This document shows, piece after piece, positions 1 to 64,000 of a stretch of DNA of 64,000 nt (positions within the stretch are counted from its first letter, which is position 1; each line of letters begins with the position of its first letter). The stretch spans positions 53,630,001 through 53,694,000 of the forward strand of contig NC_043013.1 in the NCBI RefSeq assembly GCF_006345805.1, in the 5' to 3' direction. A program made the position numbers and the translations under genes. The notes below the pieces were generated by a model that was not told the DNA's origin, did not search any database, and was given only the letters and a program-made list of their open reading frames with translations. This DNA is from Octopus sinensis. Taxonomy: Eukaryota.

Positions 1-619
1 CTTCCAGCTGTTCTTTCAGTTCATGGCACACATTCAGTCGTGACTGCTTTTGACCTTCCGGGAGTAAGCGAGACACACATTTTGTTACCAATCTTTTCCT
101 TCGCAATTCCTCGCTCAAAATTCGTTGGCAGGAGCTCCATGGTACACCAGTCACATCAACAAGTTCGTTAGTCGTTCGGTGACCGTCCTGGAAGATCACT
201 TCATGAATTTTCAGGTGTTCATTCATTCGGACGGTCGACGATCGTCCTGATTGAGGATGGTCCTCAAGTGATAAGTGAAGATTCCGAAAACGTGGAAACC
301 ACAGGTAAACTTGTGTCTTGCTGATGCCTTGTAAGCTATTTGAAGGATGACAACTGATTCAGCTGCCGTTTTTACCGAAGAAAACAAACTTTCCCAGAAG
401 CACGCTCTTCCTTCGTATCACCCATCACAAAAATCGACGAACAGGTGTTAGCATTATAAACCAAAGACTCACTACGTGGCAGTACGACATCATCAGATGA
501 CGCCGGTCAACAGATTGATGCCTGAGGATCGCATCAAGTTGATTCTAGCGGCGGAAGCCCAAACTGCAACTGGTTTCTATCACAGAGAACGTTTTAGGTT
601 ACTTTTGGCTACTCCCTCG
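1..619 (-). mobile_element. Mariner DNA transposon, 5' part: TIR plus decayed transposase N-terminus, running off the window start
   Basis: The minus strand begins TA|CGAGGGAGTAGCCAAAAGT at 621-601. From ATG at 425 it reads, with frameshifts, MGDTKEERASGKVCF..GKTAAESVVILQIAYK..SKTQVYLWFPRFRN..SLEDHPQSGRSST..WSSCQRILSEELRRKRLVTKCVSRLL. This is the mariner HTH region with GRP-like and WVPHEL-equivalent motifs. Confidence 0.9.
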
Positions 620-676
620 TATATACCTATTTGTATATATATGAATACACACACACACAACACACACACACACACA

Positions 677-707
<31 letters not shown>

Positions 708-1089
708 CATATATTTTTATATATATATATATATACATATATATTATATATACACACATACATGCATATCATATGGGTGTGTGAGCATATATACCACACC
801 TTTATATATATATCTATATATATATGTATGTATGTATGTATGTACGTATGTATGTATGTATGTATGTATGTATGTATGTATGTATGTATGTATGTATGTA
901 TGTGTGTATGTATGCATGTGTGTATGCATACATGTGTTCATCTTTCCCTACCAGATATATATACATCATGCTTCCATCCTGACATTTTCCATTAAAATGA
1001 TTCACTGAATTAATATTTGTTTTGCGCTGTTGTCTACTTTTTTTTTTACTTTTTTCTCATTTCATGTCGATTTCTTTGATTTCATTGTT

Positions 1090-1159
<70 letters not shown>

Positions 1160-1392
1160 ACATCATCGCTATTATTGTTGTTTGTAGTTATATTTTGACT
1201 TTATTTTTTTCAGTTATTTCTGAAGGAAAAGAAAACAAGCTCTGGGTATGTTGTGAGAGGATACAGTGAGAACATGAGTCGAAAAAGGAGAGAAAGAGAA
1301 ATGGAGACAGACAGAGAGAGGAGAGAGAGAGAGAGAGAGAGAAAGAGTGAAAGAGGGAAAAAAGAAGGAGAAAGAGAAAAATTGGTAGAGGA

Positions 1393-1423
<31 letters not shown>

Positions 1424-1785
1424 TTTGAAGGTAGGATAGGAATCATCTCTTTCGGATTAAAAGCAGATTACAAACCGCAGCCCGTTGAGACGTTTCAGCG
1501 ATTTGATTACTTTAACAGAACTGCTGCTTTCTAACTTGAGTGCAGTGAGTTGAAGAAAAGACCTGAAGAGAACTCTTTGGGTGGTAACGCTCTCACTTTG
1601 CTACACACTTTTAACTCAGAGCTGTGCATGTGTAAGTCCGTATAGTTCGCTTGCTGCTTCCACTCCAGGGCCACATAATCACGATATATATGTATATACA
1701 TACATATATATATGTATATGTATATATATGTATATATATGGTAAGCGAACTTTGATTATAGTATACACTCATACAGACATCCATA

Positions 1786-1818
<33 letters not shown>

Positions 1819-2091
1819 TATATATATATGTACATATATATATACACATATATATAAATATATATATACGTATACACACACACATATATATATATATGTA
1901 TGCATGTATGTATAAATGTATGTATCTGTATGTATATGTGTATATATGTAATATATCTAGGAAAATACATATGTGAGCGTGTATACGGATATATGCAATG
2001 TACGATTATGTTCAAGTATAAGTGTATGCATAGATAGACGGGCAGGCAGATAGATAGATAGATAGATAGATATATAGATAGATAGATAGAT

Positions 2092-2130
<39 letters not shown>

Positions 2131-2158
2131 AAGATAGATAGAAGATAGATAGATAGAT

Positions 2159-2205
<47 letters not shown>

Positions 2206-2226
2206 CAGATAGACAGATAGATAGAT

Positions 2227-2317
<91 letters not shown>

Positions 2318-2520
2318 AAGAAAGATAGATAGATAGATACATGGAGAGAGAGATACAAACACGTATATAAATTGTTTGTATTTGAGTCAGAATAGGAGAG
2401 ACTTTCCCCATAATTATGATATATATATGGTAAGCGAACTTTGATTCTAGTGTATACACAAACACACACACACAGATCCATATATATATATATATATATA
2501 TATATGGATATATATATATA
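620..2520. repeat. Compound microsatellite field: (TA)n, (CA)n, (TATG)n, (ATC)n at 1089-1167, (GA)n and (GATA)n at about 2049-2339
   Basis: Directly visible simple repeats; they explain the low-complexity ORFs here. Confidence 0.95.
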
Positions 2521-2582
2521 CACAGAAGAAAACAAGGAGAGAAAAAAAATGCGTAATATATATATATATATATATATATATA

Positions 2583-2764
2583 TTACGCATTTTTTTCTCT
2601 CCTTGTTTCTCTCCTTGTTTTCTTCTGTGTATCTTTCTATCGAAGAGCGTAGGCTCGAAACGTTAAAATACTTTTTCTATTTCTATTCCTGAGCGCTATA
2701 CTAATACATTTGTTTGTTTGTACTCCATCTGCCTTTGTCTTTTGTTTATTTTCGTAAACTTTCC

Positions 2765-2766
<2 letters not shown>
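2583..2766 (+). mobile_element. Short (TA)n-embedded repeat, family A, with a minimal hammerhead-like motif
   Basis: Homologous to 13885-14075 and 47998-48195 (both reverse). Shared core GAAGAGCGTAGGCTCGAAACGT; flanked by (TA)n on both sides. Confidence 0.75.
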
Positions 2767-2799
<33 letters not shown>

Positions 2800-2802
<3 letters not shown>

Positions 2803-3176
2803 TACCGTCAGAATTAATTAGCACCTTGATTTGCTCTTCACTCAAGGTATGTGCTGTCACCTAGTGCCATATCTCGAACTATTGCTTTGTTGCGAGTTCA
2901 CTGTTGCGCAGAACGATGACGTAACTTTGTTTGCAGAGCAGTTTGAGAGTCTACACAGCCTTATGATGTTGACATAGAAGTGCAACAACAACTTGGAGTG
3001 CGGATGCAGACAAATTCCTTTGTTTAATAGATATAGGTAGCGCCTCGCAAGGACCGAAATCACGCCATACTAAGTTTTCTCATCGCGTAATACGTTTTGA
3101 ACAGCTCATAGGTTAATTGATTTAACCTATTTAATGTAGAAATTTGAGAAGTGCTAATTAATTTCTGACGCAAGTG
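2800..3176. mobile_element. Tc1/mariner-type non-autonomous element (MITE)
   Basis: TIRs CACTACCGTCAGAATTAATTAGCAC and GTGCTAATTAATTTCTGACGCAAGTG, with TA on both sides. Confidence 0.8.
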
Positions 3177-3430
3177 TATATATACATATATATAATTGCC
3201 CGCAGAAGCAGTCTCTTCATCCTATATTGTTAGTAGTAAACTCACTGCTTGTTACAAGAGGATCGGTAACCATTACAATATGTAGCGGCGATAGGTCAAC
3301 ACGTTGTTCTGAGACTGACCAAGGAATTTTTATTTTTAGATATAAATGATGTACTTAAATGTAGTTGTGTTTTTAGCTTCTGCTTTTTCCATGACCGCAT
3401 GTGAGTATTTTATTTATATTCCCTCGTAAG

Positions 3431-3491
3431 CTCTACTGAAGAAGAATGTATCCTTTATAGGGATTAATTCCGAAATTGATTCAATATAGAG
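3431..3491 (+). ncRNA. Type I hammerhead ribozyme motif
   Basis: ctcta-CTGAAGA-[agaatgtatcctttatagggattaattcc]-GAAA-TTGATTCAA-TA-tagag. Stem I ctcta/tagag, stem III ATTG/CAAT, AUA triplet. Lies in a (TA)n-flanked insert of about 3195-3623. Confidence 0.8.
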
Positions 3492-3657
3492 ATAACGAAA
3501 TTTAAATTTTCTAAAGGTTAGTTTCCCGCTTTCAGTTCAACTTTCCGGTAACAAGTGGATTATAAGTGGATAAATCAGTGTATTGGCTATAGAATAACCT
3601 TCTTTAGCCCTTAATTATAAAATGTATATATATATATATATATATATATAGTAGATA

Positions 3658-3713
<56 letters not shown>

Positions 3714-4018
3714 AACAGCCTCTATAGCATTACAACCCCCTCTGTACTTTAATTTCTTTACAAAGAACTTCTGACATCTATTTCACCCCTATTCCTATAA
3801 ATAGAAAATCTTTTTTGTCTTTTTTCAACTGATCACTCATCCCAACCTTCTAGCTGTTCAAAATTACTGAATATTCTGAGTATTCTTCAGTCATTTGATA
3901 AACTCTGCTACCTGAATGTTCTTAAAATTTAAATCGACATCTTTGTCTATATACCTATCTTCTCTATAATGTTATCAATTGATATGAAAATTATGTATTA
4001 ATGGAAAACCTCTATTAA

Positions 4019-4101
4019 GGACTGATGATTGTTCAACATTTTAAAACTGTTGTAATACTTACAATATTTAATAAAATGATGTAGCGTGAAACGATCGTAC
4101 C
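4019..4101 (+). ncRNA. Type I hammerhead ribozyme motif, weak stem I
   Basis: gg-a-CTGATGA-[long hairpin acatttta..gttgtaa/ttacaat..taaaatg]-GAAAC-GATC-GTA-cc. Palindromic stem III loop. Confidence 0.65.
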
Positions 4102-4136
4102 AAATTACCGAAGATATTCTTGTTGTTTATTTATGT

Positions 4137-4170
<34 letters not shown>

Positions 4171-4522
4171 ACAGAGAGGGGAGTGGGAGACAAAGTTTAT
4201 TGTTAAGTATACAATTTCTAAATATGGTGTATTTCTGAACATTGGAGTACAAAGTCTGTATATTGCAGCTCCCGAAAATTTTAGGCCTCAAATCTGCATA
4301 ACGGAAAACGATGTCTGTTCCTGTAAACATTCTTAAAATTTTGAAAATGTGTTTAACCAATTCTCGTTATCCGCTTCACGTGAGCCACAATGATAGACAC
4401 GAAACTACTTCAACAATGCTCCTCGTCGTTAGTGAGTGCTGTAGTAGGTGTAGATTATTTTATGCCTCATCGAGACTGGTCTTTGTTCAGGGGTTAGAAG
4501 ATATGTACATATACATACATAC

Positions 4523-4572
<50 letters not shown>

Positions 4573-4585
4573 ATATAATATATAT

Positions 4586-4618
<33 letters not shown>

Positions 4619-4796
4619 TTATATATATGTATATATATGTACATATATGTAAATATATATATATATATGTATATATATATGTATGTACATATATATATAA
4701 GCATGTATGTATATGTATGTAAACGTATATGTCTGTACGGATGTACTGTTACAGCAATTAATGCGCATATACCCGCATAAATAAATGAATATATAT

Positions 4797-5007
4797 AAAC
4801 CTTACTTTTCATACATCTTTCTCTATTGCTTCTTACTCGTAGCGTTCCGATGGAAATGAATATAGAGTCAGGAATCTATAGAGAGATGGAGTGAAGAAAT
4901 ATATATATAGTATAAATATACATATATAATATAAGCACACGTACACGCATACATACGTCTGTGTGTGAGCTTTTGGGGCGTGTGTACGTGTGTGCCTGAT
5001 TACATGT

Positions 5008-5095
<88 letters not shown>

Positions 5096-6261
5096 TGCGT
5101 GCGTGTGTGTTCTTTCGTGGTTTTCATTTTTGAGCTCATCACACTGGCCGAAAGGTTTGTTCCTAGCCTAGAATCAAGACTCTTCCATTAGAATTTGGAC
5201 GAAACCAAACTGTGTAAACCTGTATGTTTATAGGCAGTCACTATTTCTTTTCATTTCTTCCTACTCGTCCCAGATGGTTGGAAATGGCTTCTAACAAAAA
5301 GAAAAGAAGAAAAAAGAACATCATTAACAAGTGTTGCATTACAACAACGTTAATGGTGATATATTGAACTGTAGGAAATTCTTTTTACTGTTCCATTTAG
5401 AGATTGTATTTTTAATGTTTGTGTTAGTGTTTTTTTCTGTTCGCAAATTCCAGTTGTTCCAAATGGTCACTTATTGGTCTACTAACATAACCATCTCCAC
5501 CAATGGTCACTGATACGAATGTGAATTTTTAATCAGACAAAAGAAGATATTGTTTCGAAGTAACTGTCCAGAAATGTTCTTCTTCTCCTTCTCTAGATCA
5601 AGAGTTATTCAACAAATCCTCAATTAGCCTTCTTTCAAATTGTTTGTTTAGCTGAGAGGATAATGTTATTTTCACAGTGATCTTAGAGGAATAGATTCAG
5701 ACAGGTCGTGTGCAGTTTTTACATGAGATTTTGCCGTGCAGATGGCCAGTAGTTTTTTATCCTTTCAATGGCATTCTGTACAAGTTCTCTTCCTAGTTTT
5801 AATTATCTGAAATCTTCCTGTAAGCGAGGAGCTTGTTTGAAACAAACGATACAAAGCACCAACGCTGGAATGTAGATAACAAACACAGTATTACAATTTG
5901 AACTTTAGAGAGGTCTTGCATATTTGTATTGGGGTTTTCGCATTATGCACACACAAACACACATAGAAGTACATACATACACACAGAAGGAAAGTAGAAG
6001 ATAGAAATAGAGAGTGAGAGAGAAAGAAAGAGAAGATTTAAACACATAGTACATTATTGATATATGCATTTATGTACGATGTATGTATGCAAGTCCGTAT
6101 ATCTGTATGCACTTATGCACATGTAAGTAAATATATGGGTGCATCTGAGGGTGCATTTCGATAGATATATATATATTCATATATCTATAGATGTATAGAT
6201 TTACATAAGCACAAATACGTATGCGTAATAATGCGCGTATAGATATCTGCATGTATGAATA

Positions 6262-6293
<32 letters not shown>

Positions 6294-6454
6294 GGAAAAT
6301 AGACAGAAGCACAGATAGAAAGACAGACATATAAAATATATTGATATTCGTGTGTTTATGCGTATATATATGCAAGTCTGCGTTTACGTAAGTAAACACG
6401 CGCAATCACAAACATATATACATATACGTACATACATACATATTAAATGTGTAT

Positions 6455-6495
<41 letters not shown>

Positions 6496-6583
6496 TATAC
6501 ATGCACATTTAATATCTATGTATGTATATATATATACCTACATAAATATTAAATGTATATATCTATGCATGTACAAATATATA

Positions 6584-6628
<45 letters not shown>

Positions 6629-7014
6629 ATATATATATAATATATATATATATGTAGACTTATATACATATATACAGATATGTATGTATGTATGTGTGTG
6701 TATGCTGTGTATACGGGGTGTGCCTGTATATTTCCGTGTGTATTTCTGTATGTGTTTCATTAAACCAACTTCTATAAATTTATTTAGCTCTCTATTCCCA
6801 ATTGAAACTGCGATGTTTCCAATCCACTTAACCTATTTAAAAATATATATCTCGTGAGAAATTAATACCGCACCATTAAAGATTGCCTTATTCTTCGATC
6901 TTTGCAAAAACCTTACTTTTCATATATCTTTCTCTATTGCTTCTTACTCGTAGCGTTCCGATGGAAATGAATATAGAGTCAGGAATCTATAGAGAGATGC
7001 AGTGAAGAAATATA
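4797..7014 (+). repeat. Dispersed direct duplication of about 107 bp (4797-4903 and 6908-7014)
   Basis: aaaccttacttttcata..cgtagcgttccgatggaaatgaatatagagtcaggaatctatagagagatg..gtgaagaaatata occurs twice with 2 mismatches seen; offset 2111. Confidence 0.9.
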
Positions 7015-7263
7015 AATAGCCCATCCGCATTAACACACACACGCACACGCGCGCACAAACAGACTCATTGATTTATGTGTGTGGATGACCGTTAGTGTGT
7101 TTGGCAGTAATGCTCTACACGTGTTTCAAAAGCTGCACCGAACGCATGCTTTGTGACTTAAGGATTTTACGTAAATATTCACGAGACGTACGTCGGGCTC
7201 ATTTGTTTCTTTATTTTCATATATATGTATGAGCATTCACACACACACACACATGTATATATT

Positions 7264-7653
7264 TCTATATATATAGAGCTGAAGTTGTCTTTGTATGGCA
7301 GGTTTGGTAGCCTTCAACTAACACTATCTCCTCCGAGACCATGCGGCGCAAGTTGACCAAAATTGAAAGTATGATAGAAAAAGGCTTGCTCTTCCTTCTG
7401 TAGAAGGAAAAATTCAAATCGGACCATGTTAACACCAAAAATTATTTACATCAAAAAGGTGCTTTTTTTCTATGAGAATTCCTATTTTTTACGATTTTTT
7501 GACTGCTGTGTCTCCATTTTCGGTGTATTTTAACCAGAAAAGCTGATCACTTAGAGTGAATAACAAGCTACATAATGCAAAATATTTACTTTTCAAAAAT
7601 TCCAATTCTAAAGGGTCGACACAAACCCGAGCAACGCCGGGCGATACTGCTAG
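7264..7653 (+). mobile_element. Non-autonomous Helitron
   Basis: 5' TCTATATATATA; 3' hairpin CCCGAGCAACGCCGGG followed by CTAG|T. Confidence 0.8.
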
Positions 7654-8001
7654 TATATATATGGGGGGGGTGTATACATAATCATAGGTGCGTTCTTTTG
7701 ATGTTTTTGTCGGTAAGTTATGTTTTATCCCTATTTTTTATACTTATTTCCTTATTTTATTTTTTACCCCACGCTTTCAATTCCCTATGTTTAGTTATCC
7801 TTATGTTCTTCTACTTTTACACCACTTAATTATTTTCAACGCGTAGAGTGTATTTTTTTCTTTTTGGTGAATATCAAATCAATTTTTAGCTCATAATTCA
7901 CAATCCCTGTTCCATTATGCTGCCCATTGTCTAATGATGCTGAATGGGGAACCAGTTTTTGGGGGTTGCATTCAGTTGTACCGATGTAATGTAAGATAAA
8001 T

Positions 8002-8368
8002 ATAGTAATATTAACAATAATACTTGAATGGAATTTATCAAAATTTAGTGCGTCGCTACATTCCCTAAATCACAGTCCGTATTCCTGGGATAATTCCAGA
8101 GCTGTCCATAGCATCCGTGGGCATCGGGTTGATCATCTTCATGGACTCTTTTCTTCAAGCGATATAACAATGTTTACCAGAGGGATGTTACATCAGTAAT
8201 ATTACATCGTCTGAAGAAATGAATCTATGAAGATGATCAACCCGATGCCTATGGATATTACGGACTACACTGTAATCATCTCGGGAATATGGACTGCGAA
8301 AATGTGCTTCGTAACAATGCATTAAAATGTTTATAAATTCCATCAAAGGATTATTGTTATATTACTAT
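8002..8368. mobile_element. Long imperfect palindrome (foldback or MITE-like)
   Basis: Arms pair along their length: atagtaatattaacaataat/attattgttatattactat, atggaatttat/ataaattccat, ggcatcgggttgatcatcttcat/atgaagatgatcaacccgatgcc. Confidence 0.8.
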
Positions 8369-9603
8369 GTATATATATATATATATATATACATCAAAAT
8401 TGCAGATGAAGTTTATTTCTCTCTTTACACACTCTAAAAAAATTGTAATCGGGCCATATGTATCCCATTCTACTGATTTTTATACGCATATTCCCAAATT
8501 CCAGTCTTATTTAACCTGTTAAAAAGATATTGCTCCTGAAAAATGAAGGTCATGGAGCTCTAAAATGTGAGAGTTAAGGCCCCTGTTGGGGATGGGCATC
8601 TTAATGTCAACCAGAGAAGTTGAATTGTTGGGAATCATTTTAACTTGGGTCTTATATCTATTGTTTGAATTTCTTTGAAATAGGAAATATATGTTCACTG
8701 GGTTTGTAAAAGACAGCAAAGCTACAGGAAACCAAAAGACGAATGATCACAATAAGCAGTCAGTTACCCTACCCTAGTCGGTACCACTCCCAATCTAGTA
8801 TTCCTCACCATCCAGGTGACAGGCACAGCCGTAAGATGCATTACGAATCTATAGCAATTGGAAGGGTGTGACCCAACTGAAATCAACATTAACAACTGTG
8901 TGACGAGAGGGCTAAGGAGAAATTAAAGTGTCATCTCTGGAATTTGAAAATGACCACTATACTGTTACGTAACTGGACAGAATAAATATATAATCTATAA
9001 ATATCTCTGAATAACCAGTCACTCATCTGGGAATGCCTTGAAATCAATGTTACCATCTGGGGATTATATGTGACCCAGTGATAATAAAAAGACTGAAAGG
9101 TCTGCAATCAAATAACTTTACTCAACACTTTGCAACTGAATCAGTGGAGGCAAAGATGCCTCTCATTTACTTGACAATTTATGCACCATATTGCAGAAAT
9201 CACAATGTAAGTGTATGTCGAAGAAAACTGTTACACTGTTGTCCCATTGAATTAGAAATAATGCCCAACTTTTATGCTCGTGTAACCCTACTGCTTCCAA
9301 GAGCACAACTGTATTCATTTTTGCTTAGATAAAATGACAGAATTGTGGGTGTTAAGTCCTCACGAAGGAGATTTTCTAACTTGTAAGAAGATGAAATTTC
9401 ATAAATATTACTTCATTTAAGTCTAATATCTATGGTCAAAATTTCATCAACAGCAAAAATATATGAATTGTCATGGGGGATATTGCCCTTATGCATAGAA
9501 TATAATTTCCAAATTTCATAAAGATCCATTCAGTACTTTTGACCTAGTTTTGGATCAAAACAGAAATGACTAAAATTTGGGAGTTAAGGATCCCATTAGG
9601 GTG

Positions 9604-9640
<37 letters not shown>

Positions 9641-9642
<2 letters not shown>

Positions 9643-10172
9643 ATAGAAATATTAAAATTACTAAGTCTCTATAAAAGAGATTACGGCAGCGTTTACTGGA
9701 AATTAATTGTTATCGCCATATTAATATGGCATCCTTATAGATATAAGAATAATCGCTGCCGCTGGTCATCTCCATGAGGCCACCGCCTTAAGATAGCTAT
9801 TGATACACGATCTGTATCCATTATAACCTTCGAACAAGGGAAGTCAGCCGCTTCACACTGCCAGTCCGACAGCTAAAGACGCGATTCGAGGTATTGTCCC
9901 TTGTCAATGTAGCGCAGTCAGACCTCGCAGGTGTCGCCACTGACGTCTCTGTTCGAAGGTTTCTATTTACCTAGTTTCAGTGGAATACATCCACTTGTTT
10001 TCAATAATAGAAATATTAAAATTACTAAGTCTCTATAAAAGAGATTACGGCAGCGTTTACTGGAAATTAATTGTTATCGCCATATTAATATGGCATTCTT
10101 ATAGATATAAGAATAATCGCTGCCGCTGGTCAGCTCCATGAGGCCACCGCCTTAAGATAGCTATTGATACAC
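9641..10172 (-). mobile_element. About 1.5-mer of a 364-bp unit containing a hammerhead (pLTR or retrozyme-like)
   Basis: 9641-9808 is repeated at 10005-10172 with 2 mismatches seen; begins at a (TA)n tract. Confidence 0.8.
9960..10013 (-). ncRNA. Hammerhead ribozyme motif, U3-A8 core variant
   Basis: Minus strand tttctatt-a-TTGAAAA-ca-agtgga(tgtat)tccact-GAAAC-TAG-GTA-aatagaaa: 8-bp stem I and 6-bp stem II. Confidence 0.65.
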
Positions 10173-10250
10173 ACACATAGACTAACATATATACATACAT
10201 ATATATATGATTGATTTGTTTCAGTTCCTGTCTACGAAATCCATATATAT

Positions 10251-12602
10251 TGTTGTTGGCATCCTGTTTGTCTCGGGAGACAATGGAGTTGCGCATAAAA
10301 TAAAATAATCTAGTCAGGCTTTTATATTTCACGTCCAAGCCATCTCATATGTCTTTGTGTGAGGAGTGCAAACATGCTTGGTATTCCTTCTTGCTTGAAG
10401 ACATCTTTGTTGGGGACATGATTCTGCCATTTGATGCGAAGGATTTTCCGGAGGCAGCGCAGGTGAAAGATATTTAGGCGACACTCTTGGCGTGTGTATG
10501 GCGTCCAAGTCTCACTTCCATACAGTAGAGTGCTAAGTACACATACCTGGTAAATCTTAATTTTTGTGGTCTTGGTCAGCTTATTGTTGTCCCATGCCCG
10601 TTTGGAGAGTTGGGCCATCGCAGCAGCTGCCTTGCCAATGCGTATATTGAGCTCAGCATCAAGGGATAGGTTGTAGGTGACGGTAGAGCCAAGATAGGTA
10701 AACTTCTCCACCTCCTGTAGTCTGTGGTCTCCAATATGTATGTTGGGATGTCCAATGTAGCCTGACCCATGATGTTGGTCTTCTTGAGGCTGAGAACTAA
10801 GCCAAAGTTGATACTTGCCTGCTCAAAACAGTTTATGAGCCTTTGTAGGGCTTCTTCTGTATGTGATACCAGAGCGGTATCATCAGCAAATAGCATCTCC
10901 TTGATCAGGACGCCTCTGATTTTGGTCTTGGCACGCCGACGCGAGAGATTGAACAGTTTCCCATTACTTCCACGGTGCAGAAACTCTTCATCATCTGATG
11001 TCTCAAAGGCATGTGACTGCAGCAGCGAGAAGAAGATGCCAAATAATGTAGGAGCAAGGACACAACCTTGCTTTACCCCGTTTTTTATTTGGAAGGCGGC
11101 TGATGTTGAAGCATTGTGCTGCATGGTGCCTTGCATATCATCATGGAAAGATTTGATGATCCTCAGCAGCCTTGGTGGACATCCGATTTTTTTGAGCAGG
11201 ATGAAAAGGCCTTTTCTACTTACCAAGTAAAAGGCCTTTGTCAGATCAATGAAGGCCATATATAATGGCATTTTCTGCTCTCTGAACTTCTCCTGAAGTT
11301 GGCGTATGGAGAATATCATGTCAATAGTTGATCTGCTTCTTCTAAAGCCACACTGCGATTCTGGATAAATTCGAGAAGCAAGCAGTTGTAGCCTGGACAG
11401 GATAATGCGATCAAAGGCCTTTCCAACGGTGCTTAGAAGAGATATTCCACGGTAATTGTTACAATCACCACGGTCACCTTTGTTTTCTGTAAAGCCCAAT
11501 GATGTTAGCATCCCGCATATTCTGAGGGACTGTACCCTCTTCCCAGCACTAACACAGAAGCTCATGAAGGTACCGAAGCAGGATGGTGTTTTTACCGATT
11601 TCGATGATATCTAAGGGGATGCCGTCTTTTCCTGGAGCCTTGTTACTTGCTAGGGAGTCAATAGCCTTGGTGAGCTCTGCGATAGATGGCAGACTGTCAA
11701 GTTCGCTCATGACTGGCAAGATCTTGACACCCTCGATTGCAGCCTCAGCTACCGTGGTCTCCCGTGAGTAGAGATCCTGGTAGTACTCCACCCATCTATC
11801 CATTTGCTTGTTTTTGTCCTTCATGAGATCTCTAGTAGTTGATTTCAGAGGGGCTGACTTAGTTGCAGATGGACCAAGGACCTTCTTCAAACCAGCATAC
11901 ATCCCACGGGTGTCGCGACTGTTAGCAGCTGACTGAATACTCTGACAGATTTCCTGCCAATACCTATTTGCACAGCGTCTGGCAGTCAGTTGGATTTTAT
12001 TTCTTGCCTTTCTGAGTTCTTCGAGTGACTTCGTAGAAAAATCCCTCTTGTATTGCACCAGAGCTGCACGCTTTGCTTCCATAATTGTTTCCAACTCTGA
12101 GAGCCCAGCACTGAACCAATCTGGGTTTTGCCTTTCTTTCATACCGAAAGTGTCTATTGATGTGGTATACAAAGCTTCCCTGATATAATTCCACTTACTT
12201 TCAGCAGAGGAGGTTGGGCAGCTACTGAGGGCAACTTTGATAGCAACAGCAAAACATTGTCGCAGTGTAGGGTCCGAGGTTCTGGCAGTGTTAATGCGTG
12301 GTCGGCCCCTTTTCTTGGAGTGATGGACATTTTTAGGCAGAATCCTCAACCTGCTTCTTATTAGCGAATGATCTGTGTCACAATCCGCGCTGTGGTAACT
12401 ACGGGTCAGTTGAACAGATTTCAGAAAGGATCTTCGTGTAATGATGAGATCCAGCTGATGCCAGTGGTGAGATCTTGGATGTCCCCAAGATGCCTTGTGG
12501 GATGTTTCGTTGGCGAAGAATGTGTTAGTGATGCACAGGTTATGGTATGTGCAAAATTCAAGTAGTCTCTGACCATTGTCTTTCATGTTGCCAATACCAA
12601 AA
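10251..12602 (-). mobile_element. RTE-clade (BovB-like) non-LTR retrotransposon, truncated at both ends and frameshifted (APE C-terminus plus RT)
   Basis: ORFs 11549-12625, 10576-11565 and 10322-10711 give NGQRLLEFC..ITNTFF..WHQLDLII..ADCDTDH, KAPGKDGIP, NYRGISLLS, QCGFR..STIDMIF, AFIDLTKAF, GVKQGCVLAPTLF, LFADD, FTYLGS, LLYGSETW. Confidence 0.95.
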
Positions 12603-12799
12603 CACATACACTTACATATATACATACATACATATATATACGATTGATTTGTTTCAGTTCCTGTCTACGAAATCCATATATATATATATGTGTGTGTGTA
12701 TGTATGTATGTATGTATGTATGTATGTATGTATGTATATACACACACACAAAGATAAATTGATAGATTGTGGGTAAACAAGAATATGAGATACTGCGTA

Positions 12800-13128
12800 G
12801 TGCCTTTTTATATTTTGATAAGCCTGGTACTTATTCTAACAGTTTCGTTTTGTGAAACCAGTAAGTTGTGGGGATGTAAATAAACGAACACCAGTTGTGA
12901 AGCAGTGATGAGGGAGAAACACAAAGACACACACATAGACTTACATATATACATACATATACATACAATTGATTTCTTTCAGTTTCTCTCTACAAAACCT
13001 ACTGAGAAGGCTTTGGTTGGTCTCGGGCTATAGCAGAAGACACATGCCAAGTTACTACACAGTGGGACTGAACTGAGAACCATGTGTTTTGGAACCAAGG
13101 TTGTTACCACACAGCCGCACCTGCACCT
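12800..13128 (-). mobile_element. Diverged tRNA-derived SINE, family 1
   Basis: Matches the reverse complement of 21397-21742 (ggctatagcagaagacac..cagtgggactgaac..ccacacagcc). Confidence 0.8.
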
Positions 13129-13164
13129 ATGTATGTGTGTGTGTTTATGGGTGTATATATGTAT

Positions 13165-13504
13165 GCATGTATATATGTGTAAATATTACATGTACATCTA
13201 TATATATATATATATATATATATACATCTAGACATACATGTATATCTATAGATATACATCTATACATATACATCTATACATATACATCTATACATATACA
13301 GCTATATATATACATGTATATATATTGTGTTGTATGTCTTGTACCCTGCTTTTTCGTTGCTTGAAAAGATGTCCGTCTCCATGGTTCTGTTTTTATGTTC
13401 GACGTTTTTTTTTGTATCCTGTACCTATATATGCATGTATATATACATATAGATGCAGGTACGTACATATATGTGTGTATATATGCATATGTTTTATTTA
13501 TTAT

Positions 13505-13558
<54 letters not shown>

Positions 13559-13828
13559 CCATATATATACATGTATATATATATATACACACATCCATAT
13601 ACATACAATAGAGAGATGTTTTTGTTTCACTTTTAACACGTAGTACTGAAATAGTGGAGAAGATATGATATTGCTGTGGGCTTGCCCTAGGCAAGAAGTT
13701 AAACATTTTTGCCCATGACATTACATGGACCCTAAGTAAGTCATGTGTAAAATTTCAATGAAATTGGTTGTGTAGTTCTCGAGTTTTAGGGAAACACACA
13801 GACAGAGAGACAGACACACATTCTCAGT

Positions 13829-13835
<7 letters not shown>
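13165..13835 (-). mobile_element. Non-autonomous Helitron, internally deleted copy of the 53317-55373 family
   Basis: 13610-13830 is highly similar to 55125-55355; 13165-13200 matches 53358-53405. Confidence 0.7.
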
Positions 13836-13876
<41 letters not shown>

Positions 13877-13884
13877 GTATATAG

Positions 13885-14075
13885 TTTAAATTTATAGAAA
13901 AACAAGAGGAAGACAGGTGTAGGAACAACAAGTAAATGTATTAGTTTGTCGCTCGGGAAAAATGAAAAGGTCTTTTACGTTTCGAGCCTACGTTCTTCAA
14001 CAGAAAGGAATAAGAAAAAATAAACAAAGAGTGAATGAAACGAACTGGTAGATTTCTGCGGTTCAGCATGACGAA
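13885..14075 (-). mobile_element. Family A (TA)n-embedded repeat
   Basis: acgtttcgagcctacgttcttcaacagaaagg core; homologous to 2583-2766. Confidence 0.75.
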
Positions 14076-14078
14076 TAT

Positions 14079-14154
<76 letters not shown>

Positions 14155-14169
14155 CCATATATATACATG

Positions 14170-14200
<31 letters not shown>

Positions 14201-14210
14201 GTTATATATG

Positions 14211-14245
<35 letters not shown>

Positions 14246-14490
14246 ATTTATATGTATATATTTGTATATGACGTATGCAACGTCGTAAGAAATTTGAAAA
14301 GCTAAACGCGAAACGGTCTTTCTTCTAAACTATGTCATTGTAAGGAAAAAAAATGTTTAATATTCTTCAGACATATTGACGCAAATATATATATATATTT
14401 TAACCTTTAAAACTTCTGTAGTTTTTTCACTTTTTACTATTTTCTATATATTCAACCACGTGCTTTCACAAACCAACTTTCTTATCTATC

Positions 14491-14522
<32 letters not shown>

Positions 14523-15132
14523 CACGCACATAGATCCTGCTTGTATGCGTACACATACATGTGTATGAGGACCTGTATGTGTCCATGTATACATACATTT
14601 ATGTGTTTATATATGGTAGTTTATGTTTGGTATAAATGAATTTATTTAAATTGATGCGTGTGTACATGTGTATATGTGTATATCTGTGAAAGATGGAGGG
14701 TGATACTGATCTGAATGTGTGTGTGTGTTTGTAATTTTTTGTGCTTTTCTACGCCAGTCTAGCTTTATTTTCCGTATTGGCTTTTATATGTCGGAATGTT
14801 TGAGTATAAATAAGTTACTAAAAGCACTACATTTGGTGTTTTTAAATTTTTTCTTTTCCATCTCAATCCTCTTTTCCCTCCCCACCCCCATAATCTCATT
14901 TAAATAATTAATTTCACATCTTGTGTGAGTGTGTGTGCACTCATATATTCGTCTCCTTTCATCAATATTACATTGGTTATACGCAAAAGTTTTAAATTGT
15001 CATTCAGCAGTTTTTGCGTTTTATGAAGTTGGAAAGCAGTCGTAAATATCTCTTACAATCTCATAACGCATATATATCTGTGTCTGTATATGTGTCTGTG
15101 TATACATGCATATATATATATATATATAATAT

Positions 15133-15210
<78 letters not shown>

Positions 15211-15233
15211 GTATATATATATGCACATGTATA

Positions 15234-15283
<50 letters not shown>

Positions 15284-16032
15284 CACCTTTACACATACAC
15301 ACTTAAACATAAATGCAAACAGATATAGGTATATATTTGTGTGTGTGTCTGTGTGTATGTATGTGTGTATATAAAGACATCGATTTCAGACATATTTCAT
15401 AATTCAATGGCGTTCAAAGTCGGTTTCAACAGATATACTGAAACACATAAGCACACACACATACACACACACATGCATACATATGTACACACACACACAC
15501 ACACTTATGTTTGTATATGACGTATGCAACACATTGTATGATCGCATAGTGTATTTAGTTGTAATATCGTTATTTAAACATTGCAATCATAGAATCATAC
15601 ATATTCTAAAATATTTTCAATTCTGTAATTTTCATTTTTCTTTCGTCAAATTTAAATTGAATGCTTTCAAGGGAAATTACAACCTTTATGTTTTATTACG
15701 AAATTTCAAATCAGAAATGACATAGAGACATCTCAACTCTTTCAAAAAAAATTCAACCAGTTCTCTACTGATTCAGCTTTCGTTCTGAATTCAAATTACT
15801 TGTTTGTGTCTTTTATATCATGTCTTTTACTCACAATTCCTTCAGTTTCAGTGTTGTATTTTGCCGATTTTTTTCTTTTATCTTCCATACCTAATAAATA
15901 TATAGTAATACTAACCTTTAATTCAGGGGAAGAACCGACCTATTCCAATATTTTTTCATACACAGCCTTTCTCTTATCATACTTCTCTTTAACTACGATC
16001 TCTTTTTTTCAGTTCATTCTGAAAATAATGAC

Positions 16033-16178
16033 TACGTGTTCAGTCTCACTACGACGCATTTTGATCGAGTGTCTTCTATTATAGCCTTGGGCTGATCAAA
16101 GACTTGTTAGTGTGTGTGTGTGCGTGTGTGTGTGTGTGTGTATGTGTGTGTGTATGTGTGTGTATGTGTGTGTGTGTA

Positions 16179-16240
<62 letters not shown>

Positions 16241-16457
16241 TGAGTGTGTGTGTGTGTTTGTGTCTATCTGTCCCCTATCACCGCTCGACCACCAGTGTTG
16301 GTATGTTTCCATTCCTGAAACATAGCGGCTCCGCAAAAGAAACCAATAGAGTAAGTACCAGGACTGGGATTAAATCGCTTGATTAGCGTTCTTCAAAAGA
16401 GTGCCATAATATGGCCGTTGTCTCAAGACTGAAACAAGTAAAAGATAAAAGATTAAA
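16033..16457 (+). mobile_element. Diverged SINE family 1 with expanded internal (TG)n
   Basis: gttcagtctcact..gtgtcttctattatagcc head, (TG)n at about 16110-16260, tail gactgaaacaagtaaaagataaaaga. Confidence 0.8.
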
Positions 16458-16501
16458 AGTATTTATTGAAATAACTGTGTAAATATTAATTTGGGGCTTG
16501 G

Positions 16502-16728
16502 AACATGAATAAGTATGAATTTGTTTCTACGCAGGGTTTTAACTGAAAAAATTCATAAGAGGAAGCTTTCCCATACACTGATTGGTCAGCTTTCAGTTGA
16601 AGCCATGCAAAATAGCTGCGTCACCATATTCATACCAACCCGTCTGACCTTTCTGTAATACAAGCTTCCTGTTTCGAAGTGCTTTCAATTAAAACCCTCT
16701 ATAAAAACAAATGCATATTATGTATGTT
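16502..16728. mobile_element. MITE-like element with imperfect TIRs of about 60 bp
   Basis: atgaatttgtttctacgcagggttttaactgaaa..aggaagctt versus aagcttcct..tttcaattaaaaccctctataaaaacaaatgcat. Confidence 0.65.
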
Positions 16729-16752
16729 ATTTTGATAAATAAATTTTATCGT

Positions 16753-17285
16753 TTGTCTTTTACTTGTTTCAGTCATTAGACTACGGCCATGTTGGGGCAC
16801 TCCCTTGAAGAATTTTAGTTGAACAAATCAACGCCAGTACTGTAAACGGCAGGACAGAGTGCTGAATTTTTTTTTTTGTGAACAACCTGCACAGAAGATT
16901 TTATAGTGATCAAACATTTGTCCCTTTCATTTGCTCATTCTCTCTATCAAATGAACTTTGCCAGCACAGTTTTATGCGCCACGCATCAGATGTCGAAGTG
17001 GTCACAGAGCACTGTGAAATGGAGTGGTTTACTCAAGAGCACAACACACTACCTGGTCCGGAAATCGAAACAGTGATCTTGCTATCGTGAGTGCAATACT
17101 TTGAGTAACCACTAGAACATCGTGAGGGGGAGACGATTGCACCAGCGATTGACTGGTGCTCAATGCAGTTGAGAAGACTGGAGCAACAAGAACTGAGGGA
17201 CAACGCGACACCTGGTCAAGGGCTCTAAGCTAAGTGCATAATTTTGTGATTCGAACGTACTACCACTTGACCACGCAATTCTACT
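16753..17285 (-). mobile_element. Cluster of old SINE fragments (family 1 tail and tRNA-headed family 3)
   Basis: ttttacttgtttcagtcattagactacggccatg at 16758-16792. actcaagagcacaacacactacctggtccggaaatcgaa is the reverse of a B-box plus body like 60410-60535. Confidence 0.6.
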
Positions 17286-18312
17286 GAGTAGATATAAAGG
17301 TAAAAGAAGTGTTAATTACAAACTTCTATCGTTCAGCTACACTAAGTGTAAATTATGATGAATGTGGCTTTATTAAAGAGCAAAATGTTTAAACGCTCCA
17401 GTTTGTAAGAAACCTATCAGAGAGAAATAAGTTTCTTAGAAGTTTCTGCAAAGCCATTTCGAAACAGCGAATAAATTCAGCTTTAGACATGTCATCAACG
17501 GCTGTTGTAGACTGAAGCTATAAATTCTCATTGTTTACATCTGAAACATTGCGGTGAAATATTATTAAGGTAGGCCGTCAGCCAGCGGTTGTGGTATTGT
17601 CTTTGACGAGGTAAGTTTGATAGCCTGTATTGTAAGGTCATCAAAAATAATATTCGCCGAGATGTTCCCAAGCAAAGTGATCTTGTGTTGTCAGCAGGAT
17701 ATTACCATTACTGTTTGGACAAGCAGCTAATATTACAAAAGCAATTAAATTGAAACAATTTTACAGAGTCAATTTTACACGTGGAAACAAGCGAAAGCGA
17801 AGAGAAATAATCTTTCAAACTAGCGCCATATATATATTCTTTACGGGACATCACTAAAACTTTATAGAATTAAAAGCAAGGAAGACAAGGCGAAAATGCA
17901 ATGTGTCTCTATTTGTAGTTCTGTGATTTATTTATTTACATGAGGGTTATTTCAAACAAATTACTTCCTAGGAAGCCAGGTAGCTACTTATTCCAGAATG
18001 AAATCCATGTTATAAGGGCTGTAATAGTTACAAATCAGCTAAGCGTTAAATAGGATTTTCCCACGTTATTGGAAACAAAATATAAATGAAAAGATTGCAA
18101 CAGTTTTCTATAATTTGTTTCGTCAATGCTGGTTCGATGTTACCAAAAGCTAGGATAATTATACCAGATTAGATTGAATATTTAATACAAATAATCTACT
18201 GCTTACAATGAATTAAAATCAAATTGTGAAACATTTCAGGGAAATGTCGAAAACAAAATTCTTAACAGAAGAAACACACTTTCTGCAATACCCACTCTTT
18301 CTTTCTTTATTT

Positions 18313-18382
<70 letters not shown>

Positions 18383-18537
18383 GGTTATGTCTATGTCTGT
18401 TTTCTCTATATATATATACATATCTATATATATCTATATCTATCTATCTATCTATCAATTTTACATTAAATTGAAAGATTACTCAGTACATTTCTTAAAG
18501 TGCAGATTTATTATGTGTGTTATGTGTGTTCAAACAT

Positions 18538-18568
<31 letters not shown>

Positions 18569-18800
18569 TACATATACATATGTATTTATATATGTTTGTA
18601 TGGATTATTTATGCATGTATGCATGTATGTATACGTACATAGGCAGGTTAACTCTTTGTTGACATACTTGTAGTTTCACCAGCCTGGGGGCTAAAAGCAA
18701 TAAATACCTCTCTCGTTCTTCCGTCCCAACTTTTTACTTGATATATATACACATGTATACACATGTATACCATTTCTGCATATATGTTATGCTCATACTG

Positions 18801-18833
<33 letters not shown>

Positions 18834-19422
18834 ATTTTTATGTATAAATATATGCATGTATATTTCCATGTGGATGTATGTGTGTGTGTTTATATATATG
18901 AATATATATGTATACCATTTATGCACATATATATTATACATACATACATGCATATATATATATATAATATTATATATATACATACATATCATTTTATGTA
19001 TTAACGAATGCATGTATCTTTCCACGTGTGTATCCATGTATATATCTAAATATGGGTGGGGGGCGAGCGTATTTGTGCATATGTGTGTGTGCGTGTGTGT
19101 GTGTGTGTGTTTCCGTGCAAAAAATATATACACGTACACAACCGCACATATATGCCAATCAGTCTGCACACGTCTACAATCATGTGTCAGCAACGTGAGT
19201 GTGTATTATTTTCTCAAGTAGACCTAAATATTGTTATCTACATTGTCAAACTGTTTCGCCAATTAGTTGCAATTATACGTACACGTAGATACATACCTTC
19301 ACAAGCTAACACAGTTCATATATATATATATATACCTACATATATACATATATATATGTATGTATTTATATATATATATGTATATGGATATATGATATAT
19401 ATATATATATGTACATAAGTAC

Positions 19423-19489
<67 letters not shown>

Positions 19490-19830
19490 TACTCAAACAC
19501 ACGAATACAAGTGTATGTGTGTGATATGTGTTTTAGTAAATGATACAGTTTGTACAGTTTGTACCTTATCGAGTTTTTTTCAACAAATTACTCGACACCC
19601 ACACCCACCCACATCTATAAATCATTTATACATATATACATGCCCATATGCTTGTATATATATATATACGCACACACATGCATACAGACATGTACGTGAG
19701 TGACGGTGTGTGTGTGCGCGCATATGTATGTCTAGTTTGTATAAGAATCTATGTTTCTATGTTTTTGTCAACAAATATTTCACACAATAAGATAGAAAGC
19801 GTTATTCGATTCCTACGTTTTCGGGAGATA

Positions 19831-19861
<31 letters not shown>

Positions 19862-19942
19862 TTATAAATGAGGGTGTGAAAAATCGATATTAATTAATAA
19901 TACCGTCAATTTAACACCAAGTGGCTTATATATATATATTTA

Positions 19943-20003
<61 letters not shown>

Positions 20004-20006
20004 AAT

Positions 20007-20046
<40 letters not shown>

Positions 20047-20062
20047 ATATATATATATATAG

Positions 20063-20102
<40 letters not shown>

Positions 20103-20312
20103 TGTGTGCGTGTGTGTATAAAACGTAGAAAAATAGAGAATATATATATGTAACGTAGTCTAATATAATATAATGCAATAGGATATAATATGATATATGA
20201 TAATTTATCATAAGCACATTCCTGGAAGGCGGAGATAAATTTAATAAATTATGATTTCATGCTATATGGTATTTTCTATACCTGTATTCCGTATGAGCGT
20301 GTGTGTGTGTGC

Positions 20313-20344
<32 letters not shown>

Positions 20345-20437
20345 GAGAGAATATGTATGCTTGTGTATGTCTGTATGTGTAGTGAGAGAGAAGGGGAAAG
20401 ACTCACACACATTCACGCGCGTGAGAGGTAGGTCATT

Positions 20438-20556
20438 ATTCTTTTTACTGTTTCAGTCATTTGACTGCGGCCATACTGCCTTTAGTCGAACAAATCTATT
20501 ACAAAACTTATTGTTCGTAAGCCTAGTACTTTCTCTTTCGCTGAACCGCTAAGTTA
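20438..20556 (-). mobile_element. SINE family 1 3' fragment
   Basis: tttactgtttcagtcatttgactgcggccat..gctgaaccgctaagtta. Confidence 0.75.
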
Positions 20557-20687
20557 CAAACACAGACACATAAAACACACACACACACACGCACACACAA
20601 ACACACACACACACACATGTATATATATATATATGTATGTATGTATGTTTATATATATATATATATAATATATATTATATATATATA

Positions 20688-20977
<290 letters not shown>

Positions 20978-20984
20978 ACGAGAC

Positions 20985-21270
20985 AGATGAGTGACAACCT
21001 GGCCACTGTGGTGGTGTAACACACCATACTAATCATATCTGTCGGGCATGTGGAAGGGAGTGTAACTCGGCAGGAGGACTTAAAACATGCAAAGGTACAT
21101 GAGGCCCAGTTACAACTACAGCCGGCTATTACCAGTAAAGGTTTTAGTTGCCAATTTTGTACAAGACATTGTAGATCTTTACTGGGCTAAAAAGTCACAT
21201 TTGATCACAGCACCAGTAACAGTTAAGCTTCGTGCAATGGCCATACTCGAAAACGAGGGGGCATCCATAA
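20985..21270 (+). mobile_element. RTE-like LINE 3' end with two C-terminal C2H2-type zinc fingers and 3' UTR
   Basis: With frameshifts it reads HICRACGRECNSAGGLK-HAKVH..FSCQFCTRHCRSLL-GLKSHI, followed by a CTCG-AAAA-CGAG stem-loop just before (TA)n. Confidence 0.7.
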
Positions 21271-21274
21271 TGTA

Positions 21275-21354
<80 letters not shown>

Positions 21355-21396
21355 ATATATATATAATATAATATGTTATGTATATATATATATATA

Positions 21397-21742
21397 GGCG
21401 CAGGAGTGGCTGTGTCGTAAGTAGCTTGCTTACCAACCCATGGGTCCGGGTTCAGTCCACTGCATGGCACCTTGGGCAGGTGTCTTCTACTATAGCCTCG
21501 GGCCGACCAAAGCCTTGTGAGTGGATTTGGTAGACGGAAACTGAAAGAAGCCCGTCGTATATATATATATGTGTGTACGTACGTTTGTGTGTTTGTCCCC
21601 CTAGCATTGTTTGACAACCGATGCTGGTGTGTTAATGTCCCCGTTACCTAGCGGTTCGGCAAAGAGACCGATAGAATAAGTACAGGGCTTACAAAAGAAT
21701 AAGTCTCGGGGTCGAGTTGCTCGATTAAAGGCGGTGCTCCAG
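21397..21742 (+). mobile_element. tRNA-derived CORE-like SINE, family 1, 3' truncated
   Basis: A-box-like GTGGCTGTGTCGTAAG, B-box-like GGTTCAGTCC, and CACCTTGGGCAGGTGTCTT; near-identical to 46901-47308. Confidence 0.9.
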
Positions 21743-21777
21743 AAAAAAGAAAAAAAAAGAAAAAGAAAAAGAAAGAA

Positions 21778-21814
<37 letters not shown>

Positions 21815-21962
21815 TCGACGGGCTTTCAGTTTCCGTCTACCAAATCCATTCACAAGGCTTTGGTGTGTTCGAGGCTATGTTAGAAGACACCTGCCCAAGG
21901 TGCCACACAGTGGAACTGAACCCAGAACCATGTGGTTGGAAAGCAAGTTTCTTACCACACAG
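21815..21962 (-). mobile_element. SINE family 1 5' half, inverted relative to the preceding copy
   Basis: Reverse complement of about 21410-21558. Confidence 0.85.
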
Positions 21963-22287
21963 TTTCTGCGATCAGATCTCACTGGAATCAGTTTTCCCTT
22001 TCGGGGTCGATTAAGTACGTCCTATATGGTATTGATGGCATCAATTAAGCACCTACCGTATATTCCTGGGCCTGTACTTAAATCATAACCTATTATTATT
22101 AACATTATTATTATTATTATTATTACAATTAAGTGCAATATAACGATATAATAACAATAATGGAATAACTCGCTTTTGAACTATTGTTTACACCGAGTTT
22201 CGCGTTGCTGCTTATCAAAACAACATTTCGCCTTCAACTACTTCTGCCGTCAAAAACAGACTTACAATAGTTTTACTATTATAGTCA

Positions 22288-22288
22288 T

Positions 22289-22360
<72 letters not shown>

Positions 22361-22361
22361 C

Positions 22362-22441
<80 letters not shown>
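22288..22441. repeat. (ACT)n with an internal (ACC)n block
   Basis: Visible; gives the poly-T and poly-V ORFs. Confidence 0.95.
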
Positions 22442-22443
<2 letters not shown>

Positions 22444-24225
22444 TTAAAGTTAACTTTTCTCTGTGCATTGGATACCGTTTCCTTTCACTTGTATTGTGTG
22501 TGTGTATATATATATATATATATACATACACATATATATATATACACACACATATATATATATATATATATACATACACACACACAAATATGTATATGCG
22601 TGTGTTTTATGTGTGTGTATGTGTATAAATTTATATCTTTTGTGTTTTACACGCTTCAATCATTAAACTGCGACCATGCTGGGACACCGTCTTATTACAT
22701 GTATATAGTATGTATATATATACGTGTATGTATATGCATATATGTAAGAACGCATATGCACATGTATATGTATGCATATATATATATACACATATACATT
22801 TATATGTATATTATATATATACATGTATCTATATATAGCTATAGATATATATGTGTGTGTGTGCGTGTATATATATATATATATGTTAGTATGCATTCAT
22901 GTGTACGTATGTATATATGCATGCATGTATGTATGGATGTACGTGTGTACGTATGTATGTATGCATGTATGTATGCACACGCGCATATCTATAACGAAAA
23001 GAATAATAAAAGAAACAGAAAGAAATGAAAATGAGACGGAAAATAGCAAAGAAATTTTTAAAACTGAAAGGAAACCCCGTGTGTTAACTGAAAGAAAATG
23101 GTAGTCGAGTGGTTAAGAAAATATTATCTTTTAAGTAAAATAACATTAACTGTGAGAATTATAGGAACTTGTCAATGGCGACCAGATGTTCAAAGGGAAA
23201 AGCTCTTTAGTAAAAGAAAAAGAAAAAATGGTTACCACGTGCCGTTGTTGCTAAAGAACGAAAAAATACTTAAAGGAACCCGCCAGAGAAAGAACTAAAA
23301 GACAGTTTATGTACACTGCACTGACTGCTGTGGCAATTAATGATGCAGAACTTAGAACTACCCGATTATTAATAGGTGGAAAAGAAAGTAGAGAATAGAG
23401 AAATACGTCTAAAATATTTTCACATGCTTCAACGGAATTTGGCGTGAAAATCTCTGAGTCAATTAGAAAGATTTTCAATAGCGCTACTGTTCTCTTTATT
23501 CACGTTGACAGTGTTGCTGTTATTGTTGTTGTTGTTATTTTGGTGGTGGTGGTGGTTGTGGTCGCGGTTAGCTTTGGTGTTTACACCCTTGTCAGCCTTG
23601 ATTGGCCGAACATCTTATTAAACACGCTGCAATCATATCTAAACTGGCTTTTGTTCAGACATTGATTCTAGGATAAAACACGCAGCGTTTATTCATGTAT
23701 GTGTCTATGGAGGTATGGATGCATGTATGCATGCATGTACGTAAGTACATACGTATGTATGTATTCATGTACATATGTACGTATATTTATATCATAATGA
23801 TTCTTTTTATGGAAAAAACAATTTAAAATTAAACTGAAGGATTACTCAATGATTATGCGAATGAGTCCAACGTAGGTCGTATATAAGCATGTGTATGTAT
23901 GAAAATTTTTTCAGAATGAGATAAAAATCCAAGGCCTTGGAGTTTTATCTCATTTTTACGTATTTTACCATTGCGATTTCTGGATCTCCAGAAAGACGCT
24001 AAGATTACATCATAGCCTTTAAAGCCCTGCAGCTGGCGGGAAGTTTACCATAAGCTCTCTTTCATTCTTAGTTTCCCGATTCTTATAATGCCTACGAATA
24101 CATATATACAAATTCACAAATGAATAATCGCCCTCTCAAATATAACTATATACATACATATATACATACATAGATATATACATACATACATACATATATA
24201 TATATATAATATACATATACATATG

Positions 24226-24256
<31 letters not shown>

Positions 24257-24365
24257 TATATACATATATATGTGTGTGTGTGTATGTATACATATATATG
24301 TATATATATATTATATATATATATATATACATACATATATATATACATATACATGCATATATATA

Positions 24366-24418
<53 letters not shown>

Positions 24419-24840
24419 TATGATCATACATACCGTTCCATGTGATTTTGCTGTTATTTCAATCATACTTAGTAAGCCACATGCTGGCTAATCTGTTTGT
24501 CTTATGTTGACATTACAACTACCTCCATAAATATATGCACTAATGTCCATATGTATTCAAGTCTCACTGTTAAAGAAGACCCATGTGAACCTTTCCGACA
24601 GTGTTGGCTCTGATCGGTGGGAAAAACCATACGAGGCAAACACATGTTTATTAAACGATATGACATATGATATTTTGATTAAGGGAAATACATGAGTGCT
24701 CAGACCATCCAATTAATGATTCGACTGTAGAATTTGGATAACAACAACAACAACAACTATGACAATAACGGAAAAGCACAAAGCCAAGAATTTTAAGGGG
24801 AGTTCGTTAGTGGATCCCGTTGCCTTGGGGACTTGAGACG

Positions 24841-24841
<1 letters not shown>

Positions 24842-24881
<40 letters not shown>

Positions 24882-24906
24882 TAATAACAATAACAATAAC
24901 AATAAC

Positions 24907-24964
<58 letters not shown>

Positions 24965-25715
24965 GTAATAATAATAATCCTTTTTTACTATAGACACAAG
25001 ACCTGAAATTTTGAGGGAGGAGTTAAGTCGATTACATCGACCCCAATACTCAACTGGTACTTAATTTATCGACCTCGAAAGGATGAAAAGCAATGTCGAT
25101 CTTTGAGGAAATTGAACTCAGAACGTGGTGAGAAACGAAATACCGCTCAGCATTTCGTCCAGCTAACAATACAATTCGCCGCCTCTTAATGAGAATAATC
25201 CTTTCTATTAAAGGCACAAGTTCTGAAATTTTAGGGTAGAGGACTATTCGATAAGATCGAAACTCCAGTCTTTCGCTGGCACTTAATTTATAGACCCCGA
25301 TAGAATGAAAGGCAAAGTCGACCTCAGCGGAATTTGAACTCGGAACGTGACGGCGGATGAAATGATACCAAGCATTTTTCCCGGCGTACTAACCATTCTG
25401 CCAACTCACCAGGATCAGGAGACTTAGGACAACATCGCAAGACGAAACTCGACAATAAAATTGATGGGCTTTTCATGGATCAAAAGTGGAAAAGCAACTA
25501 AAATTATTTTACTAACGCCACGAGACCAGCTAGTTAGAGGGGAAGGGCTAAATCATTTACATCTAACACTGTGTTCATCTGGTATTGATTTAATCGATCC
25601 CAAAATACGGATGGAAAATTTCTCGATGGAATTTAAACTCAGAAAAATAAATAGCTGAAAGAAATGTCGGTAAGGATTTTGTTCGACGCTCTCTACCATT
25701 CTGACAGATCGTCGC
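24842..25715 (-). mobile_element. Three head-to-tail copies of tRNA-derived SINE family 2 with expanded (ATT)n tail
   Basis: Units 24977-25183, 25196-25410 and about 25515-25715 share atcgacccc..gaaaggcaaagtcgacctc..gaatttgaactc; (AAT)n at 24842-24978 abuts the 3' end. Confidence 0.85.
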
Positions 25716-27282
25716 TTGTTAATCACTTTGCAAGTGGGTGGGGGTTATAGTCTTTCAAGGAGACTAGATATTATTTCCAGAAAATCAGGGGTAAATAAAG
25801 TCGGGACGTGGTGACAATAGAAATAAAATGGAGACAAACCAAGGATAAAATCAGTGGAGAGAAATTTTCAATGAGGAAGTATTGAATTAGAATCGATGGA
25901 GGAATCCACACTCTTGGGGTCTCTAATCAATGAATATGGAACATGTCAAGCTGATAAATATACCTTAACGTACTTACATTTATGTATGTGCACACAAGCA
26001 TATATATTTACATGGGCGCATATATGTCTGTATATACGTATAAATGTGTGTGTGCATTTTTATACGTATATTTACATGTACACATGTGTGTGTGTGTGTT
26101 TGCCAGTTTCTCTGTGATTTTGCATGCTCGTAACGTGTGTTGTGTGTATATGTTTGCAACTGTAAGCGATGCTTATTTTCTCCGCGTGTGCATGTGCCAA
26201 CGTTACTGTATCATTTGTGGTGAATACTTAAACATAACGAATTAAAATAGCCATATACGTACACAACACTCACGCACACATATATACATCGATATTCACA
26301 CAGACACACACTCAGACACACTACACACGCACACAAACTTGCACACATATCTACGCAACTACGACATTCATACATATTCGTAATCGATAGAATGCAGTCC
26401 ATTTTTTCTACTCGATGTCTTTCATTAAACGAACCTGTGGTACTCTACCAGTTCTAAAGCTTCCATGCTGAAAAAGAGCAAGTTCTTTGTCGATGCATGT
26501 AGTTAACCCTTACTTAATCTAATTAGATGTCTAAGTAGTCAATCCACTTCGTTTAGTTGGATAATTGTACGAAAGAAATATATGTTCCGCTGTCGTCTGC
26601 CAGCAATTGCTTCGTTACGTCAATGCTGTTTTGTTTGTTCGCTGTTAAAGCGAACGTTGGTGCGGTTCGTAATTGCTTGCGAGTTTTGCTTCATCAATCA
26701 GCAAAGATGGAAGGACTTCCCTTGTAGCTAATACACTATTGTTTGAAAAGCTGAATGTTTAAATGTTTAAAGCTACCCCCACCTCAATCTTTTCGGTCAG
26801 CTCCTCTTTCAATGTCAGTTAAAATAACTTAATGGAATCAATTGTCTTCATTGTTACGGCATATACGCATACCAGAAGATGTCTATCATTTCCGTATTAG
26901 ATAACAAAATATCTATCTATCAGAGAGAGGGAGAGAGAGAGAGAGAAAGAAAGAAAGAAAGAGAGTGAGAGAGAAAATGGAATTCATGATATTTTATTAA
27001 TCACTACGATCCTTTCGACACATTATTCATTGGTCCCTCGTGGGTGCGATGCTTTACGAATAGTTCGGTGCATCATTTGGTACAGTTGTATATCATCAGG
27101 TGACTTGTCAAATGGTACCTTCTTTTTTAATCTCCGTTGCACTTATTTCGTTTAGAATTCGTTCCTCTAGAGAAAGAATAGATGAGGAGCAAAAATATGG
27201 AGAGGGGGAGGAGAAAGATGGAGAGAGAGAAAGAGAGAGAGAAGGAGAGAAAGAAAAGTAACACAGAAAACGTAATCACCAT

Positions 27283-30200
27283 TTATGCTTTGTATAATGC
27301 TTATATATTTATATTTATGCTTTATATAATGATTATATATTTATATTTATGCTTTATATAATGCTTATATATTTATATTTATGCTTTATATAATGCTTGT
27401 ATATTTATATTTATGTTTTATATAATGTTTATATATTTATGATTTATATAATGCTTATATATTTATATTTATGCTTTATATAATGCTTATATATTTATAT
27501 TTATGCTTTATATAATGTTTATATATATATATTTATGCTATATATAATGCTTATATATTTATATTTATGCTTTATATAATGCTCATATATTTATATTTAT
27601 GCTTTATATAATGCTTATATATTTATGCTTTATATAATGCTTATATATTTATGCTTTATATAATGCTTATATATTTATATTTATGCTTTATATAATGCTT
27701 GTATATTTATATTTATGTTTTATATAATGTTTATATATTTATGATTTATATAATGCTTATATATTTATATTTATGCTTTATATAATGCTTATATATTTAT
27801 ATTTATGCTTTATATAATGCTTATATATTTATATTTATGCTTTATATAATGCTCATATATTTATATTTATGCTTTATATAATGCTTATATATTTATGCTT
27901 TATATAATGCTTATATATTTATGCTTTATATAATGCTTATATATTTATGCTTTATATAATGCTTATATATTTATGCTTTATATAATGCTTATATATTTAT
28001 ATTTATGCTTTATATAATGCTTATATATTTATGCTTTATATAATGCTTATATATTTATATTTATGCTTTATATAATGCTTATATATTTATATTTATGCTT
28101 TATATAATGCTCATATATTTATGCTTTATATAATGCTCATATATTTATGCTTTATATAATGCTTATATATTTATGCTTTATATAATGCTTATATATTTAT
28201 ATTTATGCTTTATATAATGCTTATATATTTATATTTATGCTTTATATAATGCTCATATATTTATGCTTTATATAATGCTCATATATTTATGCTTTATATA
28301 ATGCTCATATATTTATGCTTTATATAATGCTTATATATTTATATTTATGCTTTATATAATGCTTATATATTTATATTTATGCTTTATATAATGCTTATAT
28401 ATTTATATTTATGATTTATATAATGCTCATATATTTATGCTTTATATAATGCTCATATATTTATGCTTTATATAATGCTTATATATTTATGCTTTATATA
28501 ATGCTTATATATTTATATTTATGCTTTATATAATGCTCATATATTTATGCTTTATATAATGCTCATATATTTATGCTTTATATAATGCTCATATATTTAT
28601 GCTTTATATAATGCTTATATATTTATATTTATGCTTTATATAATGCTTATATATTTATATTTATGCTTTATATAATGCTTATATATTTATGCTTTATATA
28701 ATGCTTATATATTTATATTTATGCTTTATATAATGCTTATATATTTATATTTATGCTTTATATAATGCTCATATATTTATGCTTTATATAATGCTTATAT
28801 ATTTATGCTTTATATAATGCTTATATATTTATATTTATGCTTTATATAATGCTTATATATTTATATTTATGCTTTATAAAATGCTCATATATTTATGCTT
28901 TATATAATGCTCATATATTTATGCTTTATATAATGCTTATATATTTATATTTATGCTTTATATAATGCTCATATATTTATATTTATGCTTTATATAATGC
29001 TTATATATTTATGATTTATATAATGCTTATATATTTATGCTTTATATAATGCTTATATATTTATGCTTTATATAATGCTTATATATTTATGCTTTATATA
29101 ATGCTTATATATTTATATTTATGCTTTATATAATGCTTATATATTAATGCTTTATATAATGCTTATATATTTATATTTATGCTTTATATAATACTTATAT
29201 ATTTATATTTATGCTTTATATAATGCTCATATATTTATGCTTTATATAATGCTCATATATTTATGCTTTATATAATGCTTATATATTTATGCTTTATATA
29301 ATGCTTCTATATTTATATTTATGCTTTATATAATGCTTATATATTTATATTTATGCTTTATATAATGCTCATATATTTATGCTTTATATAATGCTCATAT
29401 ATTTATGCTTTATATAATGCTCATATATTTATGCTTTATATAATGCATATATATTTATATTTATGCTTTATATAAAGCTTATATATTTATATTTATGCTT
29501 TATATAATGCTTATATATTTATGCTTTATATAATGCTTATATATTTATATTTATGCTTTATATAATGCTTATATATTTATATTTATGCTTTATATAATGC
29601 TCATATATTTATGCTTTATATAATGCTCATATATTTATGCTTTATATAATGCTTATATATTTATGCTTTATATAATGCTTATATATTTATATTTATGCTT
29701 TATATAATGCTTATATATTTATATTTATGCTTTATATAATGCTCATATATTTATGCTTTATATAATGCTCATATATTTATGCTTTATATAATGCTTATAT
29801 ATTTATGCTTTATATAATGCTTATATATTTATGCTTTATATAATGCATATATTTATATTTATGCGTTATATAATGCTTATATATTTATATTTATGCTTTA
29901 TATAATGCTTATATATTTATATTTATGCTTTATATAATGCTCATATATTTATGCTTTATATAATGCTCATATATTTATGCTTTATATAATGCTTATATAT
30001 TTATATTTATGCTTTATATAATGCTTATATATTTATATTTATGCTTTATATAATGCTTATATATTTATGCTTTATATAATGCTTATATATTCATATTCAT
30101 GCTTTATATAATGCTTATATATTTATATTTATGCTTTATATAATGCTTAAATATTTATGCTTTATATAATGCTTATATATTCATATTTATGCTTTATATA

Positions 30201-33200
30201 ATGCTTATATATTTATATTTATGCTTTATATAATGCTTATATATTTATGCTTTATATAATGCTTATATATTCATATTCATGCTTTATATAATGCTTATAT
30301 ATTTATATTTATGCTTTATATAATGCTTAAATATTTATGCTTTATATAATGCTTATTATTCATATTTATGCTTTATATAATGCTTATATATTTATATTTA
30401 TGCTTTATATAATGCTTATATATTTATAATTATGCTTTATATAATGCTCATATATTTATATTTATGCTTCATATAATGCTTATATATTCATATTTATGCT
30501 TTATATAATGCTTATATATTTATATTTATGCTTTATATAATGCTTATATATTCATATTTATGCTTTATATAATGCTTATATATTTATATTTATGCTTTAT
30601 ATAATGCTTATATATTTATGCTTTATATAATGCTTATATATTTATGCTTTATATAATGCTTATATATTTATGCTTTATGTAATGCTTATACATTTATGCT
30701 TTATATAATGCTTATATATTTATATTTATGCTTTATATAATGCTTATATATTTATGCTTTATATAATGCTCATATATTTATGCTTTATATAATGCTTATA
30801 TATTTATATTTATGCTTTATATAGTGGTTATATATTATGCTTTATATAATGCTTATATATTTATATTTATGCTTTATATAATGCTTATATATTTATATTT
30901 ATGCTTTATATAATGCTTATATATTTATATTTATGCTTTATATAATGCTTATATATTTATATTTATGCTTTATATAATGCTTATATATTTATGCTTTATA
31001 TAATGCATATATTTATATTTATGCGTTATATAATGCTTATATATTTATATTTATGCTTATATAATGCTTATATATTTATATTTAGGCTTTATATAATGCT
31101 TATATATTTTATATTTATGCTTTATATAATGCTTATATATATTTATATTTATGCTTTATATAATGCTTATATATTTATATTTATGCTTTATATAATGCTT
31201 ATATATTATTTATGCTTTATATAATGCTTATATATTTATATTTATGCTTTATAATGCTTATATATTTATGCTTTATATATGCTTATATATTTATGCTTTA
31301 TATAATGCTTATATATTTATATTTATGCTTTATATAATGCTTATATATTTATATTTATGCTTTATATATGCTTATATATTATATTTATGCTTTATATAAT
31401 GCTTATATATTTATATTTATGCTTATATAATGCTATATATTTATATTCATGCTTTATATAATGCTTATATATTTATATTTATGCTTTATATAATGCTTAT
31501 ATATTTATGCTTTATATAATGCTTATATATTTATATTTATGCTTTATATAATGCTTATATATTTATATTTATGCTTTATATAATGTTTATATATTTATGC
31601 TTTATATAATGCTTATATATTTATGCTTTATATAATGCTTATATATTTATATTTATGCTTTATATAATGCTTATATATTTATATTTATGCTATATATAAT
31701 GCTTATATATTTATATTTATGCTTTATATAATGCTTATATATTTATATTTATGCTTATATAATGCTTATTATTTATATTCATGCTTTATATAATGCTTAT
31801 ATTTTATATTTATGCTTTAATAATGCTTATATATTTATGCTTTATATAATGCTTATATATTTCTCTTTATGCTTTATATAATGCTTATATATTTATATTA
31901 TGCTTTATATAATGTTTATATATTATGCTTTATATAATGCTTATATATTTATGCTTTATATAATGCTTATATATTTATATTTTATGCTTTATATAATGCT
32001 TATATATTTATATTTATGCTTTATATAATGCTTATATATTTATATTCATGCTTTATATAATGCTTATATATTTATATTTATGCTTTATATAATGCTCATA
32101 TATTTATGCTTTATATAATGCTCATATATTTATGCTTTATATAATGCTTATATATTTATGCTTTATATAATGCTTATATATTTATATTTATGCTTTATAT
32201 AATGCTTATATATTTATATTTATGCTTTATATAATGCTCATATATTTATGCTTTATATAATGCTCATATTTATGCTTTATATAATGCTTATATATTTATG
32301 CTTTATATAATGCTTATATATTTATGCTTTATATAATGCATATATTTATATTTATGCGTTATATAATGCTTATATATTTATATTTATGCTTTATATAATG
32401 CTTATATATTTATATTTATGCTTTATATAATGCTCATATATTTTGCTTTATATAATGCTCATATATTTATGCTTTATATAATGCTTATATATTTATATTT
32501 ATGCTTTATATAATGCTTATATATTTATATTTATGCTTTATATAATTATATATTTATGCTTTATATAATGCTTATATATTTCATATTCATGCTTTATATA
32601 ATGCTTATATATTTATATTTATGCTTTATATAATGCTTAAATATTTTATGCTTTATATAATGCTTATATATTCATATTTATGCTTTATATATGCTTATAT
32701 ATTTATATTTATGCTTTATATAATGCTTATATATTTATATTTGCTTTATATAATGCTCATATATTTATTTATGCTTCATATAATGCTTATATATTCATAT
32801 TTATGCTTTATATATGCTTATATATTTATATTTATGCTTTATATAATGCTTATATATTCATATTTATGCTTTATATAATGCTATATATTTATATTTTATG
32901 CTTTATATAATGCTTATATATTTATGCTTTATGTAATGCTTATACATTTATGCTTTATATAATGCTTATATATTTATATTTATGCTTTATATAATGCTTA
33001 TATATTTATGCTTTATATAATGCTCATATATTTATGCTTTATATAATGCTTATATATTTATATTTATGCTTTATATAGTGGTTATATATTATGCTTTATA
33101 TAATGCTTATATATTTATATTTATGCTTTATATAATGCTTATATATTTATATTTATGCTTTATATAATGCTTATATATTTATATTTATGCTTTATATAAT

Positions 33201-36200
33201 GCTTATATATTTATATTTATGCTTTATATAATGCTTATATATTTATGCTTTATATAATGCATATATTTATATTTATGCGTTATATAATGCTTATATATTT
33301 ATATTTATGCTTTATATAATGCTTATATATTTATATTTAGGCTTTATATAATGCTTATATATTTATATTTATGCTTTATATAATGCTTATATATATTTAT
33401 ATTTATGCTTTATATAATGCTTATATATTTATATTTATGCTTTATATAATGCTTATATATTTATATTTATGCTTTATATAATGCTTATATATTTATATTT
33501 ATGCTTTATATAATGTTTATACATTTATGCTTTATATAATGCTTATATATTTATGCTTTATATAATGCTTATATATTTATATTTATGCTTTATATAATGC
33601 TTATATATTTATATTTATGCTTTATAATGCTTATATATTATATTTATGCTTTATATAATGCTTATATATTTATATTTATGCTTTATATAATGCTTATATA
33701 TTTATATCATGCTATATAATGCTTATATATTTATATTTATGCTTTATATAATGCTTATATATTTATGCTTTATATAATGCTTATGTATTTATATTTATGC
33801 TTTATATAATGCTTATATATTATATTTATGCTTTATATAATGTTTTATAATTATGCTTTATATAATGCTTATATATTTATGCTTTATATAATGCTTATAT
33901 ATTTATATTTATGCTTTATATAATGCTTATATATTATATTTATGCTATATATAATGCTTATATATTTATATTTATGCTTTATATAATGCTTATTATATTT
34001 ATATTTATGCTTTAATAATGCTTATATATTTATATTCATGCTTTATATAATGCTTATATATTATATTATGCTTTATATAATGATATATTTATGCTTTATA
34101 TAATGCTTATATTTCTCTTTATGCTTTATATAATGCTTATATATTTATATTTATGCTTATATAATGTTATATATTTATGCTTTATATAATGCTTATATAT
34201 TTATGCTTTATATAATGCTTATATATTTATATTTATGCTTTATATAATGTTATATATTTATATTTATGCTTTATATAATGCTTATATATTTATATTCATG
34301 CTTTATATATGCTTATATATTATTTATGCTTTATATAATGCTCATATATTTATGCTTTATATAATGCTCATATATTTATGCTTTATATAATGCTTATATA
34401 TTTTGCTTTATATAATGCTTATATATTATATTTATGCTTTATATAATGCTTATAATTTATATTTATGCTTTATATAATGCTCATATATTTATGCTTTATA
34501 TAATGCTCATATATTTATGCTTTATATAATGCTTATATATTTATGCTTATATAATGCTTATATTTATGCTTTATATAATGCATATATTTATATTTATGCG
34601 TTATATAATGCTTATATATTTATATTTATGCTTTATATAATGCTTATATATTTATATTTATGCTTATATAATGCTCATATATTTATGCTTTATAAATGCT
34701 CATATATTTATGCTTTATATAATGCTTATATTTATATTTATGCTTTATAATGCTTATATATTTATTTTATGCTTTATATAATGCTTATATATTTATGCTT
34801 TATATAATGCTTATATATTCATATTCATGCTTTATATAATGCTTATATATTTATATTTATGCTTTATATAATGCTTAAATATTTATGCTTTATATAATGC
34901 TTATATATTCATATTTATGCTTTATATAATGCTTATATATTTATATTTATGCTTTATATAATGCTTATATATTTATAATTATGCTTTATATAATGCTCAT
35001 ATATTTATATTTATGCTTCATATAATGCTTATATATTCATATTTATGCTTTATATAATGCTTATATATTTATATTTATGCTTTATATAATGCTTATATAT
35101 TCATATTTATGCTTTATATAATGCTTATATATTTATATTTATGCTTATATAATGCTATATATTTATGCTTTATGTAATGCTTATACATTTATGCTTTTAT
35201 AATCTTATATATTTATATTTATGCTTTATATAATGCTTATATATTTATGCTTTATATAATGCTCATATATTTATGCTTTATATAATGCTTATATATTTAT
35301 ATTATGCTTTATATAGTGGTTATATATTATGCTTTATATAATGCTTATATATTTATATTATGCTTTATATAATGCTTATATAATTATATTTATGCTTTAT
35401 ATAATGCTATATATTTATATTTATGCTTTATATAATGCTTATATATTATATTTATGCTTTATATAATGCTTATAATTATGCTTTATATAATGCATATATT
35501 TTATTTATGCGTTATATAATGCTTATATATTTATATTATGCTTTATATAATGCTTATATATTTATATTTAGGCTTTATATAATGCTTATATATTTATATT
35601 TATGCTTTATATAATGCTTATATATTTATATTTATGCTTTATATAATGCTTATATATTTATATTTATGCTTTATATAATGCTTATATATTTATATTTATG
35701 CTTTATATAATGCTTATATATTTATATTATGCTTTATATAATGTTTATACATTATGCTTTATATAATGCTTATATATTATGCTTTATATAATGCTTATAT
35801 ATATTATATTTATGCTTTATATATGCTATATATTTATATTTATGCTTTATATAATGCTTATATATTTATATTTATGCTTATATAATGCTATATATTTATA
35901 TTTATGCTTTATATAATGCTTATATATTATATTCATGCTTTATATAATGCTTATATATTTATATTATGCTTTATATAATGCTTATATATTTATGCTTTAT
36001 ATAATGCTTATATATTTATATTATGCTTATATAATGCTATATATTTATATTTATGCTTTATATAATGTTTATATATTTTATTTATATAATGCTTATATAT
36101 TATGCTTTATATAATGCTTATATATTTATATTTATGCTTTATATAATGCTTATATATTTATATTTATGCTATATATAATGCTTATATATTTATATTTATG

Positions 36201-38170
36201 CTTTATATAATGCTTATATATTTATATTTATGCTTTATATAATGCTTATATATTTATATTCATGCTTTATATAATGCTTATATATTTATATTTATGCTTT
36301 ATATAATGCTTATATATTTATGCTTTATATAATGCTTATATATTTCTCTTTATGCTTTATATAATGCTTATATATTTATATTTATGCTTTATATAATGTT
36401 TATATATTTATGCTTTATATAATGCTTATATATTTATGCTTTATATAATGCTTATATATTTATATTTATGCTTTATATAATGCTTATATATTTATATTTA
36501 TGCTTTATATAATGCTTATATATTTATATTCATGCTTTATATAATGCTTATATATTTATATTTATGCTTTATATAATGCTTATATATTTATGCTTTATAT
36601 AATGCTTATATATTTATATTTATGCTTTATATACTGCTTATATATTTATATTTTTGCTTTATATAATGTTTATATATTTATGCTTTATATAATGCTTATA
36701 TATTTATGCTTTATATAATGCTTATATATTTATGTTTATGCTTTATATAATGCTTATATATTTATATTTATGCTTTATATAATGTTTATATATTTATGCT
36801 TTATATAATGCTTTTATATTTATGCTTTATATAATGCTTATATATTTATATTTATGCTTTATATAATGCTTATATATTTATATTTATGCTTTATATAATG
36901 CTTATATATTTATATTTATGCTTTATATAATGCTTATATATTTATATTTATGCTATATATAATGCTTATATATTTATATTCATGCTTTATATAATGCTTA
37001 TATATTTATATTTATGCTTTATATAATGCTTATATATTTATGCTTTATATAATGCTTATATATTTATGCTTTATATAATGCTTATATATTTATATTTATG
37101 CTTTATACAATGCTTATATATTTATATTTATGCTTTATATAATGCTTATATATTTATGCTTTATATAATGCTTATATATTTATATTTATGCTTTATATAA
37201 TGCTTATATATTTATATTGATGCTTTATATAATGCTTATATATTTATATTTATGCTTTATATAATGCTTATATATTTATATTTATGCTTTATATAATGCT
37301 TATATATTTATGCTTTATATAATGCTTATATATTTATATTTAGGCTTTATATAATGCTTATATATTTATATTTATGCTTTATATAATGCTTATATATTTA
37401 TATTTATGCTTTATATAATGTTTATATATTTATGCTTTATATAATGCTTATATATTTATGCTTTATATAATGCTTATATATTTATATTTATGCTTTATAT
37501 AATGCTTATATATTTATATTTATGCTTTATATAATGCTTATATATTTATATTTATGCTTTATATAATGCTTATATATTTATATTTATGCTTTATATAATG
37601 CTTATATATTTATATTCATGCTTTATATAATGCTTATATATTTATATTTATGCTTTATATAATGCTTATATATTTATGCTTTATATAATGCTTATATATT
37701 TATGCTTTATATAATGCTTATATATTTATATTTATGCTTTATATAATGCTTATATATTTATATTTATGCTTTATATAATGCTTATATATTTATATTTATG
37801 CTTTATATAATGCTTATATATTTATATTTATGCTTTATATAATGCTTATATATTTATATTTATGCTTTATATAATGCTTATATATTTATATTTATGCTTT
37901 ATATAATGCTTATATATTTATATTTATGCTTTAATAATGCTTATATATTTATATTTATGCTTTATATAATGCTTATATATTTATATTTATGCTTTATAAT
38001 GCTTATATATTTATATTTATGCTTTATATAATGCTTATATATTTATATTTATGCTTTATATAATGCTTATATATTTATATTTATGCTTTATATAATGCTT
38101 TTATATTTATATTTATACTTTATATAATGCTTATATATTTATATTTATGCTTTATATAATGCTTATATAT
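27283..38170. repeat. 10.9-kb AT-rich minisatellite of 26-bp (TTATGCTTTATATAATGCTTATATAT) and 32-bp (plus TTATAT) units
   Basis: Continuous tandem array; rare variants recur about every 2.24 kb. Confidence 0.98.
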
Positions 38171-41100
38171 AGCGTTTGATGAAGTCGGAGACATTTTTTA
38201 TGATCTTTCCCTTCAGAGTACTTTGACATAATATTATACAGGGTTATCAATTTTATTTGCAAATTACGTTTAGCATTACGAGATGTGAAGTAGAACCTAT
38301 TTACCGTCCCCCGAATAATTTGGTTATGTGTCATGTCTTCCGCCGTAATCTTTGGTCTATGTCTATCCGTCTATTTATCGACCTGAACATGTGTGTGGTG
38401 TACGTACGTGTGCTTGTATGTATGTTTATAACAAAATGAAACAGGAGGATTTATTTACAAAATATTTATCTAAAATATAAATAAATATTATATCAAGTTA
38501 CGTGAGTTTCATTAACAAAGAATTTTTCCAGTTATATAATTGTAATTATATAATCCAATTGCATTTTCCTATCTTGAGAGGGGCGTGACACTCATTTATC
38601 ATTTTTATTACACATACTTTATTAGTGACAGTTTTGCATTCCCAGTTACCGCACCTGTCTACATGTCTGTGTGTCTGATGGTGTATTAATGCAAGTTTGT
38701 ATACACACACACACACACACACACACGCACACTCACTCACGCATGCACATACATGCATATATTTATATATATAGTTTACTGTTCTGTTTAGGTAGGATAA
38801 AAAGTACCCCAGTCAGTGAAAGCTAGATAACATTTAATGTAGACTCTATTAAGATAAGAGCCACTTATAGTTTCTTGCTTTGAGGACACGTGGCTAGGTT
38901 CCTTATAAAAGCCAGTCTAACTACGTTTCTTCACAAGAAGCTATTTGTAATTCTTATCTCAATACTCTGTACGTTAAATGATATAAATATTATTCATTAT
39001 TAATATATATTTATACTGAGGTGGTTCTTAGAAAATTACTGTTTGTAAATCTCACAACGAGAGATATTCAGCAACAGTACTTTGGAGTAAAGATTATTTG
39101 TCAACATAAGGACACAGATCGTTTCGTATAGCCAGCTGCAGACGATATCTCCTGGGGCTAAATTACAGCAACATTCGTCCTAAACCAGGACTGCCTTGTT
39201 ACTCTGAGGTAATTGTGTTTTAGCGCAACACAAATAAGAACGTAGACAGGATTTAGATGTGATGTGTTCTTGAACTTCTCTCTTGGTGAATCGTGCTGAT
39301 GAGGAATTGAGGTCCAGAGGACCAGGATTCCGAAACCTAGCTACACAAATATTCGAGTAAGAGTATCTATAAAAGCGTGTTTTGATTTCTTTCACCATTT
39401 GGCCCCCTTCTGTCTTATTTCTCAGTTTTTCGGTGGTTTTATTTAGGGTTATAACTCCTATTTCTAACAGATATAGCGTATAAACGCCTTGATGCATAAC
39501 GCTAATTTTAAAATTTCATAGCCATTTACCGCTATCGAACCGTCTAAATTATTGACGATATTATCGATTACTTATATTTACTGTAGATAATATTAGCAAC
39601 AATAATATCTTTATGAATATTCAAGTTTGAATATTTCATATATATATATGTCTCTGTGTGTGTATACTGCGTGTGTGAGCGTGCTCGCCTTTTTGTACAC
39701 TGGTTTCCCACCCTCGTTATTACCAGGAGAAAACTTAAAGTGAACACGTTTTGGTGTGTTAAATTCATTTTGAGTCGAGAAGCATTTTTGTTGCTGTTGA
39801 TCTTGTCGTTGTTTTTGCTTAGCCCTTTTCAATTTGTTACACTAGATCTATGATCAATGGATTTCCATTTATGACCAACATTTCTCGATCTCTTACATAT
39901 ATCGAATATGCAGGAGAAAATCATCTAGTCTCTCAGTTTTCTCCATTTTCTCCATTCTGTATTAACACAATCGAGATTTCGTAACTATTTCTAGAATACT
40001 GAGAGATCTCCTGGAGGCTCCTTCATTGGCTTCAACGCTTATCTTCTTTGATATACAAAGAATAATATTTACAAAGAAAATATAATCCATAAACGACAAT
40101 ATTTCAATTCTATCTCATAGAATATTATTTGCTTTTATTTCTGACGTCATATATATATGGGTTTTGTTTGGGAATTAAAAAAATCATTTTGAAATAAATG
40201 CAAAACTACCTGCTGCTTGTCTCACATCAATATCAAAGAAAGTGCGATCTGTTAAAAATTCAAGTAAATGGTGTTTGGATTTCTTAGTTGTTGCTGTTGC
40301 TGTTACGACTGTTGTTCCTCGAGTAGTTGTTGCTTTTGTTATTGTCGTTGCAGCTGGTTCGGCTGACGATGATGTTCCTTTTCTTACTGTTGCTTTAATT
40401 GTTCAAAAATAAATCAGCCTTGGTGGAACAAATTTAGGTCAACACCTTTTTCCTGTTCCTTGTCTTCTATCCAGACATCGCTTACTGCATACCATCGCGG
40501 TACATTTCGTTGTTATATTTAGCAGATCAAGTGACTGTGTCCATAGCTCACCGCTTATCCTTTGTTTGTAAGTTCCCACCCACTTCTTTCCCCCACAACA
40601 CACGGGGTTGGGAATCACCCATATTAACGCCGAATTGATACCAATTATTACAAACAATGCTAAAATGGCATTATAAACCCCATGATTTGTAACCAATCAT
40701 TAATTATTTTTTTTTGCATTATTTTATAAAATGTGTTTCTATTTACGTTCACAATCCAATTATCTTTCTCTGGTATATACACAGTTAGAAAAGACCAGAT
40801 AACAGATAACAAACCAGATAAAAGCTATCAAAATCAACAGCAATATCTACTTTGCAGCACAACATTAAAAGCAAAACACACGCTCACAAGATGGTGGTAA
40901 TGTTCCTTGTTAAGTGATATCATGCCGGTTATGAGATTGTATCACCTGCAGCGTTTCACAGCTTGGTGCCCTATTAAGATTACAAAACACTAAGTTGTGT
41001 CATGCAGAAAACTGATTCATTTCACGGCTGATAGTTGGAAATTTCACAAATATCTTTTGGATAAGAAAGACATGTATCTGTAAAGCATACTGTATTGTGT

Positions 41101-41313
41101 AGGTTTTTTCATATCATTTTTATATTTTAATTGTTTTTTTTTATTTTTTCTACTGCAATTGGTGAACAATAACGCCGTTGGCTAATCAATCATTAAGTTC
41201 AATAGCCTACGACCGTGAGAATGAGAAAAGAGCGTCAGTAGTCTGTAGATAACAAATATCAGGGGAGATTTTTGCGTCAAGGGCTCCAGTTTTATATAGA
41301 TACATCAAGGCAT

Positions 41314-41346
<33 letters not shown>

Positions 41347-41801
41347 CTCACACACACTCGTACACACACACACATATATATAAACATATACATAAGTATG
41401 TATGCATGTATGTATGTATGGAAGGCGGAATTGCCCCATCTTTATAAGTGACTGGCGTCTCATTTTTGTTCCTCGTTATAGATGGCATTTTCTAACTTAC
41501 CATCCATGACCTCTCAGGCAAGTATTGACTCTTGTTGCAGATCTGCATAGTTTGAAGCAAAGCTTCGAGTCGAAAATAGTAACTTACTGTGCATTTCTAA
41601 TTGGTTAGGGGTCTACACATGTCGCCACTCTGCCATCGCCATACAACATTTAATCAGTGATATGGCAACTGAGGTCAGCATAAAATACATCTGTCTGTCG
41701 TTGGGTTAAAGTGATAAATAGTCGTACAACACGAGTGTATATGTTTATATATTATATATATATATAGTGAGAGAGAGAAAAGACAGCTATATATATATAT
41801 A

Positions 41802-41836
<35 letters not shown>

Positions 41837-41893
41837 GCATAATATATATGTAAGCAATATATATGTGAGTGTGTGTGTATGTATGTATATATA

Positions 41894-41932
<39 letters not shown>

Positions 41933-42805
41933 CATGCACATACATATATGTATGTATATAAATGGATGAATGAATTATCCTTTGTTTACCGTTAACATGG
42001 AAAATTCAATAAACAGTTACCAGGGTAGCAAAGTTCACGCACGTAACAAGGATGTAGCGACCTAATCAAAGGTAGAACTCCGGGTTAATGTGCAGTAATT
42101 TGTGTAGTATAAGAAATAAATGGAGCTGAACGCAGACGTTATTAAAATTCTTTTACTGTTGTCCCCATTTATTTACTTATATATATATATATCTATATAT
42201 ATATATATATTATATATATATATATATAGATAGAGGAGAGAGAGAGAGAGAGAGATACGGGTGTGTGTGATTGTGTATAGAAGAATGTATTTATATCATG
42301 CATTAAATTATGCAATCTTCAGGTTCATGTAGTAGTGGTGACAGTCATGCTTCACAATTTTTGACTGTCATATATATATATATAATATATATATATATAT
42401 GAGTGTGTGAGAGAGAGGAAAAAGAGAGAAAGAAACAGAGATAAAATAACAGTGAAAAGTAATGAAATTGTGAAAAAAAGACAGAAAGGAAGAAAGGTGT
42501 TTTAAAGGAGAAGAAGACATCACAAACTGTACAATTTTGACGCGTCGTCAGATGTGTATTGTAAAGCATGATAATTTTGGTACATAGTAAATTCGGTACG
42601 TTTCATTCGAACGGTGCTCACCACCAATTGAAATTGTAAGGTGACAAGCCAGTGCACGTGGAAAACTATGAAAGACAAGGAAAATGAGGAAAAATATGGG
42701 CGTACGACGAAAACATTTTGGATGGAAGCATCCAAAGCGAAGCACAAAAGGAGACTTCTCTTTCGACAATTAATATACGCATACAGAAAGATGTTATGGT
42801 ACATC

Positions 42806-42874
<69 letters not shown>

Positions 42875-43207
42875 ATAAAATCAAAATAAGAAACAGGATA
42901 TCAAGCAGTGATACAGTACTACCGTTTCAAGCGGCTCCATTTAATTGAACAATGCAATCATTACATCAATTTAAATGCAGTGCCACCATCAGCTGCACAA
43001 ATAAATAAATAGAATTTTAACAAGTTGGACACATTAACATTCATTTTTCTGAAATACTCTGACAGAGCAAGATGGAAAAAATTCATGTTGTCACTATACA
43101 TACATACATACATACATACATGCAAACATACGTATTGGAATGGGGTTAGCGACAAACTGTTTTGGGGGACAACCAAAGGCGCAAAGACACACATACACAT
43201 ACGCGTA

Positions 43208-43246
<39 letters not shown>

Positions 43247-43332
43247 TATATATATGTATATATATATCTATATATATATATTATATATATATAATATATA
43301 TATCATATATATATACTATATATATATATATG

Positions 43333-43402
<70 letters not shown>

Positions 43403-43472
43403 ATATTATATATATATATACACGATATATATATATACTATATATATATATATCATGACTACATATAATACG

Positions 43473-43506
<34 letters not shown>

Positions 43507-43530
43507 CATATATATATAATACATATATAT

Positions 43531-43578
<48 letters not shown>

Positions 43579-43585
43579 TATATAT

Positions 43586-43616
<31 letters not shown>

Positions 43617-44312
43617 TATATGAGGATAATATCGATATTTAAGTGTCGAAATTATCAAGTGGCCAGCATGAAAGAAATACCTTACAAGGTAAAAAATTTT
43701 TAACAATTAAAAATGAGGGTGTCTAAAAGACACCAACATGCCGAATAGCAGTCGAAACACTGAAACGTGGTACTATAGTCAGTGTTTCGACTGCTATTTC
43801 GGCATGTTGGTGTCTTTTAGACACCCTCATTTTTAATTGTTAAAATTTTTTTTACCTTTGTAAGGTATTTCTTTCATGCTGGCCACTTGATAATTTCGAC
43901 ACTTAAATATCGATATTATCCTCATATATAAATTTATATAATTCGTTATTATATTCACTGCGGTGCTTATTTTAACCATATCGTACTTATGCGGTGATTT
44001 GGCGGGCGATTCAAACTGGCTGTGTCCATACGTGCATATGTATGTATGTACGGCGCTCGTATATGTAAGTATATAGTTTGCTGTGCATATATATATCTGT
44101 ATTTATGTACCCTTGATATATTCAATTGATGACGGTAAAGCTTATCTAAAGCAGAACCAGAAATCCTTGGATCTTGAATTATTCAATAATTTTTGCTTGT
44201 ATGTTTTGTCCCTCCGCTTTACCTCATGGTGCGATATGAACATTTAACGTGGTACTATAGTCAGTGTTTCGACTGCTATTTCGGCATGTTGGTGTCTTTT
44301 AGACACCCTCAT

Positions 44313-44320
<8 letters not shown>
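43617..44320 (+). mobile_element. Hammerhead-bearing pLTR or retrozyme-like element: inverted arm, 482-bp unit, 75-bp terminal direct repeat
   Basis: Palindrome 43617-43763/43779-43928; direct repeat 43764-43838 = 44246-44320; (TA)n on both sides. Confidence 0.85.
44121..44178 (+). ncRNA. Type I hammerhead ribozyme motif (U3 variant)
   Basis: ttcaa-TTGATGA-[cggtaaagcttatctaaagcagaacca]-GAAA-TCCTTGGA-TC-ttgaa. Stem III ATCC/GGAT, AUC triplet, predicted cut after 44173. Confidence 0.8.
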
Positions 44321-44351
<31 letters not shown>

Positions 44352-44452
44352 TACGCGTATGTGTATGTGTGAGTCTTTGCGCCTTTGGTTGTCCCCAACA
44401 CTGTTTGTCGCTAACCCAATTCCAGCCTTTTTACTCTAATTATAACCTCTAA

Positions 44453-44489
<37 letters not shown>

Positions 44490-44796
44490 ATCAAATTATA
44501 AGATCTAAGTATCGAAGGGTAGGAAGTTTGTAGGATTCGAGCAGTCTGTGGTAGGTATAAAAAAAATTTTCAGGAACAATAATAATCCAATGGCCTCGAA
44601 GGTTGTAGGCTTTTCCCATATAAAATTTCGAAAATCTTCCAGTGTTTCCCAGGCAACATAGTAGTAGTATAGTGCCCTGTTGTCTCTCTCTACTAGACGA
44701 AGTTCAGTAAGTAAAAAAAACATTTCTCATACATACACACATGATTTGAGAGCGAATACAAACCCGAATTGAGGGAGTAGAACTGGTAAAATCCAG

Positions 44797-44873
44797 GCTA
44801 TATATGTTTCCTGGCTCGCAGATCCTATGATGTATTAATTACTCAACGAGGGGTACTTATCTGTTCATCAGGC
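44797..44873 (-). ncRNA. Hammerhead ribozyme motif, partly decayed
   Basis: gc-CTGATGA-[acagat..atctgcgagccag]-GAAAC-ATAT-ATA-gc. Confidence 0.55.
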
Positions 44874-45033
44874 AGAAGAAACATTAATTATATGAAAGTT
44901 ACATTGTCGTTAAGGAATCACAGAGAACTCCACGTTGAGTAATTTTTACTTCTGAGGATCTGCTGTATGAATATATATATATATATATGTGTGTGTTTGT
45001 GTGTGTGCGTATATATGTGTGCGTGTGTGTAGG

Positions 45034-45071
<38 letters not shown>

Positions 45072-45126
45072 TATAAAGGAAAGAATGAAAGGAAGAGGGA
45101 CTACGATTCGACACCTGTTTAATGAA

Positions 45127-45234
45127 CACTACACGTGTTTCGATATAACATTCATCCACATATATACAGGATTTAAATTTAAATTAAATTACGGTTTACC
45201 TGTGTAATAGGACCTAGTTGTATCTCCTCAGGTG
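45127..45234 (-). ncRNA. Type I hammerhead ribozyme motif, canonical core
   Basis: cac-CTGAGGA-gata[long hairpin]tatc-GAAAC-ACGT-GTA-gtg. Confidence 0.85.
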
Positions 45235-45418
45235 ATATATAATCGCAGCCTCCGTAAGTAAATGTTTTGATTTTAGTGCTATCATTTATTCTTCGCACTC
45301 GAAGAATGCCTAAGCCTAGAATTGGTACTATGCCATAACACTCCGGTCATCTGGTAATTCTAAGTGTGTACGAGTTCTATTTTGTACACTAATACGTTCT
45401 TAACGAAATACACCTCAA

Positions 45419-45484
<66 letters not shown>

Positions 45485-45572
45485 ATATATGTATATATAT
45501 ATATATATATGTATATATATACATGTATATATATACTCTTTTACTCTTTTACTTGTTTCAGCCATCCGGCTG

Positions 45573-45606
<34 letters not shown>

Positions 45607-46119
45607 TATATTATATATATATATATATATATAATATATATATATATACATAATCTTCTTAAATATGTAACAGGTATTATTTAACTTAAGTCAACTCGGG
45701 TGAGTAAAAGTCATTGGAGGAAGTTGATATTTTCTTCTGAACAGTTGGCTTTCGATACTCTCGTCTTGGCTAGATTACTGAATATTGAACCGATATACAT
45801 TTGTGAAACAGCCATAAAAATTGTGTAATATATAATGTAATAATTCCCTACTTGGGTAAATACCCTTTAAATAGGAACTTGACCGTACATTGACTTGTAG
45901 GGATTTATGTAAGTTTCTTAGCTTGGATTAACCGTTATGCACTATCATTTGGAATAACAATTTTTCGATCTGTACACCCCACCAATATATATGTATGTGT
46001 GCTTATGTGTGTGTGCTCGTGCTTGTGTCGCATTCATATATATATATATATATATATAATATATTATATAGATATATATATATATATAGTATATATAATA
46101 TATATTATATATATATATA

Positions 46120-46865
46120 TGTAAAGAAAATACAAACTGGGACAAAAACGCAAAACATTTAGAAGACGATACAAAAAAAAAAGGACGGGACATTCGAAGC
46201 CTTCAATCTTCGGTCAAGAACCGGATCATCCTCGCAATTTCGGCTGATTAATCTTGAGATAGCTCCGATCTGGCCAGCCCCAAAGGAAAATCTAAGCCAA
46301 GCGCATTAGATTCCTTGGAAGAAAGCCTCGAATGTATACAAAACAAGGACGAAAAACGGACGATGTTACACGAATAAGAATACAAAAATACTTAAAAACA
46401 ATAATGATAAAAATGATAAAAAAGAACAGGACGTCACAGGCAGGCGTCTTTCGACAGGACGAGTAAACTTAGAGCTGGCGTGTTAGAAAAATTCCTTAGG
46501 GCAGAGAGAGAAGAAATGTTTCTTGCCGCGACGACTGCTAAGCACGAAAGGCCGGCAATCGGTCAGTTAGTCACGTGTGAGGAGAAGAGAGAAGAAAGGG
46601 GAACAAGGAACAAAGGAGGGGGAGAAGAGAGAGAAAGCCAGCGAGAAAGAGACAGATCAAAGTGGAGTGCAAAGGGTGAAAGGCAGAGAAATGTAGGAGA
46701 GTAGGGAGAGAGTCAGTGTTATAGAGTCGTACCAAGTTTAAAGAACTATGTACTTACATATAAGACCAAAAAGGGTACGGGCGCTGCTATATATATGTAT
46801 ATATATATATAGCCCGTACCCTTTTTGGTCTTATATGTAAATACGTACTTCTTTAAACTTGGTAC

Positions 46866-46869
<4 letters not shown>
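46120..46869 (-). mobile_element. (TA)n-embedded family B element with terminal fold-back inverted duplication
   Basis: Collinear with 53424-54290; inverted repeat 46725-46782/46812-46869 around (TA)n. Confidence 0.8.
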
Positions 46870-46900
<31 letters not shown>

Positions 46901-46901
<1 letters not shown>

Positions 46902-47308
46902 TCTTTACTCTTTTACTCTTTTACTTGTTTCAGTCATTTGACTGCGGCCATGCTGGAGCACCGCCTTTAATCGAGCAACTCGACCCCGAGACTTATTCTT
47001 TGTAAGCCCAGTACTTATTCTATCGGTCTCTTTTGCCGAACCGCTAAGTGACGGGGACATAAACACACCAGCATCGGTTGTCGAGCAATGCTAGGGGGAC
47101 AAACACAAAGATACACGCACACACACATATACATATACATATATACGACGGGCTTCTTTCTGTTTCCGTCTACCAAATCCACTCACAAGGCATTGGGCGG
47201 CCCGGGGCTATAGCAGAAGACACTTGCCCAAGATGCCACGCAGTGGGACTGAACCCGGAACCATGTGGTTGGTTAGCAAGCTACTTACCACACAGCCACT
47301 CCTGCGCC
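46901..47308 (-). mobile_element. Full-length SINE family 1 with (AAAAGAGT)n tail
   Basis: Minus strand GGCGCAGGAGTGGCTGTGTGGTAAG..GGTTCAGTCCC..GACTGAAACAAGTAAAAGAGTAAAAGAGT, inserted in (TA)n. Confidence 0.92.
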
Positions 47309-47369
47309 TATATGTATATATATATATATGTAAAAAAATTCAAACTGGGACAAGAACGCAACAAAGAGT

Positions 47370-47944
47370 AAAATTAATTAATTGAGAAGTAATCAGTAAT
47401 TTCACCAAGCAGAATTCGGCATGAAAAAGACCATTTCATGGTAAGCTTAAGTAATACTTTATAAATAGGGTTCAGCAATGATTTGCTTCACCACATACCG
47501 AATTTTAGAAATAGCAGTCAAAAAACTTTGCTATTCCTTCTACTTTAAAAGGGGCTCCCAGAAAATTCAAAGTAATTGAAAACAATCCACGCAGGTAAAA
47601 GGGAAAAATGACGAAAATCATTCTATATTAGGTTACACACGTACGCGCGTTTCGGAATTAGATCGGTATAAATCATAAATAATAAATAATTATACCTTAC
47701 CCGACCATTTTCGGCTCTTCAGCGTGGGATTCTTCAATTATAAATTATTAAATATTAAATTTGAAGGCACTGGAAAATATCTCTTCACCTAACGGTATGA
47801 GAGAGATCATATTCCGTGCTAATGCCGCCAAATTCAATTCTGGTAGCCCCTTTTAAAGTAGAAGGAATAGCTAAGATTTTTTGACTGCTAATTCTAAACT
47901 TCGGTATGTGGTGAAGCAAATCGTTGCTGAACCCTATTTATAAA

Positions 47945-47946
<2 letters not shown>
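47370..47946 (-). mobile_element. Hammerhead-bearing element with inverted repeats of about 108 bp
   Basis: 47456-47563 is the reverse complement of 47838-47946 with scattered mismatches; ends at (TA)n. Confidence 0.8.
47638..47726 (-). ncRNA. Type I hammerhead ribozyme motif, canonical core
   Basis: cacg-CTGAAGA-[gc..ggtataa..ttatacc..ttcc]-GAAAC-GCGC-GTA-cgtg. Confidence 0.85.
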
Positions 47947-47997
<51 letters not shown>

Positions 47998-48002
<5 letters not shown>

Positions 48003-48195
48003 GGATAGTTTATGAAAAAAAAAACGAAGACAGGTGGTGTACAAAACAAACAGATGCATTAGTATAATGTTCAGGAATAGAAAAGTCGTTTACGTTTCGA
48101 GCCTACGGTCTTCTACAGAAAGGGACACAGAAAGAAACAAGGAGAGAAACAAGGAGAGAAAAATGTGTGTAGTGGCTAACGATCTATCATGGCGT
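47998..48195 (-). mobile_element. Family A (TA)n-embedded repeat
   Basis: acgtttcgagcctacggtcttctacagaaagg..aaacaaggagagaaacaaggagag; homologous to 2583-2766. Confidence 0.8.
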
Positions 48196-48799
48196 GTATA
48201 TATATATATATATACACGCACGCACAAACAAATATATATGAATGCGTGTATGTGTACGTCCATGTAACTACACACAGACACACAGACACGCACAAACACA
48301 CTCACACACACAAAAATACACACACATTTTTAGGCACACAGACACACTCTAGTGCATCTTTCAACCTTTAATGATCTTCCTTATGTTAAAGTGGTTCCGT
48401 TTGCCTTTCTAAACATAGCTGTTTAATTTGGTAGGTTTTCTGTTATCTGTCTCGTTGTTTTGCCTCTGTTTCCTTCATGTTATTACATACGTATATGTAA
48501 TTGTACGCATATATATATATATATAGATGTGTGTGTGTGTGTGTATACATATACATACATATACACATATATATATAAACTTATGCTCGCATGTACACAG
48601 ACACGCGCGCACGCACACACACACACACGCACGCACGCACGCACACACTCACACGCACACATATAAGTATTACGATCAAATGTATTTATTGCAGATGATT
48701 CCTTTTTTTGTCAATTGCTTATTCAGCACTCACTCGATGTCCTTTCACGCACACACGCACGCGCGCGCGCACACACAAAACCACACATACATTGTCTCT

Positions 48800-48830
<31 letters not shown>

Positions 48831-49589
48831 GCATGCGCATGTACCTACACATTAAATGGAGATAATTTCTCCTTATCGCATTTTACCGCCCTCATTCATT
48901 CACAATCATGTTTGATATCAGCCGCTTTCTCTTTTACTTATTTATTTATTTGTTTATCGTTATAACCTTTTATTTGTTTCCGTCTTTGTTTGTATGCTTT
49001 TCTTTCGTATTTTTGTTCACTTGGGCTTAAACTTCTCTGAATTGTCAATTTACGTTTGGAAATCTTGCGGCCCATTACTAATTTTACGCTTCTAACTTCG
49101 ATTACCAAATGCCATAAAATAAACAGAATTTAGCATTCTTCGCTGTCAGGAATCCCCTGGCCTAGTTTTAGCTTTCTGTTTTTAGATCCTGTTGCTTTTA
49201 TTCTTTATGTCATTGCTAATTGTCTAATATGAAAGAACACAAACGCCATATTAAGTTAAAACTTCCCTCAGATGTTAAATTCAAATTCAAATTTATTTAT
49301 GAACTGTAAATCCCTTTGAGCGGAAAGAAGACATGATATGAAAGTATTCGCTTAACATTCTTATATGGTATTTATTAGAGCCGCCATATTGATTTGATTT
49401 TACTCAAATAAGCGCGACCTGGAGTACAAAAACTCAGTAATGCTTTGGATGTTTTATTATCATAATGGGCGCCATGATTTGTAGAAAGTCGGATGACATT
49501 CCATATAATACTATCGTTTTATATCTTTGCACAAGAGATACTGCTTTCCATTCCAGCTCTCACAAAAACATTCACTTTCCTTCTTCCTT

Positions 49590-49666
<77 letters not shown>

Positions 49667-49691
49667 TTATCTATCTATCTATATATATATA

Positions 49692-49738
<47 letters not shown>

Positions 49739-49757
49739 ATATCTATCTATCTATCTA

Positions 49758-49788
<31 letters not shown>

Positions 49789-49847
49789 GTCTATATATCT
49801 ATCTATCTATCTATCTATCTATATATCTATCTATCTCTATCTCTATC

Positions 49848-49906
<59 letters not shown>

Positions 49907-49915
49907 GTCAGTCTG

Positions 49916-49948
<33 letters not shown>

Positions 49949-49985
49949 ATCTATCTATCTGTCTATATATCAATCTATCTATCTA
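49590..49985. repeat. (TCTA)n microsatellite; another at 51704-51806
   Basis: Visible tetranucleotide array giving the LSIY ORFs. Confidence 0.95.
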
Positions 49986-50236
49986 TGTCTCCCTTGTCAG
50001 CTTATTAAGATAATGGCTAATGAGTCGTTTTGACTCTCATTTCTAGCAAAGCAGGTACCACTTTGTAACCTCTGTCTCTTTAGGGGCGTCTATAAATTTG
50101 CGTTTCGGTTGTTAAATTGTTAATCAGCCATCCATTTTTTGTTTTCATTTTCAAATATTGAATATGTATCAAACCACCAAACCAGTAAAAAATTGGATGT
50201 TTCCATCCCTACAGAGGAGACTGCTTTCCTTGCATT

Positions 50237-50285
<49 letters not shown>

Positions 50286-50821
50286 ATATATACGCACACG
50301 TTTATCTCTATTTATAAGTAGAATTCATTCAACGTTTGACATGTACCTCTAACACATAATGTTATATACATATATTTTCACGCAGACGTTCAGACAAACG
50401 CAGACACAGACAAACAAGCAGAAGTACATACACACTCACACACACACACACACAAGCAGCAATGCACACACACACACACACACAAGGGGAAATGGAAGAA
50501 ACAAAATATTTATTCTTCCACATCAGTGGTGAGTGTATGGTTATATACGTACAGATGTCTGTGCAGCACGTTTTGTGCTGGGAATTTATTGAACATCTTT
50601 TGCTGAATGCCAAACTGGTCACCAACGATGTAACACGATCTTTTTCTGCGTCCAGATAGTTTCATTGCGTTTTTAATATGCGAATGTGTGAGTAAGGATA
50701 TGAATGGAAGTATATGTGGTGGTGTACTTACAGTCAGGCAACGTGTCTCTCGGTAAAGTTGTGTGTATGATTAGTTTTTACAGACATATTTGCAATGTTC
50801 ACATATGTGTTGGCATTTTTT

Positions 50822-51060
50822 ACTGTTTATCTTTTACTTGTTTCAGTCAGTTGACTGCGGCCTTGCTGGGGCACCTCTCTGAGGAATTTATACTCAAAGT
50901 GACCCCAGTACGTATATTTTTGTATTAAGTTTGATACTTATTCTATCGATAACTTTTGCTGAAATGCTAAGTTATGGGGACATAAACCCTAACACAGGTT
51001 GTCAAGCGCTGGAACCCGGAACCATGTGATTGCGAAGCAAACTTCTCACACAGCCACGCC
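50822..51060 (-). mobile_element. Diverged, internally deleted SINE family 1
   Basis: Tail ttttacttgtttcagtca joined through ggttgtcaagcg to head gaacccggaaccatgtg..cacacagccacgcc. Confidence 0.8.
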
Positions 51061-51703
51061 ATGCTCTGTTTAGGAAATTCAAACGGAATGTCTGTACAAG
51101 GTTTTCACACAAATCATTGTATCCGATTGAGTTTGGAAGAAGCGAGTCAGTTGGCTTTGTCCCTTTCGGAGAAATATCAGAATTTCAAAGCTGTAAGACG
51201 AATATATTGTTACATGGGTCAGCGTACCTATGAAGATAGAAATAGGAGGAATAAGAAAATACTGCCTTGATGCAAGACATATGACTTCTGCTTTTGCGGT
51301 TTTCTCTTCCCGCAAACGCAGACGGTTATTTCACATCCGTTGATACGAAGGCGCAGAATTTTTGTTCCTTCCCTCATAGAAGAACTTTACATTTGTTGTA
51401 TTTGTGTCGGATCGCTGTTTTTTATTAAAATCTTCCACTAGCATTCCTTCCTTATTTTAAAAAATTTGCACACATCTTACTTCTGCGATATTCGTCTGAT
51501 GTGTACGTCACTGGGGGAGTACGTCAGATCAGTTCGAAGCAGCATAACCAGCGACCCACTGGCGTTCGAAGCGAATTCCTTTGTTCATCAGTCACCTTGA
51601 GAATTGTTTCGGTAGCCAAATATTATAGGTGGTACTCTTGTATGCTTATATATAGATTATCTATATTATATAGATGGTTGTTTTAATCTGCTGCTATTTC
51701 AAT

Positions 51704-51807
<104 letters not shown>

Positions 51808-53316
51808 CCTGTCTGTCTGTCTACCAGTCTGCCTGTCTGTCTATTTATAAACATGAAAAATGATGAGAAAACGTTGAAAATGCGTTTAAATCTTTTTTCT
51901 CATATATATTTGTGTTTGAATAAAACAAGTTTTATTTTTCAAAATAGGAGTTAAATATTTCTATTACATATATATATATATTTATATATGAAAGGTAAAA
52001 TACAAAAATGTCTTCACATAATAAATGTTTCTATATAACAGTTTTACTTTCAAAACACTAACTCATGTTTCCAGAAGGTGATTTTTGCACACACATACAC
52101 ACAGAATAAAAGAGAAAAAAACACATTTTACTAAAATATTTCCTAATAGAAAAAGTTTACGAATAATAATTTTCTCTATAAAAAACAGTTTTACTGAATA
52201 AATTTTAGTGCAAGTTGTTGTCAAAAGAGGTTTTGCAGTGGAAGAAAAATCACATTTGACTAACTGGTTTCGCTGTCGAAATAGATTGCGCCATGCATTT
52301 TAGTTCAAAAAACTCTAAGTTATGCACATTTTCGAACCTTTCTAGTTATTTTTCTTACACACATCCACATACACATCCATATACACACACACACACACAC
52401 ACCCGCCCGTCCTCCATATTATGCCATCTATTCACTTTTTCAAGTTTCCATCTCCGTCTCCCTATTTCTCTTCTTTCATCTATGCCACCCATGCCACCTC
52501 TCTCTCTCTCTGTCCCTATCTCTTTCTTCCTCACTCTCTCTGTCCTATCACCAGTTTTCCTTAATTCCTCAATCCTCCACTCTTCCTCCTCCCAAACTAT
52601 TTCTCTATCTTCACTCGCCTCATACTATTTCCAGTGTATCTCTCCTCCCACCCATCTCTGTGAGTCTCTCCCAACTTCCATCCTTGTAGCCACTGCACAC
52701 AGGCTTTCTCATGTCAACGCATATATTCACGTTTACATGTATTGTTATCCATCACATTTAAAGCAACTAATTGTGTCTATTGATTATATAATTACCTTAA
52801 TGCTGTTTTTAATATATCCATTGAAATAACTTTAGAGAACATTGAAATTATTAAAAAGCAATGAATTTGTTGTTTGCTTTTCATGCTATACTGTGTATAT
52901 GCATATACGTGCGTGCTTGTGCATGTATACACACACATTCTCTCACACACACACGCCCACAGATACACACACACGCCCACAGATACACACACACACACGC
53001 TAACACACACACACACACACTCATACACAATATATGTAACGGTAATACGTACAGGTATCTCCACCAAAATGCAGCACCGAGATTACCTGGTCACGTGATT
53101 TCGACAGTCCTGGGTCTCATCGCTGATGACCGCTCGACTGCTAGAGATGGCAACGAGTCACCTCCCGCCGTTGCTAAATAAAAAATCAGCACCTTACTAG
53201 GTACTGGTGTCGTGATTAGCAAGTGAACTTATTAAAAAATGTATACATATATACTATATATACATACATGTATATACATATGTACACATACACACACACA
53301 CACATATATATATATA

Positions 53317-55373
53317 CTAGCATTAAAGACCCGTCGTTGCCGGATCATAGTGCTAGTGCATGTATATATGTGTATATATATGTGTACATATTACATGTAC
53401 ATCTATATATATATATTATGATATGTAGAAAATTACAAACTGAGACAAGAACGCATAAGAACTTAGAAGACGATACAACAAACACAGACAGGACATTCGA
53501 AGCCCTCAGTCTTCAGTCAAGAACCGGATCATCGTAGTAATTTCGGCTGATTAATCTTGAGATTACTAGAACCGGCCAGCCCTCCAGGAGAAACTAAGCA
53601 ACGAGCATTAGAAAAACTAAGCTAGGAGCGTAGATTTCCTGGAAGAAGGATCGAATGCATACGAACACAAAGACAGCAAAAAGGACGGTGCCACACGAAT
53701 ATAAAAAACAAAAAACAATAATGAAATACAAAAACGTGAAATACAAAAGCAATAACGGTAAAAACAGCAAGTGTCTTACGACTAATAACAGTGCCAACAG
53801 GTCTGGCTGGCGTATTTTGGAAAAATTGCCTTAGCGGCGAACGAGGAACGATGTTATCACGGCGCTGGTCAGAGGCCGAAAGGCAGATTTTGGCCAGCAG
53901 TCACGTGACAGAGAAGAGAGCAAAGAAGGAAGAGAGAGAGAAGAGGGACGAAAGCAACAAGGGGGGAGAATAGAGAGAAAGAAGGAATTAGAGAGGGTAG
54001 AAGGGATGGGTGTCAAAGATTGACCTGTGAGTGCAAAGGAAGACAAAGAAATGGAAGGGTAGGGGAAGAGTAGACCAAAGAATCAGAGGCAAGAGAAGAG
54101 AAAAAGAGGGATGAGTAGAAAGAAAAGAGAGAGAAGGGGACAGATCAACGTAGAATGCGAAGTAAATGTAAGAGAGAGAGAAGGGGACAGATCAACGTAG
54201 AATGCGAAGTAAATGTAAGAGAGAGAGAGAGACAAACAAACAGAGTGTAGAGTCGTACCAAATTTACAAGAATATGTGCTCACATAAGTGTTAAGGAGGG
54301 AACGTGACGCCAGGAATATATATTATGATATGTAGAAAATTACAAACTGAGACAAGAACGCATAAGAACTTAGAAGACGATACAACAAACACAGACAGGA
54401 CATTCGAAGCCCTCAGTCTTCAGTCAAGAACCGGATCACATCTACACATAAAATACAAAATACAAAGTTATATCTTGATATCGCTAGTGATAACAACACT
54501 CAAAATATATAACAGACTGCAATTGTTAGCCCGTCTCTTGTAATTTCGATCAATTGTATCTTGTCCTCCCTCTTGTATAGAAGTGGGGCTACAATCCAGC
54601 CTACCTCTACTTCTGGGGGGAGGGGGCATTTAAATTTTTTTTCCGGGACGTCCTACGTCGCAGATATAAAGGTAAAGATAAAATATTTCCACTTTGCAAG
54701 TTCGAGTCGAGTACTCCCTTGCACGCTCCGTTGACTCGAACCTTGCTTCTATTGTGGAGAATTTACCGCCTCTGATTAGATACCTCTCATACTCGCACCA
54801 AGACACTTTTCGAAGGTGCTTTCCTCCATGTGTTCAAATCTTTTTTCCCTACATTGTATACTTTATAGACAATAGTCTTTTCTTTAATTTAATTTTTTAT
54901 TATCCATCTAGTCTATTCCATTTCTGCACGCTAATTTTATTTTTAATTTATTCCCATTCATGTGAAACCACTTATTCAAGTTCAAATCATTGATGCAATT
55001 TTATACCAATTGCTATTTTTACTTTTGTCGTGTTACTTTAGTTTGATTTTAATCATTACTTACTACATATAATTCAATTGTTATTATTATTTTTATTGTT
55101 AAAGTGAAAGTGTCTGACATAAAATAGAGAAACGTTTTTGTTTCACTTTTAACACGTAATACTGAAATAGTGGAGAAGATATGATATGATATTGCTATGG
55201 GCTCGCTCTAGGCAAGAAGTTGAACATTTTTTTGCCATGAAACTGCATGGAACCTAAGTAAGGCATGTGTAAAATTTGAATGGAATTGGTTGTGTAGTTC
55301 TCAAGTTTTAGGTAAACACACAGACAGACAGACACGCACAAACACATTCTCAGTTTTATATATATAAAGAAGA
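53317..55373 (-). mobile_element. Non-autonomous Helitron with a nested family B insertion
   Basis: Minus strand starts A|TCTTCTTTATATATATAAAACTGAG at 55373 and ends with hairpin TCCGGCAACGACGGG then CTAG|T at 53317. Confidence 0.75.
53409..54438 (-). mobile_element. Family B element: 907-bp unit plus 123-bp terminal direct repeat
   Basis: 53409-53531 = 54316-54438; internal 47-bp tandem duplication at about 54134-54227. Confidence 0.85.
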
Positions 55374-55929
55374 TATACATACATATATATGTATATATAT
55401 GCATACATTTATATATACATATATATAATATTCATAAATACGTACATATATACATACATTCATGTATGTATATATGTATGTATGTACATTTTCTATGAAC
55501 AGAAATTTTGTTTGGTGCCTAGCTGTCAACAGGAAACAGGGCAATATCTTTCGAGACTCTGGTTTCATCTATTTGTATAAAATTTCAAAACTGACTTTGA
55601 ACTGTTTTATTATACATGTTCTATTCATAACTTTTCATATTGAATATTTTGCCCTTGGCCGGAAGAAACATGAGTTTTCGAGAATATTTTCTTGAACACT
55701 TCCTATTCCTGAAAATGGTGACGCTCTGAAACTATGAATACTGTTTGTAACTATTCGTCTTATGTAATAGAATTTTGTAACTGAAATTTACTGGGAAATA
55801 TTCTGCCACAATAGGATCGGGTGGTTGGTACCGGGGATGATTTCTTTTAGTTCGTATAGACGAAGGGAGAGAAGAACAAGAATTACATTGAAGGCCAGAG
55901 CGCTTAGTTTGTGTCAAGTATTTCTGAAA

Positions 55930-56340
55930 TGAATGCAAAATAATAAATCAAATTTTTGACAATCTATTGGATCCAACAAACTTCAGAGATCGAGGAGTGT
56001 TATCCAATAACAACTTGGTTGTTGATTCCAGAAATGAGGAAATGTTCAATGCATTTGAAGGAGAAACATTCTGTTACGAAAGCAGTGATTGCTGCTGCGA
56101 TGATGAATATCTAAACAGCTGTCACATTAGTGGAAAGCCCCGCAACCTTGTTGTGTGTAATGCTATTGCGATATTTAAATAAGGCTAATGGAGTTCGCAA
56201 TGGAACAAGGATTCCAATAAAGCAGTTACATGAACACATGATTGAAGGCCACATGGTAACAAAATGGAAAACATGACATGGTCATGCCAAGAATTAAATT
56301 GAGGTCTGACACCCGTTTGCCATTCAAATTGAGTCGGTTC
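55930..56340 (+). pseudogene. Helitron RepHel PIF1-type helicase relic
   Basis: With frameshifts it reads IFDNLLDPTNFRDRGVLSNNNLVVDSRNEEM..EGETFCYESSD..EYLNSCHISGKP..VMLLRYLNKANGVRNGTRI..MPRIKL..LPFKLSR, matching the PIF1 pattern EFLNS..SGLPP..VMLLRNL..GLCNGTRL..IPRI..LPF. Confidence 0.85.
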
Positions 56341-57562
56341 ACATCTTCGAGGCTGGAGTTGATTACACAACGGCACTCAATGAATCGCTGTGTCAATCAT
56401 AAAGTAGAATTACTAGGTTTGTCCCTTAATTGATCGATTTACAAACAAACTATTGTGTGTGCATATGTATATATATATATTTGTTATGTGAAAAACAACC
56501 ATACAAGCTGTAGCAGATACTGTCGGCAATTAGCATTAAATAAGAAATTGTCACCGACATCGAGTAACTTGTAGCATTTCTTGACTTCATTATCCTCGAG
56601 ATACTTCCAACAGATTTATATATATATACATACAAACATAATATATATATATATATATAATATATATATATATATATTATATATATATGTGTGTGTGTGT
56701 ATGTATGTATGAATGTATATAGATAGATAGATATATGTGTGTGTATGCATATGCATATATATTTTTGCATATGTATATGTACATAGGTAGATAACAGATA
56801 TATAGAGACATAAATAGACACACAGAAATACATAAGATACATATATGCATAACTAAATGGATAAATTGCATGTCTGCGTGAAAATGTGTGTAATGATATA
56901 TATATATATATACACACACACATACACACACACATATATATAATATATATATTATATATATAATATATATATATATATATATGGGTGTGTGTATGTGTGT
57001 TGTATGTTTGCATATGTATATGTTTATAATGTTGTTCATAGCAATTATCTTTCCTCAACACGACATATTTAAATGCATTTTTATAGCCAAGAATTTTATC
57101 AACATTAACACACACACACACATGCACACACACACATGTATGACTATATGGACCACCACAGCTCTCCGATTACCATGCACAATTCAACCACCTCACTAAA
57201 TGACTTCCAATTTTCCAATCCTGAGAACAACTTTGATGTTCTCTTATTTACCAATTCCCAAGATTTAAAGAACATTTTGTTCCTCTATCATTTCAAGATA
57301 AGTATTATCGACATTTTCTGTACACAGATACTTATACTGTATGTATGTATGTATGTATACATGTATGTAAGTATATATGTGTGTGTGGACGCGTGTGGGT
57401 GTATGTGTGTATGTACCTGTGGATACGCACACACACATATATATATATAAATATATATATTGATAAAACGGTAAGATAACAAAAGAAAGAAAGAGACCTC
57501 AATATTATGTAAATAGAGGAAATTTATCTATACAATAATATGTTACATTACTCGATAGTCAA

Positions 57563-57620
57563 GATAAAACTCTGAGTTTCAGATGCCGAAGTGGGAATCC
57601 ACGACATCTCTTCGGTTATC
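57563..57620 (-). ncRNA. Type I hammerhead ribozyme motif (C4 variant)
   Basis: gataa-CCGAAGA-gatgtcg(tggattcccactt)cggcatc-t-GAAAC-TCAGA-GTT-ttatc, inside a (TA)n-flanked insert of about 57460-57848. Confidence 0.75.
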
Positions 57621-57870
57621 TGGCTATTTGAATATTGCAGCAATATTTGCAGCTTTTAATAAAGCTGTTCTTCATATGAAACAATTGTACTGAAAAACTA
57701 ATCCATTCTTGTTGCTTTTTTCTTGTTTATAATCACCCCACATTATTTTATGGTTAATACCATATAGATTTCTGGTGCATCTAAGTTAAGTACTGCATTC
57801 ATGTGAATTAATTGGAACTCACTTGAATCTTAATAGCTTTTACTGAATATATATATATATATATGTATAC

Positions 57871-57957
<87 letters not shown>

Positions 57958-58571
57958 ATATATATATTATATATATAAATTATACAATTTTATACAGAGA
58001 TTGTTAATTTTAACAATAATCAGATACAGGCTAGAATCGAATTGCTCAAATTGAGCTAAGTTCCAATTTATAAGTTGAATGGAGACAATACCAGCAGAAA
58101 TCTAGAGGAATATGACCTATTATCCAATAGAATATTCAATATATATGCGTACTTTCTTGACATTAATAAATCAATATAAAGTTTCGAGATAATACAGTAT
58201 TAAAATCATACAAGTATATAAACATATAAATATTTAATATTTAAAAACATGCAAGTATTTAAAGTTATTTTTTAATATTTAAAAATACGTAGGCATTTTA
58301 AAATTATATAAACACATAAATAGATATAGAAAACGTTGATATGATATAAGCTAAACACTCGTAGGTATTTAAGACATTTAAAAATACTCATAAATGTATA
58401 TAATACGCAGGCAAAATAGAAAACATCAATATAATATAAGACTTATTGAATTATTAATTCACACGATAAGATACAAGGGAATAAAATTCCTAAGTTACAA
58501 CACGGAGTCCAGTGGAAAGTTTGAAATTATAATACATTAAAAGAACATACAAATATACGAAGATAATGTTT

Positions 58572-58657
58572 CATCGACGGGCCGTTTCGGAGATGTGTCA
58601 GATAATATGACATAAATTTCATATTTAAATGAAAGAGACACTCCACTCATCAGGATG
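58572..58657 (-). ncRNA. Type I hammerhead ribozyme motif, canonical core
   Basis: catc-CTGATGA-gt-ggag[..]ctcc-GAAACG-GCC-CGTC-gatg; GUC triplet. Confidence 0.85.
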
Positions 58658-58719
58658 CTCCACAACATGAAAGATACAGTGATAGCAACATATAGATGGA
58701 CAACTTACCTTTGTTGTCC

Positions 58720-59615
58720 TTTTTCATCTGAAGACATGTGAAGAAGTCCGACAACTTCAAAATTGACAATTGTGTAAAGAAAGAAAAACTTAAAGAGAAA
58801 AACAGCACGAAAAAGGAATAGCATGAAAATACAAAAATGTACGGTTAGTTTGCAGAAGATACGAAGGTCCAGGCAAATACAGAAAATCGCTGGTTATGGC
58901 TGCGGAGGAGTGGCTTTGCGCAGCACAAGAACAAGCATTAAGGACAAACTATGTGATTTGACAACAGAAACCAGGGCGACAAATGTGTGTGGAGAGGGTT
59001 GAAATGGTATGGCATATTATTAGTGAATGGTCGAAATTGGCACCAAGCAAATACAAAAGAAGACATGGCAATGTGGCAAAAATAATCCATAAGGAGTTCT
59101 GTGGATATTACAGCCTACAAAGAGCAAAGACGTAGTATGACCAAATCTCAGAAGGACTTCCTGAGAATAAAGATTGCAAATCCTACAAGGGTGCAATGAT
59201 TCAGTGCGACCACCAGGTCAGACATCGGAAAGAGGACATTGTTGTGGTGACAAAAGAAACAGAAAAGACTTGCATGATAATCGACATCGCACATCGCAGG
59301 GACAACAGGATCGAAGAGAAAGAAGGAGAAAAAATAAACAAGTATGACGGTTTGAAGTGCGACATACGCAGCTTCTGGACAATGAGGAGAATAGATATGA
59401 TACCAATAGTGACTGGCACGTTCGGAAGTATCAGCACTGAGCTAACAACATGGCTTAAAAAGATTGGTACAACTGTAAGGATAGAAGAACTACAAATATC
59501 AGCGTTGCTTGGAAATGCAAGAATTCTTTGCTGGGTTCTTGAAGCATGACCAGTAAACAAGTGTCGCCTTAGTCTGCTGGCTGTGGACAGCTGACACTTT
59601 TTGTCAGACCCAGTA
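58720..59615 (+). mobile_element. R4/Dong-like RLE non-LTR retrotransposon 3' part, decayed
   Basis: AQ..EQALRTNY, zinc-knuckle relic DKC..CG..VEMVWHIISEWSKLA..YKRRHGNVAKIIH, and RLE domain HRKEDIVVV..CMIIDIA..EKEGEKINKYD..IPIVTGTFG..LQISALLGNARIL ending at stop 59549. Confidence 0.88.
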
Positions 59616-59648
59616 AAGTAAGTTGAGAGCTTTGATCGAATGATATTT

Positions 59649-60048
59649 ATCCTTTCTACTGTCGGCACAAGGCCTGAAATTTGAAGCGGGGAGATAGTCG
59701 AGTTCAACGACACCATCATTCAAATGAAGTACTTTGATTTATTGACCTCAAAAGAATGAAAGCCAAATTCGACCTCGGCGGAATTTGAACCCAGAACGTA
59801 GCGTCAGACGAAATACCTATTTCTTTACTACCCACAAGGGGTTAAACACAGAGGGGACAAACAAGGACAGACAAACGGATTAAGTCGATTATATCGATCC
59901 CCGTGCGTAACTGGTACTTAATTTATCGACCTCGAAAGGATGAAAGGCAAAGTCAACCTCGGCGGAATTTGAACCCAGAACATAACAGCAGACGAAATAC
60001 CGCTAAGCATTTTGCCCGGCGTGCTAACGATTCTGCCAGCGCGCCGCC
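59649..60048 (-). mobile_element. Dimeric SINE family 2
   Basis: Two units sharing gacctcggcggaatttgaacccagaac..gacgaaatacc, joined by a linker of about 60 bp. Confidence 0.85.
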
Positions 60049-60409
60049 CTTTCATCAAATAATGAAGACAAGAAATATACAGCTTCTTCTGTGTCTGCTA
60101 ATACCAAACCACAAATACTATTGCATCCATTACTGCAGTTGCCGCAACTACTACTGCTGCTACTACTATACTACTACTACTACTACTATACTACTACTAC
60201 TACTACTACTACAACTACTACTACTGCTGATGCTGTTACCTTGCTAGTGCTGCTTGCGCTATCGCTGCTGCTGCTGCTGTGTACACTAATCGAAGTAGAT
60301 ATATTTTGGCATGCTTTGTGAATATGAAAGAAATATTTTCAGCAAGCGTTCTTTCTTTAATGGAACTTTACCATTATTATAATTTCTTCCTCACTCTCTC
60401 CATCAGGAA

Positions 60410-60535
60410 GGCGCGTGAACTAGTGATTACAATGTCCGTCTCATGACCATAATGTTGTCAGTTCAATTCCGGTATCGAGCTGTGTGTTGTCTCCTTGAGC
60501 AAGGCACTCCATTGCACGTTGTTCCAATCCATTCC
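60410..60535 (+). mobile_element. tRNA-derived SINE head, family 3
   Basis: GGCGCGTGAACTAGTGATTA..GTTCAATTCC..TGTGTTGTCTCCTTGAGCAAGGCACT. Confidence 0.65.
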
Positions 60536-61151
60536 CTAATGTCAGTTCAGTGGCGCACCTCGCTCCGCCTCTCTTCCACCCCAGCAGTCACATCATCCAT
60601 GTGTAGCTGGGTGAAAGAGTGGGTGAGTCGATACGGTGTCCATGTCTGCACGTGACTTTTCAGGCACTTAAAACTATTGACGAAACCACGGTACCTGTTA
60701 TCAAATCTTACACGTTTGCTGCTGACGATAAGCTCTTTTAAATCCCCCTCCCCCAAACTACCACTGTCGATTCTTTTAATGATGCTCTGCCTCCTTTTTT
60801 TTTATTTCTACTCCTTTTATTCCCAGACAAATATTTCTGCAATAAAACTAAATTTAGCATTTAACTCCTCCTTTGATCGTCTGCTTCTCTTCATTTTTTA
60901 CAACCAGTTTTTTCTCTTATACTCTTTTATATCTTCTTCTCTCTTTATATTTCATGATTTTCATGTTTTTTCTGCATTTTTGAAGGACTTTTTATGTGCC
61001 AAACTCCTCCGTTTTTTATTTTTCTTTGTTTTTATTCTCTGTTTCCCTCCTATTTCCACTTCTTTTGTTCTTCTTCTTTTCTGTCCGTCTTCGTTCTTCT
61101 TCATCCTAATAATAATAATCATCTCCTCTAGCTACTACTACTATACTACTA

Positions 61152-61183
<32 letters not shown>

Positions 61184-61414
61184 TTACTACTACTCTAGTA
61201 CGGATAATAATAATAATAATAATAATATAATAATAATAATACTCCAACTACTACTTCTTATCCTCCCCCAGGCTCCTGTCTTTCATTAACTTTTTCTTTT
61301 TTTCTTTACCGTTTCTTTTTTATTTATTTTTTTTTATTTTTCCAAATGTTCCATACTTCGCTTCTTATTCCGTCTTTGTATTCTTCATTTTCTTACAATC
61401 TCGTCTGCCTTATT

Positions 61415-61611
61415 CAAGGCCTGAAATTCCGCGGTCGGGAGTCAGTCGGTTACATCATCCCCAGTGCTTAAATGTTGCTTATTTCATCTACCCCAAAAGG
61501 ATAAAAAGCTAAAGTCGATCTGAGCTGAATTTGAACTCATATTGTAAAGACGGCCGAAATGCCGCTCTGCAGTTAGTCCGGCTTTGCGAACGAACGATTC
61601 TGCCAGATCGC
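61415..61611 (-). mobile_element. Diverged SINE family 2
   Basis: caaggcctgaaatt..aaagtcgatct..gaatttgaactc..gattctgccag. Confidence 0.8.
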
Positions 61612-62049
61612 AATGCCTTACGCTATTTTATAATATTGCTATTTCAATCTGGTGTCGCTGTCTGGTCCATATATTTTTGAGTCGATAATTCTACAGAAAG
61701 AGGAATGAAGCCGATCGCTTATCGGAAAAAATAAATTGATTAGATTAATTAATTACGGATAATGTGTTATCGATCGATATAACAGATATAGATGATAAGC
61801 CATGAATTGGGAAATCTACCTGTGGTCACAGTTTTCAATCGCAGAAATGTGGTTGCGTTTGTAATAATCATCAGGAGCGATTTATGTGCTAACTACATAT
61901 ACTTCAGTGTCAAGCATCTAATTCACTGAATCGACACATATGCATACGTGTGTGTGCATGCATGTGTGTATATATGTGTGTGTGTATGTATGTACGTATA
62001 TACATATATATATATGTGTATATACATATATATATATATATATACATAC

Positions 62050-62215
62050 GCTGGAGCTAATCTAGGGACAGCTGATGAAGGGGATTTTTCCTTGTGTAGT
62101 TTGTCTTGTACACAGTTCTTTCGTTGTTAAAAAAAAGGTCCGTTCCATGCTTGCTTTTTCGTTTTCGTTTCTCGTTGAGTTCTACGCCTAATTGCGATGT
62201 CCTGTACTCACGTAT
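62050..62215 (+). mobile_element. (TA)n-embedded repeat fragment related to 13325-13425
   Basis: Shared ttgtgt..tgtcttgtac..tttcgttg..gtccgt..ccatg..tcctgtac; carries CTGATGA without a matching GAAA. Confidence 0.55.
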
Positions 62216-62529
62216 ATATATTTAAATATGCATGTATATATACATGTAGATGTAGGTACGTACATATATGTATGTATGTATGCATGTATTTTATTTTTTA
62301 CACTATTGTATGACTGAGCGCCCTCGCGTCGATTCGATTCGTTTCGTTTCATTTCTCCTTCTCCAAGTACAGTTTATATATATATATATTATATTATATA
62401 TGCATATATATATATATGTATTAATATATAATATATGTATAGTTTATATATATGAATATATATAAATTATATTATATGATACGTATATATATGTATATAT
62501 ATATATATACATATATATATACGTATTAT

Positions 62530-62571
<42 letters not shown>

Positions 62572-62573
62572 CG

Positions 62574-62638
<65 letters not shown>

Positions 62639-63229
62639 GTTTATGAATTTGTGTACAAGATTCTTGATGTGCAGATGTGTGTTTAAACAGATATTGTTGC
62701 ATTTCCGGATAGTCATTTTTTGCTGTTTGTTTTTTGCAAAATAAACACACGCACTATATATTCCTTTTTTACTCGTTTATTCCTGTTCTTATTCTAACTC
62801 ATGTCCATTGTCTGGAAATCTTTCGTCACACATCTGTGACCTCCTCTGCGACACTTTCCCTCTTCATGTGTGCTCTTGCTCTACTTCTTCCATTCTGTCC
62901 TTCTATGATGTGTATCCCTATATGCGCTTGTGTCTGTGTTTGTATGTATTTGAATGTTCGCCCACACTGCCGCCATCTTTGTAGTTGTTGTCAGTGAAGT
63001 TACCGTTTGTGTGTTTGTGTGCGTATATGAGTTCGCTTCCTATGTTGCTTATATCCGTGCCCTTTATACATTTAAGAAAAAAAATTTGTCTCTAATTCTT
63101 TTTCATATTTATCACAGGTATGTGCATACATGTCTATTGGATGTGTATTACGCTATTTGTATCTGCTTTATTTTTTCTCCTTTCATCCCGAAATACAACA
63201 ATACACATACATACGTATATATACATACG

Positions 63230-63340
<111 letters not shown>

Positions 63341-63891
63341 GGAGAGAGAGAGAGATAGATGGGGGAGATGGATCGCTTTTGACGGTGGAACTCGATGTAG
63401 GTGCAAATAAAAATATTGGTTTTAAAAACACTTTGGATGTTTAAAGTCGAGAGCGTTCTGAAGCTTAATATGAATATACGCCATTATTTGTAGCTTTATC
63501 TACATCGAATGTTATTGTTAAAAACGGCTTATTTTATGTCTCTTGAAGTTTCAAAATTCTTATGGCATCAACAGTATGTGTATGTACGTGTGAGTGAGTG
63601 TGTGTACGTGTGTGTGTAATTGTGTGTGTGTGACTAGTGAGTGTGTGTACATGTTTATGTGTGTGTGTGTTTGTGTGTGTATGTGTGTGTCCGTATCAAA
63701 TAAACATCATAAATGCTTTACCCCACGCAGAAACTGAAGGAACTATACAGAGGCTTTTCCACCTCTTCTAAATCCATAGCACTGCTAGAAACACTTGCGA
63801 AACCTCAACAGATATGGCGGGGTTACAAGCGTTTCTCCCCCAAATAATGTATGATCAAACCAGGTGTACTTATCTGAGATTTAGTAGAAAA

Positions 63892-64000
63892 GCGGCGAGC
63901 TGTCAGAACCGTTAGCACACTGAACAAATTGCTTAGAAGCATTTAATCTGTCTATACGTTTGTGAGTTCAAATTTCACCGAACTCGACTTTACCATTCAT
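63892..64000 (+). mobile_element. SINE family 2 5' part, running off the window end
   Basis: gcggcgagctgtcagaaccgttagcac..gagttcaaatttcaccga. Confidence 0.8.

Follow-up and report, generated by a model that had tools for sequence, protein, structure and literature searches.

The insertion at positions 43617-44320 of the analysed region, a stretch of 64,000 nucleotides of the Octopus sinensis genome that we refer to as the window, is likely a young copy of a non-autonomous Penelope passenger, a non-LTR retrozyme, which was placed by a probable Neptune-type enzyme through twin priming of a cut (TA)n run on one RNA that was likely circular. Two-armed copies of this family almost always have their ends at two different fixed points, an arrangement suggestive of one RNA being copied onto both sides of the break.

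Anatomy of the insertion

The first-pass annotation had described a near-perfect palindrome with a 15-nt loop and a unit whose start recurs exactly at its end, and both descriptions are borne out by alignment. The segment 43617-43763 is the reverse complement of 43779-43928, forming a 147/150-bp inverted pair that differs by one substitution and three single-base gaps, all of them losses in the left arm, with 43764-43778 as the 15-nt loop. The segments 43764-43838 and 44246-44320 are identical at 75/75 positions and define a period of 482. The insert sits within a (TA)n run and six-frame translation detects no plausible protein in any of its frames. In another part of the window, at 27281-38170, we find an AT-rich 32-bp satellite of about 366 copies. 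The features of the locus are:

43617-43763, minus strand: inverted arm, unit positions 16-165; outer end at family site B; putative second cDNA
43764-44320, plus strand: long arm, 557 nt or 1.16 units; outer end at site A; 5' end a variable truncation point
43764-44245, plus strand: one 482-nt period in arbitrary phase, without ORF
43839-43940, plus strand: 'tail' of about 90-100 nt separating site A from site B
44120-44179, plus strand: type I hammerhead motif with U3-G8 core; predicted cut 44173/44174
44246-44320, plus strand: second pass over unit positions 1-75, stopping at site A against (TA)n
43206-43616, no strand: degenerate (TA)n target run, left
44321-44353, no strand: (TA)n target run, right
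43136-43241, no strand: left arm of a host inverted repeat; partner 44318-44424

A young and dispersed family

The 482-nt unit belongs to a dispersed ORF-less family in the 2.7 Gb, microsatellite-rich genome of Octopus sinensis. A 28-mer of the unit has 278 exact genome matches, compared to 0 for its reversed control, and at least 109 matches at E≤0.001 were obtained from 40 scored out of 1850 genome candidates; the recurrence of the unit is not due to chance. The first 100 matches of the 28-mer correspond to about 66 insertions, which by extrapolation suggests around 180 young insertions. A degenerate hammerhead pattern retrieves 463 motifs in the genome, including those of older subfamilies that are 76-90% identical to the young unit. 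The young insertions diverge by a median of 2.2% in pairwise substitutions, in line with the recent event postulated initially, and among 404 scored sites there are 3 at which the window copy disagrees with the majority of the column.

We have examined 121 loci, of which 66 were taken in chromosome order from the 28-mer matches and are in this respect unbiased, 20 were best or dimer hits and 35 originated from tail-motif and best-hit lists; one of the examined loci gave no hit. A pair of two A arms could be revealed by the chromosome-order set and not by the 35 loci of the last set.

Fixed outer ends and the pairing of arms

With arms stopping outside both classes set aside, the outer ends at the 121 loci define two points of the unit and nearly always abut (TA)n. 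Site A is located at unit position 75, where 73 arms end exactly, and site B at about 165-177, where around 105 arms end, 94 of them scored exactly at 177. The blurred position of site B is a consequence of the TA-like sequence of the last 12 nt of the tail. Inner ends, in contrast, are scattered along the unit. The prospect that the unit would be single-copy and without permuted relatives is thus dismissed by the 278 exact matches and the scattered inner ends, and of the permuted ends expected in other copies, only the inner ones vary in this way, those on the outside falling at A or B.

The two classes combine in a defined manner. In the unbiased set of 66 insertions, all 39/39 classifiable head-to-head junctions join an A to a B arm, and the same holds for 70/71 overall, a number that includes one junction counted twice via a duplicated locus (L299). 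The sole B+B pair among the 71 is a complex junction, and 9 further head-to-head junctions with an unclassifiable arm stand outside this number. In older subfamilies, A+B pairs were read by eye at at least 15 of 26 loci. This arrangement is the signature of an 'inverted copy plus tail' and it corroborates the proposed resemblance of the inverted arm to Penelope insertions. Equally supported is reverse transcription over more than the length of the 482-nt unit, since arms exceeding one unit account for 25/106 in the unbiased and 60/195 in the entire set, the longest comprising 1,370 nt or 2.8 units.

With its left arm ending at B and its right arm at A, the window copy conforms to this pattern and the apparent monomer with terminal repeat is a 557-nt arm that was arbitrarily truncated. 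Position 43764 is the 5' truncation point, and the initial view of a 'monomer start' and a '75-bp terminal repeat' as designed ends has to be abandoned. In the best reading of the locus, what was called a 'fold-back' represents a second cDNA, whereas the so-called 'terminal repeat' reflects an arbitrary truncation point. Across the family, 5' truncations are mildly enriched in two parts of the unit, 451-480 and 81-100, in the vicinity of a long stem and a U-run, with 11 truncations at 461-470 compared to 4.4 expected. At one locus (L011:2110-2350), a TA run replaces the A-to-B tail within one arm, from either a second insertion into the TA flank of the first or a polishing error.

The hammerhead motif

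On the plus strand, the motif at 44120-44179 comprises a stem I of 6 bp (44120-25/44174-79), the core TTGATGA at 44126-32, an extended stem II (44134-36/44156-58) that encloses a further hairpin and begins with a C.A mismatch, GAAA at 44160-63 and a short, near-palindromic stem III of 3 bp, with cleavage predicted after C44173. No Rfam family reaches the gathering score anywhere in the window. The textbook hammerhead core contains a C3-G8 pair. In the window copy and its clade, the equivalent positions hold U3-G8 instead of the canonical C3-G8 (or U3-A8). The hammerhead annotated at 44121-44178 is confirmed as a type I motif, with a non-canonical core and in a single copy. As only one hammerhead is found at this locus, a monomer could not be released by double cleavage from this copy alone. 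At least two complete hammerheads are present at 10 loci of the young subfamily.

The stems of the hammerhead are kept in 96.7% of cells in a comparison of 17 sequences, with double changes in two pairs. Older subfamilies contain CTGATGA or CCGATGA cores and a compensated stem II. By hand count, the first 100 of the 463 motifs divide into 29 of CT, 23 of CC and 48 of TT type, and C3-G8 is found in the 29 CT-type motifs of these 100. In a phylogeny of 31 rows rooted at midpoint, copies with a TTGATGA core form one clade with support of 98/94 and the shortest branches, and U3 is found in 97/98 segments of this youngest clade. The older CT and CC cores together with the young TTGATGA clade illustrate a real hammerhead lineage, whose latest expansion bears an uncompensated U3. 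For each of the three core types, an inactive fold is predicted in which the core pairs with the GG of stem III.

The U3-G8 pair is predicted to weaken cleavage and hence the formation of circles. This prediction is based in part on statements about the 3-8 pair in PMC3088659 and PMC11167929, and natural covariation to U3-A8 is described in PMC3088659 and PMC4209133. Since our search of the literature found no paper on the activity of U3-G8 hammerheads, the reduced activity is a prediction.

Nature of the template

Variants found in at most three insertions recur in a tandem pass of the same insertion in 30/92 and in the inverted arm in 46/168 comparisons, in contrast to a recurrence of 198/30,599 between insertions. 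Since rare variants are thus shared far more within than between insertions, the data points to one monomer-derived template per insertion event. Among variants restricted to a single insertion, sharing between passes is seen in 6 insertions and sharing between arms in 7; most are unshared (43/57 tandem and 97/115 inverted comparisons), which fits later mutation or assembly error, and gene conversion or assembly polishing could have contributed to the sharing within insertions. This sharing is compatible with a circle as well as with template jumping on a terminally redundant RNA, and does not separate the two.

The arms continue through the predicted ribozyme cut site in 98/103 passes and ends do not accumulate there (5 compared to 3.2 expected) or just upstream of the hammerhead (2 compared to 2.9). 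Folded as a circle, the monomer is 66% paired (z=-6.5 compared to 60 dinucleotide shuffles). The hammerhead is enclosed by a branched stem that the subfamilies have in common and in which 8/98 pairs show double changes, a covariation that is not an independent test since the sequences are related. A long array is absent from the assembly, where 12 exact hammerhead-dimer matches locate to 10 loci, with a maximum of three hammerheads in a row.

The alternative with the strongest claim, which we regard as possible and less plausible than a circle, is twin priming on an uncleaved linear RNA transcribed from partial-tandem copies, with several laps resulting from jumps of the reverse transcriptase or from read-through of an unassembled array, and with a weak or vestigial hammerhead. 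Such a process would account for the fixation of U3 in the youngest clade, for the lack of excess ends at the cut site and for one insertion (L026) whose passes 2-3 hold variants missing from pass 1, and it would agree with the normal insertion of hammerhead mutants by PAc, whose dominant substrate is uncleaved RNA (PMC11167929). It would leave unexplained why the stems of the hammerhead and the stem enclosing it were kept with compensatory changes across 10-18% divergence, it is at odds with an assembly that contains no long array, and related retrozymes have been demonstrated as circles (PMC7229834). On balance, we consider the template to be probably circular.

In data from sequencing archives, part of the unit is present in 20 runs, none of which is recorded as RNA. 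The junction of unit positions 482 to 1 is contained in contigs of 4/4 examined runs, presumed to be of RNA, where tandem DNA would explain it as well and where assembled contigs do not resolve circles, ends or strand, and the fold-back junction of the locus itself is not among the joints listed for these contigs, which is uninformative. In one run (X5), contig 27 carries seven clustered A>G changes on the plus strand over window positions 44106-44181, around the hammerhead, which run X15 does not show and which genomic copies hardly ever contain. This cluster, in one contig at a depth of 3.1 and under the label of another organism, gives a weak hint of possible A-to-I editing of a plus-strand transcript.

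A probable Penelope partner

The genome holds young elements with intact ORFs of 775-781 aa that combine RT and GIY-YIG domains and that we take to be of the Neptune clade from their CxxxxCxxC linker. This assignment agrees with PMC8557442. Inserted in (TA)n, they end at either of two sites that are separated by about 30-40 nt, and the A+B kind is also seen in three simple inverted pairs (L310-L312). Two very young families of this type with intact ORFs are found at L061-L068 and L243-L272, one of which, by eye, appears to bear a U3-A8 variant of the hammerhead. Window positions 42260-42370 on the minus strand, also by eye, hold an internally deleted 3' stub of the 775-aa family that includes hammerhead and tail.

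The 482-nt family shares with PLEs the inverted 5'-truncated arm with a one-sided tail and the (TA)n targets. Its tail of about 90-100 nt differs from the 30-40 nt that characterize PLEs and that are found in the two young Neptune families of this genome. Comparison of the unit to 40 PLE (GIY-YIG) loci gave no BLAST hit, and in shuffle-tested local alignments to three pLTR ends the best of 6 reached an uncorrected p=0.027, in a sample of 40 loci and three families that covers a minority of the PLE families of the genome. Searches with motifs of the tail, the older subfamily and the hammerhead led only to further ORF-less family members among the loci opened. An assignment of the family as autonomous PLE was rejected, as no ORF combining RT and GIY-YIG is present in the insert or in the family loci inspected for it.

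It is improbable that the copies are nothing more than pseudo-LTR stubs, left by 5' truncation of an autonomous Penelope-like element whose ORF escaped the sampling. Most genomic minimal hammerheads are stubs of this kind (PMC4209133) and the architecture would fit PLE insertions, but arms that extend upstream all re-enter the 482-nt unit and never an ORF, 60/195 of them over more than one unit, and the 26 loci of older subfamilies contain no PLE-like ORF.

Origin of the inverted arm

The insert is flanked by an inverted repeat of the host (43136-43241/44318-44424), which is single-copy, about 92-95% alike and centred on the TA run hit by the insert. It is probably older than the insert and separate from it. 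Its classification as a MITE was discarded upon retrieval of just three genome candidates in a search that skips very common words, and so was its origin as a product of insertion, as near-identical flanking repeats are found at 2/85 loci, including the one in the window. At L137, the flanking inverted repeat measures 139 bp with 98% identity.

The nearly concentric position of this repeat (centred at about 43780, compared to 43771 for the insert) and the restriction of all gaps to the left arm would be expected if the palindrome were a fold-back artefact of a read or of the assembly. We judge such an artefact, raised by the first-pass annotation as a threat to its own reading, to be unlikely, since its arms end at the family sites, B on the left and A on the right, as in 70/71 junctions, since any mirror of the right side hidden in the left TA run falls short of significance (p=0.06-0.10) and since the outer arms of the host repeat show their limited resemblance.

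Self-priming fold-back of one strand, as proposed for head-to-head arms in PMC3846280, is the least probable origin and for the 482-nt family largely refuted. The inner ends lie within 20 nt of each other in 9/50 A+B junctions (5.4 expected, p=0.07; p=0.14 at 40 nt and a nominal p=0.03 at 60 nt) and two junctions are located in hairpins, but inner ends are mostly far apart and a fold-back offers no reason why an arm should stop exactly where a second fixed site lies. In 20/50 cases the longer of the two arms is A, the arm lengths within an insertion are loosely related (rho 0.33) and most junctions show an overlap of 0-2 nt between arms, which excludes a simple fold-back of one cDNA and leaves the 15-nt loop largely as coincidence.

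Discussion

The features of the family, namely its targeting of TA runs, the outer ends fixed at A or B, the scattered inner ends and the A+B composition of two-armed copies, can be assembled into a mechanism of twin priming. In such a mechanism, the GIY-YIG domain would cut both strands of the target, as suggested by in vitro work on PAc (PMC11167929), and reverse transcription would start at two internal sites of the RNA, at A on one end of the break and at B on the other. The template would be continuous and derived from a monomer, being either a circle or a terminally redundant RNA on which the enzyme jumps. The two cDNAs might then join head to head via microhomology of 0-2 nt, each priming the second strand of the other, and copies with at least two hammerheads could be transcribed, cut and ligated into new circles.

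Certain observations stand against this mechanism. In vitro, PAc shows no difference between strands in the start site and mainly used uncleaved RNA (PMC11167929), the tail is about three times as long as the 30-40 nt described in PMC8557442 and PMC11167929, and comparison to 40 PLE loci and three pLTR ends brought up no autonomous element that is clearly homologous at the 3' end. We tentatively propose, as an extension that we would not yet favour, that a dimeric Penelope RT might grip a single RNA circle at both of its start sites, spaced by about 100 nt and assigned to one end of the break each, and roll round the circle from both. In this proposal, the most successful of the recent lineages would have done so after the change to U3-G8, so that self-cleavage would be gated by protein or dispensable and the hammerhead fold would mainly serve as a handle for the enzyme.

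Known systems share different parts of this behaviour. Retrozyme circles are described in coral, mussel and axolotl, with PLEs as proposed mobiliser, and the non-LTR retrozymes of animals (Cervera and de la Pena 2020, PMC7229834; Li et al., bioRxiv 10.64898/2026.07.22.740005) have in common with our family a non-coding, self-paired unit of low GC content with one type I hammerhead, tandem copies, the co-existence with PLEs and a proposed mobilisation by them. They differ in unit length (150-450 nt reported, compared to 482 nt), whereas the Octopus family consists mostly of partial copies scattered over the genome, with no more than three consecutive hammerheads and a U3-G8 core, and displays the PLE signature of inverted arm and tail directly. 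The main text of PMC7229834 does not contain the word 'inverted', nor the available text of bioRxiv 10.64898/2026.07.22.740005 the word 'tail'. The family exhibits the hammerhead fold, the missing coding capacity, ends that are not LTR-like and the highly self-paired monomer of non-LTR retrozymes. In a strict sense, the window copy fails to qualify on account of its core and its lack of a second hammerhead, both of which are found elsewhere in the family.

The EN+ PLEs Neptune and Poseidon (PMC8557442, PMC3846280, PMC11167929) show the same partial tandems, inverted 5'-truncated copy, tail on one arm, AT/TA targets and hammerhead upstream of start sites. Insertions with an inverted truncated copy and a one-sided tail of 30-40 bp are described in PMC8557442 and PMC3846280, and PMC11167929 equates the tail with the spacing of two RT start sites, with both strands being cut and extended, predicts a dimer and finds cleavage by the hammerhead to be dispensable in vitro. 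In contrast to these elements, the Octopus unit contains no ORF, has the longer tail and lacks detectable homology to the sampled Neptune pLTRs. Chlamys elements such as MRC1 (PMC8557442) are likewise non-autonomous PLE passengers with pLTRs and multicopy head-to-tail insertions; unlike the Octopus family, they belong to a clade without canonical hammerheads and have 3' sequence in common with their autonomous partners.

In the main texts of the open literature that were accessible, we found no retrozyme for which the PLE insertion fingerprint is reported, nor any study with counts of an A+B rule. Until now, the case for mobilisation of animal retrozymes by PLEs has been built on their co-occurrence and on pLTR similarity, whereas the 482-nt family of Octopus bears the Penelope insertion fingerprint itself. 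With the near-absolute A+B rule, the free lengths of the arms and the private variants shared between them, the unexplained 'inverted repeat with one-sided tail' of PLEs becomes a testable model of priming at two sites of one RNA, and the presence of a 482-nt substrate and of young, intact candidate RTs in one genome makes its testing practical.
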